In this document: positions 1-64,000 of the stretch, piece by piece
Layout of the letters: each line of letters opens with the position of its first letter
Position numbering within the stretch: position 1 is the first letter of the stretch
Source: a virus
Lineage: Duplodnaviria > Caudoviricetes
IMG/VR virus record: IMGVR_UViG_3300028591_000086
Location: 32,001-96,000 of that record
Reading direction: 5' to 3' (one strand)
DNA length: 64,000 nt
Translations under genes and position numbers: made by a program
Notes under the pieces: model-generated
Seen by the model: only the letters and a program-made list of their open reading frames with translations
Told to the model about the DNA's origin: nothing
Databases searched by the model: none

Positions 1-100
1 CTTTATCGTTGTTAATAAGAGTTTCAAGTTCGTTCTTAGTTACAATTTGTCCATCAAATGTTTTTGAAAGAAATTTCAACGTAGTTGATAGGTTATTCAT
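1..100 (-). CDS. N-terminus of a hypothetical protein running off the left edge (MNNLSTTLKFLSKTFDGQIV...)
   Basis: ATG at 100 with AAGGAG RBS (108-113, minus strand). Frame open to the window edge. Promoter motifs upstream at 157-168 and 176-183. Confidence 0.7.
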   Translation of the reverse strand, partial: MNNLSTTLKFLSKTFDGQIVTKNELETLINNDK

Positions 101-148
101 AATTTTACTCCTTAAAGGATTATATATTAGATTTATGATGTACGTAAA

Positions 149-183
149 TATATTACTATAATTATGTTTTTAAATATAATATA
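149..183. promoter_or_regulatory. Divergent phage promoter region
   Basis: TATATTAC at 149-156 (+, matches the phiKZ early consensus) faces the polymerase gene. TATATTAT (176-183) and AACA-TAATTA-TA (157-168) on the minus strand face the leftward gene. Confidence 0.55.
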
Positions 184-220
184 ATTTGAACTATTTATAT
201 GAAATAGGAGTTTTTAAAAT

Positions 221-2383
221 ATGCCTAAAATAAGTGAATTATGGAAAGAAAAAACCATAGAAGTTCTAACTAATTTATATGGTAACGAAATAGATAAAGA
301 TAAACTTGAACAAATGTTAGATAATGAACTAGAAAAACGAAGAAAGTTCTTTCCAAAAATGCAATTGAGAAATCTGTATACCACTCAGAATTTTTCAGTA
401 GAAATGGATGATATATTGGATATTATTAAAAAAGAAGATTTGTGTGTTGAAGCTAATAATACTATGACTTATAGCTTAAATAAAGTAGCTTCACCTTTAC
501 CTAAGATACTTATTAAACAGAAAGGCGATAGAAATATTCACAAGAAAAAAATGCTTAAAGCCAAAGAGATGATAGCTATTCTTAAACGAGAAGGAAAGTT
601 TGTTGAAGGTTGCCCAGAAGACGAAATGTTTAAAGACGGTAACAAACTTCAGTTAAAAGTAAAGGTTTTCATGAATTCAGTATATGGTGTACAAGGTCAA
701 AAAGGAAGTTTTTTGTATTCACCAGATACAGCAGGTGCTATAACTGCTCAAGGACGTGAAATGATTGCTGAAATGACATGGACTATAGAGCGATTATTCT
801 ATGGAACATTACATTTCTGTTCAATGGACGAATATATATCATATATTCATAAAATTAAAACCGAGATTAATCCCGAATCAGAATGGTTAAAATATATAAC
901 ATATATTCCAACTGAGGAAGATGTTGCTAAACAATTAGCTAAAGGAATGCATAGTATAGTCGATATCGATAAATATATTGATAGTTTTGCACCTGTTATG
1001 TATAATTACATTAAAAATATGAATAAGATTGAAAGGATCTATTATTATTATTCTTGTAATTTATTCGGTTTAATATATAAGAATAAAAAGATATTCGATT
1101 TATTTGAAAGCATTATAAATATGAATATATCTTTCTTAGCACCAGCATATAAACCATCTGATGAAGATAATGAAAAATTCGCTAAATACTTAGATTTAGA
1201 TTATACTGTTGTGGATTCGAATAAGATAACCGATTTTGGTGATGATAAAGATACTTTGAAAAAACTTACAAACTATCTTGTATTCAATAAAATAAATCCT
1301 ATAATCAATGTGATTTGTAAAATAATTGAAGAGTTTGTAATCGTTCACATGAGTACTCCTAAAAGAGCACTTAAATACCAAACCAAACGTCGTAGGGCAA
1401 TCATTGTTTCAGACACAGATTCGATTATCGTTAATCTTAATCCTGCTATTACAAATTTATTTAAGGCACATAGAATACAAAATCACTTAACTTTAGATAC
1501 ACCAGAATTAGCATTCTATGACGAAGATTTGAACTTTAAACTTGTAAATATATTTACAAGTATATTGATTCATGGAACAGTTGTTGCAGGTGATGTTTTC
1601 TGTAAGAATGCTAATGTTCCTGAAAATTATAGAAAATGGATTGAGATGAAGAACGAATTCCTTTTCAAACGTTTAGTAATGTATACTGATGCTAAAAAGA
1701 ATTACATTGTTAATACTAGACTTCAGGAAGGAAAAGTTCTTGATGAAATTTCAGCAACAGGTATCAAATTGAATTCATCGGTTATACACCCAGAAGTAAA
1801 GAAACGCATTATGGATTGTATAGAAACTGAAATGATTAAAGCACCTGTTGTTAATCCTATAAACATCATGTATAAGGTTAAAGATATTGAAAACTTCATA
1901 GTAGAATCTATAAAACAAGGAGATTTATCTCTCGGTAAGAAAGCTAGATTTTCAGGAATGAAAGGATATAAAACAGGTGTTTATAGAAATGATGCAGGAC
2001 GATCAGCTCTCATTTGGAACATACTATATCCAAACGAAAAAATTAATACTGGAGATTATGGATATACATTTTCGACAACATTGTTTACTGAAGATGATAT
2101 TAGACGAAAGATGATGTCTAGATTCCCAGAAGAAGCAAATATGTTGTTAGAGAAAATATTTAAAGATGAAAATCTCAAACAGTATGGTTTAAGAAGTATT
2201 ATGATTCCCGCATCTTCTGAAAATATTAAGAAATTACCAGATTGGCTGATTCCATATATAGATTATGCTAAAATGGCAAATAAACATATGCAACCCATTA
2301 TAAGTTTACTTACTTCAGTAGGTCTCAAAAATAGTGCAATATCTAGTTCTAAAACTACATATTCACCACTTATAAGTTTTTAA
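221..2383 (+). CDS. Family B DNA polymerase, polymerase-domain subunit of a split phiKZ/AR9-type enzyme
   Basis: Motif B KVFMNSVYG, motif C SDTDS and KKNY are present. No 3'-5' exonuclease motifs and no DxxSLYPS motif A could be found. Confidence 0.9.
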   Translation: MPKISELWKEKTIEVLTNLYGNEIDKDKLEQMLDNELEKRRKFFPKMQLRNLYTTQNFSVEMDDILDIIKKEDLCVEANNTMTYSLNKVASPLPKILIKQKGDRNIHKKKMLKAKEMIAILKREGKFVEGCPEDEMFKDGNKLQLKVKVFMNSVYGVQGQKGSFLYSPDTAGAITAQGREMIAEMTWTIERLFYGTLHFCSMDEYISYIHKIKTEINPESEWLKYITYIPTEEDVAKQLAKGMHSIVDIDKYIDSFAPVMYNYIKNMNKIERIYYYYSCNLFGLIYKNKKIFDLFESIINMNISFLAPAYKPSDEDNEKFAKYLDLDYTVVDSNKITDFGDDKDTLKKLTNYLVFNKINPIINVICKIIEEFVIVHMSTPKRALKYQTKRRRAIIVSDTDSIIVNLNPAITNLFKAHRIQNHLTLDTPELAFYDEDLNFKLVNIFTSILIHGTVVAGDVFCKNANVPENYRKWIEMKNEFLFKRLVMYTDAKKNYIVNTRLQEGKVLDEISATGIKLNSSVIHPEVKKRIMDCIETEMIKAPVVNPINIMYKVKDIENFIVESIKQGDLSLGKKARFSGMKGYKTGVYRNDAGRSALIWNILYPNEKINTGDYGYTFSTTLFTEDDIRRKMMSRFPEEANMLLEKIFKDENLKQYGLRSIMIPASSENIKKLPDWLIPYIDYAKMANKHMQPIISLLTSVGLKNSAISSSKTTYSPLISF

Positions 2384-2389
2384 ATTATG

Positions 2390-2419
2390 AACTAATAGTC
2401 TCACATGAGGCTATTAGTT
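2390..2419 (+). terminator. Intrinsic terminator after the polymerase gene
   Basis: AACTAATAGTCTCA / TGAGGCTATTAGTT inverted repeat followed by Ts. Confidence 0.75.
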
Positions 2420-2441
2420 TTATTAAGAATAAGGAGAAAAT

Positions 2442-2639
2442 ATGAATGTAAAAGTTATACAATTAGATGGGTCTAAATATCCATATAAATCTAAGAAAAA
2501 AAGAATTTATAATAAATGGGTTAAAAAACACACATTACAATCAGTTATATATAATAATGTAGTTCCCACAGGAATCAGTATGCACCAAAATGAAGATGGT
2601 ACCACGATTGTCGATGTTAACTGTAAATCTATGAAGTAA
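2442..2639 (+). CDS. Hypothetical protein (65 aa)
   Basis: AAGGAG RBS. First of a tightly packed run of small genes. Confidence 0.7.
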   Translation: MNVKVIQLDGSKYPYKSKKKRIYNKWVKKHTLQSVIYNNVVPTGISMHQNEDGTTIVDVNCKSMK

Positions 2640-2665
2640 AAATATCATTATTAAGGAGTATTATA

Positions 2666-2911
2666 ATGACACAAATTAAAATTGTTGAGATTGGAAATGA
2701 AATTATTAATCGTGCTGAAGATCAAATCAATACTGTACTTAAGAAACTTCAGGATAAAGGATACTTCATTCAAGATATCAAATATCATGAAACAAAATTT
2801 TCACAATATTGTACTATTATGTATGATGATAATACTTACTCATCAAGACCTGGAGATGCTTGTGAATCTGATGAAGAATTTTCTGCTAGAATGAAACATG
2901 AAACTAATTGA
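2666..2911 (+). CDS. Hypothetical protein (81 aa)
   Basis: AAGGAG RBS and operon context. Confidence 0.75.
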   Translation: MTQIKIVEIGNEIINRAEDQINTVLKKLQDKGYFIQDIKYHETKFSQYCTIMYDDNTYSSRPGDACESDEEFSARMKHETN

Positions 2912-2944
2912 TGGATTAAATTTCAATAAAGGAGAAAATAAAAT

Positions 2945-3331
2945 ATGCTCGAATTAACTAATGAAATAACTCGTTTAATGGATGAACACGTTAGTGAAAA
3001 ATGGCAATATAAAAATGGAGACATTAAATTTCATGTTTACGTGTATTCTAAGAAAAACAATGAAGGCAATTTGGAACCGATAATATTTAATATAACTGAT
3101 AAAATATATGGAATGTATTTAAGATACCCAGGATATACGTGCGGTAATATAAGAATAAATAAAGATAACACAATTCATTCGATAGTTCTAACCAGACGGG
3201 GCGGTGCTTTTTCTGGTGGTGATGAAACTGTATTCAATGATCCAGATAAACTTGAAAAGATATTAAATGATAGATATTGTGGAAAACGAATTACTGATAT
3301 ACCATTTGATAATCCAAAAATACATAAATAG
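2945..3331 (+). CDS. Hypothetical protein (128 aa)
   Basis: AAGGAG RBS and operon context. Confidence 0.75.
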   Translation: MLELTNEITRLMDEHVSEKWQYKNGDIKFHVYVYSKKNNEGNLEPIIFNITDKIYGMYLRYPGYTCGNIRINKDNTIHSIVLTRRGGAFSGGDETVFNDPDKLEKILNDRYCGKRITDIPFDNPKIHK

Positions 3332-3343
3332 GAAGAAAAATAA

Positions 3344-3697
3344 ATGAAAAAAATACTAGCACTAATCATCACTTTATTTATAAGTGTAACTATATTATCA
3401 GCTGGATCTATAGAAAGACTTAAACGAGAAATACGTAGTAATACGGTATATTTCCCATCGGCATTTGTAAGAATTAAGTCAGATATTGGAACAGAAATAT
3501 TACTTGATATAAATAATCCAAATTTAATATTATATACCCCGGGTGTACTTACTAAAATTGCAATTATAACATGTAATAATTTTTATATAGAATTTATGGA
3601 TATGGATATTGATCAATTAATTAAATTAATAGACGATCTTTCTTCGAGACGTATCGATCGTGTAGACGACTTAAGTATACGAATTATAAGACCATAA
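3344..3697 (+). CDS. Hypothetical exported or membrane-anchored protein
   Basis: N-terminus MKKILALIITLFISVTILSA is a classic signal peptide. Confidence 0.7.
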   Translation: MKKILALIITLFISVTILSAGSIERLKREIRSNTVYFPSAFVRIKSDIGTEILLDINNPNLILYTPGVLTKIAIITCNNFYIEFMDMDIDQLIKLIDDLSSRRIDRVDDLSIRIIRP

Positions 3698-3714
3698 AAA
3701 GGGGGAAGAATATA

Positions 3715-4362
3715 ATGAAAAAAATTACTAATACATCAGTTGATAACGCATTAAACGCTAGATCAATATTTGATGTGTTATATAGAGGAATCAAATTCGT
3801 TAAGAAAGATAAATCCACAACTATATTAAATAACATTAACCCTATGGTAGCACCTGCTGTACAGATATTATTATTAAAAGGATATAACGTTAAAAGTGCT
3901 AAAATTATACCTAGTAGCGAAATCGGTATACTCGAAAATTTTGCTACTGATTTAATCATAACTATAGATTGTGATACTAAAAAATATTTAGATAAGATAC
4001 AACGTGGAAAAATCACTAAAAACGTACGCAGATTACTGGATGAAGAATTAAAAATATACAAAGATCTAGTGGGTGTTTCTAATTACGTGAATATGGTATG
4101 GAAACAATTTTACGCATATGCTGAAATAAAACGAGACAGAGATAATCATGAAGTTATAATTTCTATAACTAATAATGCTCTTACTGCTCTATCGAATAGA
4201 TATATATTAGAACACGATAAGGATAATTTAGTTGATTTTAAAAAAGATAAAATGATATTCACTATGTGCGAATATGCATTTGCGTTTGCTAAACATGTTC
4301 CTGAATACGTAGATGAATGTGAAGAGTTAAAGAAAACATTACGGATATTTAGGATAGTATAA
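3715..4362 (+). CDS. Hypothetical protein (215 aa)
   Basis: Purine-rich RBS. Last gene before a bidirectional terminator. Confidence 0.75.
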   Translation: MKKITNTSVDNALNARSIFDVLYRGIKFVKKDKSTTILNNINPMVAPAVQILLLKGYNVKSAKIIPSSEIGILENFATDLIITIDCDTKKYLDKIQRGKITKNVRRLLDEELKIYKDLVGVSNYVNMVWKQFYAYAEIKRDRDNHEVIISITNNALTALSNRYILEHDKDNLVDFKKDKMIFTMCEYAFAFAKHVPEYVDECEELKKTLRIFRIV

Positions 4363-4377
4363 TTAACATAAAAAATA

Positions 4378-4399
4378 CCTAGGGCAGTATTGCCCTAGG
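4378..4399. terminator. Bidirectional terminator between convergent operons
   Basis: CCTAGGGCA-GTAT-TGCCCTAGG with A- and T-rich flanks. Confidence 0.8.
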
Positions 4400-4456
4400 A
4401 TTTTATCATTTACTATGTTAACGCAGTAATATCTTCATCATTTTTTTGTACTACGT

Positions 4457-5521
4457 TTAACGTTTAACAGTATCAAGAGTTTTATTCAGTTCAGGATTAG
4501 CTTTAAATGCTGTATCAATAACATCGATTTTATCTTCTAAGAGAACAGAAGATTTATCGAATCCTTCACTTGAATTAGCTTTTCCCTTAGTATAAGTGTC
4601 TTTGTATGTGATGCTGTCAGCAATTCTGTCAGCAAGTGTCATACCAATTGCACTCTTTCCAAGATTATCATCAGAATCAGTAGGATTAGCTTTAAGCCAA
4701 GTATCATAGATATATGCTGGAAGAACAGCATTGTTAGCACGCTCTTCGTAAAGACCTTCACGGTCAATAATTACAGCAGCTAATCTATCAACTTCTGGCC
4801 CTCTATCAAATGTTCCAGAAAATGTTAAATCGTGTTCAACACCCTGACCTGCTTCACCAAGAGCACCTGCATTTACATGATCATGTTTTGGTGTAGTACA
4901 TACACAATCATGATATATAGCTGCATATTCTATGTCCTCGGGTCTACATGTAGGTCCAAGCAATACATAAAGAATAGTCATTGATTTATTTGGTTGTAAA
5001 TCACGAATATCCTTACCATAGAAATGAGCAGCACCGGTCTTTGGATCGCTCATTCCAAAGTGCCAGTAATCGATTGCTTTACGTACTAACTGACCAGCAG
5101 TTTCAGGTACTTTAATAGTGAAGTCACCATTATTTTCTTTATAGATACCAACATATGTAGAGTTCTGACGAACAACACCATGTTGTTTCTGGAATGTTTC
5201 AAGTTGATAGCTTTGAATTCCTGAGAATTCGAGCGCTGTATCTTCAATAATATAACGCCAAGCTGCTGCAACTTTAGGGTCAAAGAACGGAACGTTCTTG
5301 AGTACTTTAAGAGCAAAACGACCAACCTTAAAAGGTTCACGCATTGCTGTTATAGATGGATCAACTGGCTGAATGCCGTTTTCAGATGCGAGTCTTGAAT
5401 AAACATTACCAGCAAAACCAACTGTACCATGTTCCCATCCAGCAACTACATTAAATCTATCGCCCTTAATTCCGTTAACACCATAGGTATCAGTATTGTT
5501 ATAAATATATCTTGAGCCCAT
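4457..5521 (-). CDS. Tail tube protein (phiKZ/AR9-type)
   Basis: Directly follows the sheath gene. Motifs EFSGI, FTIKVPE and W-x-x-G-x-x-DPKTG resemble jumbo-phage tube proteins. Confidence 0.75.
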   Translation of the reverse strand: MGSRYIYNNTDTYGVNGIKGDRFNVVAGWEHGTVGFAGNVYSRLASENGIQPVDPSITAMREPFKVGRFALKVLKNVPFFDPKVAAAWRYIIEDTALEFSGIQSYQLETFQKQHGVVRQNSTYVGIYKENNGDFTIKVPETAGQLVRKAIDYWHFGMSDPKTGAAHFYGKDIRDLQPNKSMTILYVLLGPTCRPEDIEYAAIYHDCVCTTPKHDHVNAGALGEAGQGVEHDLTFSGTFDRGPEVDRLAAVIIDREGLYEERANNAVLPAYIYDTWLKANPTDSDDNLGKSAIGMTLADRIADSITYKDTYTKGKANSSEGFDKSSVLLEDKIDVIDTAFKANPELNKTLDTVKR

Positions 5522-5533
5522 ATTTATCTCCTA

Positions 5534-7612
5534 TTAGTCGCCAACGATATTATTAGTAGGACGTTTAGCCCTAAGTTCAAGATGGAACTTTTTAGCATAG
5601 TTAGGGAATGTAATATCTACACCAATGTGAGCATTATCTTCCTTAACATCTAACTTAGTCTGATACAACTGGAAATTAATCTTAATTGTTTTAGGAATAG
5701 CTGCTTCAGCAATTCTATCATCAAGATCTTTCTTACAGTTAACCATTGTAGTTGCAATTTCATTTTCATCGTATTTATAGTATGGTGTTACACCTGCTAC
5801 AATTCGAATAATTCTACCTACCACAATAGCATTACGTACAGACATCATTTTAGAATTTTCTACTTCATACTGAGTATCTTCAAGACCATAAACAAGATCT
5901 TTATTCTTATTAAGGTATTGGATATTGTTGATATGAAGTTCTTCTAATGTTGCAATTGTATTTGCTTTATTCTTAACAGCAACCCAGAATGGATTGAAAT
6001 AAGATACACGTCCATGATTAGCACCAGCACGCATCTGGAATGCTCCGCCTACTGTAGCGAAATCATCTGCTAAACCAGCAGCCCAGTCATATGTTGCTGT
6101 TACTACTCTAGGAGTACCGTCTATTTCCTTATCCTTAAGGAGACCAGAATGACCATAGAATGAAACCATAAATGACCATTTACTATTTACATACGTAGTA
6201 AGTTCTCTACATTTAGAAATAGCGTCTCCAGAAGTTCTACCACCTTCGATACCGAAATCAATAGGAAGAGCAATATCTGGACGATATAAAGAGAACTTAG
6301 AAAGAATAGTTTTCTTAACTTCATCTGGATAATTTTCATCAGGAAGAATATCAATATCTGTGATTTTTTCATCAAAAATATCATCGTCTACATCACAGTT
6401 GAAGAAATTAATAAGAAGTTCTTCTTTCTTAGCTCTAGCCATTTCTTCAGTTACTACTGTACCATCGTCGAGAGTATTTCCTACTTCAATACTTCCGTCA
6501 GTTCCGTGATCGAGTGTAATATAACTATTTTCAATATCAATAGAATCAGCTGATGTAACGATCTTGTTATAAGGATTACCATTTTTAAAGATAGCATTAA
6601 GAATATCTATATCGTATGCACTTGCTTCTTCATTAGCACCGGAATCATTAATCTCATTAATAAGAGCATCATATGATTCAGGATAAGTAATAAGTTGGAT
6701 TGTCTTAAGCTCGTTATTATCATCAATATTTCTATAAACACTTCCGAGTGCTTCGGATGTATTATCGGTTGAAGAGAATACAGCATCTTTATTGAAACTG
6801 AAATTGAAGTCTTCACCAGAGAATAATGGTATATATTTACCAGTAGAAGACAATTGATAGAAATACATCACATAGCGTCTTCCATCTACACTCTTTTTAT
6901 CTCTATTTGTTTGTCTAGAAATATGGAATGCAAAATCGTTTCCACCTTTACCACGAGAATAATAATATACTGTAAATAATGGATAGAATTTTCTTTCATT
7001 ATTATTTGCGTCCATTAATGTTTGAACTGAACCATCAAATGCGGTAGGATTACCGTCATTATCAAAATAACCACGATTAGTTAATTCAATAGTTTCAGTT
7101 CTTAAAATAACGCCATTAACTGTAACAGGAATTTCTTCACCGCTTTCAGTAGATCTAACTCTTATTTGAATTTTATTTCCCTCAGTATCAAGCACATATG
7201 CACCTGAACCATAAGAAAGAACAGTTGTTCCATCTTCCGAAATTACAGTGTCGGTACGTTTGTATACTGGGATTGCTGAATCTTTTACAAGCGATACACC
7301 AAATACCGAATACGCTACTTTTGCATCATCTGGGCTTAAAGAGCAGAAGAATACTCTAGCTTTTGATTTAGCGAGACGAAGCGCATGAATATTTGCCTGT
7401 CCGTATTTTTCAAAAGACCCAAAATCATCACCATATTCAGTTTTAAGTGCGCCTGGGGAACGATTTTCAATTATCTTATTCTTCCTTCCACGACCAGAGA
7501 AACCTGCTATTAAAACACCTAAACCAGTGTCAAGGGCAGGAATATCGTTTTCCTGTTCAGGAGCAGATTCATCGAAGAATTCATAATCGAAATTAGGATC
7601 AAAGATAATCAC
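5534..7612 (-). CDS. Contractile tail sheath protein
   Basis: GTG start with GGAGG RBS, 692 aa. Sheath-like N-terminus (GFSGRG...EYG...KYGQ), GTDG, DENYP-x-EVK and C-terminal fold motifs. Paired with the tube gene. Confidence 0.82.
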   Translation of the reverse strand: MIIFDPNFDYEFFDESAPEQENDIPALDTGLGVLIAGFSGRGRKNKIIENRSPGALKTEYGDDFGSFEKYGQANIHALRLAKSKARVFFCSLSPDDAKVAYSVFGVSLVKDSAIPVYKRTDTVISEDGTTVLSYGSGAYVLDTEGNKIQIRVRSTESGEEIPVTVNGVILRTETIELTNRGYFDNDGNPTAFDGSVQTLMDANNNERKFYPLFTVYYYSRGKGGNDFAFHISRQTNRDKKSVDGRRYVMYFYQLSSTGKYIPLFSGEDFNFSFNKDAVFSSTDNTSEALGSVYRNIDDNNELKTIQLITYPESYDALINEINDSGANEEASAYDIDILNAIFKNGNPYNKIVTSADSIDIENSYITLDHGTDGSIEVGNTLDDGTVVTEEMARAKKEELLINFFNCDVDDDIFDEKITDIDILPDENYPDEVKKTILSKFSLYRPDIALPIDFGIEGGRTSGDAISKCRELTTYVNSKWSFMVSFYGHSGLLKDKEIDGTPRVVTATYDWAAGLADDFATVGGAFQMRAGANHGRVSYFNPFWVAVKNKANTIATLEELHINNIQYLNKNKDLVYGLEDTQYEVENSKMMSVRNAIVVGRIIRIVAGVTPYYKYDENEIATTMVNCKKDLDDRIAEAAIPKTIKINFQLYQTKLDVKEDNAHIGVDITFPNYAKKFHLELRAKRPTNNIVGD

Positions 7613-7707
7613 TTTTGACCTCCTAAAACTAAAAAAGAAAGTTAAAAAATATATTTTTTAACTTGACTTACTGCTATATAATTAACAATTATTTACAGAA
7701 ACCAAGT

Positions 7708-7719
7708 CATTTAAATGTT
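7708..7719 (-). promoter_or_regulatory. Late promoter for the sheath-tube operon
   Basis: AACA-TTTAAA-TG, matching the AR9 late consensus AACA-N6-T(A/G). Confidence 0.7.
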
Positions 7720-7764
7720 ATTTTCTTATGAATAGTGGGTTTTTATTTAAAACCTTATTTAGCA

Positions 7765-7859
7765 TTTATATTATATTTGTGACATAGTGTAGAAAGAACT
7801 CAGTGGCGTGGATATATAAAAGCGTTACGACTGATAGTAAATCTATGCGAAAAAGCTTA
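7765..7859 (+). ncRNA. Early promoter plus conserved structured leader RNA, copy 1
   Basis: TATATTAT at 7767-7774, followed by a leader homologous to 25717-25817 with compensatory substitutions in two helices. Confidence 0.7.
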
Positions 7860-7881
7860 AGGAAACATTAGGAGAAACACC

Positions 7882-8127
7882 ATGAAAACTATCGCACAGA
7901 TTAAATTCGAAGAAGTATTGGCTAAGGCTAAAAACGGTACAATCACTATAAATGATTGTATGGCTGTTTATCAGTATGCAGAAAAATTAACAGATAAACA
8001 GCTTGATTGGGTAACCAACATGTGGCAGTGTCTTAAAACTGGTAAGAAATTCGAGTTTAAATCAGAGAGCGAGGATATCCTCGACAGTGGTCTAGTTTAC
8101 AACAACTGCTTCGGCAGCGCTCGTTAA
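7882..8127 (+). CDS. Small early hypothetical protein (81 aa)
   Basis: AGGAG RBS, with its own promoter, leader and terminator. Confidence 0.8.
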   Translation: MKTIAQIKFEEVLAKAKNGTITINDCMAVYQYAEKLTDKQLDWVTNMWQCLKTGKKFEFKSESEDILDSGLVYNNCFGSAR

Positions 8128-8147
8128 ACTTAAACCTGTGTTACAAA

Positions 8148-8184
8148 AACACTACTCGCTCACACCGGGTAGTGTTATTTTTTT
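8148..8184 (+). terminator. Intrinsic terminator
   Basis: AACACTACTCG / CGGGTAGTGTT stem followed by a T-tract. Confidence 0.8.
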
Positions 8185-8239
8185 CTTCAAATTAAATAAC
8201 AAAATATATATTATTAAGTGCTATAATAAGGAGGTCAAA

Positions 8240-8632
8240 ATGAGATTATTTATAGTATTATTATTTTTCGCAGTTTTAACTTATATTTATGGTTGGATAT
8301 TCTATAATTTCGCAGAAATATACAACTCGGTATTATATAAAATAGGTCTTAATAAATTATATAAAAGTATAAAAATCACTACAACTTGCATACAATTAAC
8401 TACATGTGTAGACGTTAAAGAGGTCGTCGGTTCGAAAGAATACGACGAGCTCATAAATATGGCTAAAACTAAAATGGCTAAACTTAATAAGTCATATACA
8501 GAAATAATGTCTAGAATATGCAAAGAACCTACTAAATTTAAAAGCATATACAATCCACAATATTTAAAATGCATAAAATATGCTGGCAAATTAAAGAATT
8601 TATATTGTGAAAACTTTGCACATTATTATTAA
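8240..8632 (+). CDS. Hypothetical membrane protein (start corrected from 8138)
   Basis: AAGGAGG RBS before the ATG at 8240. N-terminal hydrophobic helix. TATATTAT early motif at 8207-8214. Confidence 0.75.
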   Translation: MRLFIVLLFFAVLTYIYGWIFYNFAEIYNSVLYKIGLNKLYKSIKITTTCIQLTTCVDVKEVVGSKEYDELINMAKTKMAKLNKSYTEIMSRICKEPTKFKSIYNPQYLKCIKYAGKLKNLYCENFAHYY

Positions 8633-8637
8633 ATTTT

Positions 8638-8670
8638 AATAAAACTGCACCTTTTAGGTGCAGTTTTATT
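8638..8670. terminator. Bidirectional terminator
   Basis: AATAAAACTGCACCT / AGGTGCAGTTTTATT inverted repeat between convergent genes. Confidence 0.85.
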
Positions 8671-8675
8671 TTTTA

Positions 8676-10940
8676 TTAATGTAAATGACTAAAAAAATAC
8701 CTCATATCATTTTGTAAATCATTAGCTTCATAACTCTGTTGCTGACGAAGAATCTGACTTCGGTTACTTTGTTCAACAACATTAACATCCAAATCTTCAT
8801 GCATATTTCGAGTATATTCTGATTGTTGATGTTTCTCATCATACAACATATCTTCTTCCCTTTGCATTTCAGTAGGATCCAATGTATAAAGTTTACCGTT
8901 GTCATTCTGTCGCTTCATTTGTTCTTCTATATCAGGATCATATCTTCCGCCCATCATACCATACATACTTTCAAAAATATCATCAGCAGACGTTTTATGA
9001 TTTTTCATCAGTTTATTAGTTTTTATTATATCGTTGTCGATGACACCACTATTCATCTGTTGTCTTTGTAAAAGTAATTGATTCGTTTTAGACATCTCCA
9101 TTTCAGCAAATTCAGAATTCTTATCTCTAATTTTCTTTATCTTTTTATTATCTTCTATATCTGCTAGTTTTTCATTAGTTATACTTCGCATTTTAGATTC
9201 GTCTCCTTTATTCTTTTCGAATTCATGAACCATACAACCTATAGTCAAAGGATCAATAAATTTCTCTTTATAACTTCCAAATAATAGGAACCATCTTGTA
9301 AACAAGTAAGAAATTAACAAGTCATCATGACCACCAACAGGATGGTCGACCCTACCTGTTCTAGTAGTTATCAACGCTTTTATTTCATCTATGATTACTC
9401 TATCATATATTCTATCATAACTATCGTCAACAGCTATTTTAAGAATCTGACCATATATCATTTTTCTTGCTTGTTCGGTAGTGTTAATACCGAATTCTTT
9501 AATTTTTCCTGTTTTAGGATCCGTTGGCCCATATATTCGTGACGCTAAAGAAAAATCTATCTGAACTAATCTATCTGCGACGGTAGCACCATTTAAGTTA
9601 CGTTCTATAACTAATATAGATCTATAGAAGTATTTTCTCATCAAATCAGCTAACATGTCAGCGAATAACATTGTGCTAAACATATTTGATCTTATTGTTC
9701 CCACTATTTCATAGGTATATGGATCTAATATCGCTATAGCACTATAGTCTGAACCTACGTTATTTGCACAGTCACAACCTAAGATATAAGGAATAGACCA
9801 ATCTATTGTTTCAGGATCTTTATACATTTTCATCCTAAATACTTTATTTAAAATTACTGTATGTATAGGAGATCGTTTGTTTTTATCAAGTAAAGTAAGC
9901 ACTTGTTGTCCAAGTGGGTGAGTAGTAGATACGGCTTTCCATTTACATAGAACTTCACGATCTATTGCATCCTGATCATAATCCAGAGCTTTACATTGCT
10001 CTTCATAATATGTATCATCTTTACCTAAATCATAATATTGATATTCGATATGAATAAAATCGTTTTTAGCGTTATTTCTAATAAGAGCTTTAACTTCATC
10101 TATAGATAAATCGTATAATTCTTCTGAGAAGTCATAACAGTTATTCATGAAGTTATGTGCGTAAACACCTTCATCGGTATTAAGATAACCTGATGTAGTA
10201 GTTATTCCAATAAAATGCGGATTACCGTTTTTCTCAGCACGTCTAGCAACTTCCATATACTGTAATACAGTAGATTGATATTGTTGTTTAATGTGCGGAA
10301 TAAATGCAAACTCGTCATAATTTACTACTGGTGTAGAACGTCCACGGAACTTCTGATTAGCTATTTCTTCACTCTTAGCAGGAGCCATTCGAGAAACATC
10401 GTTTCCTAGTAATTTAAAACCTATAGTTTCACCATTTTTATCACGATTACTGTTTAATTTTAAATATGTAGGAAGTGCATCTCTAATAGCCTTAATACGA
10501 CCCATATTATCCGATAACTTATCATCACTCTGTGCATATAACATCATATTTGAGTTTCTTGAACCAAAATATAATATCCACACAAATATTACCATTTCAC
10601 CGACAGTCTTACCTGTCTGACGAGGTAATATCACATAATGATTAAGATTATTAAGCGCACACCAAGATAATGCTAAGTTACCTAAGTTCAAATCGTATCT
10701 AATTAAACCTGACGCAGGAATCCTAACTATTTCTCGCAAAAAATACCAAGGATTAGTTGATACTTCCACAAGAATACGTTGTTTCTGTTCTTCTGTTAAA
10801 TTTTCTTCATCAAAAGGATCTATATCTTTAAGAGTCTCATCGTATAATTCTAGAAAGAAAGAATTATTCTTAACTCCTTTTTTCTTTAAAAATAAATGTA
10901 CTTTAAGAAAGCTGTTATTAGATGTATTATAATGTATCAT
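8676..10940 (-). CDS. terL: Terminase large subunit (probable start MIHYNTSN at 10940)
   Basis: Walker A LPRQTGKT, Walker B VNYDE, ITTT coupling motif, nuclease acidic motifs LGCD and HDD. GAGGT RBS before 10940. GACT-TTAAAA-TG promoter variant at 10950-10961. Confidence 0.92.
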   Translation of the reverse strand: MIHYNTSNNSFLKVHLFLKKKGVKNNSFFLELYDETLKDIDPFDEENLTEEQKQRILVEVSTNPWYFLREIVRIPASGLIRYDLNLGNLALSWCALNNLNHYVILPRQTGKTVGEMVIFVWILYFGSRNSNMMLYAQSDDKLSDNMGRIKAIRDALPTYLKLNSNRDKNGETIGFKLLGNDVSRMAPAKSEEIANQKFRGRSTPVVNYDEFAFIPHIKQQYQSTVLQYMEVARRAEKNGNPHFIGITTTSGYLNTDEGVYAHNFMNNCYDFSEELYDLSIDEVKALIRNNAKNDFIHIEYQYYDLGKDDTYYEEQCKALDYDQDAIDREVLCKWKAVSTTHPLGQQVLTLLDKNKRSPIHTVILNKVFRMKMYKDPETIDWSIPYILGCDCANNVGSDYSAIAILDPYTYEIVGTIRSNMFSTMLFADMLADLMRKYFYRSILVIERNLNGATVADRLVQIDFSLASRIYGPTDPKTGKIKEFGINTTEQARKMIYGQILKIAVDDSYDRIYDRVIIDEIKALITTRTGRVDHPVGGHDDLLISYLFTRWFLLFGSYKEKFIDPLTIGCMVHEFEKNKGDESKMRSITNEKLADIEDNKKIKKIRDKNSEFAEMEMSKTNQLLLQRQQMNSGVIDNDIIKTNKLMKNHKTSADDIFESMYGMMGGRYDPDIEEQMKRQNDNGKLYTLDPTEMQREEDMLYDEKHQQSEYTRNMHEDLDVNVVEQSNRSQILRQQQSYEANDLQNDMRYFFSHLH

Positions 10941-11014
10941 AAAGTACCTCATTTTAAAGTCACGATATTTGCAATAATTAATAAATAATAAATAAATATT
11001 TATTGTAGTATATA

Positions 11015-11051
11015 AAAATAAGTGTGGAGGTTCTTCCTCCACACTTATTTT
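11015..11051 (-). terminator. Terminator closing the glycosyltransferase operon
   Basis: AAAATAAGTGTGGAGG / CCTCCACACTTATTTT perfect inverted repeat. Confidence 0.85.
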
Positions 11052-11075
11052 ATAAATAATCGCTAATTTTTAATA

Positions 11076-13316
11076 TTAATTGACATACCACGCTGCTTCT
11101 TCTGGCGTTAATTTTTCTATACCATACCAATCTACTAACCATGGAATGAGAAATTCAGAATTTTGTTGTAATTCACAGTATTTATTCCACACATCCACTC
11201 CATATAAATCAGTATAAAATTTTGTCACATCATCAAAAGTAAGAGAAGTATCAAGTATAATATTATTGTTTTTAAGTGCATTAAGTTCAATAAATCTATA
11301 ATAAGTATAATCTATACTTAAACAAAATCTAAATAATTTTATTCTAAATCCACGTACTAAATTATTATATTCTACGGTTGTATATTTTCCAGAATGCCAC
11401 AATTGTATTATATAATTGTAAACTTGAATTAATGCATTGTATGTAGTATGTCGTTTAATATCCTGTATAGATATAGGTTTGTTATTATCTATTTTATAAG
11501 AAGAACAACCTGTATTTTGTCTATATATATAAGTATTAACTGTGGTATTATAATAATATGATTTAGCAAAACAATATATCATGAACGTTGTACATAGATC
11601 TTCACCCATAAAGCATTCTATATTTACAGGAATAGTATTATATGCATTTATTAATACAGATTTTTTATAACATTTAGACCATATAATAAATGGCATTTTC
11701 TCACCAATTAAACAATCATATATAATATTTTTTTTAGAAACATTAATATATTTTAAGCATCCTCCTCCATCATCATCTTTTGACGAAGATTCAACCCCCC
11801 ATTGATCATGTCCCTGTTGATCATGTATCAATTTTATTCGTTCATAACCTGTTTCAACAACATCAGGATAATCATTATTAACTATCATACTAATAATAAT
11901 ATCAGTACTATTCTCAGTTAATAGATCATCACCATCAATATATCTAATATATTCACCTCTAGCTAATTCAGCTAATCGTCTTCTAGATTCCAATTGTCCT
12001 ACATTAGTTTCATTCTTATAATATCTTAAATTTAATTTAGGATATTTAGATTTAAAATTATCGATAATTTTATCTAATTCCTCAGTTCTAGGACTACAAT
12101 CATTGATAACGATAACTTCTATTTTATCAGTGAATATATCTTTACTAGATTTAACTACTGATTCTAATAACTCTTCAACATAATCTTCATTATCATATTG
12201 AAGAATACATATTGACATAAAAGGTTTTTCTTGTTTTCCAAAATAATCCACAAGATATGGAACCAACCAACCTCTTCTAGGTGTCTTACTTCGAATTTCA
12301 AGATAATCATCCCATATAGATTTTCCATCATTAGTAAAACCTTTTCTGAACCATTCATTAATCTCATCAATAGATATACCGTCAAGCTCACCTTTATTGA
12401 TATTTTCTATAAAAAACGATTCATATGCTAAAGAATGACTAAATATTTTTTGTCTAAATCCATACACAAGATTTTCATATTCTTCAGTAGAATATTCATC
12501 TTTAAGACTTAAAATATCTTTATAAAGCAGATTTATTACTTTATAATCTGTGTGTAGTTTTATTGAATCTTTTATTTTTCTTTTGCTATGACTCATTGTA
12601 CCAATATCTGTTCTATATATGTATCCGAATTTAGTAGAATCTCCAAAATAAGTTTTAGCACATTTATACATGTAATAAACCGTGAGAATATCTTCTGCCA
12701 TATAAATACGTTCATCGATATTTATACATTTAAAAGCGGATCTATATACTGTAGATTTAACAGCTTTATTCCATACGCAAAACTTCATAGCCTCAACACA
12801 CGTTAGATATTTATATAAAAGATTTTTATTTGATTTCATGTAACCATCGATTATCTGTGGAAAATCGTATCTATTGATACTTCCATCAACATTCATGGTA
12901 TAATTATTCGTTTCAACAACATCAGGATAATCATTATTAACTATCATACTAATAATAATATCAGTACTATTCTCAGTTAATAGATCATCACCATCAATAT
13001 ATCTAATATATTCACCTCTAGCTAATTCAGCTAATCGTCTTCTAGATTCCAATTGTCCTACATTAGTTTCATTCTTATAATATCTTAAATTTAATTTAGG
13101 ATATTTAGATTTAAAATTATCGATAATTTTATCTAATTCCTCAGTTCTAGGACTACAATCATTGATAACGATAACTTCTATTTTATCAGTGAATATATCT
13201 TTACTAGATTTAACTACTGATTCTAATAACTCTTCAACATAATCTTCATTATCATATTGAAGAATACATATTGAAAGAAACGGAAATAAATTATTGCTAT
13301 TTTTTATTTGTTGCAT
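11076..13316 (-). CDS. Tandem two-domain family 2 glycosyltransferase
   Basis: Two GT-A modules, each with INDCS, NVGQLESR, GEYIRYIDGDD (DxD), W-x-K, ED and Y-x-YR motifs. Confidence 0.9.
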   Translation of the reverse strand: MQQIKNSNNLFPFLSICILQYDNEDYVEELLESVVKSSKDIFTDKIEVIVINDCSPRTEELDKIIDNFKSKYPKLNLRYYKNETNVGQLESRRRLAELARGEYIRYIDGDDLLTENSTDIIISMIVNNDYPDVVETNNYTMNVDGSINRYDFPQIIDGYMKSNKNLLYKYLTCVEAMKFCVWNKAVKSTVYRSAFKCINIDERIYMAEDILTVYYMYKCAKTYFGDSTKFGYIYRTDIGTMSHSKRKIKDSIKLHTDYKVINLLYKDILSLKDEYSTEEYENLVYGFRQKIFSHSLAYESFFIENINKGELDGISIDEINEWFRKGFTNDGKSIWDDYLEIRSKTPRRGWLVPYLVDYFGKQEKPFMSICILQYDNEDYVEELLESVVKSSKDIFTDKIEVIVINDCSPRTEELDKIIDNFKSKYPKLNLRYYKNETNVGQLESRRRLAELARGEYIRYIDGDDLLTENSTDIIISMIVNNDYPDVVETGYERIKLIHDQQGHDQWGVESSSKDDDGGGCLKYINVSKKNIIYDCLIGEKMPFIIWSKCYKKSVLINAYNTIPVNIECFMGEDLCTTFMIYCFAKSYYYNTTVNTYIYRQNTGCSSYKIDNNKPISIQDIKRHTTYNALIQVYNYIIQLWHSGKYTTVEYNNLVRGFRIKLFRFCLSIDYTYYRFIELNALKNNNIILDTSLTFDDVTKFYTDLYGVDVWNKYCELQQNSEFLIPWLVDWYGIEKLTPEEAAWYVN
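11851..13274. repeat. Two identical 365-bp direct repeats (11851-12215 and 12910-13274) inside the GT2 gene
   Basis: Base-by-base comparison found no mismatch. Offset is 1059 bp, which is 353 codons and in frame. Confidence 0.95.
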
Positions 13317-13336
13317 AAAAACTCCTTCAAATATAT

Positions 13337-14569
13337 CTATTTTATAAAATAGATATATAGACTGTGTGTACGTTTATCGATCGTCATTTTATCTATTACT
13401 ATATCGATTATATTATTTGTATTAAAATTCATTAGATGTTTTAAAAACGTGTTATTAATTATTTCTTTGAATCTAACAATATTATTTTTATAACCAATAT
13501 AAATATATCTTAAGCTATTTACACAATAAATGTATTCAGTGTCATTATATGGTGTAATATGTGTATAATCAGTAAAGCCTTTAGTATCACCATATCCGTT
13601 TGAACATAAAAACATCTGATCATATAAACATATTTCGTCATATTCAGCATTGTTCAAATTATTTTGTTTAATAGAATTTGTATATTCTGAAAACAATTTA
13701 CAACGTTTTTCAGCGATACTACCATAAAAACTTTCACCAATATTAAAAAAATCACTGTCTTCGAACACTAGTATGCGTATTTTTATTTTTTTACTACGAT
13801 TTTCAGGTAATAAACCACGTTCTTTAGCTTGCTGTAAATTATATTTTAATGGAAACAAATGGTTAAAAAACGGTTTATCGCCAGCAAAATCAAAGTTGTT
13901 ATATTCTTGAATCATTTTATTATTTTCACCGCTACCATATTTATTAAAAAACAAATTTCTAAATGTCCTAAATGCCGAATAATCATATTCAAAAATTTCA
14001 GATTTATTATAATATTCCATAAACTCGTCTAATATAATAGATCTATTTTTACCTTTCTTAACACAAAACGCACAAGCTCCTTCTGTATAATCTTTATATG
14101 ATGTTTTCGATGGATCATTAAAAATCCGTAAAAATTCATCTACATCAAATAAATACATATCAGAATCAATATACACGCTGTTAGGTATATTTTGCAACAT
14201 CTGTAGTCGTATTACATCAGTTGATATATTTCGTTGTTTTCTAATAACGGTATCTACTTGTTGGCAATGTTCTACTGATTTATTAAATTCGTCGAAATAG
14301 ATAAAACGTTCATAAATCGGTACAGTTTCAGTAGGTTCTTCCCCGGGTTTAAGATATTCATTATTAAATACCTTATAATAAGGATCATTTTCAATCATAC
14401 CAGGAAAAGTATCTCTTACATCTTTTTCCAAATCAAACAAATACAATACCGAGTTAGGTATCCGTTTCCATGAATCTAAACATTTCTTTATAAGAGCATC
14501 TTCTCTCATTTTTCCATAAGGAATTATAGTAAAAATATTTATCTTATTTTCATCAAACGTAAATTTCAT
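13337..14569 (-). CDS. DxD glycosyltransferase (GT32 / capsular-synthesis-like)
   Basis: KCLDSWKR near the N-terminus and TDVIRLQML...VYIDSD, which fit the D-x-x-R...Y-x-D-x-D signature. Confidence 0.7.
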   Translation of the reverse strand: MKFTFDENKINIFTIIPYGKMREDALIKKCLDSWKRIPNSVLYLFDLEKDVRDTFPGMIENDPYYKVFNNEYLKPGEEPTETVPIYERFIYFDEFNKSVEHCQQVDTVIRKQRNISTDVIRLQMLQNIPNSVYIDSDMYLFDVDEFLRIFNDPSKTSYKDYTEGACAFCVKKGKNRSIILDEFMEYYNKSEIFEYDYSAFRTFRNLFFNKYGSGENNKMIQEYNNFDFAGDKPFFNHLFPLKYNLQQAKERGLLPENRSKKIKIRILVFEDSDFFNIGESFYGSIAEKRCKLFSEYTNSIKQNNLNNAEYDEICLYDQMFLCSNGYGDTKGFTDYTHITPYNDTEYIYCVNSLRYIYIGYKNNIVRFKEIINNTFLKHLMNFNTNNIIDIVIDKMTIDKRTHSLYIYFIK

Positions 14570-14581
14570 TTTAAATTTCCT

Positions 14582-15085
14582 TTAATATTCATATTTATCA
14601 CCGACAATTTTAGACATAATGTGTTTAGTTATATGCGTTATTACATCTTCGTCATAACATTCTGTTTTCTTAGTCTTGTGATCATATACGTAGATTACAT
14701 CATCTTTATCAACTAAAGTATAATCCCCATTATCAGATTCTATAACGATAAATTTATTTTTTTCAGAATCTTTAGCTACAGTATTTCTCCACTCATTGGT
14801 TAATTTTATTAAATCACTATTTGTTGGAAGATAGAAATCTTGCACTTTTATAGAACCTATCTCTATTAGCATTTCTTTAGTACTATTGCCTAATTTAAAA
14901 TCTAAAGCTTTCTCTAGATCACTAATAGTTATGTCTCTTTCGGTTGTTGTTTTACAAAAATTGTTAAATGTTTTTACTAATTGCTTCATTTGTTCTATAT
15001 TAATAGCATCTTTAACGTTATCAGGTTTAGATGATTCTATAGAAATCTTCATTTTATCTGTGGAAACTATTATTTTATTTCTCAT
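14582..15085 (-). CDS. SMI1/KNR4 (SUKH) domain protein
   Basis: ISDLEKALDFKL...KEML...G helix motif and FIVIESDNGDYTLVD...IYVYDH strands. Confidence 0.7.
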   Translation of the reverse strand: MRNKIIVSTDKMKISIESSKPDNVKDAINIEQMKQLVKTFNNFCKTTTERDITISDLEKALDFKLGNSTKEMLIEIGSIKVQDFYLPTNSDLIKLTNEWRNTVAKDSEKNKFIVIESDNGDYTLVDKDDVIYVYDHKTKKTECYDEDVITHITKHIMSKIVGDKYEY

Positions 15086-15184
15086 ATTTTTACCTCGCTT
15101 TATTAAATTATCATATTTTAAGTCGTTAATTTAATAATAATTTAATAATTATATATTTTATTCATAGTAATAAGGAGATAAAAC

Positions 15185-15340
15185 ATGAAAAAGAAACAAC
15201 AAAAGAAAAAATATGAAACTAATAAATTCATATTTAATTTGACTTTCGGTTTAGTTAAATTTGTGAAGATTACAACAATAATCTGTTTATCACCATTTAT
15301 AATAATTAAAAATTTAAAAGATAAGAAGGAGAATAAATAA
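15185..15340 (+). CDS. Small basic membrane protein (51 aa, not in the ORF track)
   Basis: AAGGAG RBS. Translates as MKKKQQKKKYETNKFIFNLTFGLVKFVKITTIICLSPFIIIKNLKDKKENK. Its stop overlaps the next ATG (TAATG). Confidence 0.7.
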   Translation: MKKKQQKKKYETNKFIFNLTFGLVKFVKITTIICLSPFIIIKNLKDKKENK

Positions 15341-15813
15341 TGAAGAAACTGAAAACAAAGATTAAGGTTATCGGATTCATAAGTTGTGATAAACTCAAAG
15401 AGCTCACTGAAAAAGAATTCAATATACGTATGGATATATTAACTGAATTCGGTACAGACCAGGACAGCTATAGTAGCCGAGAAGAAATGTATGAAAAAGC
15501 TGAAAAAGTACTGGAAAAATATCTATGGAGACACAGATATCTTTATTCTGGTGAAGAAATGCAAAACCGAGGTATTCCTGTATTGATGGATACAAGATCC
15601 AAACAGATCATGACACTTTGGATTACTTGGAGAATGTGGGGCAAATTCATCTCTGAAATAGTAAATAAACATACAAAATTAAACACTGATTATCTGTGGT
15701 TTTACATGGATAACTATAAGAGATGCAGATTTCCTAAATATGATACTAAGAAAGTAGAAAAATATATACGTAACGAGTTACAAAGGAGAATAAATAATGA
15801 AAATAGTGTATAA
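15340..15813 (+). CDS. Hypothetical protein (157 aa)
   Basis: AAGGAG RBS and translational coupling. Confidence 0.8.
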   Translation: MKKLKTKIKVIGFISCDKLKELTEKEFNIRMDILTEFGTDQDSYSSREEMYEKAEKVLEKYLWRHRYLYSGEEMQNRGIPVLMDTRSKQIMTLWITWRMWGKFISEIVNKHTKLNTDYLWFYMDNYKRCRFPKYDTKKVEKYIRNELQRRINNENSV

Positions 15814-16258
15814 TAACGATCGAGATACTTATATCAAATTTGATATAAGTAATACATTAAAAAATTTCATAAATGATGTAAAAAATCTATATGATATATC
15901 GTGTATCAGTGTTAGACTATATGATATTAATGATATATTAGATCACCATTCTGAAATCGAAGATATAAAATGTCATAACCTCGATCTAGATTCATGGGAT
16001 GACGACGATAAAGATCCAAAACAATTTATAACGAACGTAGACATAGATGTATATGACTATAATACTTGGAAAGATTATGAGAATTTGATGATTGCTAAAA
16101 CTGTAAATTTGGTGGATGGATATAGGCCTAATCAAGATATTTATACTGTTAATACCGGATTAAAGTGGAAAGATTATGAAGACATTATTCTTCAAGTATT
16201 TGTCGATGGGTTAAAAGATTGTATCAAAACGATTGATAAAGAAAAAAGTAAGGAGTAA
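15797..16258 (+). CDS. Hypothetical acidic protein (153 aa)
   Basis: AAGGAG RBS, overlapping the previous gene end. Confidence 0.8.
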   Translation: MKIVYNNDRDTYIKFDISNTLKNFINDVKNLYDISCISVRLYDINDILDHHSEIEDIKCHNLDLDSWDDDDKDPKQFITNVDIDVYDYNTWKDYENLMIAKTVNLVDGYRPNQDIYTVNTGLKWKDYEDIILQVFVDGLKDCIKTIDKEKSKE

Positions 16259-16263
16259 AAAAT

Positions 16264-16791
16264 ATGACAACATCTTATTTAATGTTTGCATATACGGAAC
16301 CAGCACTGGAAAGTTTAGTAGTATATAAAGTTGTTATTAACGATAAGAATAAATTTGCAGGAACATTAACCCCTGATGAATTCGCGATGGCTAAAATATT
16401 AAGACACGTGTATGAAAACCATGGTGGTTGGCCACGAGACTTTACATTATTCAATGAATCAACTGGTCATATGGGTTGTCCTGGTATATTCGGTGGTTTA
16501 GGTGGTCCAAAAGAAGTTCCATCTCCAAACTATATGAGTATTGAAAGAGCAACTGAAGAATACAACTATTTTGCTGAAGTATATGATGAACCATATATAC
16601 CATATTCTTCACCTGAACGACTTATGAATGCACATAATCATCTTGAAGACCAACTAATTGAAAATATAAAATACAAAAAAGATAAAAGAAAAGAACTACT
16701 AAATAAAATAATAAATACGTGGAATATATCAGCCGATGGTGTGTTTGTACAACATGGAGTAGACAAATTCCACGAAAATAGTTTATGTTAA
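16264..16791 (+). CDS. Hypothetical protein (175 aa)
   Basis: AAGGAG RBS and operon context. Confidence 0.8.
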   Translation: MTTSYLMFAYTEPALESLVVYKVVINDKNKFAGTLTPDEFAMAKILRHVYENHGGWPRDFTLFNESTGHMGCPGIFGGLGGPKEVPSPNYMSIERATEEYNYFAEVYDEPYIPYSSPERLMNAHNHLEDQLIENIKYKKDKRKELLNKIINTWNISADGVFVQHGVDKFHENSLC

Positions 16792-16879
16792 AATTAAAAT
16801 AATATATCATCCGTATCGATTAAATCCAGATCATGTTAATGTATCGTGATCCGTAATTTAACCCATTAATCCACAATGT

Positions 16880-16917
16880 AAAGAAAACTGTCCCAATTGG
16901 GACAGTTTTCTTTTTTT
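16880..16917. terminator. Bidirectional terminator
   Basis: AAAGAAAACTGTCCC-AATT-GGGACAGTTTTCTTT. Confidence 0.85.
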
Positions 16918-19234
16918 AATCTTCCGAAAATATATCTTCCATATAAGAATTAGTCATGTTGCCTGACCATTCGAGAATAGTATTCATTCTGTCAGATAAG
17001 TTAGGTTCCATAGATTCTAGACCAACGTTATATATAAAACATTCCGAGGTCTGACCTATACGGTGTATACGGTCTGCTAATTGTTCAAAATCGGCTTTTC
17101 TCCATGGAGGACCAAATATTATCTCAGTGTTAGCACATGTTATAGTAACACCAACACCCATAGTTTTATTTGTACCTATGAGTACTTCGCATTCTTCATC
17201 ATATATAAATTTATCTATTAAGAACTTACGATCTTTAGCATTACTACCAGTTATTTTAACATAACCTATATTATTGGTTTTACAATATTCTTCAAGTTTA
17301 TTAATTACTCCTAAACTATTTGAGAACATCGCTACTTTCTTTATAGAGTTATCGATAATATCAGTTATTTTATCCTGATTATCTTCGATAATTTTACAGA
17401 ACATTTCTTCTCGACGTTTTGGTAAAATCTCACCAATAGCTATACCCATAGCCTTTTGACGCATTCTAACAAAATCAGTTTCAAGTTTATTAAACTTCTT
17501 TAATTCTTCCTTGTCTTTGATATTTGGACGAATATACTTGTTTGCAAAATCATAAAACTGAGACATTTTATATTCGTTTACATATTTTCTTTTATCTTTA
17601 ACAATAGAATTCTTCAAGAAATTTAAATATTGCAGTTTTAAAATAGGATTAGCTCCTCTACAATATTTATTTACCATTTCTTCGAATGCAATAAATAGAT
17701 CTGCTGCGCTTTCTTTTAAACCTGCAAATATTTCATCAAATCTATCAGATATTTCTTTTTCAACTTGTTCTATATAATATCTAGTTTCATCACCTTTAAT
17801 CTTCCAATAAATATTTTCTTCGTGTTTAGGAGGAAGATTAAGTGTTTGAGCCTTAGTTTTTCTATATATGATAAGCTTAAATCTCTGATTAATTATATCT
17901 TGAGCCGATTCATTATTTATAGAGAATGCTGCTACATATTTCTTCGCAATTTCTTCTGTAAATAATGGGTCTATACACATCATAGCAGGTACGATTTCAC
18001 TAGGGTGAGCTTTTATAGGTGTACCCGACATAGGAAGTACGTCCAATATATTATTGTCTTTATCATATACCTTTTGTATAAGATTATACAAAACTATCCA
18101 TCTCTTGCCTGTTATATAACGGTAGTTTTGACATTCATCTATTACCAATAATGTTTTCTTATTTGCGTCTACGTATTTATCAATTTTATCGACACTTTCA
18201 TAATTAACAATTATTATCTTAGGATTTTTAGCAACATCGAATCTATTTTTATTAGAATCATTTTGAACATAAATATCAGTCAATTGTTTCTCTGGATTCT
18301 CTCTATAAGAAGATATTTTAGAGCAAATTTCCTCAGCCCAAATCAAAGTCAATGTATTTGGACAAACAACTATCAATTGCTCTTTTTCAAGTTGATAAGA
18401 TAAAGATATACTTGTTAAAGTTTTACCTAAACCTTGATCAAATGATAAAATAAATCCTCTTAAATTAAGAGATTTCTTTAATGAACGATATTTTCTTACA
18501 AATTCCTCTTGATGTTTCAATAATGGATTTTGTTTTAATTCGTTTTTCAACGTACTATTTAAAGGTTCTTCTTCTATCTTAGATTCTTCAAAATTTTTCA
18601 AATATGTTACGTTTACTATTCGCTGTGCCATCGCTGCGTACGATGACATATCGTATTCTTCAGCGAGCTGATTAAACAAGTTAACAACTTCCATTGCAAA
18701 GAATTCGTTGAAAGAAATGCTTTTAATCAACAATTCTTTCTTTCTCATTTCACCAGTTTTATATAGATGATTATCCCACCATCCATATTTAATATCGAAC
18801 ATTTTTGCTAATGGAGAATCTTTCTTTTTCTGTTTATCAGGATTTATTATAGTTGTTCCTGCTTCAGATTGAGAATACATTTCAGATAATCTTCTTAAGA
18901 GTGCTCTGGCATTAATGTGTTTAATTGTAACTACGTGATTCTTATTATATATTTTAAAATGCTTGTTATTTTTCCAGAAATTCTCTACATCATTACGTCG
19001 CATTCGTTTTACATGGTCTATGAATAAACTGATAGCTATACTTACTGTTGCACTTATTGCTGGTAGCATGTACATAGCAAATGTAGCTAATACTCCAGAT
19101 TCTCTAGATCTATTATTACATTCAGGTTGAATACCATACGATTCATAGTCAAACGATTTTTTATCGTTATCTATTTTATCTAGTATTTCTATTATTATAG
19201 GAGATTTTCCTTTTTCAGTTATTTTAAGTTTCAT
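16916..19234 (-). CDS. SNF2-family (SF2) helicase/ATPase with an N-terminal extension (probable start 19234)
   Basis: Motif I DQGLGKT, motif II DECQ, motif III SGTP, motif VI QLADRIHRIGQ. Late-type GACT-TATTAA-TG at 19265-19276. Confidence 0.88.
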   Translation of the reverse strand: MKLKITEKGKSPIIIEILDKIDNDKKSFDYESYGIQPECNNRSRESGVLATFAMYMLPAISATVSIAISLFIDHVKRMRRNDVENFWKNNKHFKIYNKNHVVTIKHINARALLRRLSEMYSQSEAGTTIINPDKQKKKDSPLAKMFDIKYGWWDNHLYKTGEMRKKELLIKSISFNEFFAMEVVNLFNQLAEEYDMSSYAAMAQRIVNVTYLKNFEESKIEEEPLNSTLKNELKQNPLLKHQEEFVRKYRSLKKSLNLRGFILSFDQGLGKTLTSISLSYQLEKEQLIVVCPNTLTLIWAEEICSKISSYRENPEKQLTDIYVQNDSNKNRFDVAKNPKIIIVNYESVDKIDKYVDANKKTLLVIDECQNYRYITGKRWIVLYNLIQKVYDKDNNILDVLPMSGTPIKAHPSEIVPAMMCIDPLFTEEIAKKYVAAFSINNESAQDIINQRFKLIIYRKTKAQTLNLPPKHEENIYWKIKGDETRYYIEQVEKEISDRFDEIFAGLKESAADLFIAFEEMVNKYCRGANPILKLQYLNFLKNSIVKDKRKYVNEYKMSQFYDFANKYIRPNIKDKEELKKFNKLETDFVRMRQKAMGIAIGEILPKRREEMFCKIIEDNQDKITDIIDNSIKKVAMFSNSLGVINKLEEYCKTNNIGYVKITGSNAKDRKFLIDKFIYDEECEVLIGTNKTMGVGVTITCANTEIIFGPPWRKADFEQLADRIHRIGQTSECFIYNVGLESMEPNLSDRMNTILEWSGNMTNSYMEDIFSED

Positions 19235-19383
19235 ATTTTTCACCACAATATATTAAATTTAATTCATTAATAAGTCGATTTTAATCAACGATAATATGTA
19301 CTCTAAAATTAAAAAAGAATCTGACTCCTAGTAATTATTATTATTTATATATTATAATGATGAAATACAAATGGAGACATTTT

Positions 19384-20916
19384 ATGGATAATGAAATATT
19401 TATAGATAAAAATAGCTTAGATAAACTAAACTCTCTACACGGTAACGGTAAATACGTAATAAAATACATTTGCGTTATTTGTGGTAAAGAAGTTAAACGA
19501 AATTACTATCCAGGTAAAAAATCTTCGTACATTAAATTAAGATGTGAAAAATGTGTTAAAACTAAAGTCGATCATGGAATCGGTTACAGTAAAAATAATC
19601 CGTTTATTATAACTGAATATAATAACAACATTTTTCAAGAATTTATGAATAAAAAAAGAAATCGTGTTTGGATTAAATATAACTGCTCTAAATGCGGTAA
19701 AGAAGTCATTACTGAATTTACTTATTGGGATTATATAAGATCAGATAAATTACAACAAACAATGTCTAAATTCCAATGTAGAGAATGCAATTGCAAAGAT
19801 ACTAAAGAAATGATTCGAAATCATTCTAACATAACATACAATAATAGTTTTGAATATACCGATGATGGATATAAAATAATAAATACAATAGATGATATAA
19901 AAAAGATAAATAATAATTGTGAAAAAATAGTTTTTCATTGTTCTGAACCAAAATGTATATATCACTATGAATGGTTTAAGATGAATTGTGCTAAGAAAGA
20001 CAGATTAGATAAATATATAAAATACGGTAAATTACTTTGTCCTAAACACAGATTTGAAAAATCTTATCCAACTAAAGAAGCAAATATAAATAGAAAAAAC
20101 ACGTTTATAAATAATTGGGGTACATCTCATTTCATGAAAAACAGAGAATTCAGAATCAAATATTATAATAATTTGATGAAAAAATACGGTTCCCGTTCTA
20201 CACTGATTTCTCCCGATGTAATAAAAAAACGAAATAAAACAATGTTAGATAGATATGGTACAATATACCCTTTACAAAATAAAAATTTATTAGATAAAAG
20301 TAGAAAAAATGCAATAAAAACAATGTATGATAAATATGGTACATTACATGTTGGTTATAAATATAATTATTATGGTATATATTTTGATTCTTCTTGGGAA
20401 TTAGCAGTATGGATATATTGTATAGATAATAATATTTCTATAATAAGAAATCCATGTACTTTTAATTATACTGATTCTAAAGGTAATATAAGAAGTTATA
20501 TTCCAGATTTTATGATAAATGGACAGTTAGTAGAAGTTAAAGGTGATCATTATTTTAAACCTGATGGAACAATGGTATTTCCATATAATAAATTACATCA
20601 TAATTCTAAAGAATTTACTCTCGAAGAAAAAGAATTCATGGATGATCTTTATGAAAGAAAACACCAATGTGGATTATCTAATAATGTATTATTCTTAACT
20701 AATAAAGATATATTACCTTATATTAATTATTGTAATAATAAATATCCTAATTGGAATATATTATTTAGAAAAGATAATATATTTAATCCATCATATTATA
20801 TTTATACTATACCTTTATATAATAATAATGGAATAACTCCATATGATATTAAAAAGAATGATAAATATATAGATATAAAAAGTAAAGGTATAACACCATT
20901 TGATATCGAAAAATAA
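19384..20916 (+). CDS. Free-standing putative homing endonuclease: zinc-finger repeats plus a C-terminal PD-(D/E)xK domain
   Basis: Several CxxC pairs, K-Y-G repeats, FDSSWE...YIPDF...VEVKG. GGAG RBS before 19384 and TATATTAT at 19348-19355. Confidence 0.75.
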   Translation: MDNEIFIDKNSLDKLNSLHGNGKYVIKYICVICGKEVKRNYYPGKKSSYIKLRCEKCVKTKVDHGIGYSKNNPFIITEYNNNIFQEFMNKKRNRVWIKYNCSKCGKEVITEFTYWDYIRSDKLQQTMSKFQCRECNCKDTKEMIRNHSNITYNNSFEYTDDGYKIINTIDDIKKINNNCEKIVFHCSEPKCIYHYEWFKMNCAKKDRLDKYIKYGKLLCPKHRFEKSYPTKEANINRKNTFINNWGTSHFMKNREFRIKYYNNLMKKYGSRSTLISPDVIKKRNKTMLDRYGTIYPLQNKNLLDKSRKNAIKTMYDKYGTLHVGYKYNYYGIYFDSSWELAVWIYCIDNNISIIRNPCTFNYTDSKGNIRSYIPDFMINGQLVEVKGDHYFKPDGTMVFPYNKLHHNSKEFTLEEKEFMDDLYERKHQCGLSNNVLFLTNKDILPYINYCNNKYPNWNILFRKDNIFNPSYYIYTIPLYNNNGITPYDIKKNDKYIDIKSKGITPFDIEK

Positions 20917-20947
20917 AAGAACTCCCCAAACGGGGAGTTCTTTTTTA
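20915..20947. terminator. Bidirectional terminator after the capsid gene
   Basis: AAAAGAACTCCCC-AAAC-GGGGAGTTCTTTT. Confidence 0.85.
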
Positions 20948-20976
20948 TTTATCAGTCTATTGTATCTTTATTTAGC

Positions 20977-22884
20977 TTACTCAGCTTCAATAGTGAGTTT
21001 GCTTGTTCCCTCCGGGAAAGAGAGAGCTTGAGATTTGTTATTCTCAACCATATTTCTGTACCAGTTATCATCATTATCACTAAATGTGATACGTGTCTGA
21101 ACACCAGAGAGAATATTGATAGAGTCACGACAAGAAATGATAAGACCCGTTCTGTTACCATATTCAGGAGAAATACCTGAGTATACACGGAATGAGTATG
21201 GTAAGTAAACAGTTGTTGGCTGTTCAAGACTTAATGACTTGAGAACACCGCGCATTGGAACGCGTTTACCTGTTTTCTTGTTAATATAGTGGCGGTTGTA
21301 TGTAGAACCGATTACACGTACGTGACGATCTTCAGAATCTACGAAACCAGCACGACCATTAATACCGAATCCGTATTTTTCAGATTTACCACCAACTCCA
21401 CCTTCAGATCCATCCCAGTTAGTATATGTTACGTCTGGGATAAGGTTTGTATCCTGTTCGTAACCTAAGAGATACCACTGACGTTGAGTGTCGTCTTCGA
21501 AGTATGTTGTACGTTCTGAACCAAGCAAGTGATTGATGATAGAGAACTTAACACCAGTTTTCATCCAAGCGAGTGGGTCATTACCACCAGCAAGACGAGC
21601 AGTTACAGGGAAGTCGAAAGCGTTCTTCCAACCACCAAGCATAGGATAAAGCTTGAACTGTTCAATTGGCTTGTTGTATGCCTTATCGAGTTTCTCTTCG
21701 AATACACAGTCACGCATATTAGCGAGAGCAGAAGTTGATTTATCTGTCCAGTAAGCAACAGCAGATACACCTTCACCAGCGATATTGAAGTCATCGCTTG
21801 TTTCAGGAGCAACTGGAACAGTTGCATATGGGTGATTATCAACAGCGAAGCTTTCTACGATTTTCTTTGAACCAGAACGAATTGAACCAAGTTCATTTGC
21901 AACGTTTGTTAAACGTGTATCGAGCTGGATGTGAGTGATTGCGCCAACTGGTGAGAATGAGTAGTCACCTGAGTCGAGGTCAATCTGTCCGTAGATTTCA
22001 GCATGAGCTGAAGCAGCACCGTTGTTATAAGGAATATCAACAGCATTGTGGAAGTGCTTAATCTGCTGTTCACCGAATCCGTCATAGCGGTCGAAGTAAA
22101 CAGGTACCATTCCTGTGAATGGAGCATTTTCGTCTTCTGGGTTTGGAATAGAATAGATAATACCAGAAATCATAGGGTTCTTTTCAAGAGTGAACTTTGT
22201 TCTATCATATCCGTTATTAGCATCTGTGAAAAGGTTACCAGTAACACCACCAGTTACCTTAATCCAAACTTTTGAACCACCGTTTGTTGATTCGAGTTCA
22301 TCGAATTTTTCAAGGTTTGGCATTTTGCCAAGGAAAGTATCGTTGTCAAATGGCAAAAGCTGTGGAAGATCATACATAAATGCAAGATCACCATCGCGAT
22401 CAGCCATAGGGCGATAATACTGTTTTGTATCATTTCCCTTAACAGTATAGTTAAGAGTATATTCAAATTCTACAGTAGGATCATCGCTTGTGAAAGTATG
22501 GAACATTTCCATTGCCTTAGAACGAGCAGTATAACCTACGATTACCCAGCTGTTAAGCTTTGCTAAAGAGTTGTAGTTAGCATTGTTTGCGAGAGCATCA
22601 GCTGCTTCGTGAGAACGGAAGTTATCACGAACATCTTTCATTGTGTGACGTGCAACGTCCTTAACAAGCTGACGTGTCTGTTCATCATTTTCAACAAGAG
22701 AAGATACTAAATCATTATATTGCTCTCTGCTTGATTCATTTGCCATGATTGCACGGAATCCATCTTCAGATGTAATATCTGCGTGATTGCGGCTATTGAA
22801 TGTAACCATTGCCTCATCAAGCTTATCATGCCAACCAGCAGGAGTTAATGTCTTTTCGTACTGTTTGCTATGAATAATTTTCAT
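20977..22884 (-). CDS. Probable major capsid protein
   Basis: 635 aa, with a strong GGAGG RBS and clearly higher GC and codon bias than its neighbours (high expression). Helical N-terminal segment ending in S-H-E, typical of a cleaved propeptide. Last gene of a late operon. Confidence 0.7.
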   Translation of the reverse strand: MKIIHSKQYEKTLTPAGWHDKLDEAMVTFNSRNHADITSEDGFRAIMANESSREQYNDLVSSLVENDEQTRQLVKDVARHTMKDVRDNFRSHEAADALANNANYNSLAKLNSWVIVGYTARSKAMEMFHTFTSDDPTVEFEYTLNYTVKGNDTKQYYRPMADRDGDLAFMYDLPQLLPFDNDTFLGKMPNLEKFDELESTNGGSKVWIKVTGGVTGNLFTDANNGYDRTKFTLEKNPMISGIIYSIPNPEDENAPFTGMVPVYFDRYDGFGEQQIKHFHNAVDIPYNNGAASAHAEIYGQIDLDSGDYSFSPVGAITHIQLDTRLTNVANELGSIRSGSKKIVESFAVDNHPYATVPVAPETSDDFNIAGEGVSAVAYWTDKSTSALANMRDCVFEEKLDKAYNKPIEQFKLYPMLGGWKNAFDFPVTARLAGGNDPLAWMKTGVKFSIINHLLGSERTTYFEDDTQRQWYLLGYEQDTNLIPDVTYTNWDGSEGGVGGKSEKYGFGINGRAGFVDSEDRHVRVIGSTYNRHYINKKTGKRVPMRGVLKSLSLEQPTTVYLPYSFRVYSGISPEYGNRTGLIISCRDSINILSGVQTRITFSDNDDNWYRNMVENNKSQALSFPEGTSKLTIEAE

Positions 22885-22940
22885 TATTCTTCCTCCATGG
22901 AGAATTCATCTTTTCCACACAGATGAGAAATATTAAAAAT

Positions 22941-23552
22941 TTATTTATTTTGAACTTGCAGATCTTTTATTAACATTTCGCTAATAGAAGTATATGTCAT
23001 AACTGCTAACTTATACTTATAAACAGTATTCTCAACAGGAACCATATATACAGTTTCACGAATGTTCCGAATTGAATCTAATAAATTCTCTAACTCAGAC
23101 ACGACGACAGTGTCTACTTTAGGATATGCATAAATTCTTTGCAATGTGTCGGAAACTGCTGATTGTAATTCTGCAAGTTTTGTATCCAATAAAGATTTAC
23201 TATTGCTATCTTTAAAAGGGTTTTTAATAGGATTATCATTTACATCAGTTTGTGTCGAATCACCATTCGTATCAGTATTTTCATCAGTTTGGTTTTCTTC
23301 TCCACTATCGGATGTTGATAAACTATCATCACCTAAATCCATTCCACCAGAACTAGCATCAGGATTCAGGTTTAAATTCATATCATTATTTTGTTCATTG
23401 GAATCGTCACTTTTCTCTTCATCCGAAGAATTAGCTCCACCAGCAAGTGGAGCATCTTCTTGGTCAGCTAAAAGCTCTCCATCTTCTTTAGAATATATTC
23501 CTAACTTATCAAACGACTTCCAAAATTCATTATTGAAGAATCCTTTAGCCAT
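22941..23552 (-). CDS. Acidic low-complexity head protein (scaffold-like)
   Basis: D/N/S/E-rich disordered N-half and helical C-half. Immediately upstream of the capsid gene. Confidence 0.55.
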   Translation of the reverse strand: MAKGFFNNEFWKSFDKLGIYSKEDGELLADQEDAPLAGGANSSDEEKSDDSNEQNNDMNLNLNPDASSGGMDLGDDSLSTSDSGEENQTDENTDTNGDSTQTDVNDNPIKNPFKDSNSKSLLDTKLAELQSAVSDTLQRIYAYPKVDTVVVSELENLLDSIRNIRETVYMVPVENTVYKYKLAVMTYTSISEMLIKDLQVQNK

Positions 23553-23566
23553 AAAAATCTCCTAAT

Positions 23567-25648
23567 TTAAATTTTAGAAAAATCTACAGCATGTTTTAAA
23601 GGCGCAGCTATTGATTTTGCTACAATTCGTTCAATGTTATAACTTCCTAAAGAATTTTCAGCATTTCCAAAATCAAAATAATTTCCAATATTGAAACGTC
23701 TAAATATAGTATCCAGTACAAAATATATAGTGGCATATATTGCTACCGCATAAATCTCAGGATTCGATTCACTTTCAGATCTAACGTCATATGCCATATC
23801 TATAGCATTATCTATATATTCATTACCTGTATATTTTTCAAGACTACCACCAAGTTTAGTGATAACGTATTTAGGCATTTCTTTATGCTCATAATGTTTA
23901 ACTATATCACTAAATGTATCTTTTCCATAGAAAGCACATTGTGTTATAGTTTTACCATTTTTAGTTGCACATAATTTGATAAACGTATCTTTATCAATCA
24001 TCGGATAATGTCTATTGAATCTATCGATATTCTTGTCTTCTGTTATGAACAAAATTTGTTCATATTTATAATGCTCATACATAGCAGTATCACTTTCAAT
24101 GATATTACCAATACCATATCTAACAAATTCAATATAGAACTTCAAAACATCGTCTACTTCGAGTTGAAGTTCTTTCAATGTTGAAAGCACACCTTCACGA
24201 CCCATACAATAATTTGGACGATTTGGTTGTATATAGAACTTACCAGAACTAAACCATGTATGATATAGTTTAAGAATGATAAGGTCTAAAATATCTATTG
24301 CTCCATTAATTTCGTTATGAGCTTTCTTGTTTCTCTGTGTAGATCTAGCATTAAGAATTCGGAATGCACTAGCCATTAAAACTAATTGTAAAATAAATCC
24401 CGACTCAACTTTAGAGAATTGATCTGTATCCTCTACACCACTAACAAGATTTCTTACTTCACCAAATGCTCTATCAATATCTTCATTTGAATATTGTGAT
24501 TTCATACATGATTCAAGATAGGTCTTAATACCAGGAAGTACAAACTCTTTTGAACTAAGTTTCTTTTCTTCTGTTTCCGATTCAAGATTATAACTTCTGA
24601 GATAAGTTAAACCGAAACTGAAAATATTAGGATTATCTTTGTTGATTATATTTGCTGAACGGAAATACATTACGTCCAACAAAGGATCGCATTTATCTGT
24701 GAATGATTCGATAGAAATACCTGCAGCAAAAGAAGTATCCATAAAATCAGGATCTAAAACAGATTTAATCTGTTCAGCTGTTTCAGTTGTACTTGACATC
24801 AGTTTAGAAACGAATGTTTCAGAAATATCATACATTGTTCCTATTAAACTGTCCATACCTTTAAGACCAGATGTTCTATTATAGAACTGAGTCATTCTAT
24901 AGAACACGTACACCAAAGATATGATATGTTTCTTTTCTTCATTGCCTAAGAATGCTTCTCTGAGAATACGTTCGTATAATGTCAATGAAGAATTAGATTT
25001 AGGATTCTTCATAAATGAGAATAAATCTAAATCTTTGTTAGACAACTGAGAAAAAAGAATAAATATTCCATATAAAGTAAACATCAAACCAATATATGCA
25101 CAGTAGAAAATACACATATTACACATATCATCAGACATTTTACTTTTAGCAATATTCTCTTTATTCTCTTTAATGATCTCAGATGCTTTGAGATATTGCA
25201 TATCGAATGGAAGATATGAAGATTGATCAATTGCTTCTTTTTTGAAATTGTTTATTACTTCAAGAAGTTTATCGTCCAAATTAATGAGTTGATTATAATA
25301 GTTTCCTAAATAAGGTGCAACACCATTTGAATCTATAGAAACACTATTCCAATCTGCTCTAGTTAAACAAACCATAAGATTTGCTAAAATAGTTCTACCA
25401 TATTCATAGAAGAATTTACCATAATCTTCACTTGTATATACTGAGATATCATGTGTAGGAAGTTCTTCTACGTATTTATAATTCAATTCACCAAAGTTAA
25501 TAGTATAATCTTGGATTTCATCTGCCAAAGTTATACTATCGATTCCTCTAGCTTTAAAAACAGGTCTACCTGCTCCTTTACAGCCGAGAGCAATCTGTGT
25601 GGCAAATTTATATGAAAGAAACGGGTTATTTGCATCAATTGTTTGCAT
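23567..25648 (-). CDS. Hypothetical virion/head protein (693 aa)
   Basis: First gene of the capsid operon, with an AGGAG RBS and a late promoter upstream. Confidence 0.6.
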   Translation of the reverse strand: MQTIDANNPFLSYKFATQIALGCKGAGRPVFKARGIDSITLADEIQDYTINFGELNYKYVEELPTHDISVYTSEDYGKFFYEYGRTILANLMVCLTRADWNSVSIDSNGVAPYLGNYYNQLINLDDKLLEVINNFKKEAIDQSSYLPFDMQYLKASEIIKENKENIAKSKMSDDMCNMCIFYCAYIGLMFTLYGIFILFSQLSNKDLDLFSFMKNPKSNSSLTLYERILREAFLGNEEKKHIISLVYVFYRMTQFYNRTSGLKGMDSLIGTMYDISETFVSKLMSSTTETAEQIKSVLDPDFMDTSFAAGISIESFTDKCDPLLDVMYFRSANIINKDNPNIFSFGLTYLRSYNLESETEEKKLSSKEFVLPGIKTYLESCMKSQYSNEDIDRAFGEVRNLVSGVEDTDQFSKVESGFILQLVLMASAFRILNARSTQRNKKAHNEINGAIDILDLIILKLYHTWFSSGKFYIQPNRPNYCMGREGVLSTLKELQLEVDDVLKFYIEFVRYGIGNIIESDTAMYEHYKYEQILFITEDKNIDRFNRHYPMIDKDTFIKLCATKNGKTITQCAFYGKDTFSDIVKHYEHKEMPKYVITKLGGSLEKYTGNEYIDNAIDMAYDVRSESESNPEIYAVAIYATIYFVLDTIFRRFNIGNYFDFGNAENSLGSYNIERIVAKSIAAPLKHAVDFSKI

Positions 25649-25676
25649 GTCTCGCTCCTAGATTTAAAAATAATTT

Positions 25677-25688
25677 CATTAAAATGTT
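25677..25688 (-). promoter_or_regulatory. Late promoter for the capsid operon
   Basis: AACA-TTTTAA-TG. Confidence 0.7.
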
Positions 25689-25716
25689 AAAATTTTAAAT
25701 AAACATTTTATTCACG

Positions 25717-25817
25717 TTTATATTATATTTATGACATAGTGTAGAAAAAAACTCTATGGGGTGTATAAATAAAGGCCTTACGATAGATAGTAATTCTATA
25801 CGAACAATAAAAGCTTA
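25717..25817 (+). ncRNA. Early promoter plus conserved structured leader RNA, copy 2
   Basis: TATATTAT at 25719-25726. Homologous to 7765-7859 with covarying stems. Confidence 0.7.
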
Positions 25818-25828
25818 GAGGTATTATT

Positions 25829-26350
25829 ATGGAAGAAGAAAAGAAAACAACAACACAACCACAGAAATTGGAATTTAAGTTTGAAGGTGAGAAAGCTGAG
25901 AAAACATTCTCAACTTTAATCACATACCTTAGTTCTAATAGTAAAAATTGGAACAGTGACAGTATTTCAAATGTTATAAATACACATAATAAATATGTGC
26001 AAGACATCCAAACTAAAGTTGACAAATGGGTTAATGAGCATGAAAATGATGGAAAATGGTACATTCCAGAAATCAATGTTATTCCAGACGTTTCAACAAA
26101 AATGACTACATATACTGTAACTGGTGGTATGAGAAAAGTATTTGCAAAAATGCTAAAACTTGAAACATCTGTTGTAACTAGTGCATCAACTGGTCCAGGT
26201 GAACTGATTGACTTGGATAGTATTTTTGTAAAACCAGCAAAAGGTGTTATGCGCATACGCATTAAATATGATGTGTCACACGGTGACCTTTATAAAATGT
26301 CTACAGAATTGAAAAAAGAATTAACTATCAAAGTTGATGGTAAATATTGA
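25829..26350 (+). CDS. Early hypothetical protein (173 aa)
   Basis: GAGGT RBS, with its own promoter, leader and 3' hairpin. Confidence 0.8.
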   Translation: MEEEKKTTTQPQKLEFKFEGEKAEKTFSTLITYLSSNSKNWNSDSISNVINTHNKYVQDIQTKVDKWVNEHENDGKWYIPEINVIPDVSTKMTTYTVTGGMRKVFAKMLKLETSVVTSASTGPGELIDLDSIFVKPAKGVMRIRIKYDVSHGDLYKMSTELKKELTIKVDGKY

Positions 26351-26403
26351 TTTCGATTGTCTTACTAAATTGAATCTTGAAGATGTCGATGCTGCATAAT
26401 ATA

Positions 26404-26448
26404 AACCCGAAAGCACGAAAATGTGAGTAGGGTTATTTTTTATTTTTT
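26404..26448 (+). terminator. Terminator-like hairpin with an internal GAA/AGUA loop
   Basis: AACCC-GAA-AG-CAC-GAAAAT-GTG-AGTA-GGGTT followed by T-tracts. Confidence 0.6.
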
Positions 26449-26491
26449 AACTTGATAATGATAACTATAAAAAATCGAGGTTTTATTATAT

Positions 26492-27382
26492 ATGAATTTA
26501 GAACGAAACACTGACGAATTTCTTATTAAAAAATTAAAAGATAATTTATATATGAAATTCGGGAAATCTAATGAAAATTACCAACAAGATATTGAACAAA
26601 TTTTAAATTTGTTTAAATCTGTTGAATCGTTTGATTCTACAAACGATAACGATACTGAAAAATGTAAATATATTTTCATAAGGTTATATAATCCTGTATA
26701 CGATAAAAAAATCTCTCCTACTAATATTCTCAAACGTGGACAATATGTTACTGTAGTAAACAATGTTTATGTTGCACACGCAGCTATAAATTATGATCTG
26801 AAAGATAAGTTTTGGGGACTTACTGGTTTAAAAGATAAAGGCCAATACGATTTTGCTATTGAAAGTTGTACAAACCCTACTGGAAATACATATATGGAAA
26901 ATTGTGATATCCAGAAAAGCACATGTTCAGTATATTGTATTCGATGTAAAGATGATGAATATAGTAAATGTAAAAACATTATATTAAAATATGCTAGAAA
27001 CCACAAAATATCTTATGACGTAGCTCATAATTTCATAATGGCGTTATCTGGGATAAAACGAAAGTTTTTCACTAAGAAAGATAAACGTCGAATCGGAAGG
27101 GAATCTCTTGAAATAATGAGTTTTGAATCTGAAAAACAAAATACGCCTAAAGTACAAGAAAAATTCGTATGTTCTACATTAGTAGCATATTTCATATACA
27201 GTACTATTTCAACAGTAAGAAATTGGTTCAACAATCATAACGTGGATTATAACCATGTCACCCCGTCTGACATAGTAGACATTAGAGGTGTCAAAAAACT
27301 GTTTACTTGTAAATGGTGCGATTATAATAAAACTATTAATGAATATGTGAAAAAACACCCAGAATTTGGCGAATACAAATAA
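26492..27382 (+). CDS. Permuted papain-like NlpC/P60 (YiiX/YebB-like) hydrolase
   Basis: His-first order: VAHAAI...SYD...FVCSTLVAY...VTPSDI. AACT-TGATAA-TG late-type motif at 26449-26460. Confidence 0.72.
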   Translation: MNLERNTDEFLIKKLKDNLYMKFGKSNENYQQDIEQILNLFKSVESFDSTNDNDTEKCKYIFIRLYNPVYDKKISPTNILKRGQYVTVVNNVYVAHAAINYDLKDKFWGLTGLKDKGQYDFAIESCTNPTGNTYMENCDIQKSTCSVYCIRCKDDEYSKCKNIILKYARNHKISYDVAHNFIMALSGIKRKFFTKKDKRRIGRESLEIMSFESEKQNTPKVQEKFVCSTLVAYFIYSTISTVRNWFNNHNVDYNHVTPSDIVDIRGVKKLFTCKWCDYNKTINEYVKKHPEFGEYK

Positions 27383-27383
27383 T

Positions 27384-27413
27384 AATTACGTGGTCTATAT
27401 AGACCACGTAATT
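27384..27413. terminator. Bidirectional terminator
   Basis: AATTACGTGGTCT / AGACCACGTAATT palindrome between convergent genes. Confidence 0.8.
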
Positions 27414-27429
27414 TTTTATAAATCAATAT

Positions 27430-28794
27430 TTATAAGTTGCGGATGTTCTTCGATGATTCTGGAAACGATTTTTCATTTGAAATATTTTTATGTTTCTTAA
27501 TTTTAACTATCGTTTTAACGCGTTTCTTTTCATCGACACCAACAGCTTGTTTAGCCATCGTGACGATATTGACTTCGTTTGGTTGTTCAAACGATTCATC
27601 AATATCAACAACAACTTCTTCAGGCATATTATTATCATTATCGTCTTTAAGAGAACTTTCAATCGTCGTGTTTTTAAGTCCAAACAATACATCGATATCA
27701 TCAAATATCACATTTTGATCTACAACAGGATCATAATGCATTTTGTCTCTAATATAGACTTTTGGAGTGACTTTTGTATCCATCTTAGAAATATAATTAA
27801 GTGTAGATGTTGGTGAATAATAATAGTAATTGTTAAATCTTTCAAAAATCATAAAATCAAGTAAACTGTTAGGCAATGACCAACTACTATTTTCAATTCC
27901 AGGAACAGCAGACGCTACTACACCGTCAGGATCGATACAATCATCAACATGTTTAAATATATCATAGGACATTTTACCCAATTCAATTGTAATAGTATGT
28001 TTACCTGAAGCGATATCGTTATTATCCAATAATTTATTTATTATATCATTGAAAGCGGTAATACATCTTGCACGTCGATCGAACTCATTCTGGCAATTTC
28101 TACAAAAATTAAGATATCCTGAATCATGTGAACAGATATTCAATAAAACTGTGGTTATTAATATCTTAGTTACAGGATTATATAAATATTCATACAATGA
28201 TTTAAGAACCTCAGTCACACACTCTGATTCTATAGAGTTATCGTTGTTCCAATTAGATAGATCTATACTTTCATTACATTCATTTAAATACAATCTATAT
28301 TTAATAGACAATTTATTATTCATTGTGATAAATTTATCCGACTCAAAGTCATAATATCCAGTATCCTTAGTAAGTATATTTATTGTCAGATTTAATGGAG
28401 CCGCAACAATAGCATCATTTTTGAGAAATACATAACTTAATGTGATACTAATAACAGATTTATCCAGTTGTTCTCTAATATCACTGATATATACATGTGG
28501 ACATAATCCAAAATCTATCAACCGTCTAGATCCAATAATTGTATTAAGATCAAATATATTATTTAGTTCTTTAGTAAAACATTCATTTACACACTGTTTA
28601 GAACCGTTATACCAAGATGTGTATATCAGATCTCCAATAATTCTAAGTAAAAGCTTAGCTTTGCAAAGGCTAGTTACAATAACTTCTTTTAAATCAGGTG
28701 TAAAATAAGAAGGTGTAGAATTCTTATAATATTCATTTATATCATACCAAATTTCGTTTCGCATATCCGTGTACATGTCTGTTTTTAATCTCAT
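27430..28794 (-). CDS. Hypothetical late protein (454 aa)
   Basis: AGGAG RBS and late promoter at 28825-28836. Confidence 0.75.
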   Translation of the reverse strand: MRLKTDMYTDMRNEIWYDINEYYKNSTPSYFTPDLKEVIVTSLCKAKLLLRIIGDLIYTSWYNGSKQCVNECFTKELNNIFDLNTIIGSRRLIDFGLCPHVYISDIREQLDKSVISITLSYVFLKNDAIVAAPLNLTINILTKDTGYYDFESDKFITMNNKLSIKYRLYLNECNESIDLSNWNNDNSIESECVTEVLKSLYEYLYNPVTKILITTVLLNICSHDSGYLNFCRNCQNEFDRRARCITAFNDIINKLLDNNDIASGKHTITIELGKMSYDIFKHVDDCIDPDGVVASAVPGIENSSWSLPNSLLDFMIFERFNNYYYYSPTSTLNYISKMDTKVTPKVYIRDKMHYDPVVDQNVIFDDIDVLFGLKNTTIESSLKDDNDNNMPEEVVVDIDESFEQPNEVNIVTMAKQAVGVDEKKRVKTIVKIKKHKNISNEKSFPESSKNIRNL

Positions 28795-28824
28795 AATTTT
28801 CTCCTATAAAATAGATTTAATTTC

Positions 28825-28887
28825 TATAAAAATGTTACATTTTTAATATTATTTAACACATTATTTAATATAAAAAACATCTTTATG
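28825..28887. promoter_or_regulatory. Back-to-back late promoters
   Basis: AACA-TTTTTA-TA (28825-28836, minus) and AACA-TCTTTA-TG (28876-28887, plus). Confidence 0.7.
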
Positions 28888-28922
28888 ATATTCTATATTT
28901 TTAATAAAAGCGAGGTAAAAAT

Positions 28923-30245
28923 ATGCCAACAATGTGCTATTTGAACTTCCCTGCTATAGAAATTAAAACTGCTACAGATAGTATTTTATACGCTGTTTCT
29001 AAATATGTAACTGGTAAATTTCCACAAAGAATCATTAAACAGACTTTCATAGATACATCTGATAAAATGCGAAGTTTATATAAAAATGCATTAAATTTTT
29101 ATAATGGAAAAATGTCAGAAAATAATAATTATGAAGAGATGTTAAAAATCCCAAGACCACATTTATTTATAGGATACACGTTCGATTCGTCGTTCGATTC
29201 CACTGAAACAGGTTTAGGCGAAACACAACCATACATGTTTCCAAACGCATTTTTCTTACAAGAACATCAACAATCAGCTTTTCCTATTTTTATAGATAAT
29301 AATAGAAAAATCTCTATCAAATCATCTAATTTAAGAATAAGAGTAACTGCTGAATTTACATTTACGTGTTCTAATAGAGAAGAACAGTTTACTATCTATA
29401 ATTATATTTTAAATACTTTAAAGGTGTATTATAATATGCCATTAAACGGAATTAAAGCATCATTCATTATGCCAGATTCACTTATAACGTTTGTAAAAGA
29501 TGCCCTATATGGTGAGAATTCAAATATAAGTGACGTGATGAACGGTTTAAGTGAATACCTTAAAAAAGGAAGCGGTGGTGATATATATCCAGTATTTAAA
29601 AATAATAAAGAAAAAGATAATTTCTTCGAACTAAAATATCATTATAGGCAAGTGGATTTTAGACTCACAGGAAAACCTCAAATGGATGAAGGTGAAAAAA
29701 CTGGGGAAGCTCCTGATAATTTTTTAGTTCGATTTCCAGCAGAAGTGCAATTTTATATACCAACAAATTATACTATTAAACTTCCTGAATTAGTTCCTAA
29801 TGGTGAAGGAAATATCTTCGAAGTGCCTAGTGCTATAAAATTAGACGCAGTAAACGATAATGATCTTAACGATCATGTATTAACTGTTATAAAACGATAT
29901 GAAGATATTGCTTATAGAGAACCGTCTCTATATGAAAAAGGATTTGACTTTGCTTTAAGAAGTGAATTCGCTATAATGAATCCAGAAGATTATTTTAATA
30001 TTCAAGATGTCTTAGATGATTCTCTAAAAACAGTTTTCAACTTTTTAACTCCAGCTGAAAGATTAGAGTGTTTTAAGTTTTACATATATGAAAACGGACG
30101 AATATTAGACAAAGACAAATTCTATACCATGGATGAAGATTGGAATATATTTATTCATGAAGGTGATATATTAAAAGGTCATGAAATTGAAATATATTTG
30201 AAAACTGATAAAATAAACGAAATCATAGATAAAAGGAAACGATAA
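28923..30245 (+). CDS. Virion structural protein, function not assigned (440 aa)
   Basis: First gene of a late operon leading into tail-appendage genes. GAGGT RBS. Confidence 0.55.
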   Translation: MPTMCYLNFPAIEIKTATDSILYAVSKYVTGKFPQRIIKQTFIDTSDKMRSLYKNALNFYNGKMSENNNYEEMLKIPRPHLFIGYTFDSSFDSTETGLGETQPYMFPNAFFLQEHQQSAFPIFIDNNRKISIKSSNLRIRVTAEFTFTCSNREEQFTIYNYILNTLKVYYNMPLNGIKASFIMPDSLITFVKDALYGENSNISDVMNGLSEYLKKGSGGDIYPVFKNNKEKDNFFELKYHYRQVDFRLTGKPQMDEGEKTGEAPDNFLVRFPAEVQFYIPTNYTIKLPELVPNGEGNIFEVPSAIKLDAVNDNDLNDHVLTVIKRYEDIAYREPSLYEKGFDFALRSEFAIMNPEDYFNIQDVLDDSLKTVFNFLTPAERLECFKFYIYENGRILDKDKFYTMDEDWNIFIHEGDILKGHEIEIYLKTDKINEIIDKRKR

Positions 30246-30247
30246 TT

Positions 30248-31582
30248 ATGGGTTTAGAAAATAATACTAATATAAATACATATTCTCAATTTCCTAATTT
30301 AGACCAACGAACTAAAGCGGAAAGAGATATGTTTATATCCGAGCACGAATTTGAAAAATCGTTAAGTTCAATGCTCACTGAATTGGATGGTCTTCTCAAT
30401 ACTACTAGTGGGAACACTTCTGAAATCCAAAGACAAAAAGAAAATGTTGCTGCGGAATTAAATAATTTAATTGCTATCACAGAAAGTACTTTACATGATT
30501 TGATTAAACGTTATATAAATCTTATATCAGATGAAAGTAATAAAGTACTTGCTGCTGAAGAAAGAATTTACTCTAAAATACAAAGCGTAATTCAAAGCAT
30601 CAATGTGAATATACAAAACCGAACAATTACATACGATGTAGTAATGAGTTATAAATTACGAATACTTGATGCAATATATAATTTGTTTGGTATAAAATCA
30701 CCTTATTCTGATGAAAGAAAAAATAATAAAAAATACGAAGTAAATTTGAATGAAACCGCTGTATTGAGGGAAGTAGATGAAGGAATTGGTTTCAGATCAA
30801 CTTCAATAAATATTGATCCTAGTGTTCAACAGGGTGAAGTTATCAAACTTTGTTCATGGGAACCTATAGCTAACGGAACACCTATACCTGCTTTCCTGGC
30901 TGAAGTGATTATAAGCGGAGACCTGTATGCATTTAGAGGCATAGTGTCTTCATCTAATAAAAACAAAAATGGAGAAAGAACAGTTGTATTCGACGCAGAT
31001 TATTTTGTCAATCAAGATTTACCTTTCTCTATAAAAACATTCTACGATAAAATTAATAACAAGATGGTGTTAGCACTAGTGTATGATTCTACTAATAATA
31101 AATTTACTAGTATTATCAAATTCGATTTAAGTATAAATCTTTTAGTTGGTGAGAACTTAGTATTCTCACCTAATTGTACAAAGATGGCTAACGCAGGATT
31201 ACTGACATTCGGAGTAACAATCAATTCAAATAACCTCGAATGTTATGATGTTTCTGGGAATAAAATATTGTCTCAATTCGATGATAATAATGAATATCTT
31301 GGTGGCGTCATTAAAACTCTTTATAGAGTACAAACTGGTTCTACTGTAAATATTGTACTAGGTATACCGGAAGGTAAAGGTGATTCTTATGGAATCCCTA
31401 ATATATACGATAATAGATATAGTGATTTGATATCTGTTAAAGTTAATGGAATTGAAAGAACAATTAGCAACGCTGATGGTTCGGACACACATTTCTATCT
31501 TTCATCTAATTTATTAAGTATAGAAAATGTAGATGGAGAAGTTCAGATTAAAATACGTGCTGTCAATTTAAATGAATATTAA
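30248..31582 (+). CDS. Putative tail-associated protein (coiled coil plus beta-rich and Ig-like C-terminus)
   Basis: Heptad-like N-terminal ~140 aa. C-terminal LSIENVDGEVQIKIRAV resembles the end of 54563-63079. Confidence 0.55.
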   Translation: MGLENNTNINTYSQFPNLDQRTKAERDMFISEHEFEKSLSSMLTELDGLLNTTSGNTSEIQRQKENVAAELNNLIAITESTLHDLIKRYINLISDESNKVLAAEERIYSKIQSVIQSINVNIQNRTITYDVVMSYKLRILDAIYNLFGIKSPYSDERKNNKKYEVNLNETAVLREVDEGIGFRSTSINIDPSVQQGEVIKLCSWEPIANGTPIPAFLAEVIISGDLYAFRGIVSSSNKNKNGERTVVFDADYFVNQDLPFSIKTFYDKINNKMVLALVYDSTNNKFTSIIKFDLSINLLVGENLVFSPNCTKMANAGLLTFGVTINSNNLECYDVSGNKILSQFDDNNEYLGGVIKTLYRVQTGSTVNIVLGIPEGKGDSYGIPNIYDNRYSDLISVKVNGIERTISNADGSDTHFYLSSNLLSIENVDGEVQIKIRAVNLNEY

Positions 31583-31599
31583 TTTATGGAGATAATCAT

Positions 31600-34500
31600 A
31601 TGGGTAATTATGTCTCTGAAGAATTGAATAACGGCTTTTTTCAAGATAATAATAATTATGAAGAAATAGGTGAATTACACGCTAGCAGCAAAAACGCTGT
31701 AGTAGGTAGAATAGATAGCCGTTATAATGCTACAAAGAAAAAATCTTTATTATATCCTGATTCGGACAGATTGATATATGACTATTATTCAGATGCAAGT
31801 GTCCGTGACATGGCTATTAGACCAATTCAAGATTCTTTAAGTGAAAAAATGTTATTTATAGGTAATAATTTTATTACTGTCTATGATTCCGACGGCGGAA
31901 ATTTCATTTTAAAAGAACCTAAAGATCTATTATCTTCTCTTAAAAATCCTCACACCACGGCAATCAATCCTGGTTTTGCCGGATTAGATGGAACTGAAAC
32001 CGATCCTGATGAAATAGAACGACTTACTGATAATGAAATTGAACAAATTTGTTCAAATTTATTATATTGTACAGATTTAGGAAAATATTTTCTTATATTT
32101 GTCGATTATTATGGTCATATTGTTCCATTTAAATTTGACCCTGATAATTTTAGCATTTCGAAATTTGCTCCTAAATTGTTCTATGATGAATTAACGAACA
32201 ATAATAAATTGTTATTTAAACCTTTTATTTTAAATGATATTTTATATCTCTTTATTTCAGGAGTAAATAATAGAATCGAATTATGGACTATAAATATAAA
32301 TGATCCTAATCCATCATCATTTACTAAAGATATTACTTCATGTGCTTCTCTCGGAAAGGCTACTATCCAATCTAGCAACAGTGAAGATAATTCTTTCGGT
32401 ATTACTATTGAAGAAATAAATAATCAACCCGTTATTAAAGTCTTCAATACCGTATTTACTGCTAATAAAAATGAACTTAATGCAATCGCTTTAACTATAG
32501 ATGATAAAACTTATACTCGTATGGAATATACTGTTGTGGAAAAATCAAATTTCAGTTATAGTTATAGCGGTATAAAAGAAATAAAAACTATTGCTGCGAA
32601 TGAAAAAATACATATTCTCATTTTATTAAGTAATGGAACTTTAAAGATAATAGATGACGGATATATTAACAACACGTTAAACGTTTATACTCGAAAAAAC
32701 GTTGACTCTATTTCATTCTTTATTCATAATAAAAATAATGAAATGAGTAACAAAAATGTTTTAAGATTTTACAACAAATATAACAAAGTCAACATTTGTT
32801 GTAAAGCATCAGATGATAATTCCGAAAATACATTGAATGGATTATTTACTGACACATTATATGCATTTGATAATTCGACTTGGACTAAGAGTGATAATCT
32901 TGGTACAAATTTCAATTATACTGCTAATATGCTGGATTATTATATTCACAACGATGTGACTATTGTATTCGGATATCATAAATTGAATGGAATTATTAAA
33001 CCGTTAATAAAATGTATTAATCCTAATAAAAATGCATATGTTATCGAATCAACAACATTAACAAATAAAGAATATGATAGGCCATTAGACAATGGTCTTG
33101 AACCTAATTCTGGTATCGATATAGTTAAAAATGTAGAATTCGGTAAATCTAAATTAGTTAAAGTCGAAATTAAACCTGAAATTAGCGATACTGTTCCTGA
33201 AAACTCTGAAATTAGTATTTCTGGAAAAGATTTTTATTCTACAGGTGAAATTCTTTGGACAGCTTTATATAAATCAGGAATCCCATTTAATACACAGATT
33301 AAAAGTTTTGGTCGAATCATCATAGATGGTCACGATATTCCTATCGAAAGCGTATTATTTACTCGACCTGATACTAATAAAACATTTGGTAGCGTTCTCT
33401 TAACATTCGATAAAATGTTTGATATTAATTCTCTTGAAAAGAAATATATTAAATTAGGTAATGTTTTATATCCGGGTATTCTTTTTAGAAATAATGAAGG
33501 ATTCTTGAATGATGCCATGATCTCAAATGTATTCAATGTCGATAATACATTTGCTTACGATGATGCTAATAATGGTAGATTATTTGAAGATGAATTATCT
33601 TTAACTATTAAACAATCTATTATTTTAAATGAAGATAATAAAAATCCTATCATGGTAGTTGCTGCTAGTGGTGGGAAAATAGCATCTGTTGATATTAATA
33701 CAGGTTCATTTACTACACCAAATGGTATAGATTATGGTAAAGATGCTCCTGGTATTTCTAGTGTAAATATTCCTTATAATCGAAACGATGGTGAAATCGT
33801 TACTATGGTTAGAGGCACACAGAAACTAAGGAATTATATAATTATTCTCTTTACTTCTGGTAAAATAATTAAATTAAATATTCTTGATAATACAATTTCT
33901 ATACCCACATCACCTTATATATCAAACGAAAATTGTAAAGATTTAACTACGGTATATAGCGTTAAAAATGATGTTCTTACATATGTAGTAAATGATAGCA
34001 CTAGAAATATTGCTAGATACGATATAAGTGGTGGTTCTGAAGGTGTATTATTAGAATCATTCAATGGTCTTAAACCAATTTCAAACGTAATTAATATTGA
34101 TAATAATTTTTATTTCGTTTCAAAAAATAAAAAACTCATTAGAGTAAATCTCACTAGTGCTAAAATACACATATGTAAAGATTTAAGTGATTTCATAACC
34201 AGAAATACAGATAAACCATGCGTTTCTATGTGCTATGACTTTAATGACAGAATTTATATCGCAGTATATGGAAACGATGAAAAACTTAGGTATTACAGTT
34301 TATCCGAAAATACAATATCTAGATATGTCTCTACTATTCAGAAAATTGAATTTGTTCTTGGTTGGTTTAACAATAATCTATATGTAATTGACGAAATATC
34401 TGGAAATAACGTTAGTTCAATAAGTCAAATCTATCATACAGATAATGATTTCAATAATGCTAGTTCTGAAAGATGTAATATTAGTATTAGAAATTTAAAC

Positions 34501-37500
34501 TTTAATTTTGACAAATATATAACGTTGAATCACAATTACATAGATGATAAATTAATCATCAGTTTGCAAACATCAAACAATCAAATATATAGAATACCAA
34601 TAAAAAACGATAATGATTTTATAGATGTAGAAATAAAACGCATCATATGTAATGAATACACAACAGTTTATGATACTACTAAAAATTACATATATCTTAC
34701 TAAATTAGGTGTTGGAATCTCTAATATTAACGATGAACTCACAAATGCTGTTAATAATTCAAGTGAAGGTGTTTTCATTCTTGGATATGCAAATAATGCA
34801 TTCTACTTCGTAAAAAATAATAAATTATTTGCGAAAGATCTAAGAAAATCTCACTATAATATAGATAACGAAATAAATGTTTCTGGATCAGTTATAAATC
34901 TCGTAACAAGATTACCTCAGAAATATGTAACAGATAATCTTCCATTAATAACTGCTGTTGGGTATGCTGATAAAGGCAATTTACTTGCCATAGCTTTTGC
35001 GGATGGTAGTATAGATAGTATATATCTCCCAGAATTCAATGCTGGTAATGGTTATTATGAATCTAATATGGGTGATACAATTGAGAACTATTCTAGAACC
35101 ATATATGTTGAAAGAACAATTAATTCCGATACATTGTTAAAAAATGTAAATAAACCTTCTATGAACGGTTATTCATTTATTGGTTGGAGTTATGATCGTT
35201 CAGAAGCTAATCTTATTCCTGTGGAATATAAAGAAACTCTTAATAGTACAATGATCCCAGCAGGTACTACTATATATGGTGTAATGAAAGATAATATAGA
35301 AGAGTACACAGATAGATCCGCAACTAGATTATATGCTAAAGCAGGCGAAATATCTAATACTCCTATTATATCAATAGAAGAACTTGGAGACGACGTATAT
35401 TTTAAAACAACAAGTAAAAGTATACGTTGGGCTAATGATATCGGTGTCTTCTTTAATGGTCATGATGAAGATTTCACTGGACAGAATACTTCAAAAGACA
35501 GTGGTGAATTCAACTTCAAATTAAAAAGTGGTATCTATATTAATGGAGCCGGTTCTGTAAATGTAGGAAAATATATCTTCTATATTAATGGATACAATCC
35601 TTCAGCTATAAATCCTCAAACTACAGTACATAATGGTATTGTGGTATATGATTCTCAATATAATGAATATGCAGTTTTAAGTAAAGGTACAGATAACCTT
35701 CACGGTTCTATATTGTCAAGAATATATCCATACTGTCATTATTACAACGGATATATTTATATATTTGGTGGTCTTATTAGACGAGATATACATGGTAACG
35801 GTTATGCTAACGGTAGTTCAGCTATCGATGATAATAATAACCTTAGTAAATTTTCTAGAACCAATAAAATTGAAAGATACGATATTCGTTCTGGTGAATA
35901 CTGTATACTGGAAGCTAAATACGGACCAGATGACAGATTTGAATATGGTGATACCGATGAACAACAACTTATTTTCTGTGGTTTAGATGAAATAAGACAT
36001 TTATCAGAATTGAATGATAATGGCGATTATCTTGTCGGTTCAATTTATATATCTGAATTAAATTATTCGGATGATTTTAAATTCGATTTAAACACCGAAA
36101 GTGTTGAAATTAATCAAACAGAAGAAAGCGGATATAATGCGAATGATATATTCCATATATTAGCCACTGTTAAAAATAAAAGCGGTAGTAAAGAAATACG
36201 ATTGAAACGAAATTTAAAATACAATAACAACAACTTAATCGAAGAATGTCTTTACATCGATAACAATTATAACAACATAAAGCAAGTTTTACTTGATAAT
36301 GTAAATCCTGTTAGAAAAGATATTTTTATAAATATTTCAGAATTTATAAACGAAGACACTTTCATACTCCAAATATTAAAAAAGACCGACAAAGAATTAA
36401 TTACTAAAAAGATTCGCATAAATGATGAAAATGAATTTGAAATTCTTGAGGAATCTATCAGTACAAATACTAATATACTTTATGACCCGATGTATTTCGA
36501 TATTGTAACATATTGTAAAAATAAAGTATCCAAAGTATTTGATATTGGGAATAACGAATATCTTATCGATAATACTTATAAGTCAATAAAATCTAAAGAT
36601 AGCACATACATATACACATATGATAAAACGATTTTACACAATATAGCTAATAGAATAGAAAAAATAGAAAACGATATTCCATTAAAAGCTATAGGTAATA
36701 ACGATAAATTCGTATTTGCTGAAAATAATCAATTCATAGTTCATTTCACCAGTACAAAACTTGTGGTTAAAAAGATAGATAATGATGGAAATGAATTAAG
36801 TATTTCTAAAAATATAAAACGCATAAATTCAGTTTCAACAATATATCAACCTAAAGATAATATTATCACTATATTATTATTTAATGATAATAATACTTTA
36901 TTTAAAATAGTGTCTTATTTTATAGATAAACACGTTTTAATAGAACGTTCAATAAACGAAGATACATACGAATATATAAACAATAATTTCTTATATTACT
37001 CTGAAAAATATAATAGCATATACAGTTCAAAACACAATAAATTTATAAGAATCAGTGGAATTGATGCTGAATCAATAGATGATAATAAAGAAGTTAGTTT
37101 TGTTAAAAAAGAATTTGTATCAAATATTATAGGATACGATATTTTATCAAATGATACTATAAATGTTTATGTTTTTTCTGAAAATGAAGATTATGCAAAT
37201 ATTGAAAATTATCAATTAAGTGAAACTGGAGATATTAGGAACTTAATACACAGTTGTCAATTGCAAGCTTCAAATATAAATCACGAGTTAAACACTAATT
37301 GTAAAATCATAAATAATACAATAGTTTCTATAAATACCGATAATAAAATACGTTATTACAAAGATAATGTAAATTATGATGATGTGTATATACCATCAGA
37401 AGCATCTATCTATCATATAGATGAATCTACTATACGATATTTATTAGGAAATGAACGTTTTATTTTACATAGATTATATAAATACAACCAAAATAATGAT

Positions 37501-39597
37501 ATAATACATCTTCTTGATGAATCACATTTATCTAGATTGAATAGTGCATATATCTGTGACAATGATAAATATGTATTCACGTATTCTTTCAAATCAATCA
37601 CACAGATATCTAAGAAAACAAACGATTTCAAAAAATTCAATTATGAAAATTTGTTTGGAAATATTGTTGGAATTTTTGCATCTAACGATAATTTATACTT
37701 AGTAGATTCTATTCAAAAAGGAATTCATATACTTAACATTCATAATTACGAATACGATTTTATACCAAATATTCGAGTTGAAGAAGGTTCTAATATAAAA
37801 GCTTCTACAAGCGATAACAGAATATTTGTTCTTATAGATACCAACGTTTATGAATTAATAAATAATAATCTTAATTATATAACATCAGATGTTCCTATAG
37901 ATAATATCCTTGATATAAGATACATTAATGAATATGAATCATTGTATTTCGTATCATGTCCGTCATCTATATCAAATATCAAAATAAGTTCTTATAATTT
38001 AATTAACGATATACTAAAAGAAGTATATGTTACTAATATAAATAATATTGGTAATAAAGCGAATGATTTGTCAAATGTTGGAAACGATTTATATTTACCT
38101 ACTATTAATCTCGATAGATATGGTAACCTAATAGTCATCGGTGGAGATCTTAATGAAATATCATTTAATCCTACACAAGTAACTATATATGACGGTTCTA
38201 ACTATAAAGATTTTGTAAAAATCGCTGGAAAGAACACCGATAATAGAATATTGCGTTCTATTGTAGATGACAATTATTATTATTCTTTAGCAATAGATTC
38301 ATTTGATCAAATAAACTATGTCAAATCTATAAGACCAGAAAATGAATATAGAGGTTCTCTCAATGATGTGGAATCAGGAATAAATTTATCAGTAAATAAA
38401 CAATTTACATTTAATAATGAGTTGTATAAATTATCTGATGACGGTTACATTTTAGTATTCAATAAGAAAACTAAAAACTTTGAATCATTCTCCAATAATA
38501 ATATCCCATTTAGAGGAGAATTTGTTTCCGCTAATTCATATCCTGATGGAACGGTATATTTCGTTTTTGTAACATATGAACTAAAATCAATAATATTCAA
38601 TTTAATAGGATACAACTTAAATACCAAAAAAATCATGTCTAATGTTATAGAACCAGTATATAATACTGTAAGCAATATAATGCATCTCTCAGTTCCTTTA
38701 AACAGTTCTTGGGAGGGAAAATATTTTATAACATCAGTCAATACTCTTCAAAATAGCGTATTAGTTGTGTTAAATGTATTTAAACTTAAAAATATAACCG
38801 TTATGGTTAGACCAATCAACGGAACAACCGATGGAACAATTATTTATTTTAAAGACAGAGTATTTGCGTTTGGTTCTGGGAAATATTTTAGATATGCTAA
38901 ACTCACAGGAACTGATAACGAGATGGTACAGACAGATGTAAACGATGCAGTAGGTATTGGTACATCTGCTGTTATTTCAGGAAATCGCATGTTATTACGA
39001 GGAAGTGAACCTTCAGAATTATCAATATTCAATGGTAATGTAATGAAATCAGATACTAGATTTGTAACTGAAAACTCATCACATTCTATAATCTTACCTA
39101 TTGATAACAATAAAATTGCCACAATAGTTCCAAATAATAATGGAGATTCTATAAATAATAGAACTAGTGTCTATGAATTTAAGAAAAGTCCTATCATATT
39201 TAAAGAAATCAAAGACGATGTCGCTATTAAAATATATTCAGGTGTTACTAAAGATATAATTGTAATGTATAACATATCAAATAATGAAATTTATGATAAA
39301 ATTACATTGGATCATGCTTATGGTTCAAGTATAAGTAAAATGACAAAATACGATGATGATAGTTATATATTAGTTCATTCAGATACTCCTAGAATATCAA
39401 CTCTCGTAATTAATGATAAAAATAAGTTGTCGGTTAAACGTTATGACGGTACAATGTTTGGTGAAATAATAAACACTGGAACTAATTTACACACGGTTCA
39501 AGACATTGATTTAACTATGATTTTTGATAGCGAAATTGATAATGAATCTAGACCTGATGCAGATGCATTATTAAATTCTGTAATAAATAATATGTAA
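31600..39597 (+). CDS. Giant beta-propeller (Kelch/WD-like) protein, putative tail appendage (2665 aa)
   Basis: Kelch-like YIFYING, YIYIFGG and KIERYD motifs. InlB-B-repeat-like KPSMNGYSFIGWS. Late operon. Confidence 0.6.
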   Translation: MGNYVSEELNNGFFQDNNNYEEIGELHASSKNAVVGRIDSRYNATKKKSLLYPDSDRLIYDYYSDASVRDMAIRPIQDSLSEKMLFIGNNFITVYDSDGGNFILKEPKDLLSSLKNPHTTAINPGFAGLDGTETDPDEIERLTDNEIEQICSNLLYCTDLGKYFLIFVDYYGHIVPFKFDPDNFSISKFAPKLFYDELTNNNKLLFKPFILNDILYLFISGVNNRIELWTININDPNPSSFTKDITSCASLGKATIQSSNSEDNSFGITIEEINNQPVIKVFNTVFTANKNELNAIALTIDDKTYTRMEYTVVEKSNFSYSYSGIKEIKTIAANEKIHILILLSNGTLKIIDDGYINNTLNVYTRKNVDSISFFIHNKNNEMSNKNVLRFYNKYNKVNICCKASDDNSENTLNGLFTDTLYAFDNSTWTKSDNLGTNFNYTANMLDYYIHNDVTIVFGYHKLNGIIKPLIKCINPNKNAYVIESTTLTNKEYDRPLDNGLEPNSGIDIVKNVEFGKSKLVKVEIKPEISDTVPENSEISISGKDFYSTGEILWTALYKSGIPFNTQIKSFGRIIIDGHDIPIESVLFTRPDTNKTFGSVLLTFDKMFDINSLEKKYIKLGNVLYPGILFRNNEGFLNDAMISNVFNVDNTFAYDDANNGRLFEDELSLTIKQSIILNEDNKNPIMVVAASGGKIASVDINTGSFTTPNGIDYGKDAPGISSVNIPYNRNDGEIVTMVRGTQKLRNYIIILFTSGKIIKLNILDNTISIPTSPYISNENCKDLTTVYSVKNDVLTYVVNDSTRNIARYDISGGSEGVLLESFNGLKPISNVINIDNNFYFVSKNKKLIRVNLTSAKIHICKDLSDFITRNTDKPCVSMCYDFNDRIYIAVYGNDEKLRYYSLSENTISRYVSTIQKIEFVLGWFNNNLYVIDEISGNNVSSISQIYHTDNDFNNASSERCNISIRNLNFNFDKYITLNHNYIDDKLIISLQTSNNQIYRIPIKNDNDFIDVEIKRIICNEYTTVYDTTKNYIYLTKLGVGISNINDELTNAVNNSSEGVFILGYANNAFYFVKNNKLFAKDLRKSHYNIDNEINVSGSVINLVTRLPQKYVTDNLPLITAVGYADKGNLLAIAFADGSIDSIYLPEFNAGNGYYESNMGDTIENYSRTIYVERTINSDTLLKNVNKPSMNGYSFIGWSYDRSEANLIPVEYKETLNSTMIPAGTTIYGVMKDNIEEYTDRSATRLYAKAGEISNTPIISIEELGDDVYFKTTSKSIRWANDIGVFFNGHDEDFTGQNTSKDSGEFNFKLKSGIYINGAGSVNVGKYIFYINGYNPSAINPQTTVHNGIVVYDSQYNEYAVLSKGTDNLHGSILSRIYPYCHYYNGYIYIFGGLIRRDIHGNGYANGSSAIDDNNNLSKFSRTNKIERYDIRSGEYCILEAKYGPDDRFEYGDTDEQQLIFCGLDEIRHLSELNDNGDYLVGSIYISELNYSDDFKFDLNTESVEINQTEESGYNANDIFHILATVKNKSGSKEIRLKRNLKYNNNNLIEECLYIDNNYNNIKQVLLDNVNPVRKDIFINISEFINEDTFILQILKKTDKELITKKIRINDENEFEILEESISTNTNILYDPMYFDIVTYCKNKVSKVFDIGNNEYLIDNTYKSIKSKDSTYIYTYDKTILHNIANRIEKIENDIPLKAIGNNDKFVFAENNQFIVHFTSTKLVVKKIDNDGNELSISKNIKRINSVSTIYQPKDNIITILLFNDNNTLFKIVSYFIDKHVLIERSINEDTYEYINNNFLYYSEKYNSIYSSKHNKFIRISGIDAESIDDNKEVSFVKKEFVSNIIGYDILSNDTINVYVFSENEDYANIENYQLSETGDIRNLIHSCQLQASNINHELNTNCKIINNTIVSINTDNKIRYYKDNVNYDDVYIPSEASIYHIDESTIRYLLGNERFILHRLYKYNQNNDIIHLLDESHLSRLNSAYICDNDKYVFTYSFKSITQISKKTNDFKKFNYENLFGNIVGIFASNDNLYLVDSIQKGIHILNIHNYEYDFIPNIRVEEGSNIKASTSDNRIFVLIDTNVYELINNNLNYITSDVPIDNILDIRYINEYESLYFVSCPSSISNIKISSYNLINDILKEVYVTNINNIGNKANDLSNVGNDLYLPTINLDRYGNLIVIGGDLNEISFNPTQVTIYDGSNYKDFVKIAGKNTDNRILRSIVDDNYYYSLAIDSFDQINYVKSIRPENEYRGSLNDVESGINLSVNKQFTFNNELYKLSDDGYILVFNKKTKNFESFSNNNIPFRGEFVSANSYPDGTVYFVFVTYELKSIIFNLIGYNLNTKKIMSNVIEPVYNTVSNIMHLSVPLNSSWEGKYFITSVNTLQNSVLVVLNVFKLKNITVMVRPINGTTDGTIIYFKDRVFAFGSGKYFRYAKLTGTDNEMVQTDVNDAVGIGTSAVISGNRMLLRGSEPSELSIFNGNVMKSDTRFVTENSSHSIILPIDNNKIATIVPNNNGDSINNRTSVYEFKKSPIIFKEIKDDVAIKIYSGVTKDIIVMYNISNNEIYDKITLDHAYGSSISKMTKYDDDSYILVHSDTPRISTLVINDKNKLSVKRYDGTMFGEIINTGTNLHTVQDIDLTMIFDSEIDNESRPDADALLNSVINNM

Positions 39598-39615
39598 CAA
39601 AAGGTAGGAGAATTT

Positions 39616-40968
39616 ATGCAAACTTCTAGAAATCCTAAAGTGATTGATAAAGTTCTACAGTATAAACTCCGACCTGTTCTTGATAAGATATCTCAACTAG
39701 AAGTTATTGGTAAAAACAACGATGACTATATCAACAATATAACTTCTAGATTGAGTGCTATTAAAGAAAAGGCAACTGAAGAACTCAACGAATACGAGTT
39801 AGCATCAGCTAAACTCGATAACACTATTTCTAAATCAAATAAAAACCTTTCTAATTTGATAAAGAATACATTATATAATCCTAACTTAAGTACTAATGGA
39901 AGTGGTTCAGGATCGGATCTAACTGAACAAGAAGAAACTAAACTTATAACCGATAAAACTATCGATTCTTGTATATATGGATTAGTGAAAGATGGATTAG
40001 ATTATTCCATTTTCGGTATAACTGGAAAAGGTATTGTTATAAACGATAATTCTTCTGTTATTAATAAAGAGTTTGAATGGAGAAATCCTTCAAATGAAGA
40101 ACATGTTTTTCCATCGTATTATATAAATGATATGATTATGATAGATACATCAAATGTTCTTATTGCCACAAATAATGGAATAGTTTTATACAATATCTAT
40201 GATGAAACTTTTTTATTAATGGATAAAAGTTATGGTCTTCCTAATAATATAGTTCATGAAATCGTTAAAATCCAAACATCTGATAAAGTATTTAGAGGAT
40301 ATCTTGCCCTAACTGAAAAAGGAATTGCTTTCTCACCCGATGCAAAAATGTGGAACGCAATAGATCCTGAATTCACTGAGGTATGTGTAAGTAAAAGTAA
40401 GACTAATCTTATAAATACCCCGCAAGAAATAGTATTTATCGGTACATCAAAAGGAATATATTATTTCGATGTAGATAAATTCATAAACGATGATATTAGA
40501 ACTGTTAAGGAAATACCTGGTTTAAACTTACTTCTTCCATCAATATATATCAATGGTGTAGCATATGATACACACAATGATATTTTAGCGATAGTATCAA
40601 TGAGCGGTTTAAGTGTTGTAAAAAATATAAAAACACTTATTTCTTCTGGAAAAACGATTACTTCTAGTCTTAAAAATAATGATGGAGTACAATATTACAA
40701 TCAATACAATACTATATCGGGTTTAAATACTGCTAGTTGTTATGATTGTATATACACTATAGATGATAAGTTAGTGATCTGTACATCTAATGGTTTAAAC
40801 ATTACTGAGGATTATATAGAATTTAAATCTATAACCAAGACGGTTAATAATTATAATGGAAGCGACGAATTACTAAATTCGTTTATATGTAACAAAATAA
40901 TTAGAAAATCTTCTAACAAATACACTATTCTTCATAGTGTAGGTATAACCGAAGATATAACTATATAA
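39616..40968 (+). CDS. Coiled-coil plus beta-propeller protein (two-component-regulator-propeller-like repeats)
   Basis: Repeats IATNNGI, GLPNNIVHEI, IGTSKGI, LPSIYING and ICTSNGL. Confidence 0.65.
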   Translation: MQTSRNPKVIDKVLQYKLRPVLDKISQLEVIGKNNDDYINNITSRLSAIKEKATEELNEYELASAKLDNTISKSNKNLSNLIKNTLYNPNLSTNGSGSGSDLTEQEETKLITDKTIDSCIYGLVKDGLDYSIFGITGKGIVINDNSSVINKEFEWRNPSNEEHVFPSYYINDMIMIDTSNVLIATNNGIVLYNIYDETFLLMDKSYGLPNNIVHEIVKIQTSDKVFRGYLALTEKGIAFSPDAKMWNAIDPEFTEVCVSKSKTNLINTPQEIVFIGTSKGIYYFDVDKFINDDIRTVKEIPGLNLLLPSIYINGVAYDTHNDILAIVSMSGLSVVKNIKTLISSGKTITSSLKNNDGVQYYNQYNTISGLNTASCYDCIYTIDDKLVICTSNGLNITEDYIEFKSITKTVNNYNGSDELLNSFICNKIIRKSSNKYTILHSVGITEDITI

Positions 40969-40969
40969 A

Positions 40970-41003
40970 TAATTAACTGGAGGCAAATGCCTCCAGTTAA
41001 TTT
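40970..41003. terminator. Bidirectional terminator
   Basis: AATTAACTGGAGGCA / TGCCTCCAGTTAATT. Confidence 0.85.
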
Positions 41004-41005
41004 AT

Positions 41006-41728
41006 TCATGACAATATTTTCATATTTCCAGAATGTTGGGATGAACAAGATAACTTAATTTCTTCTTTAGAATATGTATTAACTATATGATTATAAACTT
41101 CATCATATGAATACATATCGAAATTATCGACAAGAATCAAATTACTCGCATTAGAGTTTTTGATATTACCGTCTATTGGCATAATAACGTGCATATTTCG
41201 ATAAGTTTCAGCAACATATTGATTATATTCAGATTCAGTAATACGATATTTTATACTTTTAAAATATGAATCAGTTAAATCTTTTAACAAACTATATACT
41301 ACCATCGTATCAATTATTTTACCAATATCATATATTATCTTTTTAAAAATCTCATCTTGCATAACATATTTTACACTCTGTTCATCTATTACACATAAAA
41401 TATCATTTAGTACCATATTAGAATATATAGATACTAATTTTTTATATTTATTTTTTTCAATTTTATTATTTTCATCATTATGAAATAAATTTGGATAATT
41501 TTTCTTAACTTCATCCATATTGAAAAAATAAGAATTAACTGAAGATTTATGTGATGAACTGGTATTGAACCTTTTATCATATAAATGTGAAACTACCCTT
41601 AATATGTAACATCCTGAAGAATTAGGGGTGATCTCTAAATCAACTTTTTTATTATTATCTTTATTTAAACTTAAAGAATAAACTCTATTATCTATCTTTC
41701 TAAATAAACGTAAATTAATTTTAGACAT
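41006..41728 (-). CDS. Hypothetical protein (240 aa)
   Basis: Overlaps the end of the upstream gene, which suggests translational coupling. Confidence 0.7.
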   Translation of the reverse strand: MSKINLRLFRKIDNRVYSLSLNKDNNKKVDLEITPNSSGCYILRVVSHLYDKRFNTSSSHKSSVNSYFFNMDEVKKNYPNLFHNDENNKIEKNKYKKLVSIYSNMVLNDILCVIDEQSVKYVMQDEIFKKIIYDIGKIIDTMVVYSLLKDLTDSYFKSIKYRITESEYNQYVAETYRNMHVIMPIDGNIKNSNASNLILVDNFDMYSYDEVYNHIVNTYSKEEIKLSCSSQHSGNMKILS

Positions 41729-42107
41729 TTACATTTTCCTTAGATTTAAAGTTTATTTGAAATTTTCCACAAGAATCTTTACAAACATAAAATCTACTAT
41801 TATCTATATCTACAAATATTTTATCTGTGAAAAGATTATATTTATGTTTTACATGTGTCCACCATTCAATCTCAACAGCTTTAGCTTCTTCCAGATTATT
41901 AAAAGCTTTTTCAAAATATTCTTCTTTTTCTTTATCAGTAAGATTTGTTAATGTATCTAAAGTATTTGGTTGACAAGCTTGTCTAGCGGTAAACAATTTA
42001 GTATTAATTTTTTCATAAACTTCGATGTCTTCTCCATCTATTTTAATATCAAGATATTCTTTAGTATGTGCGCATTTTTTACAATCATGCGATTCGCGTA
42101 GTAACAT
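41721..42107 (-). CDS. Hypothetical protein (128 aa) with an N-terminal CxxC
   Basis: AAGGAG RBS and AACT-TATTTA-TG at 42138-42149. Confidence 0.75.
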   Translation of the reverse strand: MLLRESHDCKKCAHTKEYLDIKIDGEDIEVYEKINTKLFTARQACQPNTLDTLTNLTDKEKEEYFEKAFNNLEEAKAVEIEWWTHVKHKYNLFTDKIFVDIDNSRFYVCKDSCGKFQINFKSKENVNV

Positions 42108-42162
42108 ATTTTTCTCCTTAAAATTTATTTATAAATTCATAAATAAGTTAAAAAATAATTAA

Positions 42163-42198
42163 AAAATAACAGCACCATTTAAAGTGCTGTTATTTTTT
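42163..42198 (-). terminator. Terminator after gyrB
   Basis: AAAATAACAGCAC / GTGCTGTTATTTT. Confidence 0.8.
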
Positions 42199-44574
42199 CT
42201 ATGCATTAGCATCGGTTGATCCTGTCATACAGAACTTCTTTCTTGTCTCAATATCTTTACCAAGACAATAATCTAAAGTTCTAGCAGCAACTTCAGCATC
42301 TTTTATAGTAATACGTCTGATATTACGTGTATTTTTATTCAACAGATAATTTCTAACGTCTGCTGGGTCAGATTCACCAAGACCTTTAATACGTGATACA
42401 GAAGTATTATTATTGATCAATAATCCTTCAATAAATTGAGCATTTCTGTAGCTATTTCCACCATATTTAGTACCAGTATTTTTACCAATAAATACTATAT
42501 CCATTAATCTAATATCTGCTAATCTGTTGGCTATAGGTTTATATACGTTCCAATAGAAATTATTATCAAGGATACAGAAATAATGTTCATATCCTCTATC
42601 TATATTGATATGAAGATGATCTTTTCCCTGTGAGAGTATAGAACAATCATAATCGAGAGCGTTTAAACCTTTAAAGTTTCCAACAACAATATCTGAATAA
42701 TATCTAACAATGTATTCTAGTAATTCTGGACTTAAACCTGTGTGTGGTGAGAACGATTCTATAAATGATTTAAATCCTCTAAGTTTATTTACATAAACTT
42801 TAATAAGGTCTTTAGATAATTTCTTTTTCGTTCTTATATTTTCAGCTTCAAAAGCTTCACTAGCAGTATAAGCTACTACGTCATCAAATGATTTTTGATC
42901 AGGAAGATACAACGTTGTAGAATCTTTTCCTTTACCCACTCGTATTTGGAACAATGGTGGAAGAGCTTCATACAGATATCCTTTTTCTATAATTTCTGGC
43001 ATGTATCTATAGAAGAATCCTGTTAACAAGAGTCTAATGTTTGCTCCATCGGCATCGGCATCAGCACCGAGAATAATAGTATGGAATCTTAAACGATTAA
43101 TGTTAAAGTTTTCACCAAGACCACATCCTAATGCTTCTGTCATCATCTGGTGTTCTTCTGATAATTTAGCAATATGTTGTCCCCAAACATTCTGACCTTT
43201 ACCGCGTACCGCAAATACGGCTTGATACTGTGTGTTTCTAGCAGGTTTTACACTTCCGAAAGCAGAATCTCCTTCTACTATAATCATTTCACTTTCTTCA
43301 GGATTCTTACTACTGCATCCAGCGAATTTTTTCGGATTAATTGAACCAAATGTTATCTTACCAGCCGACGCTTTTATGATATTGTCTTTAGCATCTTTTG
43401 CGGCTTGTCTAGCTTTAGCACTACGTATAACAAGTTTACAAATATTATCTGCTTCTTTCTTATTATTGGCTAACCAAGTTTGTAATAATGGATATAATGA
43501 CGATGATGCGAAAAACATGATGTCACTATTATCCATAGCATCTTTTACTTGGGTTGTGTATTTTGGTGCAGAGTGTTTAGCTGATACTATAAGAACTAAT
43601 GTATCTCTAACGTCATTACCATCAATATCAAATTTAGCATTCTTAGGTAATAAGTTATTCTTATTAATATAATCCTTTATAGCCTTAGTGATAGCCATAT
43701 GGACACCAGTAACATGAGAACCACCATTTATAGTTCTAAGACCATTGACATATGATTCAATATATTCTCCATGTCCATTCTCTGCCCATGAAAAGAACAC
43801 AGAATAATTCATGTTAATAAATTTATCCGGTTTAGTAGGATGAGGTATCTGTTGTGAATTTGCAAAAGTTAACGGTCGTGACACAATATGGAATTTATTT
43901 TTCTTAACAACCACATTTGAAAAATATCCTAATAATCCTTCAGGATGATAATATTCAAAATGTTTATTATCCCAGTTTAATAAAATCTTTAAACCGGCAT
44001 TTATATAAACATTCATATCCATCATATTAGAATACTTATTAAAATCTGCTCCTAATTCTTCAAGTACTTCAATATCCGGTATCCATTCCACTCGTGTACC
44101 AGTAAGAGATTTAGGTTCATCTTTTATCCAGAATACTTTCTCTATGGATTTTTCCGATTCAAAATGTCCATGCTTTCCTCGATATACCGTGTCAACTATA
44201 AACTTCTCAGAAAGAGCATTAATACATTTCAGACCCAATCCATTCAAACCGATACTATAATCATATGTAGATTTACCGAATTTGCCTCCGGTATGGACTT
44301 TTACCAAGGCATCATGAAATACTTCAATAGGAATACCTAACGCATGATCTTCAATTATAAAGTGTGTTTTTCCTGTAGAATCTACATCTATCTTAATCTC
44401 GTTTAATCGTCCAGCATTAAATTCATCAATTTCATTTCCTAAACCTTCTAGAAATAGTCGGTATACACCTTCTTTACCAATAGAACCAATGTATACAGTT
44501 GGTCTAGTTCTAATACCATCCAAACCTTCGTGAGATTCGAATGATTCAGCTGTGTATTCTTTATTCTGTTGCAT
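42199..44574 (-). CDS. gyrB: Type IIA topoisomerase B subunit (GyrB-like)
   Basis: EGLDGIRTRPTVYIG, GHKL motifs (EDHALGIP, HTGGKF, GLNGLG), TOPRIM EGDSA and DADADG, C-terminal RIKGLGE, and an insertion of about 170 aa in the TOPRIM region. Confidence 0.93.
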   Translation of the reverse strand: MQQNKEYTAESFESHEGLDGIRTRPTVYIGSIGKEGVYRLFLEGLGNEIDEFNAGRLNEIKIDVDSTGKTHFIIEDHALGIPIEVFHDALVKVHTGGKFGKSTYDYSIGLNGLGLKCINALSEKFIVDTVYRGKHGHFESEKSIEKVFWIKDEPKSLTGTRVEWIPDIEVLEELGADFNKYSNMMDMNVYINAGLKILLNWDNKHFEYYHPEGLLGYFSNVVVKKNKFHIVSRPLTFANSQQIPHPTKPDKFINMNYSVFFSWAENGHGEYIESYVNGLRTINGGSHVTGVHMAITKAIKDYINKNNLLPKNAKFDIDGNDVRDTLVLIVSAKHSAPKYTTQVKDAMDNSDIMFFASSSLYPLLQTWLANNKKEADNICKLVIRSAKARQAAKDAKDNIIKASAGKITFGSINPKKFAGCSSKNPEESEMIIVEGDSAFGSVKPARNTQYQAVFAVRGKGQNVWGQHIAKLSEEHQMMTEALGCGLGENFNINRLRFHTIILGADADADGANIRLLLTGFFYRYMPEIIEKGYLYEALPPLFQIRVGKGKDSTTLYLPDQKSFDDVVAYTASEAFEAENIRTKKKLSKDLIKVYVNKLRGFKSFIESFSPHTGLSPELLEYIVRYYSDIVVGNFKGLNALDYDCSILSQGKDHLHINIDRGYEHYFCILDNNFYWNVYKPIANRLADIRLMDIVFIGKNTGTKYGGNSYRNAQFIEGLLINNNTSVSRIKGLGESDPADVRNYLLNKNTRNIRRITIKDAEVAARTLDYCLGKDIETRKKFCMTGSTDANA

Positions 44575-44601
44575 TATTACACTTCCTTCTATTATTTATA
44601 A

Positions 44602-44699
44602 CATACTTAAGTTTTCTATTCTATAATATAATATATCAATCATTTTTATTTATAAAAATAAATAAAATATCATTATGTTAAATTTGAAACATTTTTATG
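44602..44699. promoter_or_regulatory. Divergent promoter region between gyrB and the baseplate gene
   Basis: Minus strand: AACT-TAAGTA-TG (44602-44613) and overlapping TATATTAT copies (44623-44635). Plus strand: AACA-TTTTTA-TG (44688-44699). Confidence 0.65.
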
Positions 44700-44714
44700 A
44701 AAAGAGGTATTATT

Positions 44715-45155
44715 ATGAGTAATAAAACTGCTACAACTAAAGTTGTAGATTTTATACCAGAATTCGGTATTAGTGGAGATTTTAAGAAAATAACAGAATA
44801 CGATTTTCTTAAATATAACTCTCTAATCATACCAATAGTTACTCTCTTAAATATGGAAAAAGGTTCCAATACTATAATACCTGATATGGGTTGTAAAGAT
44901 ATTCTCTTACAATTTCCATTTTGTGAAGAAGATAATATAGAACAATTGGTTAATTCTTTAAATACAGAATTGAACAGATGGAGCGAAGTTAACTGCTCCG
45001 CATATATAGATACTAAAAAGACAGATTGGTCTACGGGCGAAGTGACATTAGCAATTGATATATTCGGAATACCCGCGCCATTATATGTTACTGTTAATAA
45101 AGATAAAGCTTCTGCACAACAGATAAAAATAGTTCCACCTTCCATATTTTCATAG
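44715..45155 (+). CDS. Baseplate wedge protein, gp25/GPW-like (start corrected from 44697)
   Basis: IVTLLNMEKGSNTIIPDMGC fits the gp25 LL-T-x-x-G-x-x-x-x-x-P-D-x-G pattern. GAGGT RBS. Confidence 0.65.
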   Translation: MSNKTATTKVVDFIPEFGISGDFKKITEYDFLKYNSLIIPIVTLLNMEKGSNTIIPDMGCKDILLQFPFCEEDNIEQLVNSLNTELNRWSEVNCSAYIDTKKTDWSTGEVTLAIDIFGIPAPLYVTVNKDKASAQQIKIVPPSIFS

Positions 45156-45166
45156 GAGGAATATAA

Positions 45167-45967
45167 ATGAGTTTGTATAACGATGAAGAAAATTATTACA
45201 AAGACGATGATGATTATGAATACACTAAAAACATAGAACAAAAGAAAAAACTTGAAATAAAAAACACAGATAAAACGACTGATAACAAAATTGATGAAAA
45301 AACTAAAATAAAATTAAATCATGTTACAGATACATCAACTTATGAAACTGATAAACAAATGATACTTATAACTCCTGAACAAGCCCAAACAGAATATGAA
45401 AATCAACAAAAAATTAAAAATTTTGAATTAACTAAAGAATATGCTAATCCTGTGTTTGCTCAAGCGGTTAAACAAGTAGAAGATAAATTAAAACGAAAAA
45501 TAAATTATGATGAATTTGACAAAATGTGTAAAACTTATGCTGGTGAATTAGCTAATGCTGATGCTAGATCATTAAATCGTGCTCCTAAAGAGGAAGATTT
45601 CGATAAATATTATAACGATTTGATACAAAATAAAACAGTAAAACCGTTATATAAAAATTATGGAGCTAGATTAGAAGTGCAAAAGGTTGATGAAATATAT
45701 GATTTATATCTCAAGGCAAAAGATAAAATCGATTCATCAACTATCAAATCTAGCATGAATAAACCTATAAATATTCATCATAAAGGCAAGGTAGAATTTC
45801 AAGATTTTGAAAATCGTAAAAAAATAACCATAAATAATGAAAACGATGTCAAATTATTACATATGCAATATAGAAAAGATTTCCTAGATAAAAGATTTGG
45901 TAATGAAATACAAAAAGAAACAGGAATCGCAAATAATAAAATACATGATAATGAAGGTTTCGAATAA
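45167..45967 (+). CDS. Hypothetical charged protein (266 aa)
   Basis: AGGAG RBS, co-transcribed with the gp25-like gene. Confidence 0.75.
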   Translation: MSLYNDEENYYKDDDDYEYTKNIEQKKKLEIKNTDKTTDNKIDEKTKIKLNHVTDTSTYETDKQMILITPEQAQTEYENQQKIKNFELTKEYANPVFAQAVKQVEDKLKRKINYDEFDKMCKTYAGELANADARSLNRAPKEEDFDKYYNDLIQNKTVKPLYKNYGARLEVQKVDEIYDLYLKAKDKIDSSTIKSSMNKPINIHHKGKVEFQDFENRKKITINNENDVKLLHMQYRKDFLDKRFGNEIQKETGIANNKIHDNEGFE

Positions 45968-45973
45968 TTTCAT

Positions 45974-46005
45974 AATATGAGCGGGGCAATTCCCGCTCAT
46001 ATTTT
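45974..46005 (+). terminator. Intrinsic terminator
   Basis: AATATGAGCGGG / CCCGCTCATATT followed by Ts. Confidence 0.85.
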
Positions 46006-46035
46006 TAAAGAAAATTAACCGTTTTTAATAAGAAA

Positions 46036-46047
46036 AACATTATAATG
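46036..46047 (+). promoter_or_regulatory. Late promoter
   Basis: AACA-TTATAA-TG upstream of the 2808-aa gene. Confidence 0.7.
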
Positions 46048-46085
46048 CATATCAATTAATAAACTATCATTTTAAGGAGAAAAAC

Positions 46086-49000
46086 ATGAGTGATTCTTCA
46101 AATAATGTAAATAAATACTATGTAAATACTCCAATTGCTGCAGATTATGAAGGAGCGAATTCGGAAGTATTATCTAAAGCTAGTAAATTTGGCTCTAAAT
46201 CACATAGACTTTTATTAGATAAAAATAAAAATATTATCGATAGAGGTTCTAATAATTTTAAGTATTTAGAAAGTACTTTATTTAGTAATAAAGAAGTCAA
46301 ATTTAATAAAAATCAATCGCCTTCAATGTTTGATGTCGATTATATAAATAAAATCAAATCTGAAGAAGGGTGTGTCTATAAGGTGTTAAGATTTGACCGA
46401 AGTCACAATATTCGTTCTTTTGATTTTATATTAAATTACACCCAATTAAATGCTTTTGGCTCAGAAATATATAAACCAGTCGTATTAAATAAACAATTTA
46501 TAGGACGTCTTTTATTCACAGGATGTTCTATTATTAGAGATACCGATACGATGGAAGAACTTCCTTTAAGATTATGTGGAAAATATGAATCTATCGGAGA
46601 TACCGTAAATAACAATATCGATCTTGATGCAAATGTTGATGCTAAAGGTGGTCCAACCATAACTTTTAAATATTCATTCGATAATAATTACGTATATCTT
46701 TTCATAGCATCTTTATCTCCTTTTAGACTTATACCTGTAGGTGATGGTGAATTTATCGATATAAGTTATGCTGAGGGAAAAGGAACTTTAATTGGTGAAA
46801 ATAAAAAAACACTATCTATTGTATCAGATCCTATAACTGGAAATAAAAAGAGTGTAAATTATTTTAGCGATAATCGAGTTTATACCGATATAGTTCTATC
46901 TTTAAAAGATACTACTATAAGTCACGACACTAATAACATCGAATTTGTTGATTTCAATGATGTTGTTATGAATAATGTTGCTGTGTTATCTCGTGCACAA
47001 ACTCTGATCATGTATCCTACCAATGATGGAGAACAAATCATTATCGGTATGGAACCTGCTTCCACTATAAACATGGAAATTGCACCAAATCTTAAACCGA
47101 TACGTTTCGGATCAAATCTCTTAAATACATCAAAAGAAAATATTAAAAGATACATTGATAATTTAAGAAAACAAATAATCGATAGTGCTACTAATATAGA
47201 AAAAGTTCCATTCAATATTAAAACAACCATTCGTTCTAAAGGAAAATATAACATCAATGGCGGTTTCTTTATTGATAATCAAGCCGATAGCATGGGTGCT
47301 ATTATAATCCAAGATATTGGTGTATATGATAATATCACTGGTACATTTGATATAACCGAATATATATTTGATATTAATCAGAATAAATACGAAAAAGCTA
47401 AAACAGTAAAAAGATATCAAGAATACGTGAATAATGCCAGTGATTATCTCACTTCTATTTCTAAAGATCATCCAAATATACCAGCAGTTAGAAAAACTAA
47501 TGTACTCATGGATACTATTCTCAATATAGATTTTAACACTCCTGAAGAATTAGACGTTTATTTTAATGCTGCATTTGCTAGAAGTTCAGTAGATTTTGAT
47601 GTTTTATTTACTTTCACTGAATTTGGAAATATATTGGGTGATAACACTGATGATTATATTGTATATTTCTGTAAAGATGATAAAATAAGAATAATAAATT
47701 TCAAAGACTATCAAATGGAAAATATATACACATTTGATTTTAAAAAATCTGCTAACGATAGTGATACACACGATTATTTAAATACAAGTGATCATATTAC
47801 ATCTGTTACTAGATCTGAAAAAGATGGAAAATATTTATATTATATTGGTACGGAAGAAGGAAAATTTATAGTACTAGTTAACTCCCCAGAAGAAAAGATT
47901 TCAGATGTAAAAATATTAAACGCTTTTAATAACGACGATATCATAAGAGAAAAAGTTTCTTTCGTTAAACATGAAAACGAATTTATTTATATCGGTGGTG
48001 TCAATGGAAGTATAGCTATATACGATATTAATTCTGATAATATTATATACATCAAAACTTGCCTAAGATTCAATGATGAGATAATAGATATAAGTAAAGC
48101 AGATAAAAACAACATTATTGTTGTATCTAAAAAAGAAATAAATTCTTATAATTTGGTATTAAAAAAATGGAACAGTGAAAATAGTTCAATTATTGCTAAT
48201 TCTATTTTTGATAATCCTTTTAAAGATTTACCTTATCCGAACATCGATTTAATTTTAAATAAAGAAGGATTTAAAGATGTTCCAATTATTCAGAAAGATA
48301 ACTATGCTTATATTTTAGGTGTACGTCTAGATAGAGAAGCAGGATACTACCCAGTTTACAAAAAGGTAAATCTTTTAACTGGTGAAATTAAGAATCTTCC
48401 TTTACCAGATAAAGAATTATACTTGTATAAAGCAAAATTATGTAAAGATGAACGATATATTTATTGTATTGGCGGTGCAAGCGTACCTCACATGAATGAT
48501 CCTGTTGAAGAAAGAAAAACATATTATAGTATATTTGATACTTTAGAGGATACGTGGATTTCTACTTCAACCAAAACATTACCTTTAGACAACTCGTCTA
48601 CTATACTCAATAATAATAGTGACTTTTATCCAGTTGCAAATAATGGAAAAATATATATCGTACATCCAAAAGCTTCTGTTATCAATAAAAATGAAGACAC
48701 GGGTCTATATGTGATGAGCAACAAACGTATTAATAAAACATATATAATTACGTTTGAAGAAAGTCGTTTAGATATCGTTAGTATCGATAATCTTACTGAA
48801 GATGAAGAATCAAAACTTCCATCATCAGATATAAATTTAGTGGCATTAGTAAATGATACTAAAGAAAAAAAGATACATTTATTCAGTTGTGTACCTCAGG
48901 TAATACAATCAGAATACAAAGGATACGTGTTAACTAGATATATTTTAGATACTGAAACTGATACGATTTTGTCAAATAACGAAAGTGTATTATGTGGAAC

Positions 49001-52000
49001 AGAACTCGAATTAAGTTCATTATATTCTAATGGTAGATTTTCTGATGTACAAAACGATTTATTTACAAATATATCAATTTATTCTGAATATAAAGAAAGT
49101 ATAATTTACTGTCTTGATAATTTTATCCTTTATATTAACTCATTAGATAATATTATATATACAGAATTTCATGCGATATATCATGATATAGGTAACGGTG
49201 CATCACATGCTCCATTACTCAGTAATGGTGATTTCTCTGCGTGGAGAAAATATAATAAAAAACCATCCAATACAACAATATTACATATAGGAAATTTATT
49301 AGGATTTGTAGGTGGAGATACTGTAAGGGTCACAGATTATCTTTCATTAGATTCAATGAGTTTAATACCTGCTCCAAGATATTTTGAACGTAAAAAAGGA
49401 ATAGAAGCATCTAGTGTTATTTCTGGAAATATGAAAGATGTGTTAAATATAATTCCTATTGAGGGTAAATTTAAATACGATAAAATAGCAACGTGTAGAA
49501 ATAAAAACACAGTATATCTAGCAGTTAATTCTATAGATACAAGTCGTATTATATTGATGAAATATGAATTAGATGATCCTTCAGCTAAACCTATAGTAAT
49601 AAAAACTTTCGAGAATACAAACTCAGTAATTATACTCGATTTAAATATTCTATTTAATAATAATTCATTATACATTTCGACTATAACACAAGTGCGACAA
49701 CAAATGGATATTATAGTATATAAATTAGAAGACGATAACGCTGAATATTTTAGTCTTAATATCGTTAATGGTACTAAAAATATCTACGCATTCATTAATA
49801 ATAATGACGTGTATTACATGAATTATAATAATGGAATTAAATTAGCATTAAATGATGGAAACATTTCACAAATAGCAATAACGGATAATATTTTCAATTT
49901 ACCTGATGACGATGTTATTAATTCAAAAATTATAAAATCCGTTAGCTTTAAGAATAAAAAATATTTCAACGTATACAATGTCAATAAAGATAATAGAATA
50001 GATGTATTAGATATGTCTGATAACAGTTATTCTACTCTTTACACTATTCCTAATAGTAAAGATTCTCTTTTCGGAGATATTATCAACGTTGATAACATTT
50101 TGTATTTCACAAAAGGATCTATTGGAAATGCTAATACTAACGACATTTATAAATTAGATCTAAATGATAATAATTTAAAACGCGCACTAATAAATAACGA
50201 CATCTCAGAATATAATCCTATAATAATATCTAGAAAAAATAAATTATATTCTTTTGGCTCAAATGGAACACTCAAAGTTCTTATTAGTGATATCATAGAT
50301 GAAGCTTTTATATCATTCTCTGCTGAAATCAAAATCAACAAACTTGAAAATACTAGAGATAACAGATTTAATCCTACGTTTACAATTTTCAACGTTAATG
50401 GAAACGAAATATTTGCTGTATTTGGTGGAAAGCAAAGTATAGGTACACCTATAACAAGAACAATTGATTTATATGATGTAAAGCGTCATATATGGAAAAC
50501 CGGATTAGAACTTCCTGTAGAATTAAGTCATTTTACAGTATGTGAAAACACCATATTAGGCGCGACTGAAGAAATAATTTCATCTTCATCAGTAAGACCA
50601 TACAATAAAAAAGTAGTTATCGAATGTGTTGATTATGAATCAATGGATTTCAAGTGTGTAATCAGTGACATCTATCCTAATATCAATGGATTCATATATC
50701 CTACATTCGGAAAATATGCATTAGACAAAGAAAATAACATTTTGTTTGTAGCAAATGTCGATGCAGAAGACAACATCATTGATAGCCAAATCCATAAAGT
50801 TAATCTTAACAATAATACATTAGCTAGTATTGCGGAATTACCTGAAATATTCTCTATTGAAAGAACTAGAATAATAGGTATGGTTGCTTTCAACAACAAT
50901 TTAGGAGTAATCACTTATTCTTATTCTAGAAACACCATAATTGTTCTATGTTATAATTCTACTACTGATTCATGGAATGAAATAACTAGAACACCATTAG
51001 ATGACCATCTGATATTTGAGGGTTCCGATAGGAATAAACATCCTATATTTGCATTCGATATATATGATGAAGTATTTAATTCTATTAAAAATAAATCATC
51101 TTCCAATGTAAATTATACTAAAGCAAATCTGTCAATTTTAAAAGATGATAATGCTATATACACGATGTACATACACATCAATAATTATGGTAGTTCAAAT
51201 GAAACTATCGCTATATCCGATTTCTATAAAACAGTTTCTTTAAATAAAACTAAAGCCAATGATGTACAAACGTTTAAATTGAATAATAATGGTTTTATCT
51301 ATATAGAAAACAAAAATGGTGACATTTATAGAATATTCCCTGATAACGATTTTGATAATTCTTTCGGTGTAAGAAAAAACAATTTCAATATAAAACGCCA
51401 TATCCATGCAATAACTTCCAATAAAAATAAAGCATATTACGTTTCTGATTCAGAAACAGGATATGTAGTATATTGTAAAGATTTGATAACTGATATAGAA
51501 GAATTAATATCAAATATCGAAGATGATGTTGCTATAGAAAAAATTAAATTAGAAATATGTGATAATGAATTGATATTGGCTATTGTTGATAATGCAAATA
51601 ATGGTACATTATTTATATATAATATAAATCTTGATGATAAAACAATTAAATCAATAAGTAAATCTGATATATGTATTGATGATAATGCTGAACCTTTATC
51701 TATAAATCAAATTGTTATAATAAATAAAAACAGCGTTTGCATTAAATATAACAACGATTGTTCTAAAATATTTACATCGGTTGAAAATGATATCAATATT
51801 ACAGATAAAAATCTTCCAAATTCAAATCAATACACTTTAATCAACGTTATTGATGATAACGATTTATTATTTGGAAAAATATCAGAAAATAATGATAAAA
51901 TACTTCAGTTATTTAAAAATGATAAATTAATATCTGAAACAAATTTATCATTTCACATAAATAAATTTATAGTAGTTGGATTTAATTTATATCTTTTTGA

Positions 52001-54512
52001 TTATATAGGAAATGTTACAGTAGTTTATTTAAATCCTTTTACTGGAAATATTTCTAAAATATCTAAAGATTTTAATACAGATATAAATAATTTAAACGAA
52101 TCCGATATCTTAATACGAAGTTCAAATATAATAGATCTTAAACGATGTATAGAATTTAGCAACACAAACTCTATAGACAGCAATCATTATTGTTTCGATA
52201 AAAACGCTATTAACGAAAATAACGTAATTGTTTCTATACATAACAATACTGATGGTGTTCTTATGATCTATACATATGATAAAGAAACACACGAAATCAT
52301 AAAATTCGTACCAGTAGATATTAGTGAAGAAAACACGGATTTTAATCTCGATGGAAACAAATTTGTATATGAATACAATGATGAATATTATTATTGTATT
52401 ATATCTGATGGAAAAATATTTACCATAAATAACACCACTGGAGAAATAAATACTATAATCAACGATAAAATTAAACACAATGAATTGTGTATAAAATTAC
52501 CATACAAAAAAGATATTTTAATCGGTAATGATGATTCTAGTTATTTATTATTTGATACTTCTGATAACGTATTGATTTCTAAACAATGTAACACCGATGG
52601 TTATATTTTAGACAAAATTATTCATACATCTAAATATTTTAGACACTTCTATGCATTAATTCATAAAGAAGGAGAGTCTACATATTCTTTAGGAAAATTT
52701 GATGGTGATATTTATTCTAATGAAATAAACAATCTAGTATTTATTTCTAAAACAGATATAAAAATTAAAGAAACAGATATCGTTATTTATAAGAATAATT
52801 TTGGTATAATTATCGATGATGGAAACAAAAACGTATTATGTTTTGACATTGATGAAAACCGAAATAATATCATCAATCTCAGATATCTTACTAATGATGT
52901 CATAAATGAAAAATGTGTTGATGAAAAACCATTAATAGATTTCACATACGACGACAGAACATTCGATGAAAATATTGGAAATATAGTATTTGTAAATGAC
53001 ACGCGTGATATCGATGACGATTACCAAAATCATTTAATATTTAAAATAAATATTTCTGAAAATTTGGAATTAAGATATTATAAGCGTGACAATATTGAAA
53101 ATCCAGATTCTAATTGGAGTACTGGAATAATTGCTATATTCGATATAAACAACGATGTTCTTATCAAAAAATTCAATACAGATGTTGATTTTTCTGAAAA
53201 ATATAAAACTGAATTTATCGATACACCATTAGAATATGATGAAGTATTGGGATACACTAGATACGGTCATTTCATAACCGTATCAAATGCCGATAAAATC
53301 AACAGTTATTCTTTAAAAATATCAGGAACAATTGAAAATATCGATAATATAAATAGTGATGATGAAATTGAACTCATAAACAATAATACTGAAATAACAT
53401 CAATCGATTCTTCATCCGATTGTAAAATTGTGAAAGTTCAAAATAGACATGTCGCTATTATAAATATACCGTTTGTATACGTATGTGTATTATCTAATTC
53501 CAATAGATTTATAGTTAATAAATATACTATTGAAACAGTCGGTTTATCATCAGATGATGGATTAAAAATAGCCAATATAAGTGATAATATTTATCTTATA
53601 CCAAGTAATCCGACTCAACCAATATTTGTTATAAGCAATATTTGTAACGGAACGATTTATGATATAACAGACGAACACGTTGTAAAAAGCATAACGAACT
53701 ATAAATTAGATAGACAATTGTTGAATAATTTCAAAGATGTAGTATATGCTGATAACGATCGAATGTGTAAAAATACCGATAGTGAATTCGGTTTATATTT
53801 TAACGTGCTTAAAAATTGCTCCGAATTCTACAACAGATATATCGGTGTAGCTATAAATGGTGAAGTTATTGATGCAGAATATCCTATAAATGAATATGAT
53901 ATATCTCATATAGAAATAACTCGTGAAACTAATGCATTGGCTTTGCGTTCCGTTGAAAACGTAAAAACAGTGTTAAATCTGATTCACAAAGATAATGATA
54001 AAAACATTGTCGCTGAAGTAAATGCTATTGCTAGATTAAATACTTCTAAATTCAGAATTTTATTCTCGAATACAAATATAGATCAATCTGGTGAAGTTTA
54101 TGCGTTCTTAAATGAATCGGAAAGTAACATGATGCTTAGAGACGATACTTCATACTATAAAGGAAACTATAGTGTAGCTATAATTAGAGACTCTATAATT
54201 AAAATAAATATAGATAATGAAGTATATACATATAGTAAAGCATATGATGAAATACCTTTGTACAATAAAATTCTTCCTATAGTAATTTGTTACGGAACAA
54301 GAGAAAATGGCGATACAAGATATCTATCGTTCGCCGATGAAAAAGGAAACGTAATAACATATGATAAAGAATTAAAAACATTTATAGATATTTCCGGATA
54401 TGTTGATGTTGATGTTCCTCATTTTTCCACAGAAGCAATGATCTATCCATCTAAGACAAAACCATTAGATGATAACGACATTGTTTCTATAAATATGAGA
54501 ATAGGTAACTAG
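46086..54512 (+). CDS. Giant Kelch/WD-like beta-propeller protein, putative tail appendage (2808 aa)
   Basis: YIYCIGG...YSIFDTLEDTW, IFAVFGG...IDLYDVKRHIW and IYIGGVNGSIAIYD repeats. AAGGAG RBS and late promoter. Confidence 0.6.
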   Translation: MSDSSNNVNKYYVNTPIAADYEGANSEVLSKASKFGSKSHRLLLDKNKNIIDRGSNNFKYLESTLFSNKEVKFNKNQSPSMFDVDYINKIKSEEGCVYKVLRFDRSHNIRSFDFILNYTQLNAFGSEIYKPVVLNKQFIGRLLFTGCSIIRDTDTMEELPLRLCGKYESIGDTVNNNIDLDANVDAKGGPTITFKYSFDNNYVYLFIASLSPFRLIPVGDGEFIDISYAEGKGTLIGENKKTLSIVSDPITGNKKSVNYFSDNRVYTDIVLSLKDTTISHDTNNIEFVDFNDVVMNNVAVLSRAQTLIMYPTNDGEQIIIGMEPASTINMEIAPNLKPIRFGSNLLNTSKENIKRYIDNLRKQIIDSATNIEKVPFNIKTTIRSKGKYNINGGFFIDNQADSMGAIIIQDIGVYDNITGTFDITEYIFDINQNKYEKAKTVKRYQEYVNNASDYLTSISKDHPNIPAVRKTNVLMDTILNIDFNTPEELDVYFNAAFARSSVDFDVLFTFTEFGNILGDNTDDYIVYFCKDDKIRIINFKDYQMENIYTFDFKKSANDSDTHDYLNTSDHITSVTRSEKDGKYLYYIGTEEGKFIVLVNSPEEKISDVKILNAFNNDDIIREKVSFVKHENEFIYIGGVNGSIAIYDINSDNIIYIKTCLRFNDEIIDISKADKNNIIVVSKKEINSYNLVLKKWNSENSSIIANSIFDNPFKDLPYPNIDLILNKEGFKDVPIIQKDNYAYILGVRLDREAGYYPVYKKVNLLTGEIKNLPLPDKELYLYKAKLCKDERYIYCIGGASVPHMNDPVEERKTYYSIFDTLEDTWISTSTKTLPLDNSSTILNNNSDFYPVANNGKIYIVHPKASVINKNEDTGLYVMSNKRINKTYIITFEESRLDIVSIDNLTEDEESKLPSSDINLVALVNDTKEKKIHLFSCVPQVIQSEYKGYVLTRYILDTETDTILSNNESVLCGTELELSSLYSNGRFSDVQNDLFTNISIYSEYKESIIYCLDNFILYINSLDNIIYTEFHAIYHDIGNGASHAPLLSNGDFSAWRKYNKKPSNTTILHIGNLLGFVGGDTVRVTDYLSLDSMSLIPAPRYFERKKGIEASSVISGNMKDVLNIIPIEGKFKYDKIATCRNKNTVYLAVNSIDTSRIILMKYELDDPSAKPIVIKTFENTNSVIILDLNILFNNNSLYISTITQVRQQMDIIVYKLEDDNAEYFSLNIVNGTKNIYAFINNNDVYYMNYNNGIKLALNDGNISQIAITDNIFNLPDDDVINSKIIKSVSFKNKKYFNVYNVNKDNRIDVLDMSDNSYSTLYTIPNSKDSLFGDIINVDNILYFTKGSIGNANTNDIYKLDLNDNNLKRALINNDISEYNPIIISRKNKLYSFGSNGTLKVLISDIIDEAFISFSAEIKINKLENTRDNRFNPTFTIFNVNGNEIFAVFGGKQSIGTPITRTIDLYDVKRHIWKTGLELPVELSHFTVCENTILGATEEIISSSSVRPYNKKVVIECVDYESMDFKCVISDIYPNINGFIYPTFGKYALDKENNILFVANVDAEDNIIDSQIHKVNLNNNTLASIAELPEIFSIERTRIIGMVAFNNNLGVITYSYSRNTIIVLCYNSTTDSWNEITRTPLDDHLIFEGSDRNKHPIFAFDIYDEVFNSIKNKSSSNVNYTKANLSILKDDNAIYTMYIHINNYGSSNETIAISDFYKTVSLNKTKANDVQTFKLNNNGFIYIENKNGDIYRIFPDNDFDNSFGVRKNNFNIKRHIHAITSNKNKAYYVSDSETGYVVYCKDLITDIEELISNIEDDVAIEKIKLEICDNELILAIVDNANNGTLFIYNINLDDKTIKSISKSDICIDDNAEPLSINQIVIINKNSVCIKYNNDCSKIFTSVENDINITDKNLPNSNQYTLINVIDDNDLLFGKISENNDKILQLFKNDKLISETNLSFHINKFIVVGFNLYLFDYIGNVTVVYLNPFTGNISKISKDFNTDINNLNESDILIRSSNIIDLKRCIEFSNTNSIDSNHYCFDKNAINENNVIVSIHNNTDGVLMIYTYDKETHEIIKFVPVDISEENTDFNLDGNKFVYEYNDEYYYCIISDGKIFTINNTTGEINTIINDKIKHNELCIKLPYKKDILIGNDDSSYLLFDTSDNVLISKQCNTDGYILDKIIHTSKYFRHFYALIHKEGESTYSLGKFDGDIYSNEINNLVFISKTDIKIKETDIVIYKNNFGIIIDDGNKNVLCFDIDENRNNIINLRYLTNDVINEKCVDEKPLIDFTYDDRTFDENIGNIVFVNDTRDIDDDYQNHLIFKINISENLELRYYKRDNIENPDSNWSTGIIAIFDINNDVLIKKFNTDVDFSEKYKTEFIDTPLEYDEVLGYTRYGHFITVSNADKINSYSLKISGTIENIDNINSDDEIELINNNTEITSIDSSSDCKIVKVQNRHVAIINIPFVYVCVLSNSNRFIVNKYTIETVGLSSDDGLKIANISDNIYLIPSNPTQPIFVISNICNGTIYDITDEHVVKSITNYKLDRQLLNNFKDVVYADNDRMCKNTDSEFGLYFNVLKNCSEFYNRYIGVAINGEVIDAEYPINEYDISHIEITRETNALALRSVENVKTVLNLIHKDNDKNIVAEVNAIARLNTSKFRILFSNTNIDQSGEVYAFLNESESNMMLRDDTSYYKGNYSVAIIRDSIIKINIDNEVYTYSKAYDEIPLYNKILPIVICYGTRENGDTRYLSFADEKGNVITYDKELKTFIDISGYVDVDVPHFSTEAMIYPSKTKPLDDNDIVSINMRIGN

Positions 54513-54528
54513 GTATATATTTAAATAA

Positions 54529-54560
54529 ATTAGGACTCTCCCGTTAGGGAGAGTCCTAAT
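54529..54560. terminator. Bidirectional terminator between the two convergent giant genes
   Basis: ATTAGGACTCTCCC-GTTA-GGGAGAGTCCTAAT. Confidence 0.85.
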
Positions 54561-54562
54561 AT

Positions 54563-57500
54563 TTATTCTTTTATAATAGCATTAGCATATATAGTTATAT
54601 TATCAGTTACATTTTCACCAGCAATAGTCAAAGTTGCTTCTTTCATACTAGTAAACATGAAATATAATCTAAAATATGTCGACGCAGGTATTGTATAATT
54701 ATCTATTTCCGCACTAGTTAAAATATGTTCACCATCTAATGAGAATCCGTCAAATATACAATCTTCTACATCTGCTATTCCTAATGCACCATTTAGTGAA
54801 TTTACTAACACTCTAAGCGCAGTATCAACATCATATACAAATTCTCTATCTTTTACAACTCGTCTATCATATATGTAATTTTCAGTTGTACCCGTTGTAC
54901 CGATAGATACATTAATTGTATTAGGAAGTTTATAACCATCATTAGCCACAAGTTTCTTATTATAGTTAATATATCTTGTAGCAATATCTGTTCCTACTTC
55001 AGATAATCCTTCAGGATGCATATTAAGCATATCATATCTTACAGTATAAGTTTCATTTCTTTCAACACCCGTTCCATCATATGGTTCTTGCATACCAATA
55101 CCACTATTACTTTCAGGTGCAGTTGTTCCACCAGGTAACCAAGTTGAAGTACTAGCAATATCTGTATTATTCCCAATAGTATCTGTTGTCTCAGCATATT
55201 CAAGAACTTCCGAGGCAAATAATGTAGCCGATTTCACACTATTACTCCAAGAATTTCTATTATCCAAATTTTCACCAGTAACAGTGATCGTTACAATCTT
55301 ATCAAAATAATCATCATTTTCATGACGAACTATTCTTTCTGTTCTTGCACTGTATTCTGTTATGAAACCTTTTTCATACAAATCTCTAAGGGTAATATTA
55401 TCATCTAATGTGAATTGTATTCGTTTTATAGAACCATCTGTCCATTGATAACAGAATTCACCGGATACATTGTATGATAAACCTGTGTCATCATCTGTAG
55501 TTACAAACATATTCTTGTTATTTAATGAACCATTTACAAGATGTACCCAACAATAACGAGAATCTATATTCTTAGTCACCATTTCAGGTATCAATTTATT
55601 GTTAAATAACTCGAGATAGTTATATTCCTGTGGATAGAAATTATTAGACTTAATTGGATACGTAGCAACCGTTTTATTGTATAATGAAATATATCTACTC
55701 CATTGTATATCTTTTTCAGTATTTAATTCTTTTCTAAAGAGTTGCTTTATGAAAATTCTATCAACTACACCAGATTCTTCAAGAGCCTTAGGATAATGTT
55801 GGTCTTTATTTAATGTGATAAATGAGAATCTATCAGCATATACCGAAGTTTTCCAATCATTTCTATCGAATCTATCAGAACTATCAATATGTAATTGATT
55901 TATTTGTTCCAATAAAGTTGTGCTAAATTTCGAATCTTTAACTGACCAAATAATCAACTCTTTGGTTACATTATTATATCCACTGTTCTTAATTAGATTA
56001 TTGATCTTGAATATAAATTTTTTACTATAAAGATATTTCTGTGTCGATTTACCACAATATCTCTCCAATAAAGCAACATTGCTATCACCAGAAATCTGTT
56101 CAAGTGTAGCAACACCATTAGCTGATTTATCAGGAGAAGGTCCAACTAATGTTAATACAGGTTTATTGTCTGAGTCTGATTTAATTGTATAATTGTATAC
56201 AAAATCTTTATAGTCTATAAATCTTGATGAATTTTGTCTATTTCCTAAATCAGACAAATATTGTCTTACTCTGAAACTTATATTATGTTCAGTTTTAATT
56301 GTAGAATACTTATTATCTTCTTCATAGTATGGAATTATTGCACCTACACCATAATTATAATCATAAGTATTAACTGTGGTATTATATAGAGTATTATTAT
56401 TATGTGGTGCAACGTAATTGTTATTTGTGAGGATAATGGATTCACGTAAACCTTCAAACTTAAGACGAATTACATCTAAGCTTTGTTGAGGTGTGTCATT
56501 CCAATTATTTAAATATCCAAACAAATCATCGTTATTTACTATAGATCCATCAGAATACAATAAATCTCTAGATTTAACATAAGTTCCATATAAATTATTT
56601 TCATCACCAAATTTATCTATACCTAATTTATATCTAATTATTTTTGTATAAGATGGTTTAGATGTAGCTGAATTATCGTATGACATAGATTCATTTGAAA
56701 TCTCAGCATCAACTACCTCATATGTGAGAGGTAAATTGATTTCCATAATACGATTACCGATAGTACGAACCTCTGTTGTAGCAGTAGGTGGATACATAGC
56801 TTCGTTAAAATATCTATTCCATTCAACAGAAAGTGAGTCATTAATATCATCAAGTTGATGTGGTTTAATGGCACCATTATCGAGTTCATATTTACTATCA
56901 TGGTGTAATAGTTCGACGTTATCAGTATTAACTGAATCTGTTGAAGAACGTACAAGCCATTCTCTAGTAACAATACTTTCATCGCTAATTAATCTATCGA
57001 ATTCAGCATCCGACATTCTAGCAAGGTTCTTATTTTCGCGATATAAATCCTTTTCAGGATTTCCATCAAAAATAGTTTCATGACGAACAACGAGTTTTTC
57101 GTCAAGAATAACTAACCATCTATGACTCTTATAATACCAAGCAGAAGCTCGCTTAAAGGTTTCAGTACTTATACCTTCATAAGTATCTCTTCGCTCATCT
57201 ATTACTTCCCTATCGTGTACATCACTGTAATAATACAGTTGTCTATCAAATGAAGGTTTTATTGCGTTTTTAAGTCTAATCACTTCAGATTTAGCAAAAT
57301 CTTCATTATTATAAGGAACTGAAGTAAATGCACAAGTTACGGTATTTGTTATATCTACTCGTGAACCTGAGTTTGTTGTTATTTTTTCAGCAGCAGAAGG
57401 TGCTTCTACTTCATAAAGATATTCAATGTGTTTATCTGTGAATACTTTTCGCCATTTACGAATAAAACACATCTTAGCCCATTCCCAACCTTTCCAATTT

Positions 57501-60500
57501 TCCAATGGGAATTTTTCATCTATTAATTCAGTATAAGCTTCTACAGAATCACTAGTAGTATGTGCACCATTAGCAGTAGAAACAATTCCGTTATTTACAG
57601 GATTTTTACCACCAATATATGTTTTCTTAGATGAAGTATTAAAGTTTTCAATATATTCATCTTTATTATATTTCTTACCAATAATGTTTGTTTCTATTTC
57701 ATCAAATTGAAGATTTAATAATCTTTCATTTCCATTATTAATATAACCCTTAGCTGGTATCCACCATGCTTTAATCATATCATATGGAGATTCAAATATA
57801 CTATATCTATCAATTATGTCATAACCATAACCAACATTACGCTTTTTAATATTATCATATGCTGATACTGTGTTGTTATATTTTAGTCCATTGCGAATCT
57901 CAGAAACTTGACCTATTCGTTTTTGATTACCGTCTACAGATGATATAGATTCAAATAAACCAAATTCATTTACCAAAGTTCCTTCAATAGCAACTATACG
58001 ACCCTTACCTTCATAATCGATATAATAATCAGGATTATTAACGACATTTTTAGCAAATATAGAATGATTATGCATTTTATGGATAGTTCGTCCGTTTCTA
58101 ATAAATTCGAGTTTAGCAAAAGATCTATCATTTAATACTTTACTACCGAAATTATCAAAAACGTATCTTAAGTCTTTTTTATTCTTACTTAATGGAACGA
58201 TCACATAATTACTTGTGTTATCTGCCATTATAATACAATTTATTTTATCAAATGTTCCTAATCCATCACACCTTAAAATACTCATATATGTATCAGCATA
58301 TATGCCTATTTTTTCAACATTCTGTTCTTTTTGAACAAAATGATCTTTATTAGTTATTATTGGATATTTAACATCTGATAACTTATCTTTAATAGTAGCA
58401 GCAATAATACCATCTATATTTTTACCGAAAATACAATTAATATTTTGTGTCGCATCTGTGTTACTATCGTGTGACATATCTGTAAGATATTCACTAGTTT
58501 TTATATTGTTTCTAAAGATCGCCTTATTGGTTGCATCTTGGAAATAAGGTTCTATATAGAATTTAGCATCTATTTCACTAGGAAGAGTATTTAAGCATTC
58601 TATTTTGATTTGATATTTGGCAACATCTGAACCAGTAAATCTTTGAATAAATGTCATAAAATCTCTAGAATAATTTACGTTACCGTTAAGTGAATTGTTA
58701 CCACCATTATCACGTACGATAACTTTATGATTATTATCTAGTTTTGAAGTATATAATTCAAAGATCTCATCTTCAAATCCATCAATAGCCAATACTCTTA
58801 AGAATGGTTCAATTGTTCTAGTTTCATCATCTGTCTTGCTCATACCAACAGATTTCTCTGTTTCGTATAAAATGAATTTACCATTCGTTATATCAGATAT
58901 AAGAACTCTATATCTTAATGTATATTGTTTGGATATTACATCGGTTTCTAATGCATTAGTATTATTCATTTTTAATCTAATAGCAATAGCATTCGGTAAA
59001 TTATTATTTGAACCATTTCCTAATTCAACTTGAATACTTCTCCACGCATTACTTATTGCTCGAATAGGAGTATTCTTTAATGTATCATATATTCTATATG
59101 AATGAATAGAATTAGTATGCTCAATAAGCGTAGATGACGTATTATATAGTGCTATGTAAACTTTATTATCTTCTTTATCGAAAGCAATTATTCTTCCATA
59201 AGAATCAAATGTATTTATTACTTTAGCAGAATGCTCAAGATATTCACCATATCTATTATGATTAATAGATACTAATATACTTCTTCCTTTGGTTTTAAGG
59301 AAACAATTATTTCTATATCCATTAATGAGCAATACCGAATTAGTACCTTTATTGTTTACTTCGAAAAAGAATTTATCAGGATTATTAACGTTTACATCTA
59401 TACCACAATAATCTAGATCCACTTCATAATCATAAATGTTATAAAGAGTAGATAATGATGTGTCTGTGTAATTAAAATCAATTATATGCAATTTATATGA
59501 TTCATTAATTATAATACCGACTAAGAATATTATATCATTTTCATTTGTATAAAAACATAAATTCTTAAGATCTATATTATAATTTTCAAATTTATTATCG
59601 ATATAATCAAAAAATTTAGACCAATATGGATCATTTTCATCTATATTAATAAATATTTTTTTACCAGAACTTTCATTATATGAAATAAATCGACAAGTTT
59701 CATTAGTTAGTATTATTGAATTATCCGATCTAATATTATATACATCATATCTATTATTATCATTCATAACCGCAAATATATCGCTGTTATTAGATGTGAT
59801 TCCAGCATATTTTAAAGAATCTATAGATTCTTGATTATAATATTTTTCAAATTTATACCAATAAAGTTCATTACCACGAGAATATAATAAATAAGTATTT
59901 CTATCTCGTCCTATGTTCATTATAACATAAAGGTTACCGTTTTTAGTAACAATTCCCCTAGGCATACACTGAACATATTCTATTGTTCCTGAATCATCGG
60001 TTATTGGTAAAACTTCTTCATTATGCACATTTGTTATAGTATCAAATGATAATCCACCATCATTAGATACATAACAAATATCTAAAGCGTTATTTATTTT
60101 CCAAACATATCTACCATTTTTAAAAATAAAAGATGATGATTGATAATATGCATTAAAAATTTCATCATCTTCTGACGGTGGATACATTGGTGTCTTTTCA
60201 CTCAATTCACCTTTAGATACGCGTATCAATAAAGAAGATAAATAATCAAATCTAGTTTGACGTCTAGCTATGTAATATAACTTACTTGTTGTAGGTACAA
60301 GCAATTCATTATTTTCTATAGAGAAAGTAAAAGCTACATTATTAGAACCTGAAATAAAAATCTTACCTCTATTATCTGAAACAATAGCATTTATCTCGGT
60401 ATTCTCAGCAATATCTTCACCAGTGTAAAAATAACCTGGACCAACTAAAACATTTGTGTTAGATCCTTTATAACCAGTAATTCCACCATTAACCAAATCA

Positions 60501-63079
60501 ATAGAAAATATTCTACCAGATTCACCAGTTACAAATGCAACTGTACCAATACGAATTACTGTTTTCAAAGATTTATTGTTAGAAGCAGACCCATCATCAT
60601 ATATACCTGGACCGAATCCTGAGCCATTATGTAAAACAATTTTACCAAGACAATTTGTCCATACCCCAGTTGAGAGATTACAACTAAATATTTCACCCAA
60701 ATTGGTAAATACTATAAGTTTACCATTATTATAATTTATAAAACTTATTATATTACCATTAGTTTTAATAGCTTCATCATCATCAACGTATCTTCCATTA
60801 AAGAAAATATTTGAATCATATTGTGATATATTTTCATTTGCAGTATTGTATGGAGTCCATTTGAATGTAGATAATGAACAACTGGATACTCTACCAAAAT
60901 CACCCATTACTATAAGATTAATTCCATCAGTAGTTATACAATTTATTGACACATTTCCTATAGCATTATCGCCTTTAGTAATAGCATATTTAGTTTTATC
61001 AACCTCAGAATAATCTCTAGAAGTAATATCTGCAGTATGATATGTATTATTGTTAAAATCGTATGCCGAAACATATCCAGATTTATCTGCCATATATAAA
61101 ATTTTATATGCTGGTATGTAGACCATTGCATTGATTCTACTACCTGACTTAGTATTATAAACTAAACTACTTTCATAAAGATTATATCCTAATTTAGATA
61201 TTAATTCATTTTTATTAATCTTAAGAATAGAATAATTACTTAAAGCGATGAATAAATCATTATCTGATATATTTTCATATATAGCGGTAATCTCTATATT
61301 ATTAGTAAAACTAGCATAACAATGCTTAGAAGGATCATTAAAATTCCATTCACCAGTTTCAATATCACAATAAGCTATCTTACCAGTCTTAGTTATACAA
61401 TATAAGATTCCTTTATCATTCTCATCTTGTTTATCGATGAAATTATAGATAAAATCATCGTAACCTTGATCTGTATATTGAGATGAAGTGATATTAGCTG
61501 TCTTATTAAATACATAACCTAATCTATCTTCAGAAATAATATTTCTAAGATTAATTAATCTATCTGCATATCTTGTAGGTGCTTGAACTACGTTACCATA
61601 AAGTTCTGTAGCAGATTCATCAGTTTTTGCACAATAGAGATAAATGTTATCTCTAAGCATATACAAATAACCAAATTCGTCTATAAGATAGAGTCCCTTA
61701 TTTTCTAAAAAACTATAATCTGCAATACCTATTCTGTTTTTTCGAGTATCTAATCTTACATCAAATTTTTTATCTTGTGTTATTGAATCAAAATACCAAA
61801 TATTAGAATTAGTAACTACATATATACCTACTTTATTAGAACCGCCAATATTATCAGATTTAAACATATTTACTATCTGATTATCAGTATTGAATCTTGG
61901 ATCGTTCTCAGGGAAAGAATTAAACGTAATACTAGCAAAAAGATTTAATAGATCTATAGAACCATTACTGGTCGTTTCATATGCAACTAATCTAGTATTG
62001 TTATTATTTATATTCTCTGGGAAAATAAGCCTATCATTAAACTCAATAACGTTTGTTATTTTGTTATTAAATGTATGAACTTTAACGTTCATATTATCAG
62101 GCAATTCAGTATATTCTAAGTCTATCAATTTAAATCTTATTATACTATTATCTATATAAGCATAATAAAAATCTTTAATGTTATTGCTTTCTACAACTTT
62201 AAGTTTGTCATTAAAAAGAATATTTCCTTCTATATAGAAAGTAGAAGCCCCTGATACTTCAGAAATTATAAAATTAACATCATCATATTTGAAGATCTTA
62301 ACTTCATAAATGCCAGATTCATCATTTATATTTCCAACTATTTCAGATGGATCAATTAATGATAAATCAGCTTCAGACATTTTCTTCGTAATAACAAAAA
62401 TATAAATCTTATTCTTGTCTTTAACTGTAAATAATGAATGAAACGAAGATTCTTCCGTAATATTTGGGATTATCTTATTATCAAGATAATAAATATAGAT
62501 ATCTTTAGTAGTATAATCTACATCATACAAAACATTTTCGTTAGTAATATAAATGTATCTACTATTAGATAATTCAAGTATATCACTTTCACTAGTGATA
62601 TTTATTGCACAGAATTTATGTTCTACAGGAGAAGCATTACTGTACTGATCTGAATAATGGAATTTCCAATAACTAGATACTTGTCCTATTTCATTATTAA
62701 TAAAATTATTAACTGTATACGAGTTAGAAATTCCTTCGTTTTCAAGAGAATGAATTCTGGAATAGAATTTAGTCACATAGTCAGAATATCTATCCATCAT
62801 CTCCTGATATTTAGGATGTGATACTATCAGATTATCAGACGAACTTGCTATAAAGTCATTTGTTGCAGTAGCTTGTTCTGTTCTCGAATTGTTAAGATAA
62901 TTAATTTGAGAATCAACCCAAGCGTGCATAGATCTTACATCGTTAAAAAGGTCTGTTAAATCTGTTAAAATTTTGTTCTTTATATTGCTATAATAGGTTT
63001 GCAATATAGGTAATTTGTTCTTTGAAACTAATAGATCAAAGTACAATTTATTTATTTCGTTGGTTGTACCGCCTTCCAT
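54563..63079 (-). CDS. Giant virion protein with WD-like propeller repeats, putative tail appendage or baseplate protein (2838 aa)
   Basis: Repeated G-(K/R/E)-(I/V)-x-(S/Y)-x-(D/N/S)-(I/L)-x-(T/N)...W/G units, N-terminal coiled coil and Ig-like C-terminus. Late promoter AACA-TTATAA-TA at 63115-63126. Confidence 0.6.
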   Translation of the reverse strand: MEGGTTNEINKLYFDLLVSKNKLPILQTYYSNIKNKILTDLTDLFNDVRSMHAWVDSQINYLNNSRTEQATATNDFIASSSDNLIVSHPKYQEMMDRYSDYVTKFYSRIHSLENEGISNSYTVNNFINNEIGQVSSYWKFHYSDQYSNASPVEHKFCAINITSESDILELSNSRYIYITNENVLYDVDYTTKDIYIYYLDNKIIPNITEESSFHSLFTVKDKNKIYIFVITKKMSEADLSLIDPSEIVGNINDESGIYEVKIFKYDDVNFIISEVSGASTFYIEGNILFNDKLKVVESNNIKDFYYAYIDNSIIRFKLIDLEYTELPDNMNVKVHTFNNKITNVIEFNDRLIFPENINNNNTRLVAYETTSNGSIDLLNLFASITFNSFPENDPRFNTDNQIVNMFKSDNIGGSNKVGIYVVTNSNIWYFDSITQDKKFDVRLDTRKNRIGIADYSFLENKGLYLIDEFGYLYMLRDNIYLYCAKTDESATELYGNVVQAPTRYADRLINLRNIISEDRLGYVFNKTANITSSQYTDQGYDDFIYNFIDKQDENDKGILYCITKTGKIAYCDIETGEWNFNDPSKHCYASFTNNIEITAIYENISDNDLFIALSNYSILKINKNELISKLGYNLYESSLVYNTKSGSRINAMVYIPAYKILYMADKSGYVSAYDFNNNTYHTADITSRDYSEVDKTKYAITKGDNAIGNVSINCITTDGINLIVMGDFGRVSSCSLSTFKWTPYNTANENISQYDSNIFFNGRYVDDDEAIKTNGNIISFINYNNGKLIVFTNLGEIFSCNLSTGVWTNCLGKIVLHNGSGFGPGIYDDGSASNNKSLKTVIRIGTVAFVTGESGRIFSIDLVNGGITGYKGSNTNVLVGPGYFYTGEDIAENTEINAIVSDNRGKIFISGSNNVAFTFSIENNELLVPTTSKLYYIARRQTRFDYLSSLLIRVSKGELSEKTPMYPPSEDDEIFNAYYQSSSFIFKNGRYVWKINNALDICYVSNDGGLSFDTITNVHNEEVLPITDDSGTIEYVQCMPRGIVTKNGNLYVIMNIGRDRNTYLLYSRGNELYWYKFEKYYNQESIDSLKYAGITSNNSDIFAVMNDNNRYDVYNIRSDNSIILTNETCRFISYNESSGKKIFINIDENDPYWSKFFDYIDNKFENYNIDLKNLCFYTNENDIIFLVGIIINESYKLHIIDFNYTDTSLSTLYNIYDYEVDLDYCGIDVNVNNPDKFFFEVNNKGTNSVLLINGYRNNCFLKTKGRSILVSINHNRYGEYLEHSAKVINTFDSYGRIIAFDKEDNKVYIALYNTSSTLIEHTNSIHSYRIYDTLKNTPIRAISNAWRSIQVELGNGSNNNLPNAIAIRLKMNNTNALETDVISKQYTLRYRVLISDITNGKFILYETEKSVGMSKTDDETRTIEPFLRVLAIDGFEDEIFELYTSKLDNNHKVIVRDNGGNNSLNGNVNYSRDFMTFIQRFTGSDVAKYQIKIECLNTLPSEIDAKFYIEPYFQDATNKAIFRNNIKTSEYLTDMSHDSNTDATQNINCIFGKNIDGIIAATIKDKLSDVKYPIITNKDHFVQKEQNVEKIGIYADTYMSILRCDGLGTFDKINCIIMADNTSNYVIVPLSKNKKDLRYVFDNFGSKVLNDRSFAKLEFIRNGRTIHKMHNHSIFAKNVVNNPDYYIDYEGKGRIVAIEGTLVNEFGLFESISSVDGNQKRIGQVSEIRNGLKYNNTVSAYDNIKKRNVGYGYDIIDRYSIFESPYDMIKAWWIPAKGYINNGNERLLNLQFDEIETNIIGKKYNKDEYIENFNTSSKKTYIGGKNPVNNGIVSTANGAHTTSDSVEAYTELIDEKFPLENWKGWEWAKMCFIRKWRKVFTDKHIEYLYEVEAPSAAEKITTNSGSRVDITNTVTCAFTSVPYNNEDFAKSEVIRLKNAIKPSFDRQLYYYSDVHDREVIDERRDTYEGISTETFKRASAWYYKSHRWLVILDEKLVVRHETIFDGNPEKDLYRENKNLARMSDAEFDRLISDESIVTREWLVRSSTDSVNTDNVELLHHDSKYELDNGAIKPHQLDDINDSLSVEWNRYFNEAMYPPTATTEVRTIGNRIMEINLPLTYEVVDAEISNESMSYDNSATSKPSYTKIIRYKLGIDKFGDENNLYGTYVKSRDLLYSDGSIVNNDDLFGYLNNWNDTPQQSLDVIRLKFEGLRESIILTNNNYVAPHNNNTLYNTTVNTYDYNYGVGAIIPYYEEDNKYSTIKTEHNISFRVRQYLSDLGNRQNSSRFIDYKDFVYNYTIKSDSDNKPVLTLVGPSPDKSANGVATLEQISGDSNVALLERYCGKSTQKYLYSKKFIFKINNLIKNSGYNNVTKELIIWSVKDSKFSTTLLEQINQLHIDSSDRFDRNDWKTSVYADRFSFITLNKDQHYPKALEESGVVDRIFIKQLFRKELNTEKDIQWSRYISLYNKTVATYPIKSNNFYPQEYNYLELFNNKLIPEMVTKNIDSRYCWVHLVNGSLNNKNMFVTTDDDTGLSYNVSGEFCYQWTDGSIKRIQFTLDDNITLRDLYEKGFITEYSARTERIVRHENDDYFDKIVTITVTGENLDNRNSWSNSVKSATLFASEVLEYAETTDTIGNNTDIASTSTWLPGGTTAPESNSGIGMQEPYDGTGVERNETYTVRYDMLNMHPEGLSEVGTDIATRYINYNKKLVANDGYKLPNTINVSIGTTGTTENYIYDRRVVKDREFVYDVDTALRVLVNSLNGALGIADVEDCIFDGFSLDGEHILTSAEIDNYTIPASTYFRLYFMFTSMKEATLTIAGENVTDNITIYANAIIKE

Positions 63080-63149
63080 ATTTAACCACCTATTAAATTA
63101 TATGATATTTAAGCTATTATAATGTTTTTGTTTTAGCTATTTAGATAAA

Positions 63150-63227
63150 AAACAAAAAAATAAGAAGGAGCCATTTGGCTCCTTCCTATCTAGCTATATT
63201 TCGTAGATTGCGCGCAGTCTACGAAAT
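63150..63227 (-). terminator. Double hairpin and terminator after the 61-aa gene
   Basis: ATTTCGTAGA / TCTACGAAAT (63198-63227), then GAAGGAGCC / GGCTCCTTC (63165-63186) with a minus-strand U-tract. Confidence 0.8.
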
Positions 63228-63230
63228 TAA

Positions 63231-63416
63231 CTATTCACCCTTCTTTCCGAAGAGTCTAGGGATAAAGATAGCTGCTGCTGCACCTACACCTGCAACAGCT
63301 ACGTAACTTGTTGCTTTAAGGGTTACGCGTACTGCTTTCTTAGAAAGCAGTTTCTTTACTTTTCCAGGTTCTTGTTCTTTTGTTACAACTTCAGTTGTTT
63401 CGTTTGTATCAGCCAT
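63231..63416 (-). CDS. Small early membrane protein (61 aa)
   Basis: AAGGAGG RBS, C-terminal hydrophobic helix VAVAGVGAAAAIFIP, and TATATTAT at 63483-63490. Confidence 0.8.
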   Translation of the reverse strand: MADTNETTEVVTKEQEPGKVKKLLSKKAVRVTLKATSYVAVAGVGAAAAIFIPRLFGKKGE

Positions 63417-63511
63417 TTTTGGCCTCCTTAAATAGAATATTTAAAGGTTCTAAGTTAATTCCTTTCCCCTTTATTCATAATAATAATATATACAAGAAAC
63501 CCCCTATTAAA

Positions 63512-63724
63512 TAAAAAAAGAAGCGATTCGTATCACGAATACATTAAGCGATTAATACTAATCATGCACTTCAATACCGATTTTTTTCATCTGGAGGTTC
63601 TCGGCTAATATGGCTAACCTTGTTTGGAGGATGGATAAAACCAAACATTGTTAGATATTGTGTGTATAAGGGTTTGGACCTTAAACGAATATCTTTAATA
63701 TTCTTACACACGTATTTTCATAGC
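63512..63724 (-). ncRNA. Candidate late-expressed structured non-coding RNA (~210 nt)
   Basis: Late promoter AACA-TAGTTA-TG at 63724-63735, four consecutive helical domains and a 3' U-tract. No RBS-led ORF on this strand. Confidence 0.6.
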
Positions 63725-63891
63725 ATAACTATGTTTATCTAATATATTTTTTTACACAACATAATACATATTATGCATGAATTTTTTTAGATTGTTTAAA
63801 TACACAGCTATCCTTAAGCAATACATATTTTAAAACATACCCAACTATAATTCCTGCTTGGATCTTAGTTATGAATCACGATATATCTCAT

Positions 63892-64000
63892 TTAATTTAA
63901 TACAAAAGATATTTTATACGAGTCTTTTTCATCATCTCGTTCATATTTAAAATCTTTATATCCTTTTCCACTGAATTCTTTATAATTAATGAAACTCGAT
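63892..64000 (-). CDS. C-terminus of a gene entering from the right edge (...ERDDEKDSYKISFVLN*)
   Basis: Open frame from the window edge to TAA at 63892-63894. Confidence 0.55.
   Translation of the reverse strand, partial: SSFINYKEFSGKGYKDFKYERDDEKDSYKISFVLN

Follow-up and report, generated by a model that had tools for sequence, protein, structure and literature searches.

In giant phages with RNA polymerases of their own, control of early gene expression is commonly ascribed mainly to the promoter. Early promoters can also be followed directly by cis-acting structured RNAs that recur within a genome, as with the nut sites of lambda and the put RNA of HK022. The put RNA consists of two hairpins, is located just downstream of PL and PR, and causes host RNA polymerase to read through terminators. 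Relevant, too, is the loop-E (sarcin–ricin) motif, a common protein-docking module whose consensus sets GAA opposite AGUA and whose geometry features a bulged G, a trans U-A and a sheared G-A.

The early promoters of the Bacillus jumbo phage AR9 have been mapped as AAATATATATTAT-(6N)-G+1, and the late ones as AACA-(6N)-TA/G (Lavysh et al. 2017, PMC5312081); the same paper also notes a motif predicted in the early 5′ UTRs and left unexplained. Certain T4-type phages, RB49 and phi1, carry PeSL cassettes, in which an early-promoter module precedes orphan genes and modules are shuffled (Arbiol et al. 2010, PMC2839356). The stem-loop of a PeSL is a GC-rich terminator or attenuator that lies upstream of the start site, spans it, or stands just before it (PMC2839356). 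Finally, the mRNAs of Bacillus aprE, gsiB and ermC, and of phage SP82, are stabilized by stem-loops and by ribosome binding at the Shine–Dalgarno (SD) sequence (reviewed in PMC7509114).

The window analyzed here is a stretch of 64,000 nt, bases 32001–96000 of a 195-kb IMG/VR record that is roughly 70% complete. An earlier note on this DNA described a structured leader in two copies of ~95 nt, 18 kb apart. Both copies are where it put them, but the genome holds three, not two. A covariance model of the kind that note had proposed, built from the copies and run over the whole 195-kb record, found the third at genome 147185–147268 (G000:C1:147187), 5′ of a 184-aa gene; nothing else matched. Copies 1 and 2 are homologous, with 85% identity over about 82–88 nt after the promoter spacer, and the sequence they share ends at ~7862 and ~25820, respectively, a few bases 5′ of the ribosome-binding site (RBS). 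The copies do lie, as claimed, between an early-type promoter and the RBS of small genes that are unrelated to one another. Six additional distinct copies come from closely related metagenomic phages, on contigs reached via homologues of the proteins that adjoin the leader, so that nine distinct sequences are available in all. One of the six heads a fourth unrelated gene (114 aa, in the relative L101). Coordinates are collected in the table.

Table. Features of the leader cassettes and their neighbors. Positions are those of the window unless marked 'genome'; promoters, transcripts and RNA structures are predicted.
Feature	Position	Strand	Remarks
TTATTTAAA element, copy 1	7743-7751		~13 nt upstream of box; read from sequence
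Early-type promoter, copy 1	7765-7780	+	box TTTATATTAT 7765-7774; variable 6-nt spacer 7775-7780
Leader RNA, copy 1	7781-7862	+	core type A
Copy 1, 5′ single strand GACAUA	7781-7786	+	
Copy 1, P1	7787-7794 with 7841-7848	+	8 bp
Copy 1, internal loop	7795-7799 opposite 7835-7840	+	AGAAC opposite UAGUAA
Copy 1, P2	7800-7804 with 7830-7834	+	5 bp
Copy 1, ACG bulge	7827-7829	+	3 nt
Copy 1, P3	7805-7809 with 7822-7826	+	5 bp
Copy 1, AU-rich loop	7810-7821	+	12 nt
Copy 1, tail	up to 7862	+	CGAA...CUUAAGG
81-aa orphan gene, copy 1	7882-8127	+	SD AGGAG at ~7871-7875; ORF list and translation
Intrinsic terminator closing cassette 1	8148-8176	+	
Early-type promoter, copy 2	25717-25732	+	box TTTATATTAT 25717-25726; spacer 25727-25732
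Leader RNA, copy 2	25733-25820	+	core type B
Copy 2, P1	25739-25747 with 25794-25801	+	
Copy 2, P2	25753-25757 with 25783-25787	+	
Copy 2, P3	25758-25762 with 25775-25779	+	
Copy 2, ACG bulge	25780-25782	+	
Copy 2, UAGUAA	25788-25793	+	
173-aa orphan gene, copy 2	25829-26350	+	ORF list
Terminator-like module after 173-aa gene	26404-26441	+	hairpin and T-run
184-aa gene, copy 3	genome 147286-147840 (L049:1602-2156)		
Sheath gene	5534-7612	-	PHROG 3242
AR9-type late motif AACA-N6-TG	7708-7719	-	~95 nt upstream of sheath gene; divergent from copy 1
693-aa gene	23567-25648	-	divergent from copy 2
AR9-type late motif AACA-N6-TG	25677-25688	-	~30 nt upstream of 693-aa gene; divergent from copy 2

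The candidate promoters follow the logic of AR9: an early TATATTAT-(6N)-G+1 arrangement, with late AACA-(6N)-TG motifs facing the structural genes (the one before the sheath gene is kept in the relative L062). TATATTAT-(6N)-G is present in 9/9 copies; the box is invariant, the 6-nt spacer occurs in five forms, and invariance resumes at the G that would be +1 by the AR9 rule, from which the RNA would start (G7781 in copy 1, G25733 in copy 2). Like AR9, the phage encodes pieces of a multisubunit RNA polymerase: a beta-like ORF of 785 aa (PF00562, over the cut-off, at genome 173 kb) and a beta′-like ORF of 531 aa (PF00623, 21.5 bits and so below the cut-off, at genome 98 kb). Its terminase is closest (about 30–33%) to those of AR9/PBS1-like Bacillus jumbo phages and related jumbo phages of Staphylococcus. 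Unlike AR9, the phage has not kept the upstream half of the consensus, AAATA, which in the copies is replaced by T-rich sequence. The promoter of copy 1 also scores as sigma-70-like (TTTAAA-17-TATTAT), with the same start predicted.

Because conservation sets in at the predicted +1, the conserved RNA would begin with the very first transcribed base: GACAUA, unpaired, and then P1. Starts had been forecast near 7779 and 25731, within 2 nt of the positions at which conservation in fact begins. We infer that the leader is the 5′-terminal part of early mRNAs—the 5′ end, the RNA itself and its early timing all being predictions from the DNA. The element tags only a subset of early-type promoters: about 20 other intergenic TATATTAT sites in the whole record are followed by a leader of 12–70 nt, an SD and an ORF, without it. 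AR9 differs here again, for the 39 early-type leaders extracted from its genome share no long repeated element.

All nine copies fold as a single interrupted hairpin of ~62 nt comprising P1 (8 bp), P2 (5 bp) and P3 (5 bp). ViennaRNA returns the identical fold from copies 1 and 2 taken singly (−13.6 and −15.4 kcal/mol), and RNAalifold, given the alignment, independently recovers the same 18 pairs. The helices reported earlier are correct, as are the substitutions quoted for them: UCAGU/ACUGA becomes UCUAU/AUAGA, GGCGU/GCGUU becomes GGGGU/GCCUU, and a U-G pair of the outer helix becomes U-A. Copies 1 and 3 differ at 11 of 62 nt, and 8 of these differences fall within stems, yet 17 of 17 pairs are kept, a pattern that random substitution yields with P = 1.3e-5 (simulation, a million trials). 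Across the nine distinct copies and 18 pairs, standard pairs occupy 98.8% of the pair cells. Three pairs display double-sided compensation (A-U/U-A, G-C/A-U and C-G/G-C) and eight display one-sided changes among G-U, A-U and G-C. Column shuffles never match the observed pairing or covariation score (0/500), and if the partner strand is slid by 1–3 columns, pairing falls to 27–54%.

The minus strand folds no better than shuffles, and five or six of the pairs are G-U, so the structure belongs to the transcript of the plus strand. Support for the fold is evolutionary, not thermodynamic: single-sequence stability is unremarkable (z scores of −0.7 and −2.1), and within 130-nt contexts the hairpin is not always the minimum free energy structure. 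The pairing statistics bear out the proposal of a selected plus-strand RNA fold: as comparison of the copies shows, selection has kept the fold intact at the level of the RNA.

Three deep alleles can be told apart among the copies. Type A comprises copy 1 and most of the relatives, type B copies 2 and 3, and variant C a single sequence (L101:2470-2552). At a pair where type A has G-C and type B has A-U, variant C has G-U, which on the alignment reads as the classical intermediate between the two, and it has A-U and U-A where the other copies have G-U and U-G. The lineage is narrow, the alleles are three, and gene conversion has homogenized them; the compensatory events that can be counted as independent are therefore few. 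Conservation in the nine copies is as high in the unpaired parts as in the stems: GACAUA, AGUA, CGAA and CUUA are each kept in 9/9, and GAA in 8/9 (AAA in one copy). Since the carriers are close strains, with neighboring genes 93–99% identical (98–99% for the 328-aa neighbor), the near-identity of the leaders represents background conservation rather than exceptional constraint. Two parts had been called invariant and are not: in L101:2470-2552 the ACG bulge is replaced by UU, and in one relative the UAGUAA strand of the internal loop reads UAGUAG.

The internal loop, AGAAC opposite UAGUAA and flanked by helices, matches the loop-E/sarcin–ricin consensus, with its GAA and AGUA, as a match of letters only, and is in that sense loop-E-like. 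Four other readings were considered and rejected. An alternative register of P1, CAUAG/CUAUG, is broken by the G-to-A change of type B, which keeps P1 as proposed. A K-turn at the ACG bulge fails for want of tandem G-A pairs after the bulge. A mini-ORF at the start, NTG-ACA-TAG, has its first two bases before the predicted +1 and is preceded by no SD, and the 12-nt loop shows no consistent complementarity to the 5′ GACAUA with which it might have formed a pseudoknot.

The lack of a known counterpart, as the first reading had it, holds for Rfam 15 at gathering thresholds over the whole window. When the two copies alone were compared with Rfam 15 at E values up to 10, the one match was to RefA1, a chance match of 11.7 bits where the threshold is 94 bits. 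Neither locus drew a BLAST match from 50,697 phage records, and the covariance model found nothing in AR9, Goe21, BpSp or Staphylococcus phage S6. Three exact-pattern scans of IMG/VR and one of JGI metagenomes gave 44, 1, 29 and 6 loci, all of them judged, by covariance-model scoring or by eye, to be chance matches. Scans of IMG/VR anchored on the sheath protein and on the 693-aa protein brought up no relatives. The phages L061 and L062, whose sheaths are 66–68% identical, are without the element in the 13–22 kb examined, and a second covariance model, built from all nine copies, added no further copies. The leader element is confined to one phage lineage. We regard it as a genuine, selected and uncatalogued fold at the 5′ end of what are predicted to be early messages, and as part of a mobile promoter–leader module.

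The cassettes share a common layout: an upstream terminator or T-run, the TTATTTAAA element, the promoter box and the leader, then a single gene with a terminator behind it. Copies 1 and 2 stand back-to-back with leftward genes. The sheath identity proposed for the neighbor of copy 1 is supported by its PHROG match; that of capsid, proposed for the 693-aa neighbor of copy 2, is supported by no search. The 81-aa protein belongs to no PHROG or Pfam family, the 173-aa protein to none at significance in either collection, and the 184-aa protein matches no family or fold; no function can be named for the downstream proteins from Pfam, PHROGs or the ESM Atlas.

The 184-aa gene is hypervariable, its product being 58–87% identical between strains (L101, L104, L105, L106) while the adjoining 328-aa virion protein is 98–99% identical, and the 1447-aa protein 93%. 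At least one cassette gene thus evolves much faster than its neighbors, and the variability, judged by identity values, is of the pattern expected of an arms-race gene.

Behind cassette 1 lies a second early cassette, with a short leader that is without the element: TATATTAT at 8207, a 130-aa gene at 8240–8632 whose product has an N-terminal hydrophobic segment, and a strong bidirectional terminator at 8638–8670. The terminator-like module at 26404–26441 is itself repeated. It has an ACCY...GGGTT stem and an inner CAC/GTG stem followed by a T-run, and stands behind unrelated small early genes; a further copy occurs at genome 185006–185045, a remnant at genome 143125–143145, and another copy behind the 114-aa cassette gene of L101 (about 2925–2968). 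Because this module recurs behind unrelated early genes, some cassettes would share both a 5′ and a 3′ module.

Types and loci do not stay together. The relative L100 combines a type A core, in which two private changes preserve pairing, with flanks and a tail that are those of locus 2. Locus 3 is type B in this genome, whereas L101, L104 and L106 have type A there. A switch of type among copies is also seen in the spacer that separates TTATTTAAA from the box. In L101 the leader and the 114-aa gene sit between a 779-aa and a 430-aa gene; this genome lacks the cassette, and only the 3′ half of its terminator is left at the site, at genome 143.1 kb. Contig L106 has the sheath-side flank joined to a homologue of the 184-aa gene (58% identity); the junction is a genuine swap or else a chimera that arose in assembly through the repeat. 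As the sequences show it, the module has been exchanged between loci by recombination or gene conversion, and cassettes have been gained and lost between strains. The suggestion that the repeat might serve as a recombination handle is thus upheld in practice, by the mosaic copies and by the leader–gene cassette present in L101 and missing here, although such use is presumably a consequence of repetition and not the function selected for. The mobility of promoter and leader suggests a concrete route for the insertion and exchange of accessory genes.

In L062, the slot divergent from the sheath (at 10001; 66% identical to ours) is occupied, not by the leader and the 81-aa gene, but by a 54-aa Cys/Gly-rich ORF without a leader (L062:9646-9810, minus strand). 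L101 also contains a stretch of ~2.2 kb without called genes, at 4492–6665, between genes of 57 and 149 aa.

What might the leader do? With moderate confidence we favor a cis-acting module of the 5′ UTR that a factor reads, probably through the loop-E-like loop, and that sets how stable, or how well translated, a subset of early messages is. Fused to an AR9-type early promoter, presumably one used by the virion RNA polymerase, the hairpin would begin 6 nt after the start; behind it would come a short linker rich in A and then the SD-like box CUUARRGG (~+76). Promoter and leader together would form a portable module that fronts unrelated accessory genes with terminators of their own, and the hairpin would act in cis, after transcription. 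GACAUA, the GAA/AGUA internal loop, and the CGAA that follows P1 would offer a surface on which a factor of host or phage could dock, and the docked factor would then set the lifetime, or the translation, of the messages that bear the leader.

In its placing of a hairpin from +7 and of CUUARRGG at about +76, both counted from the predicted start, the leader would resemble the 5′ stabilizers of Gram-positive bacteria. A hairpin combined with an SD-like box is a known stabilizer architecture in low-GC Gram-positive bacteria and in phage SP82; this, with the conserved unpaired bases, leads us to favor a cis-acting 5′ UTR module for stability or translation. In copy 2 the box, as the conserved CUUAGAGG of the tail, doubles as the real SD of the 173-aa gene; in the other copies CUUARRGG precedes a second SD. 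Strong SDs of the AGGAG type fit a low-GC Gram-positive host. The comparison is imperfect, however: the 6 unpaired nt at the 5′ end of the leader, unlike the best 5′-terminal protective hairpins, speak against the stabilizer form of this reading. Against the factor-read module in general is the weakness of the hairpin (−13.6 to −15.4 kcal/mol).

A more specific version can be imagined, tentatively, though we consider it somewhat unlikely: the hairpin may be a phage-specific address tag, its loop-E-like loop and GACAUA read by a phage protein or a hijacked host protein, and a small regulon of fast-evolving early accessory genes may in this way be singled out for protection from decay, preferential translation or timed shut-off. 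If so, a portable RNA module would define a regulon at the post-transcriptional level. A selected leader on some early promoters points, in any event, to a second, post-transcriptional layer of control. At about 70 nt the leader is compact, and its features lend themselves to testing: three helices, a loop-E-like loop, and a fixed (predicted) 5′ end.

Could the leader, instead of being a module for stability or translation, be a site of endonucleolytic processing? The helix would be cut by host RNase III, or by a nuclease of the phage, to mature the message or to shut it off later. Repeated, sequence-conserved, internally looped hairpins in early transcripts bring to mind T7 early RNA with its RNase III hairpins and SP82 with its Bs-RNase III sites, where cleavage falls within an internally looped helix of roughly 20 bp, and the leader offers about 18 bp together with a 5 × 6 internal loop, possibly stacked. 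Those sites, however, lie between the cistrons of long polycistronic RNAs, whereas the leader is at the extreme 5′ end of one-gene units, and its helix is short and G-U-rich for an RNase III substrate. Processing seems unlikely to us.

Giant phages 201phi2-1 and phiKZ make small RNAs derived from 5′ UTRs (PMC11512511), and the several near-identical copies of the leader, with conserved loops, could be taken for another instance: a multicopy small RNA, released from the 5′ UTR, that acts in trans on host or phage targets, the genes downstream merely sharing its promoter. This we find decidedly improbable, for there is no terminator or U-run between the hairpin and the RBS, the conserved tail of copy 2 is the gene's own SD, and the conserved single strands are so short and AT-rich that they suggest no target.

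A different view is that the repeat has no function as RNA, and is the homology arm of a mobile promoter cassette like PeSL, with a hairpin that is incidental or acts as DNA. The likeness to PeSL is plain: both are repeated early-promoter modules in front of orphans, an upstream terminator is often part of the unit, and genes are gained, lost and shuffled between close strains here too. Mosaic copies and gene conversion, gain and loss of cassettes between strains, and the closeness of all the carriers would suit a mere homology arm. Yet neutral repeats would not put 8 of 11 differences in stems with no pair broken, G-U intermediates work on one strand only, and recombination needs homology, not a fold. 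The leader differs from PeSL stem-loops, too, in showing RNA-specific covariation, and in position: in the predicted transcript its fold spans +7 to +68, with A-rich sequence and no U-tract behind it. We find it hard to credit, then, that the structure is of no account as RNA.

Processive antitermination, in which the nascent leader would bind its own polymerase and alter the response to terminators or pauses downstream, has the analogy with put RNA in its favor. Both are structured RNAs situated directly after early promoters, in several copies per genome, and the leader conserves unpaired bases along with its structure; moreover, each first gene is closed by a terminator, past which cassettes 1 and 3 have further genes on the same strand. 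The leader is one interrupted hairpin, however, not a pair of them. A second conserved hairpin before the RBS was sought by conservation, by RNAalifold and in 130-nt folds, and none was found, so the two-stem-loop architecture of put is absent. The polymerase is probably that of the phage, and the downstream layout needs no read-through. In cassettes 1 and 2, read-through would meet bidirectional terminators and convergent late genes; in cassette 3, it would express an operon of virion proteins early; and the gene beyond the terminator of cassette 1 has a promoter of its own. Antitermination is thus very improbable indeed. A ligand-sensing riboswitch or self-cleaving ribozyme can practically be dismissed, even though the conserved internal loop and bulge make a compact fold and the Rfam negative leaves room for an undescribed class, because the fold lacks an expression platform (it takes in neither the SD nor the start codon) and has no conserved alternative terminator or anti-SD pairing, because the unrelated orphans downstream have no metabolic theme in common, and because the sequence of the bulge is replaceable.

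Finally, the six loci picked up by the pattern scan of the JGI metagenome (L094–L099; Ga0131853, Ga0123352-4, Ga0136643) proved to be copies of one unrelated element of ~200 bp, which the pattern for the 3′ half of the leader had matched by chance. All six contigs end in it, and it has long inverted repeats around an AT-rich center; it looks like the terminus of a mobile element or of a linear replicon.

What the first reader, a model, noticed from the sequence alone, without database searches (positions are those of the whole stretch)
63512..63735. Stand-alone ~210-nt structured ncRNA with its own late promoter
Seen in sequence (minus strand): a perfect late motif AACA-TAGTTA-TG (63735-63724) is followed by four helical domains. 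(1) A three-way junction closed by GUGUGUAAG/CUUAUACAC, with inner AAUAU/AUAUU and GUUU/AAAC hairpins. (2) A long interrupted hairpin AAUAU-CUAAC-UGUUUGG / CCAAACA-GUUAG-AUAUU (63607-63659). (3) GCCGA/UCGGU. (4) A GAAGUG/CGCUUC-closed domain holding two hairpins, ending in a U-tract. Three helices contain G-U pairs that would be A-C mismatches on the other strand, which supports this orientation. Two anti-Shine-Dalgarno CCUCC motifs lie in or next to loops. The other copies of this promoter motif that I found lead into genes, while this one leads only into structure. Inference: an undescribed phage RNA, perhaps an RBS-targeting sRNA that silences early or host mRNAs late in infection, or an RNA involved in virion assembly.
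Basis: partly seen in the sequence, partly recalled or inferred. Interest (0 to 1): 0.78.

Follow-up and report, generated by a model that had tools for sequence, protein, structure and literature searches.

The report
Conserved late small RNA, jumbo phage
An uncultivated giant phage from ruminant guts carries a roughly 211-base protein-less RNA gene with its own late promoter, kept in about twenty related phage contigs; its job is untested, but it permanently displays a copy of the ribosome's mRNA-docking sequence and so most likely interferes with translation start sites.

Summary
On the minus strand, an AR9-type late promoter motif (63735-63724) is followed by about 211 nt of folded RNA and a U7 tract (63519-63513). 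No ORF is conserved on either strand.

I found the same element in 20 metagenomic contigs of related phages (13 distinct sequences). Helices P1, P1a and P2 keep pairing through compensatory changes. There are 47 G.U against 2 A.C cells, which fixes the strand. Substitutions fall mainly in loops.

The last 59 nt are 98-100% identical even in a relative whose flanks are about 77% identical. An 8-nt anti-Shine-Dalgarno loop motif (63599-63592) never varies.

More distant relatives lack the RNA. There the same late promoter sits about 50 nt from an early promoter in front of the same small gene. In two other relatives this slot holds a tmRNA, or a tRNA-shaped RNA showing a C-rich anti-SD loop.

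So a stand-alone late RNA gene is well supported. The RBS-blocking function is plausible but unproven: there are no transcript data, no preferred target, no Rfam family, and the terminator is non-canonical.

The scan also noted two other anti-SD RNAs in this genome.

The parts
63724..63735 (-). AR9-type late (non-virion RNAP) promoter motif AACA-N6-TG; predicted start at G63724
   Evidence: Matches the consensus in PMC5312081. The motif class is 8-fold enriched upstream of starts in this genome. It is conserved in 14 of 16 relatives' copies; two carry AACC.
63514..63724 (-). Predicted ~211-nt non-coding RNA
   Evidence: z = -3.16. Homologues occur in 20 contigs. No frame is conserved. No Rfam hit.
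63660..63711 (-). 5' three-way junction: closing helix P1 (63711-63705 / 63666-63660) and inner hairpins P1a (63703-63687) and P1b (63683-63667)
   Evidence: P1 pair 25/76 is GC in most copies and AU in L003. P1a pair 37/45 occurs as GC, AU and UA. P1b changes only AU to GU.
63607..63659 (-). Long interrupted hairpin P2 with conserved loop (AUCCAUCC)
   Evidence: Two compensatory pairs, and in L003 a matched 2-bp shortening of both strands. U.G wobbles are present in most copies.
63576..63605 (-). Hairpin P3 with a large loop
   Evidence: The stem is kept, with G.U changing to A-U in three copies. The rest of the loop (A-run) varies in length and is replaced in L003.
63592..63599 (-). Invariant 8-nt anti-Shine-Dalgarno motif AACCUCCA in the P3 loop
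   Evidence: Identical in all 16 copies. Predicted unpaired at p 0.80-0.95 in every distinct homologue.
63520..63572 (-). Invariant 3' domain: 6-bp closing stem enclosing two small hairpins, with an 8-nt direct repeat (63553-63546 and 63528-63521) that allows alternative pairing
   Evidence: 98-100% identical in all relatives, including L003 whose flanks are 76-78% identical. Only 2 of 54 columns vary. Closing stem probability is 0.84. The alternative hairpin forms in truncated transcripts.
63513..63519 (-). U7 tract, putative transcript end
   Evidence: Directly follows the closing stem. Invariant except for one copy with U6. Not called by the simple terminator scan.
63476..63492 (-). AR9-type early (virion RNAP) promoter motif for the 61-aa gene (TATATATTAT-N6-G)
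   Evidence: Matches the early consensus in PMC5312081. The same motif precedes the tRNA cluster, a repeat array and other genes in this genome. It is conserved in all relatives, including those without the RNA.
63755..63872 (-). Frameshifted remnant of the C-terminal ~39 codons of a 124-aa gene; not part of the RNA
   Evidence: tblastn of the intact 124-aa proteins of L013 and L003 hits two frames here. The gene is intact in most relatives and cleanly absent in L010/L012, which still have the RNA.

Best explanation
This is a stand-alone, late-expressed small RNA gene of an AR9/PBS1-like jumbo phage.

Proposed sequence of events:
1. The phage's own non-virion RNA polymerase starts at G63724, behind the AACA-N6-TG motif.
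2. It transcribes about 211 nt that fold into a 5' three-way junction, a long hairpin, a large-loop hairpin and a branched 3' domain.
3. It mostly stops at the U7 tract.
4. The 61-aa gene downstream is then served by its own early-type promoter.

Shown here: the promoter class, strand, conservation, compensatory pairing, absence of a conserved ORF, and the insertion position between two promoters.

Inferred mechanism: the RNA acts in trans on translation initiation. Its invariant, unpaired anti-Shine-Dalgarno loop (AACCUCCA) pairs with GGAGG-type ribosome-binding sites of host or phage mRNAs. The sequence-invariant 3' domain serves as terminator, stability element or protein-binding handle.

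My odds: a real RNA gene about 0.7. Given that, action through anti-SD pairing about 0.4-0.5.
For: Promoter and polymerase:
- The motif equals the AR9 late consensus and is a genuine upstream signal here.
- The genome encodes an RNAP beta homologue.
- The terminase is closest to AR9-like Bacillus and Staphylococcus jumbo phages.

Structure and conservation:
- The fold is better than shuffles on the minus strand only.
- 13 distinct homologues were found. 99.1% of cells are paired and 4 pairs have double changes; 0 of 500 shuffles reach this.
- 47 G.U against 2 A.C cells.
- In the 5' part, variable columns are 23/78 paired against 45/79 unpaired.
- The 3' domain has 1 difference where about 13 are expected from flank divergence.
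- The anti-SD loop is invariant and accessible.
- Indels of 1 and 2 nt, and a variable A-run, break every reading frame.

The slot in relatives:
- RNA-less relatives L005, L007 and L008 have the late and early motifs about 50 nt apart before the same small gene.
- L004 carries a tmRNA in that slot (Rfam 83.6 bits).
- L009 carries a tRNA-shaped RNA with a 15-nt C-rich anti-SD loop (z = -3.89).

Other:
- The RNA persists whether or not the neighbouring 124-aa gene is present.
- The giant gene downstream has its own late motif after a strong terminator.
Against: - There are no expression data of any kind, and both transcript ends are predicted only.
- The terminator is non-canonical.
- L003's fold is no better than shuffles.
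- Covariation rests mainly on one divergent sequence (L003) plus a few lineages.
- The 3' domain has no variation, so its fold is untested and its conservation could act at the DNA level.
- The first CCUCC is not conserved.
- Five-base anti-SD pairing is unspecific. GGAGG sites occur on both early- and late-type genes, and a duplex scan gave no target better than shuffled RNAs.
- The family is confined to a narrow clade.
Confidence: 0.42

Rival explanations
1. Cis-acting leader or attenuator. The structure is the 5' part of a late mRNA for the 61-aa gene. The invariant 3' domain is a regulated terminator. Its 5' strand can pair with either of two copies of an 8-nt repeat, which decides whether late transcription reads through.
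For: - In RNA-less relatives the same late promoter directly serves the small gene.
- The 8-nt direct repeat gives an alternative hairpin that forms first in truncated transcripts, and only later the U-tract-adjacent stem.
- Extreme sequence conservation of the 3' domain is typical of ligand- or protein-sensing platforms.
Against: - No riboswitch or leader family matches.
- The small gene keeps its own conserved early promoter right after the U-tract.
- The same slot holds trans-acting RNA genes (a tmRNA and a tRNA-like RNA) in relatives.
- The alternative hairpin is weak (-3.2 to -4.3 kcal/mol).
Confidence: 0.2
2. Structured RNA with a function other than RBS pairing. It could be a protein sponge or decoy, for example against a host defence or an RNA-binding protein. 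In that case the invariant 3' domain is the active part and the anti-SD motif is incidental.
For: - The strongest constraint is on the 3' domain, not the anti-SD loop region.
- The 3' domain is not especially stable (z = -0.89), so its sequence rather than its fold is what is kept.
- No preferred RBS target was found.
Against: - No partner protein is indicated. Neighbouring genes have no Pfam or PHROG family, and the adjacent 124-aa gene is dispensable.
- The 8-nt anti-SD motif is invariant inside an otherwise variable loop.
Confidence: 0.2
3. No RNA function. The stretch is conserved intergenic DNA (a protein-binding or recombination region between two promoters) or decaying sequence left from cassette exchange, and the fold is incidental.
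For: - The 5' part evolves as fast as or faster than neighbouring genes (86-90% against 93-94%).
- A gene remnant lies immediately upstream.
- L003's z-score is -0.35.
- The locus is clearly a site of insertions and deletions.
Against: - Compensatory and strand-specific wobble changes and the loop-biased substitution pattern are not expected of neutral DNA.
- The promoter motif and U-tract are retained in about 20 contigs.
Confidence: 0.12
4. A micro-protein gene. Candidates are the 25-codon frame on the minus strand, or a 14-codon frame (MANLVWRMDKTKHC) on the plus strand that begins 12-14 nt after a GGAGG.
For: - The plus-strand 14-codon frame is open in most copies.
- It keeps its frame in L003 through a net 6-nt deletion.
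- Two of the three changes between the window and L002 are synonymous (my reading).
Against: - The minus-strand frame is shifted by a 2-nt insertion and A-run length changes, and its ATG is lost in L003.
- The plus-strand frame is frameshifted in L010, L011 and L012. It has poor and variable SD spacing and no promoter motif on that strand.
- All neighbouring genes are on the minus strand.
Confidence: 0.04

Closest known systems
C-rich / UCCC-motif base-pairing sRNAs of low-GC Gram-positive bacteria (RsaE/RoxS, LhrC1-5), named from my own knowledge and from an earlier scan note
   Same: A small structured RNA with a C-rich, SD-complementary motif exposed in a hairpin loop, ending in a stem plus U-tract. 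The proposed action is occlusion of ribosome-binding sites.
   Different: There is no sequence or Rfam relationship. It is phage-encoded and driven by a phage RNAP late promoter. Only one loop motif is conserved. No target has been identified.
Late transcription units of Bacillus jumbo phage AR9 (Lavysh et al. 2017, PMC5312081)
   Same: The same late promoter consensus AACA-(6N)-T(A/G) and early consensus (TATATATTAT-N6-G). Genes with both promoters in tandem occur in AR9 and in this phage's relatives.
   Different: In what I read of the AR9 paper, late promoters head protein-coding genes or are internal or antisense; I saw no stand-alone late structured RNA gene described there. For phiKZ, dRNA-seq found no confirmed phage sRNA (PMC8244752).
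Phage-encoded tmRNA and tRNA-like RNAs (the cargo of the same slot in relatives L004 and L009)
   Same: They occupy the identical genomic position between the late and early promoters, and they are translation-related structured RNAs.
   Different: The window RNA has no tRNA-like domain, no tag frame and no tmRNA score. The CM hit to the stretch after the L004 tmRNA is only 14.7 bits and is not significant by sequence shuffles.

Membership tests
AR9-type nvRNAP late promoter | Sequence AACA-(6N)-T(A/G), with the last base as the start site | tested here: met
   63735-63724 reads AACA-N6-TG; consensus taken from PMC5312081.
AR9-type nvRNAP late promoter | The motif class marks gene starts in this genome | tested here: met
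   15 of 46 tight-motif sites lie 21-94 nt upstream of same-strand starts, against 4.1% expected.
AR9-type nvRNAP late promoter | Late, nvRNAP-dependent transcription from this site | not testable with these tools
   No transcript data. Only an RNAP beta homologue was found in the genome.
Any Rfam RNA family | Covariance-model score at or near the gathering threshold | tested here: not met
   No hit overlaps 63512-63735, even at E up to 10.
tmRNA | tRNA-like acceptor/T-arm domain plus tag reading frame | tested here: not met
   ARAGORN and Rfam are negative in the window. Rfam does detect the relative's tmRNA at L004:3017-3433.
Trans-acting anti-SD (C-rich loop) sRNA | SD-complementary motif conserved and single-stranded | tested here: met
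   AACCUCCA is invariant in 16 of 16 copies and unpaired at p 0.80-0.95.
Trans-acting anti-SD (C-rich loop) sRNA | Discrete transcript with a defined terminator | tested here: inconclusive
   A closing stem plus U7 is present and conserved, but it is not a canonical intrinsic terminator.
Trans-acting anti-SD (C-rich loop) sRNA | Specific mRNA targets with extended complementarity | tested here: inconclusive
   The duplex scan of 161 RBS regions was no better than 40 shuffles. The method was crude and the host is unknown.
Intrinsic (Rho-independent) terminator | GC-rich simple hairpin immediately followed by a U-tract | tested here: not met
   Not reported by the scan; the stem closes a 41-nt branched loop.

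The most novel reading that the evidence does not exclude
This lineage of rumen jumbo phages may keep a hot-swappable 'RNA gene slot' between a late and an early promoter. The slot is filled in different phages by a tmRNA, by a tRNA scaffold displaying an anti-SD loop, or by this 211-nt RNA. Together with two other anti-SD RNAs elsewhere in the genome, these would form a phage toolkit of 16S-tail mimics. The toolkit would reprogram translation initiation late in infection, for example by silencing SD-led host or early mRNAs.
Probability: 0.2. Interest if true: 0.78.

Novelty: new variant of a known kind. Interest (0 to 1): 0.52.

Why it matters
Regulatory RNAs made by phages that use their own multisubunit RNA polymerases are almost unknown. 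In the phiKZ dRNA-seq study, the one predicted sRNA could not be confirmed by northern blot (PMC8244752).

This finding offers a conserved, late-promoter-driven RNA with a fixed anti-Shine-Dalgarno loop. It sits at a locus that carries a tmRNA or a tRNA-like anti-SD RNA in relatives. That would give a concrete, testable case of phage control of translation by RNA, and a defined transcription unit (promoter, RNA, end signal) for studying non-virion RNAP termination.

It remains a prediction for an uncultivated phage.

Tried and rejected
- **Cultured phages.** DNA and protein searches of the locus and its neighbours found nothing.
- **IMG/VR.** Searches with neighbour proteins, an alignment of them and three exact DNA patterns found no relatives.
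- **JGI metagenomes.** The scan found only an unrelated Acido-Lenti-1 RNA sharing a 21-mer.
- **GTDB genomes.** No match to a 22-mer of the 3' domain.
- **Covariance model R1.** No paralogue in the phage genome. There was only a 14.7-bit hit after the L004 tmRNA. Pairwise alignment did not support it: 12 of 500 random genome segments scored as well.
- **Complementarity to the topoisomerase gene.** A 15-nt perfect match lies in a variable part of P2 and is at chance level. Rejected as a target.
- **Duplex scan against all RBS regions.** No better than shuffles. An earlier attempt timed out.
- **Link to the genome's TIGR array.** I considered one and saw no shared repeat.
- **Neighbour proteins.** No Pfam or PHROG family.
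- **The 355-nt reading of the same stretch.** Rejected. Its upstream third is a pseudogene remnant.

Full report
**Context.** The window is bases 32001-96000 of a 195-kb IMG/VR virus record estimated at about 70% complete. The record has 29% G+C. It encodes DNA polymerase, a tail sheath, a helicase, topoisomerase II and a large terminase. The terminase's nearest cultured relatives, at about 30-33% identity, are AR9-like Bacillus jumbo phages and Staphylococcus jumbo phages. The record also encodes an RNA polymerase beta homologue. Sample names of the related contigs (the STEW19 and TONG22 series) suggest to me ruminant gut metagenomes; I did not verify the sample origin.

**The locus.** All genes here lie on the minus strand. 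In order they are:
- a 163-aa ORF, with its stop at 63892;
- a 475-nt gap;
- a 61-aa ORF with a strong RBS and a C-terminal hydrophobic helix (63416-63231);
- a strong hairpin terminator (63191-63158);
- a 2838-aa ORF (63079-54563).

**Checking the observation.** The sequence is as described.
- The 224-nt stretch folds at -47.1 kcal/mol on the minus strand, with z = -3.16 and no shuffle as good. On the plus strand z is only -1.23.
- Rfam gives nothing over the element, even at E up to 10.
- The 'late motif' is not a private guess. Lavysh et al. (PMC5312081) define AR9 late promoters as AACA-(6N)-T(A/G), with the last base as the start. They define early promoters as AAATATATATTAT-(6N)-G, and note that continuously expressed genes carry both.
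- In this genome the tighter form AACAT-N4-AT(A/G) occurs 46 times. Fifteen of these lie 21-94 nt upstream of a same-strand start codon, where 4.1% would be expected.
- Just after the U-tract, 63492-63476 matches the early consensus (TATATATTAT-N6-G). The same motif precedes the phage's tRNA cluster, a repeat array and several genes.
- The giant gene has its own late motif (63126-63115).

**Relatives.** Cultured phages and IMG/VR hold no relatives of this locus. The large protein collection does.
- The giant protein has homologues at 95, 78, 51-59 and 31-38% identity.
- The 61-aa protein has 14 further clusters.
- Fetching their contigs gave 20 contigs that carry the element, with 13 distinct sequences.

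**Structure in the alignment.**
- For that structure, 99.1% of cells pair.
- Four pairs change on both sides: P1 25/76, P1a 37/45 (seen as GC, AU and UA), and P2 92/112 and 94/110.
- None of 500 column shuffles, and none of the slid controls, reach these values.
- In L003 the inner P2 stem is shortened by two base pairs on both strands and carries two compensatory changes (my reading).
- There are 47 G.U cells against 2 A.C cells. Pairing would fall from 99.2% to 92.8% on the other strand. This fixes the orientation.
- In the 5' part, 45 of 79 unpaired columns vary, against 23 of 78 paired ones.

**Coding potential.** No ORF survives comparison.
- The 25-codon minus-strand frame is shifted by a 2-nt insertion and by A-run length changes. 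It loses its ATG in L003.
- A 14-codon plus-strand frame is more persistent, but it is frameshifted in L010, L011 and L012 and has no promoter.

**Pattern of constraint.**
- The 5' two-thirds diverge about as fast as the flanking genes: 86-90% identity against 93-94% for the 163-aa gene, and 76% against 76-78% in L003.
- The last 59 nt are 98-100% identical everywhere. That is one difference in L003 where about 13 would be expected. Only 2 of 54 columns vary at all.
- This domain is not unusually stable (z = -0.89), so its sequence is what is kept.
- Its closing stem next to the U7 tract is robust (p = 0.84), but the inner fold is ambiguous.
- It contains an 8-nt direct repeat. In a growing transcript this lets the 5' strand pair first with the upstream copy and later with the U-tract-proximal copy. 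This possible switch keeps the attenuator rival alive.
- In the P3 loop the 8-nt AACCUCCA is invariant while the rest of the loop changes. It is predicted unpaired at p 0.80-0.95 in every homologue.
- The other CCUCC is half in the P2 stem and is lost in L003.

**The slot.**
- In L005, L007 and L008 (giant protein 51-59% identical) the orthologous 155-159-aa gene is followed by the late motif. About 50 nt later comes the early motif, then a 50-aa gene and the giant gene. There is no RNA.
- In L004 the same interval is 1.4 kb of comparatively G+C-rich non-coding DNA that contains a tmRNA (Rfam 83.6 bits, L004:3017-3433). Its frame ends ...VVLQAAA-stop.
- In L009 the interval holds a 90-nt tRNA-shaped RNA (acceptor stem, T-arm). 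Its 'anticodon' arm shows a 15-nt C-rich anti-SD loop (z = -3.89). A near-identical loop sequence sits in a hairpin at 168.4 kb of this genome.
- The interval between the two promoters is therefore a place where this phage lineage inserts RNA genes. Two of the three cargoes bear exposed anti-SD sequences.
- A 124-aa gene usually lies just upstream of the late motif. In the window only a frameshifted remnant of its last ~39 codons is left (63872-63755), and L010/L012 lack it entirely. All of these keep the RNA. This also shows that the 355-nt version of this candidate, noted elsewhere in the scan, includes a pseudogene.

**Function.** Nothing here measures function.
- The most economical reading is a trans-acting late RNA whose fixed anti-SD loop pairs with GGAGG-type ribosome-binding sites, and whose 3' domain provides termination, stability or protein binding.
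- GGAGG sites occur on 24 phage genes of both promoter classes.
- An unrestricted duplex scan found no target better than shuffled RNAs. The host is unknown.
- The covariance model finds no paralogue in the genome. It finds only a weak, non-significant resemblance downstream of the L004 tmRNA.
- I therefore rate a real RNA gene at about 0.7 and the anti-SD mechanism at under half of that.
- The rivals are a cis attenuator, a protein-binding or decoy RNA, functionless conserved DNA, and a micro-ORF.

**Comparison and novelty.**
- It works like the C-rich-loop sRNAs of low-GC Gram-positive bacteria but is not a member of any described family.
- Its promoter grammar is that of AR9.
- Confirmed sRNAs of jumbo phages with their own RNAPs are lacking (PMC8244752).
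- I class it as a new variant of a known kind: a phage-encoded small regulatory RNA. It is of moderate interest because it is conserved but narrow in distribution and unsupported by expression data.
- Earlier notes of this scan describe two further anti-SD RNAs in this genome. I saw their sequences but did not test them further.

Noticed in passing
L004:3017-3433: A related phage contig carries a tmRNA (Rfam RF00023, 83.6 bits) in the same promoter-to-promoter slot. Its tag-like frame ends ...VVLQAAA-stop. ARAGORN missed it.
   Followed up: partly
L004:2290-3014: About 720 nt of comparatively G+C-rich non-coding sequence lies between the late promoter motif and the tmRNA. It has no Rfam hit at E <= 0.1 and may be another large structured RNA.
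   Followed up: no
L009:2772-2860: A tRNA-shaped RNA (acceptor stem and T-arm, z = -3.89) whose anticodon arm is replaced by a hairpin with a 15-nt C-rich anti-SD loop. It sits in the same slot. A near-identical loop sequence occurs at about 168,390 of this genome (L029:55-165).
   Followed up: partly
window 63755-63872 (minus): A frameshifted remnant of the last ~39 codons of a 124-aa gene. The gene is intact in most relatives and absent in L010/L012.
   Followed up: yes
L005:3340-3460, L007:3570-3715, L008:2040-2160: Tandem late (AACA-N6-TG) and early (TA(T/C)ATATTAT-N6-G) promoter motifs lie about 50 nt apart before the 50-aa gene. AR9 has the same arrangement for continuously expressed genes.
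   Followed up: partly
window 63521-63553 (minus): An 8-nt direct repeat (AAUCGCUU) inside the invariant 3' domain allows two mutually exclusive pairings of the 5' strand of the terminal stem.
   Followed up: partly
window 42699-42713: RNA nt 77-91 is perfectly complementary (15 nt) to the topoisomerase II mRNA. It lies in a variable part of P2 and is at chance level, so it is probably meaningless.
   Followed up: partly
genome 144,650-145,785 (outside the window): Three tRNA genes (Asp, Gln, Asp) lie in a 1.8-kb non-coding stretch, directly preceded by an early-type promoter motif.
   Followed up: no
genome 127,517-127,859 minus (L030): Another late-motif-led, ORF-less stretch with three CUCCU tracts and a canonical terminator. 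It was already noted by the scan.
   Followed up: no
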